From NCBI GenBank assembly GCA_965233585.1, contig CBDDTI010000592.1:1-15622 (forward strand): a stretch of 15,622 nt of DNA, read 5' to 3'. The stretch comes from a bacterium (GTDB taxonomy: Bacteria > SAR324 > NAC60-12). This document shows, piece after piece, positions 1-15,622 of this stretch (positions within the stretch are counted from its first letter, which is position 1; each line of letters begins with the position of its first letter). The notes below the pieces were generated by a model that did not search any database, was not told where the DNA came from, and saw nothing but the letters and a program-made list of their open reading frames with translations. Made by a program: the position numbers and the translations under genes.

Positions 1-367
1 CCACGTTGTAAGCTCTTTTTTGCAATAATTTGAGCTAAAATAGGGACGATAATGCTGGCAATTGCCGATAAAGTTCCTAAAATTCCGCCCCTTTGTAGTA
101 TTGTTCTTTTTTTGAAATGTCGGAAGAGCGACGAGGCGGCGTGGCAAGACGTCTGAACTCCCCTAAATGAGCTCTAATTTTTTTCTGAAGTCGTGTTCGC
201 ACTTCGCCATGTAAGGGCAATTCGCCGTTCAAAACGTAACGTAAAATACGACAAAGCAATTCAACGCCGCGATCGTCCAAATAATTTAAAAAATTAGCGC
301 AATCTTTATGTTTTAATTTTTTTATTGCATTAAAAAGCGAATTAGCTTTTTCTAATTTTTTTGACAT
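1..367 (-). CDS. Small Polinton basic/amphipathic virion-type protein with QxGG motif, broken by a frameshift at the A7 run (113-107); runs off the window
   Basis: ORF 77..367 reads LLCRILRYVLNGELPL...RLQKK...RRLA, the Polinton 'NiL.GnvpL...L.k....lR.La' pattern. The -1 frame after the A7 run continues KKRTILQRGGILGTLSAIASIIVPILAQIIAKKSLQR with no stop. Confidence 0.7.
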
Positions 368-413
368 TTTAACAGTAATTATTTTTAATTTTTCTTAAAT
401 AGATATGAAATTT

Positions 414-1109
414 TTAAACAGTAACGTAGGCTTTCATTAATCCTTCATAAGGAAAGATGTTACTTCGAATTCTGACTTTATCGTCTTGCTGTTGATGAAA
501 ATCTAGAAGAAGATATCCGTGACTTCGACCGTTAACTGCTTCTCTATACGCTTTATTTAAGATTCCAACACGACCGGGAAAAATTTGTTTTGCCAAATGT
601 GTGACGGCGCTTCTGTCTCGCGGATTGTTAAAAAGGATCATGTATTGCGTATTTATGCTTAATGTCCGTAAATCGCCTTTTTTGTAAAATAAATTTTGAC
701 AAAGAAAAATGGTGAAACAATTGTAATGATGGGTCAAAACCGTAAAAAAATGTTTTAATATTTGCCCAACATCGTCTAAATAATCGTCAAAAACAATCAA
801 TTTGGGCATTTTTCTCGGATATAATTCTAAAATATCTTTCAACTCTTCAATTGAATTTGGAATATTTTTGAATTTACGAAAAGACGGAAATTGTGTGTCA
901 GAACCTCTGCCCTCATTCATGTCGTCTTCCATGTACTGATATGCTTTTTGCGGTTCCTTGTAAAACAACAACATTGTTTCAGGCGGAGTTGCAAAATATT
1001 CGTGCCGACGAAGCACTAAATGTTTTAGCCACGTTGTTTTTCCGCTTGATGTTGGACCGACAACCAACATGTTGGACGGAATATTAAACCTCAAATCAAA
1101 ACCTTTCAT
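414..1109 (-). CDS. A32/FtsK-HerA-like DNA packaging ATPase (231 aa)
   Basis: Walker A GPTSSGKT, Walker B LIVFDD, plus THHYN...LCQNLF...RTLSINTQYMILFNNPRD and HGYLLLD motifs typical of Polinton ATPases. Confidence 0.93.
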   Translation of the reverse strand: MKGFDLRFNIPSNMLVVGPTSSGKTTWLKHLVLRRHEYFATPPETMLLFYKEPQKAYQYMEDDMNEGRGSDTQFPSFRKFKNIPNSIEELKDILELYPRKMPKLIVFDDYLDDVGQILKHFFTVLTHHYNCFTIFLCQNLFYKKGDLRTLSINTQYMILFNNPRDRSAVTHLAKQIFPGRVGILNKAYREAVNGRSHGYLLLDFHQQQDDKVRIRSNIFPYEGLMKAYVTV

Positions 1110-1175
1110 TTTATTAATTTTAAAAAAGAAATTACAAAATTTTCTTTTAAATAAAAGTAATGATTTAATTATTTT

Positions 1176-4100
1176 TTATTTACAAATTTGACATTTAGAC
1201 ATTTTGTTGTTAACAATAAGACAATTTCCTAGCGATAAAGTGTGACATCCGCAATTTAAAACATATCTTTTGGAATCCATTGCCGACAACGCAATTATTC
1301 TTTGAAAACACGTCCGGATTTTGTGATTCTTTGATCTTAAATTTTTAAAAGATTTGTAAATTACAACAGTTTGCTTTAAGCACTTTTTGTAATCTGCATA
1401 AGTTAATTGCTTTTTTATACTAGATTTTTTTAAACCTTTGCATACTTTTTTCTCATCAGTTTTGTTTTTGTCCAAAAAATCAGCTATTTTCATAGAATAA
1501 CATTTTGGACGTAAGCCTATAAAATCAGTAATAGCCGCTCTACCTTTTAATTCGTCTTTGAAATAAAAAAGTTGATTGGCTTTACTGTCGTCAAAAAGTG
1601 GATGTTGTTTAGGGTACTTTGAAAAATCAAACATGTGTTTCAATCTCTCCATTTCCCTTTCCAAATTGTTGCATTTAACTTTTAAAAGAAAAGAATCCGT
1701 GTCCGAAAAACACAAAGATACATTGTCTTTGCCGAAATGTTTTTGAATGGTGTCATAGTATGATCTGTACATAAACAACTTGGACAACTCTAGAATGGAA
1801 AATCCGACGGCTAAAGGCTTTCTAAGTTCTATCATTGCCGGCTTCTTGTTGACAGCCACCAAATTCTCATTAATGATTTGAAAATTGTTGATGTGTTGAC
1901 CAAGACTGGCTTTTCTCAGACTTTTTTCATCTCCACAAAGGACCACTTCGATGTAATTTCGAACATTTTCTGAAAAATATAAAATTAAATAAATATTTTA
2001 TAAAGAATACAACATTTTTTATAAAAATTCATTATAAAGTGTGTAGGAGTTTGGAGATTTATTTTTTAAAAACTTCCTAAAACCATGTGGCAATTTTCAA
2101 AACAAACTTTCACAGGAAGAAGAGGAGGAGGAAGAAGAAAGGGAAAAATGATGATGATGGAGATGAGGAGGGGGTACAGGAGGTTAAGGGAGGAGGATGG
2201 AGAGCCGCTTTTGGCGGTGGAGGAGGTGGAGGAGGAGAAGAAGAAGAACCGGAGACCGGGCCTGATCCGGCGGATCCGGTCGGCCGTGGCCGACATTTTT
2301 GATGCTCCGCCGTCCGCTGCCGCCTCCGCCACCGCCAGCGCCGCTGCCGTTGCACTCTCTGTTAGCGTTGCTGTGCTCGCCGCCAACGGTGCTGGCGGCG
2401 GCGGAGGCGGCAGCGGTCGCGCTGTCCGAGGCCTTCAAAACGAAAATTTTATTGCGCCCGACGTCCCCACCGGCATTCTTGTTGACCTCCCCACCAACAA
2501 CATCTGAGGTCCAACGTCCCCACCGAGGTGCCCACCGAGGTCCCCACCGAGTCCCCCATCGAGGTGCTCATCGAGGCCCCCACCGAGTCCCCCATCGAGA
2601 TGCTCATCGAGGCCCCCACCGAGTCCCCCATCGAGATGCTCATCGAGGCCCCCATCGAAGTCCCCACCGCTGAAATTTCCTCCAATGTCCCCACCGATGT
2701 GCTCATTGAGGTCCCCGTCCCCATCGAGGTGCCCACCGAGACCCCCACCGAGTTCCCCACCGAGGCGTTTGTCGAATTCCCCATCGAAATCCCCACTGAC
2801 GACCCCATCGAGGCTCCCATCCCCTTTAGACTCCCCGCCGACGACAGATCTTTTGCCGTTAGACGTCGGGCGACGGAGATTGTCCGCCTGGCCAGAATCC
2901 GGGCAGCGGCAAACCGGATGGCCGATTTCGACGGCGAGGTCATCACTGTGGAGGCCGAGGTCCACGCGCCTCCCGATGACATTGAAGATGCGGATGAGCG
3001 TGTGGTGTGTACTGCCAACACATTTTGCACTAAATATTGGCAGTACCACCACACGCTTGTGCAAATATAAAAATACAAAAAAGATCCTAAATCTGGGTAT
3101 TTACTTACCGATAAACTTTCCAAAAGTAGAGTTGGCAAAAAGCTTAAAAAGCCGAAGTTCAAAATCGTTGCGAGCGTTTGATCGTAGCATCGTGACCTTT
3201 TCAATAAACTCCTTCAAAAAAGCTTTTTGCCGAAACTTTACGGCTCTTCTTATCCTCAACAGCTTCATGCCTTTTTTCAAGTAGTATTGTAGATTTTCCA
3301 GATGCACCACGTACTTTTTTCGATCATAAAAAGTGCTCAACAGTTTCTTGCTTCGGTATCTTTTGTTCTTATAATCTCGAGGGTTGAGATGTTTTAGTAA
3401 ACGGCGATTATAAGGAGACAGATGTTTGTAAGAAACCGTGTCTGTATACGGAGCCAGCGGAAATTGATCATGTGTCTGTAAATATTTTACCGTTTATCAA
3501 AATGCAAAAAACGTGTTAAAAAGATCAGATTTACCGGGTGAAGATGAGAAGGATAATGCAAATCAACTTCGAATGCGTACCCGGTCTCGTCTTGAGAAGG
3601 AATCTTGATAATATCTTTGGCAGTCCATTTTTCAAGATCTTTTTTTGCAACCCACTCGAAATCAGAAACTGGCAATTTTAAAGTTTCCATGCTCCCGTAC
3701 AAGTTGTTTGCTAAAAAGTCACCGATTTTAAATAAATAGATTAATCAAACGATGCAGTATAAAATTACCGTCAATGTAAAGTAAATGATCGCCGCTTTTT
3801 CTCGGATTGCTGTTTCCTTTTGCATAACGCTGAGAGATAAAGCTTTGTCCGCCTCTGATACCCTTTGTAAAAAACTGCTCCATTTCAGGATCGGAATAGA
3901 TATCCAGAGATCCTGGAGGTTTGGAAGATTCACCCGCGAGGTTATCTTTTGTTGTTGTAGCTCGTTCAGAGTTTTGATAAAACATAAGCATAACATCAAA
4001 ACTTAGTCCAGGAATTCCTAAAATTATACGAAATAAATTTTATATTCAAACTTTATATGTCAAGCAACAGAAAAAGAAATTCACCTAAGTAATAGATTGG

Positions 4101-5897
4101 ATCCAATTGAAAGTGTTCCATAACCATTTTCCTGTATTGAAGAAATGCTTCACATAGCAGGATGACATCCAAAGAACAATAAAGCATCATGTAATCCGCC
4201 ACATTCTTGCACTTGAACAGTTTGAAGACTTCTTGCGCATGAGAATAATCCGTTTCCGAGATGTGTTCTTCATTCAATTCGGAATAAAAAGCATCTTTGG
4301 TTGGGAGGTTTCGACTTTTTTTCATTTCTTGTAATGATTGAAAATGCTCGTAACAAAAAATGCCTTTTCTTTTTAAAAGTTTAAAAGCTTTTGATTTTTG
4401 ACGGATAGGAATTTTTTGAAATCTTTTCATCTGTTGTAAAATAGGGAAAGAAAAGTTTGAAGTTTGATTCAAATCTTGGACAAGAGCGTCTAAGCTGGCA
4501 GATATGTGCTCTAATGAATCTTGGATTTTAAATTTGCCCAATGTAAGAGTGCGAAACTTTTCACTGTTTCTAGCCAAGACTTCCGGCATTTTCTTAAATC
4601 GGCGAATGTTTAACTCTTCTATGATTAAATGCAAATCGTATCTGAAACATTCAATTTGTTAAAAAATTAATTAAAAAATAAAGTTAATAAAAAATTTTTA
4701 CCCTTGAGCGTTGTGGAAAAAAATTGGCGTGTGATAGGGTCCGGATCTTGTCAAATTACACAGCGAATGAGCCGCACCCATTATTTTTCCTGTGACATGA
4801 TCGTGATCCAAAACTTTTCTATACTTTTTAGGATGGGTAGCAAATCGAAGACCGCATATATGACAAACGGTTGCTTTTCGAAACATTTGCCATTCCTCAT
4901 GGGTGGCTTGAGTTTTGAGAACATCTCTGAATTTTTGTTTTCTTTCTTCAACCACTTTTTCGTAGAGAGGTATCCGATCCAAAAAACGTTTGGCCGCATC
5001 CTCTCCTAAATATTCTTCTTGAAAGAATACTTCATTTTCGGAGTCCACAAAAATCAGGCTGTAGCCTACCGGTCTATGCACATTTATATCGTCACTTGTG
5101 GGAAAAGCACACAAGCATTCCAATTTAGAACAAAGTCGACATTTAGATCGTTCCTTGTTTCTTTGAAGTACACTTTCAAAATCACAAAATCCCACAACAG
5201 GTGCTTTAAACTTATGTTTGTGGTTAGAAAAACTTATAGCGGCATTTTTACCGGGATAAATGGTGCGTTGCTTATCGTAGCAAATTTGCTCATGCTTTTC
5301 TTTCTTGAATTTTGATCGGAAACGCAGCAGACATTTTTCACAGTGGATGTACTTCTGTTGACCCGCTTTGTTAATCGACAACAGTCCGGCCCGATTATTC
5401 AAAAAACCTTGGAGTTTTGTAATTTTAAAGAAATGATGCTGTTGATTTAAATCTTTGATTTTTTTAGGAAACTTGGAAGGAAAACTCGATTTTTTGGGGC
5501 GGGAATTACTCGAAGTTTTATCGGAAGAGATTTTAGGATCGTGTTTTATCATTAACAAATGGAGAGTATTTTCTCTTATATCGTTGTTTTTGTTAGTAAT
5601 AAACCCTAAATTTGAAACGTGACCTTCACTCTCATAAAGTACGGAAATTGAAATTGGTAAATGACGATTTCTACACAAAAATTTTTTTATGTCACAAAAT
5701 TGAAGAGGAAACGTAAAACCTTTTATGTTAAATTTTTTAAGATATTTTATTGGCATTTGACGAAAATCTGTAATGGAAGCAGTTTCTGGAAAAAGATGTC
5801 TAATGTACAGATAAAGAAAGTTGAATTTATCATATCGAGTATTCCATTCCAAGCAGTTAGATCTTTTTATATCTCGTGTAATTTCTATAAAATCCAT
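1176..5897 (-). CDS. polB: Protein-primed DNA polymerase B, 6 exons: 5897-4702, 4641-4085, 4017-3769, 3710-3535, 3475-3109, 1969-1176 (3339 nt, 1112 aa)
   Basis: ExoI CDFES and motif C FSDTDSF lie within exons. Splice junctions rebuild FHNAQGYDLHLII (ExoII), DPIYYLGIPGLSFD, YIDANNLYG (motif A), YPSHLHPTHDQFPLAP and KLFANSTFGKFIENVR (motif B). LRPKCYS and KVCKG are present. All introns are GT-AG and in phase. The start codon is the least certain part. Confidence 0.93.
2085..3070 (+). CDS. Nested antisense gene (ORFs 2085-2507 and 2528-3070, probably one frameshifted gene): acidic/basic N-terminal part, Ala-rich hydrophobic stretch, E-x-P-T/I repeats
   Basis: TATAAAAA at 2020-2027 and AAAACC-ATG at 2085. 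Visibly GC-rich compared with its flanks. The tail of the first ORF (DVPTGILVDLPT) resembles the repeats of the second (NVPTDVLIEVP). Confidence 0.5.
2513..2820 (+). repeat. 12-nt periodic coding repeat, including three near-identical 36-nt units (about 2542-2649)
   Basis: CCCCACCGAGTCCCCCATCGAGRTGCTCATCGAGGC x3, built from GAGnnnCCCAYC-like subunits. Confidence 0.9.
3476..3534 (-). other. pPolB intron 4 (59 nt, phase 0)
   Basis: GTAAAT...TTTACAG; joins HLHP to THDQFPLAP. Confidence 0.88.
3711..3768 (-). other. pPolB intron 3 (58 nt, phase 1)
   Basis: GTAATT...TTTTTAG; restores YID-A-NNLYG. Confidence 0.9.
4018..4084 (-). other. pPolB intron 2 (67 nt, phase 1)
   Basis: GTGAAT...ATTTTAG; restores YYL-G-IPGLSFD. 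Confidence 0.88.
4642..4701 (-). other. pPolB intron 1 (60 nt, phase 2)
   Basis: GTAAAA...GTTTCAG; restores HNAQ-G-YDLH. Confidence 0.9.
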
Positions 5898-5946
5898 TTC
5901 CAAAGCTTACTTGAATTTTTATATACAACAAAATAAGTCCTTAAAA

Positions 5947-6708
5947 TCAAATATTGGTAATTTGGATGTCGCTAAAAGACAGAGATTCGAATCTCCATCC
6001 GGAACCTCTCATCAACAAATCCTCTTCTCGAGTTATTAAATTGTTTAATAATTTTTGAACTTTACCTTTTAACGAGCGAGAAGAATCAAAAGACGTGAAT
6101 TGAATATAGCCGGTTCTTAAAGCAAAGACATCTCGATCGCTAGGCATTAATTCATGTGACGACTGATCAAAACTTTTTTCAGTTGAATCATCAATGTTGC
6201 TAACAACCGTTTGAGGCTGTGATGAAGTATTATCAACAACAGCTTCCGTCTCAGTGTCTTTGTCTTTTGTAGCTGAATTCAAATCAGGAATCTGATACGC
6301 CGCTGATAAAATTAAAGCAACTTTTACTGTAAAGGTTTTACTTAATTCATGACGAATAACATCAACAATTTCTTGTCTATTTGTTCTATTAACAACAAAG
6401 GCGTGAAGCGTTTCTGTAGAAAATATATGTTTCCGAAAAATTTTGATTTTACCGTTTAAAGCAGATTTAAAAAGAGAGTAATTTAAGTCTTCTAAATGAG
6501 AGGAATCGATGTGAGAGACCAAATCATTTCTTGATTTAAAGGAACTTAATTCATTCTTACAAAACGGACACTGAAGCGATTGATTTAATGGAGTCCGATT
6601 TCGGAATTTTGACGATGTTTCACGATGACGAAACAATTCATGTTTGTCTCGGGAAGATTTTCTAGTAAACGATTTTTGGCATTCGCGGCAGACGTAGGAT
6701 TTTGGCAT
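5947..6708 (-). CDS. Stand-alone terminal-protein-like ORF with two C2H2 zinc fingers and GSGW motif (253 aa)
   Basis: YVCRECQKSFTRKSSRDKHELFRH and LQCPFC...LVSHIDSSH fingers. SALNGKIKIFR, KVALILSAAY and LMRGSGWRFESL match the region normally found at the N-terminus of Polinton pPolB. Confidence 0.8.
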   Translation of the reverse strand: MPKSYVCRECQKSFTRKSSRDKHELFRHRETSSKFRNRTPLNQSLQCPFCKNELSSFKSRNDLVSHIDSSHLEDLNYSLFKSALNGKIKIFRKHIFSTETLHAFVVNRTNRQEIVDVIRHELSKTFTVKVALILSAAYQIPDLNSATKDKDTETEAVVDNTSSQPQTVVSNIDDSTEKSFDQSSHELMPSDRDVFALRTGYIQFTSFDSSRSLKGKVQKLLNNLITREEDLLMRGSGWRFESLSFSDIQITNI

Positions 6709-6808
6709 TTCTGTTAAAATTCTGAAACAAAATTTATTGACGCGTGAAATTTGGAAATAATATATACAAACACATTAAAACTATATAGCTCAGACTAATT
6801 AATACAAA

Positions 6809-7636
6809 TCATTCTTGTCTAAAATGACGCAACAATCTTTGATATTGAGCACGTAAGCGTTCGCGTTCACGCTCAAGCGTTTGAATGCGTTGACGCAATA
6901 CGTACTCAGCATAACGATTGAACAAATCATAAGGTGAGCCTCCTTCTACATCAATTAAATCAAGAATGAAAGAGGCTAAACGACCGTCACTCGATCTTTC
7001 TAAATTTGAGGGTGCGGGGAAATAATTTTCCTCTTCTATTTCTTCTTCTGCTGATCGAGTTGGACGTTGATAAGGAGAAGAATATCTTCCAGCCCTACCA
7101 ACACCGCGTCTGACCTCTCGTCCAATCGAGGCTGAAGTCGTTTGATTGAAGGGGCGAGAAATATTTTGACCCCGACCAACGCCACGACCAGCGACCGAAG
7201 TACTCGAGGTGTTGCGCTCAGCAAAAATTCTTTGAGACATGGGGTTCGATGTTGAATCATCGACAGCGTTGTTTGATGATGGCGATGTTAATTCATCGGC
7301 GGAGTTATTGGTCGATGTTAAATCATCGGCTAAATTGTTATTGATCCGAACCATAATTCCAAATCCTTCGGGGTTTACAACTATCGGTTCAGATACTCGA
7401 CCCCGTTGATTAAACGAGGAAGATGTTGTCTGGCCCCGACCAACACCACGAGCGGTTAGAGAAGTTGGGCCATCATTTGACCTCAAATCTCCTCGACCTC
7501 GTCCAATCGGCACAACCGGTGGAGATGGCGGTGATGTTAAATCATCAGCGTTTCTTAGATGAAATCTTATTCTTAACCCGGCAGGGCCAAGAAAAACTTG
7601 GCGAGGGTTGTTTGAGTCATTTGGTGAATTAGACAT
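6809..7636 (-). CDS. Hypothetical disordered RG-rich protein with a C-terminal coiled coil (275 aa)
   Basis: Long ORF with AAAATG start downstream of a TATA/Inr promoter. RGVGR x3 and AD(D/E)LTS x3; tail LRQRIQTLERERERLRAQYQRLL; AATAAA at 6738-6733. Confidence 0.75.
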   Translation of the reverse strand: MSNSPNDSNNPRQVFLGPAGLRIRFHLRNADDLTSPPSPPVVPIGRGRGDLRSNDGPTSLTARGVGRGQTTSSSFNQRGRVSEPIVVNPEGFGIMVRINNNLADDLTSTNNSADELTSPSSNNAVDDSTSNPMSQRIFAERNTSSTSVAGRGVGRGQNISRPFNQTTSASIGREVRRGVGRAGRYSSPYQRPTRSAEEEIEEENYFPAPSNLERSSDGRLASFILDLIDVEGGSPYDLFNRYAEYVLRQRIQTLERERERLRAQYQRLLRHFRQE

Positions 7637-7699
7637 TTTAATTACCTTTGGCAGCGAATGGCAGAAGATCTTCTTTCAACGAATGTTCAAACTTATAAT

Positions 7700-7732
7700 G
7701 AATGAATTTGGAAATATGACCGCGTTTTTATA
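7700..7732 (-). promoter_or_regulatory. Pol II core promoter (TATA plus initiator) for the leftward replication unit
   Basis: TATAAAAA at 7732-7725 and TCATTC (TCAKTY-type Inr) at 7705-7700, with the Inr A 29 nt from the first T of the TATA box. Confidence 0.6.
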
Positions 7733-7958
7733 CAATTTTTGGTGGGAAATAGTTTGGCACATTTACGAGCCAATTGCATGAGAAAAAATTAATGACAAAT
7801 TAAGCACAAAAAATTAAAGATATCCACGGCAAATTACAAATCTTGAGCATGAGAAACGTTAAGTACTTGGAAAAATTAATGGCGATTTGATTGAGTTTTG
7901 ACAAATATAATTTGTTACAAATACGGACTAGTTGAATGAGAAAAAATTGATGGAAAAT

Positions 7959-7989
7959 ACGCGCACACACGCACACACACACGCACACA
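7959..7989. repeat. Imperfect (CA)n microsatellite
   Basis: acgcgcacacacgcacacacacacgcacaca. Confidence 0.8.
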
Positions 7990-8395
7990 GTGCACCCACT
8001 ATCTATAATTTTCTTAAACCATTGTTTAATTCACAATTTAACACGTTCAAAAACACAAATTATCCATAATTTCCTTAGACCATTGTCTGTTAACGACTTG
8101 ACGCGTTATAATTTAGGATGAGCCAAAAACATTAACAAGAATTGACCTCAAACGCGTTCAGCATCGTTAAAATTTACAACCTTTAGCGCCATAGCTCATT
8201 TATGCTGTGTAACCAATCAAAATTGATGAAACTTATCGGCTACTTGCCCGCGCATGTGGAATCAAGAGCCCCTTAGAACATTGTCATACTGACACTCCCT
8301 TAAACTCAAGAAGGTTTAAAAAGAACCTACATTTGATGACAAACGCCAGTACAGATTTATTGACAGAATAAATCACCCGCATTTAAAGCAATAAG

Positions 8396-9610
<1,215 letters not shown>

Positions 9611-9714
9611 AATAAAACGACCAAAGATGTACATATGCATAAATGTATTTTGAGAAATAAAATGAAATGCGCATTTATTTTATTCAAATAAAAATAAAAA
9701 CTAGATTATATGTA

Positions 9715-10741
9715 TTATACGGGAGTAGACAAATTTAGCCTGGCAGAAAGAGAAGGGTCAACGGCTGTTGAAGAATCCGTCGCAGGTTCCGTCCGAGGTA
9801 TGTTGAATAACGGAGGAATCATGCTCGAAAAGTACGGCCGTCTATGATAAACCTGAAAAATAATTTATATATAATAAGCGATTTAAAAATAATAATAAAT
9901 TTCTTACCGTATACTCCGTGTTGGTTGCTTTATCTACTTTTTCGGGAATTGGCAAAAAAGTAGTTGCATCGGACGGCAACGCCGATGCGGTTGACTCTAA
10001 CGGCAAAATTTCAACACTCGATTCTTCCACAACCTCGTCGTTTGTCGATGGATCCGCAGCAGCCTCTATTTGAATCATTTCAATAGGCTAAAAAAAAAAA
10101 TAAAGTAGACAAAATATTTTATAAAATGCAATAATCATACTTCGACGTTAGACGGGTCTTGGTGGTGATGGCTCAGTCTTCTTAATTTATACATTATTAT
10201 GGCGAACGTTACAAAAATGAAGACGAACACAGTTCCAACAAATATTTTGAAGACATCTGAAAATAATAAGGCATTTGTATTAAAATGTTGACTTGTAAGA
10301 AAATAATCAATACTTACTGTCAAAGGTTGCGGAGTCGAAACCCGCGAAGGAAAAAATACTATGTATTGTTGATACATTAGGCGAAGCGGAAAAGACCGGT
10401 GGATTAGAAGTGGTGGCAGAACCGGTGCTTGTTTCCAACACAGGCGCGGGTGAAGTGACAATCGTGGTTGAGAGAGTAGAGCTTGTCAAAGTGGTAGCAA
10501 CGGTAGTGGGCGGGACGGTGGTAGTGCTGGTAGAAGTCGTGGTACTTGAAGTGGAAGAAGCCGTTGTGGTGGTTGGAGCAAAGTCAGTTGTTGGCACGAT
10601 GGTTGTTTCAGAAGAAGAATTGGAAGATGCAACAATTTTGGCGAGGAGATTTTTTAGTAGAGTGATGTCTTCCTCGCATGAAATTTTTTGTGCCAAATAA
10701 AAGGCCCAAATGGCGAAGACGATGATGATGTTAAAGTTCAT
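9715..10741 (-). CDS. Type I membrane mucin-like glycoprotein; 4 exons: 10741-10318, 10256-10141, 10087-9908, 9852-9715 (285 aa)
   Basis: Signal peptide MNFNIIIVFAIWAFYLAQKISC, a Thr/Ser/Pro-rich ectodomain, and TM segment IFVGTVFVFIFVTFAIIMY followed by KLRR. Introns 10317-10257, 10140-10088 and 9907-9853 are all GT-AG and in phase. Confidence 0.82.
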
Positions 10742-11053
10742 TATGGCGGAATTGGAAATTTACTTTAAAGTTTGAAATGTCCAAAAATTGAAAATGAAGT
10801 GAAGTTTTTAAATCGCAAACTTGAAATTATTTATTTTCTATAATAAAGCGGGCGGTCAAACACGCGAACATATGTACATTTATTATAAATAAAGTTAGAA
10901 GTTTATGTCAAAATTAAATAAAAAAGCACTTTTTTATACAATAAAATGCTTTGAAAAGATTCTTTATGAAGAAAACTTCGCAAAGGGAGGGTTGAGCGAA
11001 ATTTACGCAAAGGAACGAGAAAACTCACGCTGAGAAAGTAAAACACACCGCGC

Positions 11054-11308
11054 TTACAACACATTTGTATTTTGAGGGATAGAAAAATCTACAGTTTTGT
11101 TGTTAACATTTATATTCTTCCATAATTTGTATTCATGTTCAAATAAAGCGTATAGACCGAGCAGCATTAAAAAAGACCAAAGAAAAACTAAAAGCCAAGG
11201 GGAAATAGTGTCTTTTACAAAATAAATATATTTAAAAGGATCTTCTCCATCTCTGTTTCTTCGGACACAATTACGGCGATTGGCGGGAGGCGAGTCGTGG
11301 CTCCACAT
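11054..11308 (-). CDS. Hypothetical small single-pass membrane protein (84 aa)
   Basis: ATG ORF with hydrophobic segment PWLLVFLWSFLMLLGLYALF; no recognised homology. Confidence 0.4.
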   Translation of the reverse strand: MWSHDSPPANRRNCVRRNRDGEDPFKYIYFVKDTISPWLLVFLWSFLMLLGLYALFEHEYKLWKNINVNNKTVDFSIPQNTNVL

Positions 11309-11615
11309 AATTCAAAAAGTTGTTGTTTTTCGAACAAAACGTTTTAGACAAAAACTTGATGGTTACTTTTTTATAATAATGGTACACTCGTAATTCTTTT
11401 TGAATGGCAAAAATGATTTTCGCGCGTGTTTCGGAATCATATGTTGGAATATAAAAGAAACACGTGCGGTCCTTAACGTTTTTACGATACGCAAATATTC
11501 GTTGATCCAACGACTTTAGGATTTTGTTGATTCTGTTGAGAAGAATTGAGATATTTCGCAACAAAGCGTGGGAATTCTTTAAATGTCGATACGTGAGATT
11601 GTTGTTGTTGACCAT
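11271..11615 (-). CDS. Hypothetical basic protein (114 aa)
   Basis: ATG ORF in AT-rich DNA with an amphipathic helix pattern (LLRNISILLNRINKILKSLDQRI); no recognised homology. Confidence 0.45.
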   Translation of the reverse strand: MVNNNNLTYRHLKNSHALLRNISILLNRINKILKSLDQRIFAYRKNVKDRTCFFYIPTYDSETRAKIIFAIQKELRVYHYYKKVTIKFLSKTFCSKNNNFLNYVEPRLASRQSP

Positions 11616-12013
11616 GAAGTTGCAGCAAATGTTTATAGAAAGACGTGTGATGTATTACTAAAATAGTTTATGACATAAAAATAATAAATTTAAAATTAAG
11701 CGCGCTCTTTTATTTTAAAATTAAGGATAATAGTCTGCTACTTAAAAATTAGACACAGCGGCAGAAAAATCATCCATAAAATCAAAATAAAAACAAACGT
11801 GATTTTTTCTGTTAATAAATAATTGCGACATTTAGTTGGGTTGAGAATCTTTTCGTAAACACTGATAAACAATAACTGTTGAAAAGTTGAACATGTATGT
11901 ATTTTTGATAAAATTATCGAGCGGAAATTATTGTTTAAGACAATAGTTTTGGCGCGAGTTATGATTTGTTGATGCAAAACGGGTTGCGCTTTAATTTGTG
12001 TTTGTTTTGGAGA

Positions 12014-12506
12014 ACGGAAATTTAAACATTGTCGTTCTCAGAACCTTTCTTCGCGCCCCCGAACTGATTCAAGACGTGGAAAGTGGAAAAAATTGAGATT
12101 GCAAACGGCTTGCAACAGGCTCAATCGAGCCTGTAATCGGCTTGCAACAGGCCGATTGCAGACGAAAACAAGCCGATTACAGGCTCGATTGAGCCTGTTG
12201 CAAGCCGATTGCAGACGAAAACAAGCCGATTGCAGGCTCGATTGAGCCTGTTGCAAGCCGATTGCAGACGAAAACAAGCCGATTACAGGCTCGATTGAGG
12301 TTGTTGCAAGCCGATTGCAGACGAAAACAAGCCGATTGCAGGCTCGATTGAGGTTGTTGCAAGCCGATTGCAGACGAAAACAAGCCGGTTGCAGACGATT
12401 ACAAGCCGATTTCAGGTTGAAACAACCTTAATGTAGATGCCATCAAGGTGATTTTAGAGCGTAACAAGCTCGAATGAGAGTGATGTAGGGACATTACTCC
12501 ACAACA
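12014..12506. repeat. Palindrome-rich repeat, copy A, including four tandem 53-nt units (12169-12380)
   Basis: Unit CAAGCCGATTRCAGGCTCGATTGAG(CC/GT)TGTTGCAAGCCGATTGCAGACGAAAA, with an inverted partial unit at about 12110-12144. Flanks are shared with copy B. Confidence 0.9.
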
Positions 12507-12520
12507 CAGAACGTTTATAG

Positions 12521-13408
12521 GATGAGGAGTTATTACGGAAAAAGCCAATTCTAAATCTAAATTTCCGTAATTTTCTGGATGCACGTGGAACGAATTACAT
12601 TGATCCGGCGTTAAATCGGCCGCTAGAAAAATTCTTCCGTTTAAATATTCTTCATACGTTAAGCCAATGGATTGATTGCCGTGCGAAATGCTTGTACTGT
12701 CAAAACGCGAAAATTGCCCCGATGGATATTTCTTTTCCCGACAGCATATGCAGCATTCCAGAATCGATCGCTAATGACCCGATCATTATAAAACTGATTA
12801 AAAACCAAAACCAATTGGAAGAGCACAAATTGAAAATACCCAAAAATTATTTTTGTGACTCTAACGATTTAACAATTGCAATGAACCGACTGTTGTCGGA
12901 ACAACTTAGGGAAGTACTATATTTTGACAACATCAACGGATTTTTAAGAATTACGGCTAAAACTGATCAAAGTTTTTTAATAGGATTTCCAAAAAGCCTC
13001 TGTCCGATTTTAGGAATGTACGATTATCCGGAGGGAGAAGCATTAAGAACTTTTAAAGCAGATAATCACCATATGTTTGTCATGAAGAAAGACTCGCTTT
13101 ATGAAGCACCACAACCGATAGACATTTACAAACTATATCCCGGTGTTATGATTTGTTATGCCAATTTTGTTCAGCGTTCTATTGTCGGAGACAAATTTTA
13201 TCCAATACTTAGAATTATTCCCACAATCGGTCAATCAAAACAAAATGACTACTGCTCTATCCATTTCAAGCACTTAGAATTTATAAAATGCAACGTCGAT
13301 TATTTAGACAACATGAAGATCGAATTGAGGAGATTGGACGGAGACTTGATTGAATTCGACGACAAAAAAAGAGTAGTTTTAAATATTGTAATTAAAAATC
13401 CAATTTAA
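12521..13408 (+). CDS. Minor capsid protein (penton, single jelly-roll), 5' end missing or on an unlocated exon
   Basis: MICYANFVQRSIVGDKFYPILRIIP...IHFKHLEFIKC...MKIELRRLDGDLIEF...VVLNIVIK matches the Polinton penton C-terminal signature. The frame is open back to 12521, just after TTTATAG. AATAAA at about 13419. Confidence 0.82.
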   Translation, partial: DEELLRKKPILNLNFRNFLDARGTNYIDPALNRPLEKFFRLNILHTLSQWIDCRAKCLYCQNAKIAPMDISFPDSICSIPESIANDPIIIKLIKNQNQLEEHKLKIPKNYFCDSNDLTIAMNRLLSEQLREVLYFDNINGFLRITAKTDQSFLIGFPKSLCPILGMYDYPEGEALRTFKADNHHMFVMKKDSLYEAPQPIDIYKLYPGVMICYANFVQRSIVGDKFYPILRIIPTIGQSKQNDYCSIHFKHLEFIKCNVDYLDNMKIELRRLDGDLIEFDDKKRVVLNIVIKNPI

Positions 13409-13755
13409 ATTGTATTTTAATAAAAGGATTCATTTAAAGACAACGAATTATTGGTAAAATTTACTAAAGAAATATCTGAAGTACGATTTACAAGGCTAAT
13501 CGCTTTCAGCATGTTATAAGTTAACCCGGAAGCTAACCAAAGAATAACGTAAATACAAATAACAAGAGAAACGGCCATTCCAAAATAACTACAGAAAGTA
13601 TTACATGGGTCGGGATAAAGACTGTAGGGGCTGGGAGATTACAAATCCTGGTGGAATTGTTCCAGGTCCGATTCTTCAAAACGGGATATTGGCTCTAAAG
13701 GTTGATGCGTTTTTGGCTTCATGTCCGGCCAAACATTGTTGTTCATACTTCTTCT

Positions 13756-14148
13756 TCAAAAACTGTATGTTGTTCCACACAAAAATCTTTGAACAACAAT
13801 TTCATGCAAAAAAAACGCATAAAAATGAAACACTTTTAGTTCATTTTGGATTTCACGATGCCACCACAACCTGGTGTCTGAGTCGCCAGAGATATTAGGT
13901 TTTCCCAGAAGTTTGTCTTTGAGGCAGGTCCTGTAGTTTACCAATTCACTATCCAATGATTCCAAAGACTCGTTGATTCTGCGAAGATGAGCAGAAATGC
14001 GACGCATACAATGCGCAACGTGGGTTGGATTTGAAGTATTGTAAATACCGGCTTCGTCAGGACCAGAATCCCAGTCAGAATTATGCGGCGATCCTGTTGT
14101 TGGTTGGTTGTTGACTTGTCCACCCATGCTGCACGACTGAAACAACAT
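13756..14148 (-). CDS. Hypothetical protein (130 aa) with a short coiled-coil-like segment
   Basis: ATG ORF containing MRRISAHLRRINESLESLDSELVNY; 3' end uncertain; no recognised homology. Confidence 0.45.
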   Translation of the reverse strand: MLFQSCSMGGQVNNQPTTGSPHNSDWDSGPDEAGIYNTSNPTHVAHCMRRISAHLRRINESLESLDSELVNYRTCLKDKLLGKPNISGDSDTRLWWHREIQNELKVFHFYAFFLHEIVVQRFLCGTTYSF

Positions 14149-14207
14149 TTAGCATAGACACAACTAATAAATAAAAGCATGCTCGGCAAATATTTGGGCG
14201 AGTCAGT

Positions 14208-14679
14208 GCTCACAATTTAATGGCATTTGAGCAAATCCAAATAAAATGAAAAAATTTTGGATTTAAACAAGAGCCAAAAAAGTATGAGGAACGAATGTTA
14301 CCATTTTCAAATCGAAGGTAGTTGCTCACAATTTTATAACTTTTATGTGGATTCAAATATTGAAATTGAAAAAATTTGGATCATGCACAAAAGCTAAAAA
14401 AGCATGAGACATTGATGTTGGTGATGATATACGATGAAAATTGACTACAATTTAAGGACGTTTGTATGGAATAATTGCTCACAATTTAATTACCCTTGTG
14501 GCGAGTGTCATATATTAAAACAATATGAAACTTGTACAAGAATAAAAAAAGCATGAGATGATAAGCAGTGTTCGGATTTTTTAAAGTTGAGTAAAAGCTC
14601 ACAATTTAAAGACAAATGTGACAGGTCAAATCAAATTGAAAAAATTTAGACCTTGCAACATTTGCCAAAAAAGTGTGAG
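14208..14679. repeat. Four degenerate ~120-150-nt units
   Basis: GCTCACAATTT at 14208, 14324, 14477 and 14597, each followed 68-72 nt later by AAAAAAGYRTGAG (14276, 14396, 14545, 14667). Confidence 0.75.
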
Positions 14680-14763
14680 AAATAGAGATGTCTTGATATT
14701 GGAAACGATTGAAAACGACTGTGAGTTGTAAAACACCATAGTTTGAATTTTTACGATTGGGAG

Positions 14764-15004
14764 AATTTGCGCAAGTTGGACCGAATGTTACGTTCAGAGG
14801 GAAATTTGCGCAAGTTGGACCGAATGAAAAGTTTTACATTTGAGCGGGTTTGGAACTAAAAGACGGAATTTTAAACAATTTCCGTTCCCAGAACCTTTCT
14901 TTGGGAATTTGCGCAAATTGGACCGAATGAAAAGTTTTACATTTGAGCGGGTTTGGAGCGAAAAGACGGAATTTTTAAACAATTCCCATTCCCAGAACCT
15001 TTCT
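14764..15004. repeat. ~103-nt tandem duplication plus one extra partial copy
   Basis: AATTTGCGCAARTTGGACCGAATG at 14764, 14803 and 14906. The last two continue nearly identically to CAGAACCTTTCTT. Confidence 0.88.
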
Positions 15005-15450
15005 TCGCGCCCCGGAACTGAAAACGAACTTGCAATGGCAAAAAATAGATGTTGCAACAAGCCTGCAACTGGCTTTTTTTCGTCTGCAACCGGCTTGCTT
15101 TCGTCTGCAATCGGCTTGCAACAGGCCGATTACAGGCTCAATCGAGCCTGTTGCAAGCCGATTGCAGACGAAAACAAGCCGGTTGCAGGCCGATTACAGG
15201 CTCGATCGAGCCTGTTGCAAGCCGATTGCAGACGAAGACAAGTCGGTTACAGGCTCGATCGAGCCTGCAACAGGCTCAATGTAGATGCCATCAAGATGGT
15301 TTGAGAGCTCTTCACGATGGTTTTCATGCGTAAACGGGGGGGTTGAAAGCCCGTTTCAGCCTGTTTTAAGGTGTTTTGAGAACGTTTTGAGAAGAAATGT
15401 GCCTACATCGGGCTCGAAAGAGCCTGATGTAGGTACATATCTCTACAACA
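14966..15450. repeat. Palindrome-rich repeat, copy B (direct orientation relative to copy A)
   Basis: Shares CAGAACCTTTCTTCGCGCCCC, the CAAGCCGATTGCAGACGAA units, AATGTAGATGCCATCAAG and TGATGTAGG.ACAT with 12014-12506. Confidence 0.88.
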
Positions 15451-15622
15451 AGTGTGCTACACACCCAAACATTGATTGCAGATCTTTAGGTAGGACTATT
15501 TTTTCCGGTGGACTATCTGAGTGACATAACACATAGAGAATTTAGATTATTCCTTCTGTCCTCCCTCTTTTGAATTAAATTCTTAGCTAGTGAGAGGGGT
15601 AATGTTTCACCTTTCTTGAAGG

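Follow-up and report, generated by a model that had tools for sequence, protein, structure and literature searches.

A probable opposite-strand accessory gene of an orphan family in an enlarged polymerase intron of a Maverick/Polinton-like element

Mavericks and Polintons connect transposons with DNA viruses and carry extra genes between species. In the stretch of DNA analysed here (the window, 15,622 nt), a protein-primed DNA polymerase gene on the minus strand contains one intron far longer than the others, filled with GC-rich sequence that is open to reading on the opposite strand, and the question raised by this locus is what such an insert is and why it sits there. Our analysis confirms, at the level of aligned copies, a real and conserved plus-strand protein-coding gene inside the intron. 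We consider it probable that intron 5 of the element's polymerase, enlarged about 20-fold, houses an opposite-strand accessory gene of an orphan family.

Judged from its sequence, the window is part of a Maverick/Polinton-like element of about 20 kb from a eukaryote, the contigs of which were binned with a bacterial genome. The polymerase aligns colinearly (tblastn) to two proteins, P0027 and P0028, and the precomputed Pfam domain of the latter is PF03175; when single polymerase exons were compared with Pfam, no polymerase family scored. The minus-strand gene at 417-1175 is a candidate A32/FtsK-type ATPase, with a Pox_A32 match (E 0.0022, 18 bits) under the cut-off of 22.8, and the ESM Atlas clusters nearest to its product carry Pox_A32 with scores of 0.98-0.99; the nearest of them is labelled Eukaryota with Nematoda commonest, on 3 records, which is too weak a basis for naming a host. 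A search of longer proteins with the polymerase N-terminus gave 3 matches, and one with the integrase gave 782. An rve integrase (E 4.8e-9, above cut-off) and a chromodomain are found outside the window, in a sister copy (L009:4668-5753), in which ORFs of 581 and 522 aa had no Pfam match. Inverted arrays of 53-nt units at 12014-12468 and 14989-15450 are terminal-repeat candidates, and similar arrays flank 20-kb units in C328. As a separate observation on the assembly, its matches to the actin family comprise fragments, mostly interrupted by TAG, on two small contigs and two uninterrupted matches on large contigs, the latter presumably bacterial actin-like (MreB-type) genes.

We compared the locus across 45 paired polymerase loci in the assembly, grouped into subfamilies A (which includes the window copy) to D. 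The introns and the two exons that border the insert are as follows.

3109..3475, minus strand: polymerase exon 5, ending ...KLFANSTFGKFI (98-100% amino-acid identity in 11 A copies; pN/pS 0.018)
1970..3108, minus strand: intron 5 of the protein-primed DNA polymerase gene, 1139 nt (GT 3108-3107, AG 1971-1970)
1176..1969, minus strand: polymerase exon 6, the last exon, with DTDS (stop 1176-1178; pN/pS 0.065)
4642-4701, minus strand: polymerase intron, 60 nt, by eye
4018-4084, minus strand: polymerase intron, 67 nt, by eye
3711-3768, minus strand: polymerase intron, 58 nt, by eye
3476-3534, minus strand: polymerase intron, 59 nt, by eye
8610-8674, plus strand: intron in a plus-strand gene, 65 nt, by eye

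Exon 6 begins (E)NVRNYIEVVLCGDEKS, in phase with the KLFANSTFGKFI at the end of exon 5, which we take to be motif B of the polymerase. The length of 1139 nt follows from P0027, an intronless relative of 1195 aa whose colinear alignment (residues 839-949 to 3478-3116, residues 952-1192 to 1970-1224) jumps from 3116 to 1970; with the GT-AG borders read on the minus strand, it bears out the intron given in the preliminary description of this DNA. That description had also counted ten other introns, all short, and the five checked by eye measure 58-67 nt. The sharp contrast in composition that it reported is likewise present, with GC at 0.61-0.67 in 300-nt segments over 2101-3000 versus 0.30 at 1801-2100 and 0.37 at 3001-3300. 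Its suggestion that the insert costs the polymerase nothing agrees with six exons intact in 11/11 A copies (1114 codons, pN/pS 0.02-0.07). No joint skipping the intron was found among the DNA contigs of the sequencing runs, which by their nature cannot show transcripts, and among the runs listed for this locus none is recorded as RNA. The antisense regulation of the polymerase that the description proposed is a hypothesis.

Intron 5 is filled in the 11 A copies (about 1.1-1.35 kb), where it holds one gene, and in 14 B copies (0.9-2.3 kb), where it holds this gene (B2) together with a second, unrelated repeat gene (B1); the splice sites around the nested gene are conserved. It is short and empty in 14 copies of the sister subfamily C (about 60-80 nt, GC 0.22-0.28) and absent from 6 copies of the distant subfamily D. 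A comparison of related elements had been proposed as a check, and it came out as predicted, with empty (14) or missing (6) introns set against filled ones (25). A profile search of the assembly with the C-terminus of the nested protein placed 26 of 26 matches inside A or B polymerase introns, and no copy of the nested gene was found outside polymerase introns in this assembly. The tree is compatible with a single gain of the nested gene. We also considered an independent transposon inserted in the intron and rejected it: there is no inverted repeat joining the two ends of the insert, and there are no solo copies elsewhere in the assembly.

The nested gene comprises the following features in the window copy.

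1997..2147, plus strand: conserved upstream region and leader, including an upstream ATG at 2085
2148-2159, plus strand: Met run, the likely start of the nested gene; B2 genes start at the same position
2085..2507, plus strand: 5' piece of the nested ORF, with basic/acidic N-terminus, Ala/Val hydrophobic stretch and Gly run (TGA 2505-2507)
2500..2509, plus strand: frame break of the window copy relative to read-through copies, from the alignment of 11 A copies and ORF lists
2486..3070, plus strand: 3' piece of the nested ORF, in a second frame (TAA 3068-3070)
2516..2765, plus strand: 12/24/36-nt tandem repeats giving E-x-P-T/I units (arrays 2516-2669 and 2717-2765), with copy number varying among elements
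2819..2992, plus strand: non-repetitive C-terminal coding part of 58 codons, under purifying selection, with predicted helix RRRATEIVRLA.IRAAANRM

The ATG, the acidic/basic tract, the Ala/Val stretch, the E-x-P-T/I repeats and the quoted C-terminus first described from this copy are all present between 2085 and 3070, a span wholly within intron 1970-3108, and the unit does nearly fill the intron (87% of 1139 nt). Only 115 nt on the ATG side and 38 nt on the stop side separate the ORF from the splice sites, so both transcripts must overlap or end very tightly. The idea of a single plus-strand unit stands for other copies, which read through; it does not stand for the window copy, which is split (2085-2507, then 2486-3070) and frame-broken, and can therefore give a truncated product at best. 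A short plus-strand intron bridging the break was rejected, as no plausible GT..AG precedes the stop and intact copies need none; the nested gene is without introns of its own. Across the A copies, five of 11 frames are cleanly open, one is open with out-of-frame inner segments and five, the window's included, are broken. Set against a polymerase intact in all 11, these breaks imply that the gene is dispensable, that it is prone to slippage, or that its repeats are mis-assembled. In 5 other A copies the ATG at 2085 and the main ORF are in different frames. ORFs of 120-254 aa occur in five of the six frames of this GC-rich intron, so ORF length alone means little and the evidence for a gene is comparative; TATA-like strings nearby are expected in AT-rich flanks. 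The upstream part is well kept: copy C670 matches positions 1997-2107 at 97% identity, among A copies the first 117 columns of the intron share 88-100% identity, and the leader from about 2048 is 82% identical to that of B2 genes, where the coding sequence no longer aligns. When the leader motif was sought in other genes of the element, it matched only itself.

The comparative evidence for a gene lies chiefly in its C-terminus, which is intact and without stops in 11/11 A copies. Over the C-terminal 83 codons, pN/pS among the 11 A copies is 0.18 in the ORF frame versus 1.5-3.7 in four other frames, with 0.28 in the antisense frame that shares third positions; these ratios are descriptive and carry no attached probability, since the pairs share ancestry. 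Variable columns by codon position number 13/9/32 (p = 0.0002), and 11/8/28 (p = 0.0006; pN/pS 0.20) in the 58 codons of 2819..2992, which exclude the hairpin described below. In B2 genes pN/pS is 0.35-0.36 in frame versus 0.72-0.99 in shifted frames. The N-terminal 98 codons are weakly constrained (pN/pS 0.65; codon-position test p = 0.37). Conservation of the frame across other copies, raised at the outset as a check, takes the form of purifying selection specific to the ORF frame in the C-terminus. The gene is also fast: dN is 0.036-0.108 versus 0.002-0.006 in polymerase exons, and between C224 and C523 it reaches 0.65 versus 0.015-0.033. Overall, the rate of change of the nested protein is about 7-20 times that of the polymerase.

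Two palindromes lie in the coding sequence.

2311..2419, no strand assigned: palindrome 1, in which an Ala-run arm (2311-2349) pairs with a Gly-run arm (2381-2419) around a loop encoding the hydrophobic stretch
2997..3057, no strand assigned: palindrome 2, a 3' hairpin of 61 nt (14+10 bp stem, 18-nt loop) that encodes ERVVCTANTFCTKYWQYHHTL and ends 10 nt before the stop

They give rise to an alternative that we regard as unlikely, namely that nucleic-acid structure is what is selected, with the palindromes as the payload and the ORF secondary. The structures could then be hairpin precursors of small RNAs, derived either from the nested transcript or from the polymerase intron, splicing folds for an intron 20 times the usual length, or DNA cruciforms for recombination or replication. 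In palindrome 2, 98.5% of 260 cells pair (slid controls, 18-49%), 4 of 20 pairs differ between A and B in both partners, and, read on the plus strand, G.U cells number 28 and C.A cells 2; its fold is computed at -43.2 kcal/mol, with z of -7.75 and -6.3 on the two strands. No other stretch of the family is so well conserved, and the mirrored motif residues V/H, A/R and T/C of metagenome relatives would, reading back from the proteins, correspond to reverse-complement codons. Palindrome 1 is kept in 11/11 A copies, with one compensatory change costing Gly-to-Ser replacements, and B2 has an analogous Gly/Ala palindrome; its RNA fold is -86.6 kcal/mol on the plus strand (z -7.2) and -91.7 on the minus strand (z -9.3), and the minus strand folds better in 9/11 copies. 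A general rule that genes of the element end in a 3' hairpin was tried and rejected (ATPase z -1.5, polymerase z +0.6, only the RGG gene at -4.8); the lack of such a hairpin at the polymerase and ATPase ends also speaks for selection on structure.

Other observations tell against structure as the primary target. The coding signal persists outside the hairpins, both in the 58 codons and in the B2 N-terminus (pN/pS 0.36), and the start, stop and N-terminal motifs are kept in distant relatives. The intron ends were not found to pair with each other, and the cargo is therefore not looped out when the intron is spliced. The hairpins share with miRNA precursors in Rfam (MIR7526, MIR862 and others) stems of 22-30 bp and loops of 12-20 nt, a weak likeness that favours the structural explanation; unlike those precursors, they lie within coding sequence and score far below threshold, at 20-36 bits against gathering scores of 77-268 (best 36.1 versus 110). 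Most compensatory changes fall on the single A/B split, so few events are independent, and quasi-palindrome correction by template switching can create compensatory changes without selection. What does stand, from the pairing in aligned copies, is that the conserved C-terminal motif is coded by a palindrome whose pairing is kept through compensatory changes, a finding new here. Because that motif, the best kept in the protein, is palindromic at the DNA level, some of what looks like protein conservation may reflect constraint on nucleic acid. The C-terminus that the preliminary description called non-repetitive ends in the conserved palindrome 2997-3057, which the description had missed, as it had the frame break of this copy. 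More generally, a motif that looks conserved as protein can instead reflect a structure formed by the nucleic acid.

As far as these searches reach, the nested protein is in no known family and forms an orphan family within this element lineage. Pfam gave nothing above threshold for either ORF piece; an ESM Atlas search with an intact copy gave no usable match, and the PDB, searched by profile with the alignment A3 of the B2-type family, returned 0 matches at E up to 10. A search of 5.8 billion proteins yielded 7 near relatives and 18 weak matches, the latter spanning from roughly one quarter to less than half of the query length and including 13 Pfam PT-repeat proteins. Similarly, a profile search of 1.84 billion representatives yielded 16 matches, comprising 14 family members (3 of them repeating matches from the first search) and 2 doubtful Cys-rich repeat proteins. 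No relatives turned up when viral and genome contigs were scanned with the family alignment, and a metagenome scan with exon 6 found one locus at 38% identity. Motifs at the N- and C-termini are common to A, B2 and metagenome proteins of 86-185 aa. The Pfam PT repeat itself (PF04886) scores 17.8 bits, under its cut-off of 26.2; the nested protein shares short acidic Pro/Thr tandem units and predicted disorder with PT-repeat and mucin-like Pro/Thr-rich proteins, a compositional likeness below cut-off.

The predicted shape is of low confidence throughout. Given alignments of 15 rows for each of the A and B2 types, AlphaFold reached pLDDT of 47 and 52, too low to support a search by fold, with predicted helices at 2-36, 60-72, 76-100 and 265-289. 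Hydropathy over 19 residues peaks at 1.99-2.12 in A versus 1.1-1.4 in B2; the hydrophobic helix of A has no counterpart in B2 and falls on the loop of palindrome 1, and it may not be a membrane anchor. B2-type proteins have a Cys/His pattern C-x8-C-x2-C-x3-H, invariant in 15/15, and A-type proteins only C-x5-C-x6-H-H. This zinc-knuckle candidate region is a low-confidence AlphaFold beta-hairpin without a PDB match, and its residues are encoded by the palindrome and therefore possibly conserved for a reason other than metal binding.

These searches bear on a further alternative, which we hold to be improbable: that a host or foreign gene, of the kind carried as cargo by nematode Mavericks, was captured and landed in the intron. 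A GC3 of 0.71-0.74, unlike the 0.27-0.41 of other genes in the element, would fit such an origin, as would modular exchange suggested by the unrelated B1 gene in the same intron and by the metagenome protein P0036, in which B1-like and B2-like parts are joined. In the nematode Maverick study (Widen et al., bioRxiv 10.1101/2022.07.12.499685), the cargo region is distinguished by high GC and low conservation. Against capture, no homologue lies outside the element lineage in the protein databases and contigs searched, which for a host copy is weak evidence, and the gene combines 26/26 intronic matches with a lack of introns of its own. Calling the gene cargo, if by that is meant one acquired by capture, is thus not backed by these results.

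That the insert is neutral and decaying, a GC-rich minisatellite or a dead gene with chance ORFs, is very unlikely: frame breaks in 5/11 A copies, low-complexity sequence, ORFs in five of six frames and a weakly constrained N-terminus would all be expected of it, but purifying selection is specific to the ORF frame, the leader is conserved, the C-terminus is stop-free in 11/11 A copies, and the insert is kept in 25/25 A and B copies whose polymerases have diverged up to dS 0.3-0.5. Chimeric assembly, or the joining of contaminant DNA to the polymerase, a doubt voiced at the outset and suggested by the abrupt composition change and by a contig from a mis-binned metagenome assembly, can be set aside, as 12 diverged copies in the assembly all carry the insert in the same intron, relatives occur in other public assemblies, and contigs from two studies bridge both borders (1970 by the independent-run contigs X1, 1942-2109, and X2, 1956-2108, the latter without mismatch; 3108 by X5, 2605-3186, of the second study).

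Returning to the accessory-gene explanation, the product is predicted to be mostly disordered. Its N-terminal part would be basic and carry an R-x-Y-x-x-L motif, and after it would come an acidic cluster and an amphipathic helix; subfamily A would add one hydrophobic helix that could anchor the product in a membrane, and the rest would consist of a variable acidic Pro/Thr repeat and a short C-terminal helix. Rapid change and repeat variability would fit a host-facing or a particle or membrane protein rather than an enzyme. A promoter of its own probably drives the gene, with transcription running towards that of the polymerase. The 3' palindrome may act in cis on the nested transcript or DNA, for example by setting or protecting the transcript end within the 38 nt before polymerase exon 5. 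Position in the intron would tie the gene to the one gene that the element cannot lose, with the polymerase protein unaffected.

A bolder proposal, which we think quite unlikely, is that the polymerase intron is reserved as a place for accessory genes that can be exchanged, the leader and palindrome marking the cassette and the palindromes serving as boundary or recombination sites, or as small-RNA hairpins controlling element or host. The intron would have grown from about 60-80 nt and would now hold one or two fast genes that differ between close elements; if true, this would amount to a eukaryotic equivalent of gene-cassette systems, carried in an intron of a gene that the element cannot lose. 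On the accessory-gene explanation, such elements could store extra genes within an essential gene, linked to replication and with its protein undisturbed. The copies form a natural series from no intron through a short empty intron to one gene and two genes, usable for the study of intron growth in mobile elements, of how orphan genes originate and settle, and of the splicing of a 1-2 kb intron where about 60 nt is the norm.

Several known systems offer points of comparison. Adenoviruses, distant relatives of Polintons, have spliced polymerase and terminal-protein messages with long introns that overlap genes or leaders on the opposite strand. Those belong to the large transcription units of a free virus, however, and the likeness drawn here is one of layout. 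Opposite-strand nested genes in introns of cellular genes, reported for example in C. elegans (PMC12274878), resemble the present gene in being complete, with their own start and stop, on the other strand of an intron. Unlike those cellular genes, it is surrounded by the replication gene of a mobile element, in an intron that is about 60-80 nt in relatives and here 87% filled. Nematode Mavericks (bioRxiv 10.1101/2022.07.12.499685) have core genes without introns and place their cargo between the left terminal repeat and the integrase, as genes with introns and recognisable folds (protease, kinase). The nested gene is like that cargo in forming an accessory region of high GC and low conservation that varies between similar elements and bears signs of modular recombination; it is unlike it in lying antisense in a polymerase intron, intronless, without a recognisable fold and nowhere else. 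Among the matches listed from the literature on Maverick/Polinton introns, cargo and nested or antisense genes, the titles and abstracts do not describe a gene nested in a Maverick polymerase intron.

The window, a complete 15.6-kb contig (C592), is part of a 12-Mb assembly catalogued as prokaryotic. Its own style is eukaryotic: AT-rich DNA whose genes contain GT-AG introns roughly 60 nt long. It carries a Maverick/Polinton-like element. A sister copy on another contig, C328, encodes an rve integrase with a chromodomain (the integrase search returned 782 relatives), and units of about 20 kb are flanked by arrays of a palindromic 53-nt repeat. Every long ORF listed for 77-7675 in the window lies on the minus strand.

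Genes of the window copy
414-1175, minus: putative A32-type (poxvirus) ATPase; Pfam match below threshold, nearest Atlas clusters carry Pox_A32
1176-5897, minus: protein-primed DNA polymerase, six exons
2085 (ATG; Met run 2148-2159) to 3068-3070 (TAA), plus: nested unit, 87% of polymerase intron 5
6809-7675, minus: RGG-repeat protein, GRGVGRGQ-type (RGG-like) repeats, GC 0.46
within 77-7675, minus: zinc-finger protein

Several further features of the element were recorded. Two mutually inverted, palindrome-rich arrays in the window (12014-12468 and 14989-15450; 53-nt unit, also 21/32/64-nt; local folds down to -62 and -71 kcal/mol) are probably its terminal repeats, since the same arrays bound 20-kb units on other contigs, and the 3 kb between them looks like a neighbouring element with an internal deletion. 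Polymerase exon 1 (4701-5906, minus) matches the endonuclease VII family (PF02945, E 1.8e-5; 25 bits, with the cut-off at 23.6) and also holds C2H2-like zinc-finger strings.

A plus-strand gene with short introns at 8396-9610 (one measured, 8610-8674, 65 nt) specifies a protein with a Lys-rich N-terminus and an extended acidic tract of Asp, Glu and Ser, in which (ATG)13 forms an Asp-run repeat at 8835-8874. The product of a three-exon minus-strand gene at 9842-10759, by appearance a type I membrane protein, runs from a hydrophobic N-terminus MNFNIIIVFAIWAFYLA through a long Thr/Ser-rich stretch and a hydrophobic segment FVGTVFVFIFVTFAIIMY to a basic tail, and would be a second mucin-like protein of the element. 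The full-length sister element (C328, about 19.5-21.0 kb) has a minus-strand gene pair, L009:6983-7597 and 6168-6959, with a TATA-binding-protein domain (PF00352, E 5e-19) and, in the adjoining protein, a zinc ribbon of the TFIIB type (PF08271, E 7e-7; 29.1 bits, with the cut-off at 29); the pair is absent from the window's truncated copy, and such an element may bring its own basal transcription factors. About 60 contigs of this 'bacterial' assembly are Maverick DNA, with at least four polymerase subfamilies (A, which includes the window copy, to D). Some single contigs (C328, C212, C288, C224, C705 and C581) carry diverged elements arranged head to tail or in close proximity, for instance two A copies spaced 20.2 kb on C328, and two B copies spaced 23.6 kb plus one C copy on C212, which suggests tandem or nested insertion clusters. 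Actin-family fragments on two small contigs (C64:1536-2691 and C577:473-6299), most of the matches with an internal TAG, may represent pseudogenes or parts of exons, or may hint at how host genes are structured.

Read on the minus strand, the polymerase coding sequence runs ...KLFANSTFGKFI up to GTAAGT at 3108; past TTTTTCAG it continues at 1969 with (E)NVRNYIEVVLCGDEKS. An intron-less relative of 1195 aa aligns gap-free as protein while the DNA match jumps from 3116 to 1970, so the intron spans 1970-3108 (1139 nt). The preliminary description had picked out an oversized polymerase intron among short ones, and the five others measured do fall within 58-67 nt (60, 67, 58 and 59 nt in the polymerase, 65 nt in a neighbouring gene). 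Its sharp contrast in base composition is likewise borne out (GC 0.61-0.67 inside the intron, 0.30-0.37 beside it), as are the E-x-P-T/I repeats, which are encoded by 12/24/36-nt tandem repeats. The plus-strand unit with its own ATG is present, but not as a single open frame in the window copy, where a stop at 2505-2507 (break near 2500-2509) leaves two overlapping ORFs in different frames. An assembly chimera, which the same description had named as a possible refutation, was looked for in other copies and independent contigs and is excluded: the assembly contains 12 copies of the insert (74-91% identity), always in polymerase intron 5, both intron borders are crossed by contigs from runs of two studies, and near relatives occur in other public assemblies.

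We located paired polymerase loci (n = 45) by tblastn with exons 5 and 6.

Intron 5 across polymerase subfamilies (amino-acid identities relative to the window's exons; distances between exon matches)
A: 11 copies; 97.7-100%; about 1.1-1.35 kb; one plus-strand gene
B-type: 14 copies; about 90%; 0.9-2.3 kb; typically two plus-strand genes
C: 14 copies; 62-73%; about 60-80 nt, GC 0.22-0.28; empty
D: 6 copies; 31-50%; no intron at this position

The proposed comparison of short, empty introns with filled ones thus finds both among related elements, with A and B filled (25), C empty (14) and D intron-less (6). Subfamilies A, B and C all retain the splice-site dinucleotides. In a quick maximum-likelihood tree, D falls outside, C forms one clade with 100% support, and A and B lie close together; a single gain is compatible with this tree but not proven.

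Nested genes of the B introns
B1, plus: 396-425 aa, GAWSS-type repeats; open in 9 copies
B2, plus: 149-169 aa (C224 variant 166 aa); open in 11/14 copies

An example of B1 (C523:23128-24315, plus; 396 aa) is Ser/Gly/Trp-rich with GAWSSTKTGG-type repeats; B1 has GC2 0.74 and GC3 0.40, and no 3' palindrome. On sequence criteria, B2 is a homologue of the A nested gene. The two have in common an N-terminal M..RRG.Y..L motif plus acidic run, an LI..IR.A.A helix, a short-unit repeat (DVIPA) and a C-terminal ...CVV...T[YF]C.....YHH.LV. Their leaders, the conserved regions upstream of the coding parts, are 82% identical, and the coding parts are barely alignable as DNA. The Met run is the likelier start of the nested gene, since in 5 A copies the main ORF lies in another frame than ATG 2085, and B2 starts at the site of the run.

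Long ORFs are cheap in GC-rich DNA (five of the six intron frames hold ORFs of 120-254 aa), so we relied on substitution patterns.

Substitution patterns (pN/pS ratios are descriptive, since the pairs compared have ancestry in common; triplets count variable columns at the first, second and third codon position)
A, C-terminal 83 codons: pN/pS 0.18 in the ORF frame, 0.28 in the antisense frame whose third positions coincide with it, 1.5-3.7 in the four other frames; 13/9/32, p = 0.0002
A, C-terminal part minus 25 hairpin codons: pN/pS 0.20; 11/8/28, p = 0.0006
A, N-terminal 98 codons: pN/pS 0.65; 24/24/33, p = 0.37
B2, N- and C-terminal parts: pN/pS 0.35-0.36 in frame, 0.72-0.99 in shifted frames

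Among A copies, polymerase exons 5 and 6 have dN 0.002-0.006, dS 0.09-0.11 and pN/pS 0.02-0.07; the nested gene has dN 0.036 and dS 0.23 at its C-terminus, and 0.108 and 0.17 at its N-terminus. Between the B-type copies C224 and C523, dN is 0.015-0.033 for the polymerase and 0.65 for B2. GC3 is 0.71-0.74 in the nested gene and 0.27-0.41 in other genes of the element. Identity to the window copy shifts abruptly along single copies (in one, the upstream flank is 100% identical and the N-terminal coding part 86%), a pattern consistent with recombination among elements. Almost every copy has its own repeat number. Over 1114 codons, all 11 A copies keep an intact polymerase. Their nested frame is cleanly open in five copies (306-380 aa); one more is open but contains out-of-frame internal segments, and the remaining five, the window copy among them, are broken. 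As the breaks lie mostly within or beside repeats, in a short-read assembly of a multi-copy family, part of them may be artefacts.

Conserved palindromes within the nested unit
2997-3057: 3' palindrome encoding the conserved C-terminal motif; 14+10 bp stem, 18-nt loop, end 10 nt before the stop
2311-2419: second palindrome; Ala-run codons pair with Gly-run codons, hydrophobic stretch between

The 3' hairpin folds at -43.2 kcal/mol (z -7.75) on the plus strand and -41.4 (z -6.3) on the minus, and 0 of 200 shuffles fold as well; B2 has a hairpin at the matching place, partly different in sequence (about -50 kcal/mol). In an alignment of 10 A with 8 B copies, comprising 13 distinct rows, pairing holds in 98.5% of the 260 cells, against 18-49% in a control with the partner slid by 1-3 columns. 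Both sides changed in 4 of the 20 pairs, with few independent compensatory events because most changes fall on the single A/B split. Mirrored motif positions in metagenome relatives hold the residue pairs V/H, A/R and T/C, which would be encodable by reverse-complement codons (e.g. GTG/CAC, GCG/CGC, ACA/TGT). The second palindrome (plus strand -86.6 kcal/mol, z -7.2; minus strand -91.7 kcal/mol, z -9.3) is kept in 11/11 A copies, with one compensatory change, Gly to Ser, and B2 has an analogous Gly/Ala palindrome. Given these palindromes, the "Cys/His motif", Ala run and Gly run appear to owe at least part of their form to nucleic-acid pairing; the C-terminus may nevertheless be a zinc knuckle. 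As a first guess, the palindromes would end or protect the nested transcript, a role put first because just 38 nt separate its stop from polymerase exon 5. The 3' ends of the ATPase and polymerase genes have no comparable hairpin; the last 35 codons of the RGG-repeat gene form a fairly strong one (-29.5 kcal/mol, z -4.8). Alternatively, the palindromes could be small-RNA precursors, with Rfam returning likeness to miRNA precursors at sub-threshold level only, or a DNA-level site.

Searched against 5.8 billion proteins, the nested gene has 7 near relatives, 2 of them apparently from the present assembly, as no public source is attached; the other 18 matches are weak, span between roughly a quarter and less than half of the query, and include the Pfam PT repeat in 13. 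A C-terminal profile found 16 matches among 1.84 billion representatives: 3 proteins already in the former search, 11 further small family members (86-185 aa), including a metagenome protein, P0036, that joins B1-like repeats to a B2-like C-terminal half, and 2 Cys-rich repeat proteins taken as spurious. Its 26 matches in the assembly all lie inside A or B introns. Pfam, PDB and ESM Atlas searches returned nothing usable. AlphaFold models are mostly disordered (pLDDT 47 and 52), with helices at 2-36, 60-72, 76-100 and 265-289 in the A type, and one helix and a weak C-terminal beta-hairpin in B2. The usual membrane threshold for a 19-residue Kyte-Doolittle mean is about 1.6; A helix 76-100 exceeds it (1.99-2.12) and B2 stays below (maximum 1.1-1.4).

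The picture with most support is an accessory gene that is specific to this lineage of elements and lies antisense within a polymerase intron. Its product would be a fast-evolving, largely disordered protein whose coding sequence doubles as carrier of conserved palindromes; its shape and tempo suggest a factor that faces the host or is associated with a particle or membrane, not an enzyme. 'Cargo', as the preliminary description called it, is right for its position, while a foreign origin is unsupported. Antisense regulation, also suggested there, is a conjecture; none of the sequencing runs listed as containing the locus is catalogued as RNA. Among the open-access titles, abstracts and passages covered, we found no description of a gene inside a Maverick polymerase intron; the available portion of a nematode Polinton polymerase survey uses introns in another sense only and mentions neither nested, antisense nor cargo (PMC10748475). 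According to the accessible part of a study of nematode Mavericks, their core genes are without introns and their cargo region is high in GC and poorly conserved; that cargo sits between terminal repeat and integrase, whereas the present gene sits in a polymerase intron (bioRxiv 10.1101/2022.07.12.499685).

Follow-up and report, generated by a model that had tools for sequence, protein, structure and literature searches.

Does a single promoter control the replication genes of this locus, with a choice between polyadenylation and splicing of a shared leader deciding which protein is made? The initial annotation of the window, the whole 15,622-nucleotide stretch of DNA analysed here, had described a TATA box, an initiator, an ATG-free leader and a strong 5' splice site ahead of a 275-aa ORF, two acceptors just before a second ORF labelled terminal protein ('TP'), and weak AAG acceptors before the polymerase (Pol) ORF. 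It had proposed that unspliced RNA yields the RG-repeat protein and that leader splicing yields TP and perhaps Pol, as in the adenovirus E2 unit. The TATA box, initiator, leader, donor and two acceptors were all found again in place (Table 1; a slash marks the splice position).

Table 1. Coordinates of the features discussed, counted from the first nucleotide of the window.
Feature	Position	Strand	Remarks
P-loop ATPase, packaging-ATPase-like, downstream of Pol	414-1109	-	weak Pfam matches; position kept in all lineages
Protein-primed family B DNA polymerase (Pol) gene	1176-5897	-	six exons, five GT-AG introns
Spacer, second-ORF stop to Pol ATG	5898-5946	-	no conserved splice site in alignment
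Second ORF, 253 aa, two C2H2 zinc fingers and conserved alpha/beta domain	5947-6708	-	profile match; ATG at 6708
Second acceptor-like element, AATTTTAACAG/	6711-6721	-	last G 6711; lineage A only
First 3' splice-site-like element, TTTTGTTTCAG/	6722-6732	-	last G 6722; TTTCAG in 25/25 copies
AATAAA, putative poly(A)-signal hexamer, between first and second ORF	6733-6738	-	inside block conserved in 25/25 copies
First ORF, RG-repeat protein, 275 aa	6809-7636	-	predicted C-terminal helical or coiled region
Leader 5' splice site, AAG/GTAATT	7640-7648	-	cut between 7646 and 7645; 10.6 bits
Non-coding leader exon, 58 nt	7646-7703	-	no ATG; read in sequence
Initiator-like TCATTC	7697-7705	-	putative +1 A at 7703, 29 nt past first T of TATA box
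TATA box, TATAAAA	7726-7732	-	read in sequence; kept in 25/25 copies
Left terminal inverted repeat with 53-nt subterminal tandem repeats	12080-12504	-	matches terminus of copy C670

Judged by its sequence, the window is most of an integrated, eukaryotic Maverick/Polinton-type element of ~22.9 kb. The surrounding DNA is eukaryote-like, although the bin is labelled prokaryotic. In two complete copies, terminal inverted repeats of ~490 nt lie 22.9 kb apart (C30, 1003-1495 and 23884-23393; C77, 2488-2993 and 25348-24856), with arms 96-98% identical to the reference terminus. The element is multi-copy and integrated between unique flanks, which copy C670 displays on both sides of the insertion. On the minus strand, the gene order is RG-repeat protein, zinc-finger protein (the second ORF), protein-primed PolB and ATPase, the last scoring below the Pfam cut-offs for both Pox_A32 (18.3 bits) and FtsK_SpoIIIE (15.9 bits). 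The contig of the window stops short of the integrase gene; in a 99%-identical copy (L010), positions 5083-6171 encode an rve integrase (PF00665, 36.8 bits; cut-off 32.6), with a Chromo match of 23 bits, under the family cut-off of 25.1. In the same copy, a candidate ORF for a double jelly-roll major capsid protein (1964-3532, minus strand) and a candidate protease ORF (1478-1963, minus strand) matched no Pfam or PHROGs family; the latter may be an adenain-like protease, judging by a His/Cys motif. Among the other products of the element are a protein with a TBP domain (E 1.8e-18) and one with a TFIIB ribbon (28.8 bits; cut-off 29). The protein-primed PolB, the rve integrase and the A32-like ATPase, the last with weak Pfam support, bear out the earlier view of a virus-like element related to the ancestors of adenoviruses.

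The polymerase gene gives direct information on RNA processing. Its exons (5897-4702, 4641-4085, 4017-3769, 3710-3535, 3475-3109 and 1969-1176) join into 3339 nt encoding 1112 aa without an internal stop, across introns of 60, 67, 58, 59 and 1139 nt. Because Pol is readable only when these are removed, RNAs of the element must pass through the spliceosome, and the 1139-nt intron indicates that long introns are handled. A blastp search with the spliced product returned a distant relative with a fused N-terminal region (P0001, 1170 aa) at E 2e-130. A second match, P0002, covered query residues 223-1103 (E 3e-135) and itself bears PF03175 at E 2.4e-23; single exons of the window reached only E 0.12 for that family. 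Exon 1 also carries an Endonuclease_7 motif (25 bits; cut-off 23.6). Contigs of four sequencing runs were DNA-like and unspliced through the Pol introns.

A scan of the 23.6-kb element revealed one canonical TATA box with an initiator at +24 to +40 and a downstream GGTAA, namely the promoter ahead of the first ORF, and the uniqueness of this arrangement counts for leader splicing. Transcription probably starts at 7703. The donor, in the context CAAAG/GTAATT, lies 9 nt upstream of the first-ORF ATG. Twenty-five copies, grouped in three sublineages, were found in the assembly; dS between lineages A and B is 0.92. The spacing of TATAAAA, 84-87 nt and AAGGTAA is kept in 24 of the copies; the exception, C112, has lost 2 nt, and its first ORF is frameshifted. 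All 24 copies that retain the donor have a leader of 58-61 nt without an ATG, and the TTCC..TCATTC block is retained in lineages A, B and B'. Leaders of the sister lineages C2 and D end in AAG/GTAAG or AAG/GTAAA; then comes a short intron whose acceptor lies immediately ahead of the first ORF. This intron measures 59 nt in C2 and, by eye, ~70-90 nt in copy C93 and in D. An intron starting at the homologous donor indicates that the leader donor is real and was already present in an ancestor; it is retained in lineages A, B and B', which have no acceptor ahead of the first ORF.

The first ORF is intact in 23 of 25 copies, with a dN/dS of 0.20-0.45. Its homologues (n = 54) are all unnamed and none has a Pfam family; an Atlas search with the RG protein gave no lead. 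An AATAAA hexamer absent from the initial annotation (6738-6733) lies 11 nt upstream of the first acceptor AG and may serve as a poly(A) signal. Together with the acceptor it forms an AATAAA..TTTCAGAAT block, 30 nt upstream of the second ORF, that is present in 25/25 copies; identity is 84% in the 30 nt before the second ORF, compared with 56-62% in the neighbouring spacer and 50-55% in the first ORF. The conservation of the promoter, the leader donor and the first acceptor across diverged copies supports the earlier interpretation. The upstream acceptor-like sequence ends in ...TGTTTCAG at 6722 and the downstream one in ...TTTTAACAG at 6711, where lineages B and B' have GTAAG/ (4.4 bits). Lineages A, B, B', C1 and D have an acceptor ahead of the zinc-finger ORF. 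In C2, by contrast, the AACGAG at that place scores -4.3 bits and is not a usable acceptor, so a shared leader is not universal in the family, which counts against leader splicing.

Splice-site strength was evaluated with position-weight matrices built from 23 bona fide polymerase introns of six element lineages in the same assembly. The leader donor ranked at the 99.5th percentile of 2886 GT sites, while true donors scored 6.1-11.7 bits in leave-one-out analysis (median 9.5). Among 3568 AG sites, acceptor 6722 likewise stood at the 99.5th percentile, its 11.6 bits comparing with a median of 8.0 for true acceptors; acceptor 6711 scored 8.0 bits. Both the donor and acceptor 6722 exceed the medians of confirmed introns, which counts for leader splicing. 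From the TATA box to acceptor 6722, the leader donor is the sole GT of at least 6 bits in the window and in the representatives of lineages A and B. The second ORF, itself conserved, contains false sites of the same strength, with donors at 6452 and 6065 and an acceptor at 6303, and these count against leader splicing. Within one sequence, the motifs show no excess over chance; the excess lies in their conservation.

The label 'TP' is not supported for the second ORF, which has two C2H2 fingers and a domain corresponding to a region fused N-terminally to the polymerase in relatives. When its profile was compared with PDB sequences, the fingers, at profile positions 3-61, were all that matched. 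Colinearity with residues 37-164 of P0001, the fused polymerase, was detected at a probability of 36% (E 3.9e-4), and all 39 copies examined encode this N-terminal region of PolB as a zinc-finger ORF of its own. The second ORF is intact in 24/25 copies, with a dN/dS of 0.12-0.18. Its structure model reached a pLDDT of 79; the best Foldseek match had an E of 0.019, and VIA-align placed the alpha/beta domain closest to the DNA-binding little-finger domain of Y-family polymerases at a borderline Z of 8.2. Profile, Foldseek and VIA-align searches found neither a priming residue nor homology to terminal proteins.

Leader splicing directly to Pol, which had been suggested as a possibility, is not supported: no conserved acceptor was found upstream of the Pol ATG in lineages A, B and C1. 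The AAG sites 15-20 nt before that ATG are as weak as first described, at -1.8 and -2.2 bits, not above random AG. In the spacer, the GTAAG, TATATAAAA and the TTTTAAG/ at 5940 occur in lineage A only; the lineage B spacer contains no AG at all, and in C1 just 2 nt separate the stop from the Pol ATG. In lineages B and B', an AATAAA is found 13 nt upstream of the Pol start codon, which fits poorly with a single RNA spanning the zinc-finger ORF into Pol.

Splicing of the leader to the second ORF is the reading that we consider best, held tentatively and short of an even chance. Host RNA polymerase II would start ~30 nt past the TATA box, and the 58-nt leader would end in a functional 5' splice site. 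A transcript left unspliced would be cleaved and polyadenylated at the AATAAA at 6738 and become the mRNA of the RG protein. In the second fate, the leader would be joined to acceptor 6722, less often to 6711; this would remove the whole RG ORF as a 924-nt intron, AATAAA included, and leave the zinc-finger ORF as the first on an RNA running on through Pol. Having no leader acceptor of its own, Pol would be the second cistron of the same spliced RNA or would have its own start. We infer both the use of the leader donor and the mode of Pol translation from sequence features. That a Maverick/Polinton replication module is run like adenovirus E2, from one TATA/Inr promoter and one short leader, with polyadenylation after an accessory protein alternating with leader splicing past it to switch expression to the polymerase-associated zinc-finger protein and the polymerase, is a broader and more doubtful proposition. 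If true, adenoviral early units would have the logic of alternative processing in common with Polinton-like ancestors or would owe it to them, and the element's own TBP- and TFIIB-like factors may tune its promoters.

Separate expression without leader splicing is a rather unlikely alternative, yet the one that survives best. The conserved block would then be the poly(A) site of the RG mRNA, the promoter of the zinc-finger ORF or both, and the zinc-finger ORF and Pol would be made from their own starts or from a polycistronic RNA. As part of this same reading, the leader donor would be kept for U1 binding, in the service of transcription or RNA stability, or would be a slowly decaying relic of the 5'-UTR intron that sister lineages have; a promoter-proximal 5' splice site can indeed persist for U1 binding alone. 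The block also fits a poly(A) site, with TGTATAT (UGUA) 30-35 nt upstream of AATAAA, a CA cleavage site and a T-rich (U-rich) tract downstream. This layout recurs in C1, C2 and D, and C2 holds the AATAAA and the T tract where the YAG acceptor is missing. Alternatively, the block may act as a compact promoter. The start codons of the zinc-finger ORF, Pol, the ATPase and the ORF after it are preceded, at 29-44 nt, by A/T-rich TATA-like motifs; these, and the TBP-domain and TFIIB-ribbon proteins of the element, speak for separate expression. At many other junctions between genes of these elements, spacers of 0-9 nt or ATGA overlaps leave no room for an acceptor and require a non-splicing mechanism, so the element has another way of expressing downstream ORFs, one that could also serve the zinc-finger ORF and Pol. 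However, a relic would be expected to have decayed at a dS of 0.92, and the 5' splice site is intact in all copies but one, at a fixed distance from the TATA box. Conservation of the block spans ~20 nt, more than the hexamer alone requires, and the only TATA motif of the element with a correctly spaced initiator is that of the RG promoter.

It is improbable that the unit is an operon-type precursor in which the RG mRNA is cleaved at AATAAA and a host spliced leader (SL) is trans-spliced to acceptor 6722. Where operon genes are closely spaced in trans-splicing animals, for example in nematodes, an AATAAA is followed by an acceptor that has no nearby donor, and TTTCAG-type acceptors and introns of 58-67 nt are typical of several such groups. 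The element has both a TTTCAG-type acceptor and short Pol introns of that size; its strong acceptor 11 nt past AATAAA has no donor of its own nearby, and in C1 the acceptor of the zinc-finger ORF reaches 13.9 bits, compared with 4.8 bits for a weak leader donor. Trans-splicing nevertheless leaves the conservation of the leader donor unexplained, and tighter junctions elsewhere in the element have no acceptor. A search of the 12-Mb assembly with a nematode SL1 model gave 0 matches, a result of little weight as its controls were silent, and the eukaryote-type 5S rDNA repeat, the site of SL genes in some groups, contained no known SL family. Finally, that the motifs are chance matches without a role in A/T-rich non-coding DNA is very improbable because of their conservation: the window's counts of AAGGTAA (2 observed, 2.67 expected) and YTTTCAGR (3 observed, 4.66 expected) and the strong false sites in the zinc-finger ORF fit chance, but position-specific conservation in 24/25 and 25/25 copies, across three sublineages at a dS of 0.92, and the canonical intron opened by the homologous donor in sister lineages do not.

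Several known systems resemble parts of this arrangement. The protein-primed polymerases of fungal and plant linear plasmids have an N-terminal priming (terminal-protein) domain; likewise, the ORF upstream of Pol matches the N-terminal region fused in P0001, although the element has it as an ORF of its own, which includes two classical C2H2 fingers. The SL operons of nematodes and other animals have a similar close succession of a poly(A) signal, belonging to the upstream gene, and a strong TTTCAG acceptor immediately ahead of the following ATG. Unlike them, the unit of the element has a conserved, full-strength cis donor at its 5' end, and no SL RNA gene was found with the SL1 model or in the 5S rDNA repeat.

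Maverick/Polintons and adintoviruses are self-synthesising DNA transposons or integrating dsDNA viruses of eukaryotes. The element shares with them its size of ~22.9 kb, the ~490-nt terminal inverted repeats, PolB, the rve integrase and a candidate A32/FtsK-like ATPase (weak Pfam matches). It differs in having a separate zinc-finger ORF in place of a fused PolB N-terminus, in its TBP-domain and TFIIB-ribbon proteins and in the conserved promoter-leader-donor architecture; neither leader splicing nor TBP/TFIIB genes were described for Mavericks or adintoviruses in the parts of the literature that we consulted.

The adenovirus E2 unit comprises E2A, encoding the DNA-binding protein, and E2B, encoding the precursor terminal protein (pTP) and the polymerase. 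In the element, splicing is deduced from sequence, the RG protein does not resemble the DNA-binding protein of adenoviruses, no relationship to pTP could be detected for the zinc-finger ORF, and Pol lacks an acceptor of its own and has five introns in its gene. An acceptor before each replication gene, as an E2-like unit would have, was found for the zinc-finger ORF (except in C2) and not for Pol. At the sequence level, 24/25 copies have what is expected of such a unit at its 5' end, a single promoter with a short non-coding leader that closes with a donor. In both systems, the first gene has its own poly(A) signal (a putative one in the element), genes for protein-primed replication lie downstream, and the polymerase is a protein-primed family B enzyme; if the leader is spliced as we propose, the choice between polyadenylation and leader splicing would decide which protein is made in both.

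On the minus strand of the window, TATA and initiator-like motifs precede a short leader, an Arg-Gly (RG) repeat ORF, a second ORF with zinc fingers and the gene for a protein-primed family B DNA polymerase (Pol). The motif coordinates in the initial annotation were all correct on a minus-strand reading; the AATAAA was absent from that account. Site matrices were derived from 23 confirmed polymerase introns of six lineages. With these matrices, the leader donor scored 10.6 bits (true donors, 6.1-11.7), the acceptor at 6722 scored 11.6 bits (true-acceptor median, 8.0) and the acceptor at 6711 scored 8.0 bits. From the promoter to acceptor 6722, the leader donor was the only GT of at least 6 bits in the window and in the representatives of lineage A, to which the window belongs, and of lineage B; the first ORF of lineage B' contained two extra donors (6.7 and 7.9 bits). 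Donors inside the spacer between the RG and zinc-finger ORFs were ruled out, as its only GT sites (GTATTA, GTCTGA, GTTTTA, GTGTTT and GTATAT) all scored below 4 bits. Chance sites of equal strength occurred within the conserved second ORF, and the motif frequency in the single window was not above that of shuffled sequence. Therefore, we built the case on conservation and the logic of pairing, not on motif strength alone. The DNA-like Logan contigs from four runs over 3100-8000 ran unspliced through the Pol introns and so were silent on splicing; none of their five low-depth joints was GT..AG, 7646>6721 or 7646>6710.

Features of the replication module in the window and of related element copies (C plus number, contigs of the same assembly; L010, the stretch of C670 with a fuller, 99%-identical copy)
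Feature	Position	Strand	Detail
TATAAAA	7732-7726	-	
TCATTC, initiator-like	A at 7703	-	
ATG-free stretch	between initiator-like motif and donor	-	58 nt
Leader donor CAAAG/GTAATT	cut between 7646 and 7645	-	
First ORF	6809-7636, ATG 7636	-	275 aa, Arg-Gly repeat-rich
AATAAA	6738-6733	-	
Acceptor-like ...TTGTTTCAG	end 6722	-	
Acceptor-like ...TTAACAG	end 6711	-	
Second ORF	5947-6708, ATG 6708	-	253 aa
Spacer, then Pol ATG	ATG 5897	-	spacer 49 nt
rve integrase with chromodomain	beyond the window, in the 99%-identical copy		PF00665, 36.8 bits (cut-off, 32.6); Chromo, 23 bits, below cut-off of 25.1
TBP-domain protein	L010 3239-3856 and 3877-4671, TBP/TFIIB-ribbon pair (= C670 23239-23856, 23877-24671)	+	PF00352, E 1.8e-18, 66.6 bits
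TFIIB zinc ribbon protein, adjoining the TBP-domain gene	same L010 pair	+	28.8 bits, below cut-off of 29
Tight ORF junctions	C670 20611-20615, 24671-24681, 25082-25083, 26171-26178; also C164, C593, C98		C164, C593, C98: ~117-aa ORF and next ORF

The second ORF was found in 25 copies in the assembly: 11 of lineage A (95.7-100% identity), 12 of lineage B (~77%) and two of lineage B' (~76%). All 25 had the same three-ORF order, with an intact first ORF in 23 and an intact second ORF in 24, and both ORFs were under purifying selection (dN/dS 0.20-0.45 for the first and 0.12-0.18 for the second). Between A and B, synonymous divergence reached 0.92, which puts unconstrained sites near saturation. 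TATAAAA, 84-87 nt and AAGGTAA, with an ATG-free leader of 58-61 nt, were kept in 24 of the 25 copies; in the exception, on contig C112, the donor was hit by a 2-nt deletion and the first ORF was frameshifted. Every copy kept the motif AATAAATTTTG(T/A)TTT(T)CAGAAT, which begins 30-31 nt upstream of the second ORF. Identity between A and B was 84% in the 30 nt before the second ORF, 56-62% in the remainder of that spacer, 50-55% in the first ORF and 77% in the second. The second acceptor, TAACAG, was limited to lineage A. Seven of the 11 lineage-A copies, the window not among them, carried a 15-nt insertion with GTAATT 13 nt past the RG ORF stop (6785-6800 region); this GTAATT was rejected as a donor, its A at position -1 making it poor by matrix logic.

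Furthermore, tblastn revealed 14 additional copies in the same assembly, of lineages C1, C2 and D, whose second ORF was 24-31% and polymerase N-terminus 39-48% identical to those of the window. All 14 had an upstream ORF, a separate zinc-finger ORF of 210-220 aa and a separate Pol ORF. The leaders of C2 and D ended in AAG|GTAAG/A, followed by a short intron with its acceptor just before the first-ORF ATG (59 nt in C2; about 70-90 nt by eye on contig C93 and in D), and the 5'-UTR intron of C1 was longer, its donor weaker. Therefore, the leader donor of the window is homologous to a genuine intron donor. Lineages A, B and B' are peculiar in retaining this predicted donor although no acceptor precedes their first ORF. 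Before the zinc-finger ORF, the acceptor was very strong in C1 (13.9 bits), moderate in D (3.1 bits by matrix, though with a clear pyrimidine tract and TAG) and missing in C2 (-4.3 bits). In lineage D, ~420 nt upstream of the first ORF on contig C98, at least two similar leader exons were observed, each with a good donor and with strong acceptors before them, forming a duplicated, multipartite leader. An alignment-based search of genome, metagenome and viral contig collections returned no DNA relatives beyond the assembly; the relatives in protein collections derive from ENA or Logan, among them P0007, P0009, P0012, P0014 and P0021 at 24-45% identity.

The most economical, if tentative, reading of the replication module is a shared leader, for which we infer use of the leader donor. 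RNA polymerase II would start at about 7703, and unspliced RNA, polyadenylated after the AATAAA, would encode the RG protein. Splicing of the leader to 6722 would excise a 924-nt intron holding the RG ORF and its poly(A) signal, so that the zinc-finger ORF would come first on the RNA, which would run on into Pol. Alternatively, the genes may be expressed separately, which we regard as rather unlikely: the block conserved in all 25 copies would then be a poly(A) site and/or a compact promoter, and the donor kept in 24 of them would serve U1 binding or persist as a relic. That a host leader is trans-spliced at 6722 is improbable; RF00198 gave no match, with the controls also silent, and no known SL family was found in the 5S rDNA repeat of the assembly. 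That the motifs are mere chance is highly improbable.

Pol read through only when five GT-AG introns (60, 67, 58, 59 and 1139 nt) were removed, which gave a 1112-aa ORF with zero internal stops. This ORF could be aligned from end to end with two polymerases that are each encoded by a single ORF, P0001 (E 2e-130) and P0002 (E 3e-135), the latter matching Pfam DNA_pol_B_2 (E 2.4e-23). Residues 332-383 of exon 1 (4749-4904, minus strand) matched the Recombination endonuclease VII (His-Me finger) motif at 25 bits (cut-off, 23.6), and the corresponding position of P0001 and P0002 gave weaker matches. The fifth intron (1970-3108, minus strand) contained, especially at 2000-3060, an insert of 53-64% GC with long ORFs on both strands and a 12-nt-period repeat at 2479-2843. 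The insert was common to ~10-11 copies, whereas the flanking exons occurred in ~26-42, and it resembles an insertion or a repeat expansion within the intron.

Lineages A and B had ~50 nt between the zinc-finger ORF stop and the Pol ATG, C1 had 2 nt, C2 18-20 nt and D 79 nt, and no splice site in this spacer was conserved. GTAAG, TATATAAAA and TTTTAAG/ at 5940 (8.6 bits) were present in lineage A only, whereas the lineage B spacer contained no AG, and its AATAAA lay 13 nt upstream of the Pol ATG. The AAG acceptors before this ATG had been described as weak, which our scores bore out (-1.8 and -2.2 bits for the sites 15-20 nt upstream); with no conserved site in the spacer and no AG at all in lineage B, the suggestion that the leader is perhaps spliced to Pol as well was not supported. 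Candidates for joining the second ORF to Pol were also rejected: an intron bounded by GTAAG..TATAG would, at 26 nt, be too short for this host, and lineage B lacks its GTAAG; an AG/GTTCCG donor would remove a conserved segment; and TTA/GTGATA was found in B' and some A copies only. In lineage A, a TAA 12 nt upstream of the Pol ATG closes the Pol frame, which makes a frameshift from the second ORF into Pol impossible; such a shift is conceivable only in C1. In the C1 copies (C164 at ~32085-32095 and eight others), the last bases of the zinc-finger ORF were ...TTTTTTAA; two A's separated them from the Pol ATG, which lies in the -1 frame. If ribosomes slipped back by one nucleotide on the T run at the stop, both proteins would be joined colinearly with the single-ORF relatives; the alternative is termination-reinitiation. 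Elsewhere in the element, several neighbouring ORFs were spaced by 0-9 nt (e.g. TAA directly followed by ATG) or overlapped by ATGA, which is unusual for eukaryotic nuclear genes. These downstream ORFs must depend on something other than splicing, for instance reinitiation or internal starts, and the same may hold for Pol.

The initial annotation had labeled the second ORF a terminal protein. Stand-alone homologues of ~210-240 aa were found in many metagenomic contigs (42 matches, 25 with E ≤1e-10), stopping a few to ~25 residues past the same conserved strand. Residues 1-60 comprise two classical C2H2 fingers, and the remainder was colinear with residues 37-164 of P0001 (1170 aa; probability 36%, E 3.9e-4), ending ~10 residues before residue 175, where the alignment of the window's Pol ORF to P0001 starts. 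The AlphaFold model had a mean pLDDT of 79. Foldseek returned nothing significant for it (best E 0.019). The best VIA-align matches (Z 8.2, rmsd 2.6-2.8 Å over 94-99 residues, a range that the tool rates as common) were little-finger domains of Y-family polymerases and one unrelated chain; Y-family polymerases filled eight of the best 12 rows. We therefore concluded that the second ORF is the polymerase N-terminal region, split off as an ORF of its own. Its protein probably binds DNA, and nothing establishes it as a terminal protein. For the RG protein, Pfam gave a single sub-threshold match (DUF5320, 18.9 bits; cut-off, 27), PHROGs gave none, the best Atlas score was 0.77 and none of 54 homologues had a name.

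The assembly (12.0 Mb, 747 contigs, of which the window is one whole 15.6-kb contig) is filed under prokaryotes, with a completeness of 92%. At least 39 Maverick copies of six lineages were present in it, together with genes that bear introns and with tandem 5S rDNA arrays of eukaryotic type, whose periods were 918 nt (C192) and 932 nt (C420). Therefore, much of the bin is eukaryotic repeat DNA and, judged by its sequence, the window DNA is eukaryote-like despite the prokaryotic filing. A longer contig carried the 99%-identical copy, with the complete element between unique flanks, and inverted termini of ~490 nt, spaced 22.9 kb, were seen in two other copies. These termini and the gene content therefore identify the element as Maverick/Polinton-type, in agreement with the testable features of that class; the candidate capsid and protease ORFs had no match in Pfam or PHROGs. 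The replication module lies ~4.8 kb from the left terminus. The gene pair for TBP-domain and TFIIB-ribbon proteins was present in duplicate in the fuller copy, outside the window. Beyond the left terminus, window positions 12500-15450 held a piece of a second, B-like element, adjacent or nested, with a 228-aa ORF (12722-13408) whose DNA was 77-78% identical to the 3' part of a 579-aa gene of the full copy; further terminal-repeat pieces lay at 15053-15448.

To our knowledge, the nuclear expression of the tightly packed genes of Mavericks, Polintons and adintoviruses is essentially undescribed. Full-text literature searches, covering listings and selected passages, gave no account of leader splicing in Mavericks or adintoviruses, nor of TBP/TFIIB genes in them. 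The present family provides a concrete transcript model with exact junctions (7646>6721 and 7646>6710) and natural variants in six diverged lineages of one genome. Even without confirmation of the model, this Maverick lineage is unusual in its conserved orphan 5' splice site, split polymerase and element-encoded TBP- and TFIIB-like proteins. In the adenoviral E2 unit, promoter and leader are shared, the first gene carries a poly(A) site of its own and the replication genes lie downstream. The window unit mirrors this layout, as the initial annotation had proposed, but one defining feature of E2, an acceptor before each replication gene, was looked for and not found, and the proteins are not homologous beyond the polymerase class. 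Thus, the replication module of this Maverick/Polinton-type element possibly works like E2. If so, the expression strategy of adenoviruses, and not only their capsid and replication genes, would be tied to their proposed Polinton-like ancestry.
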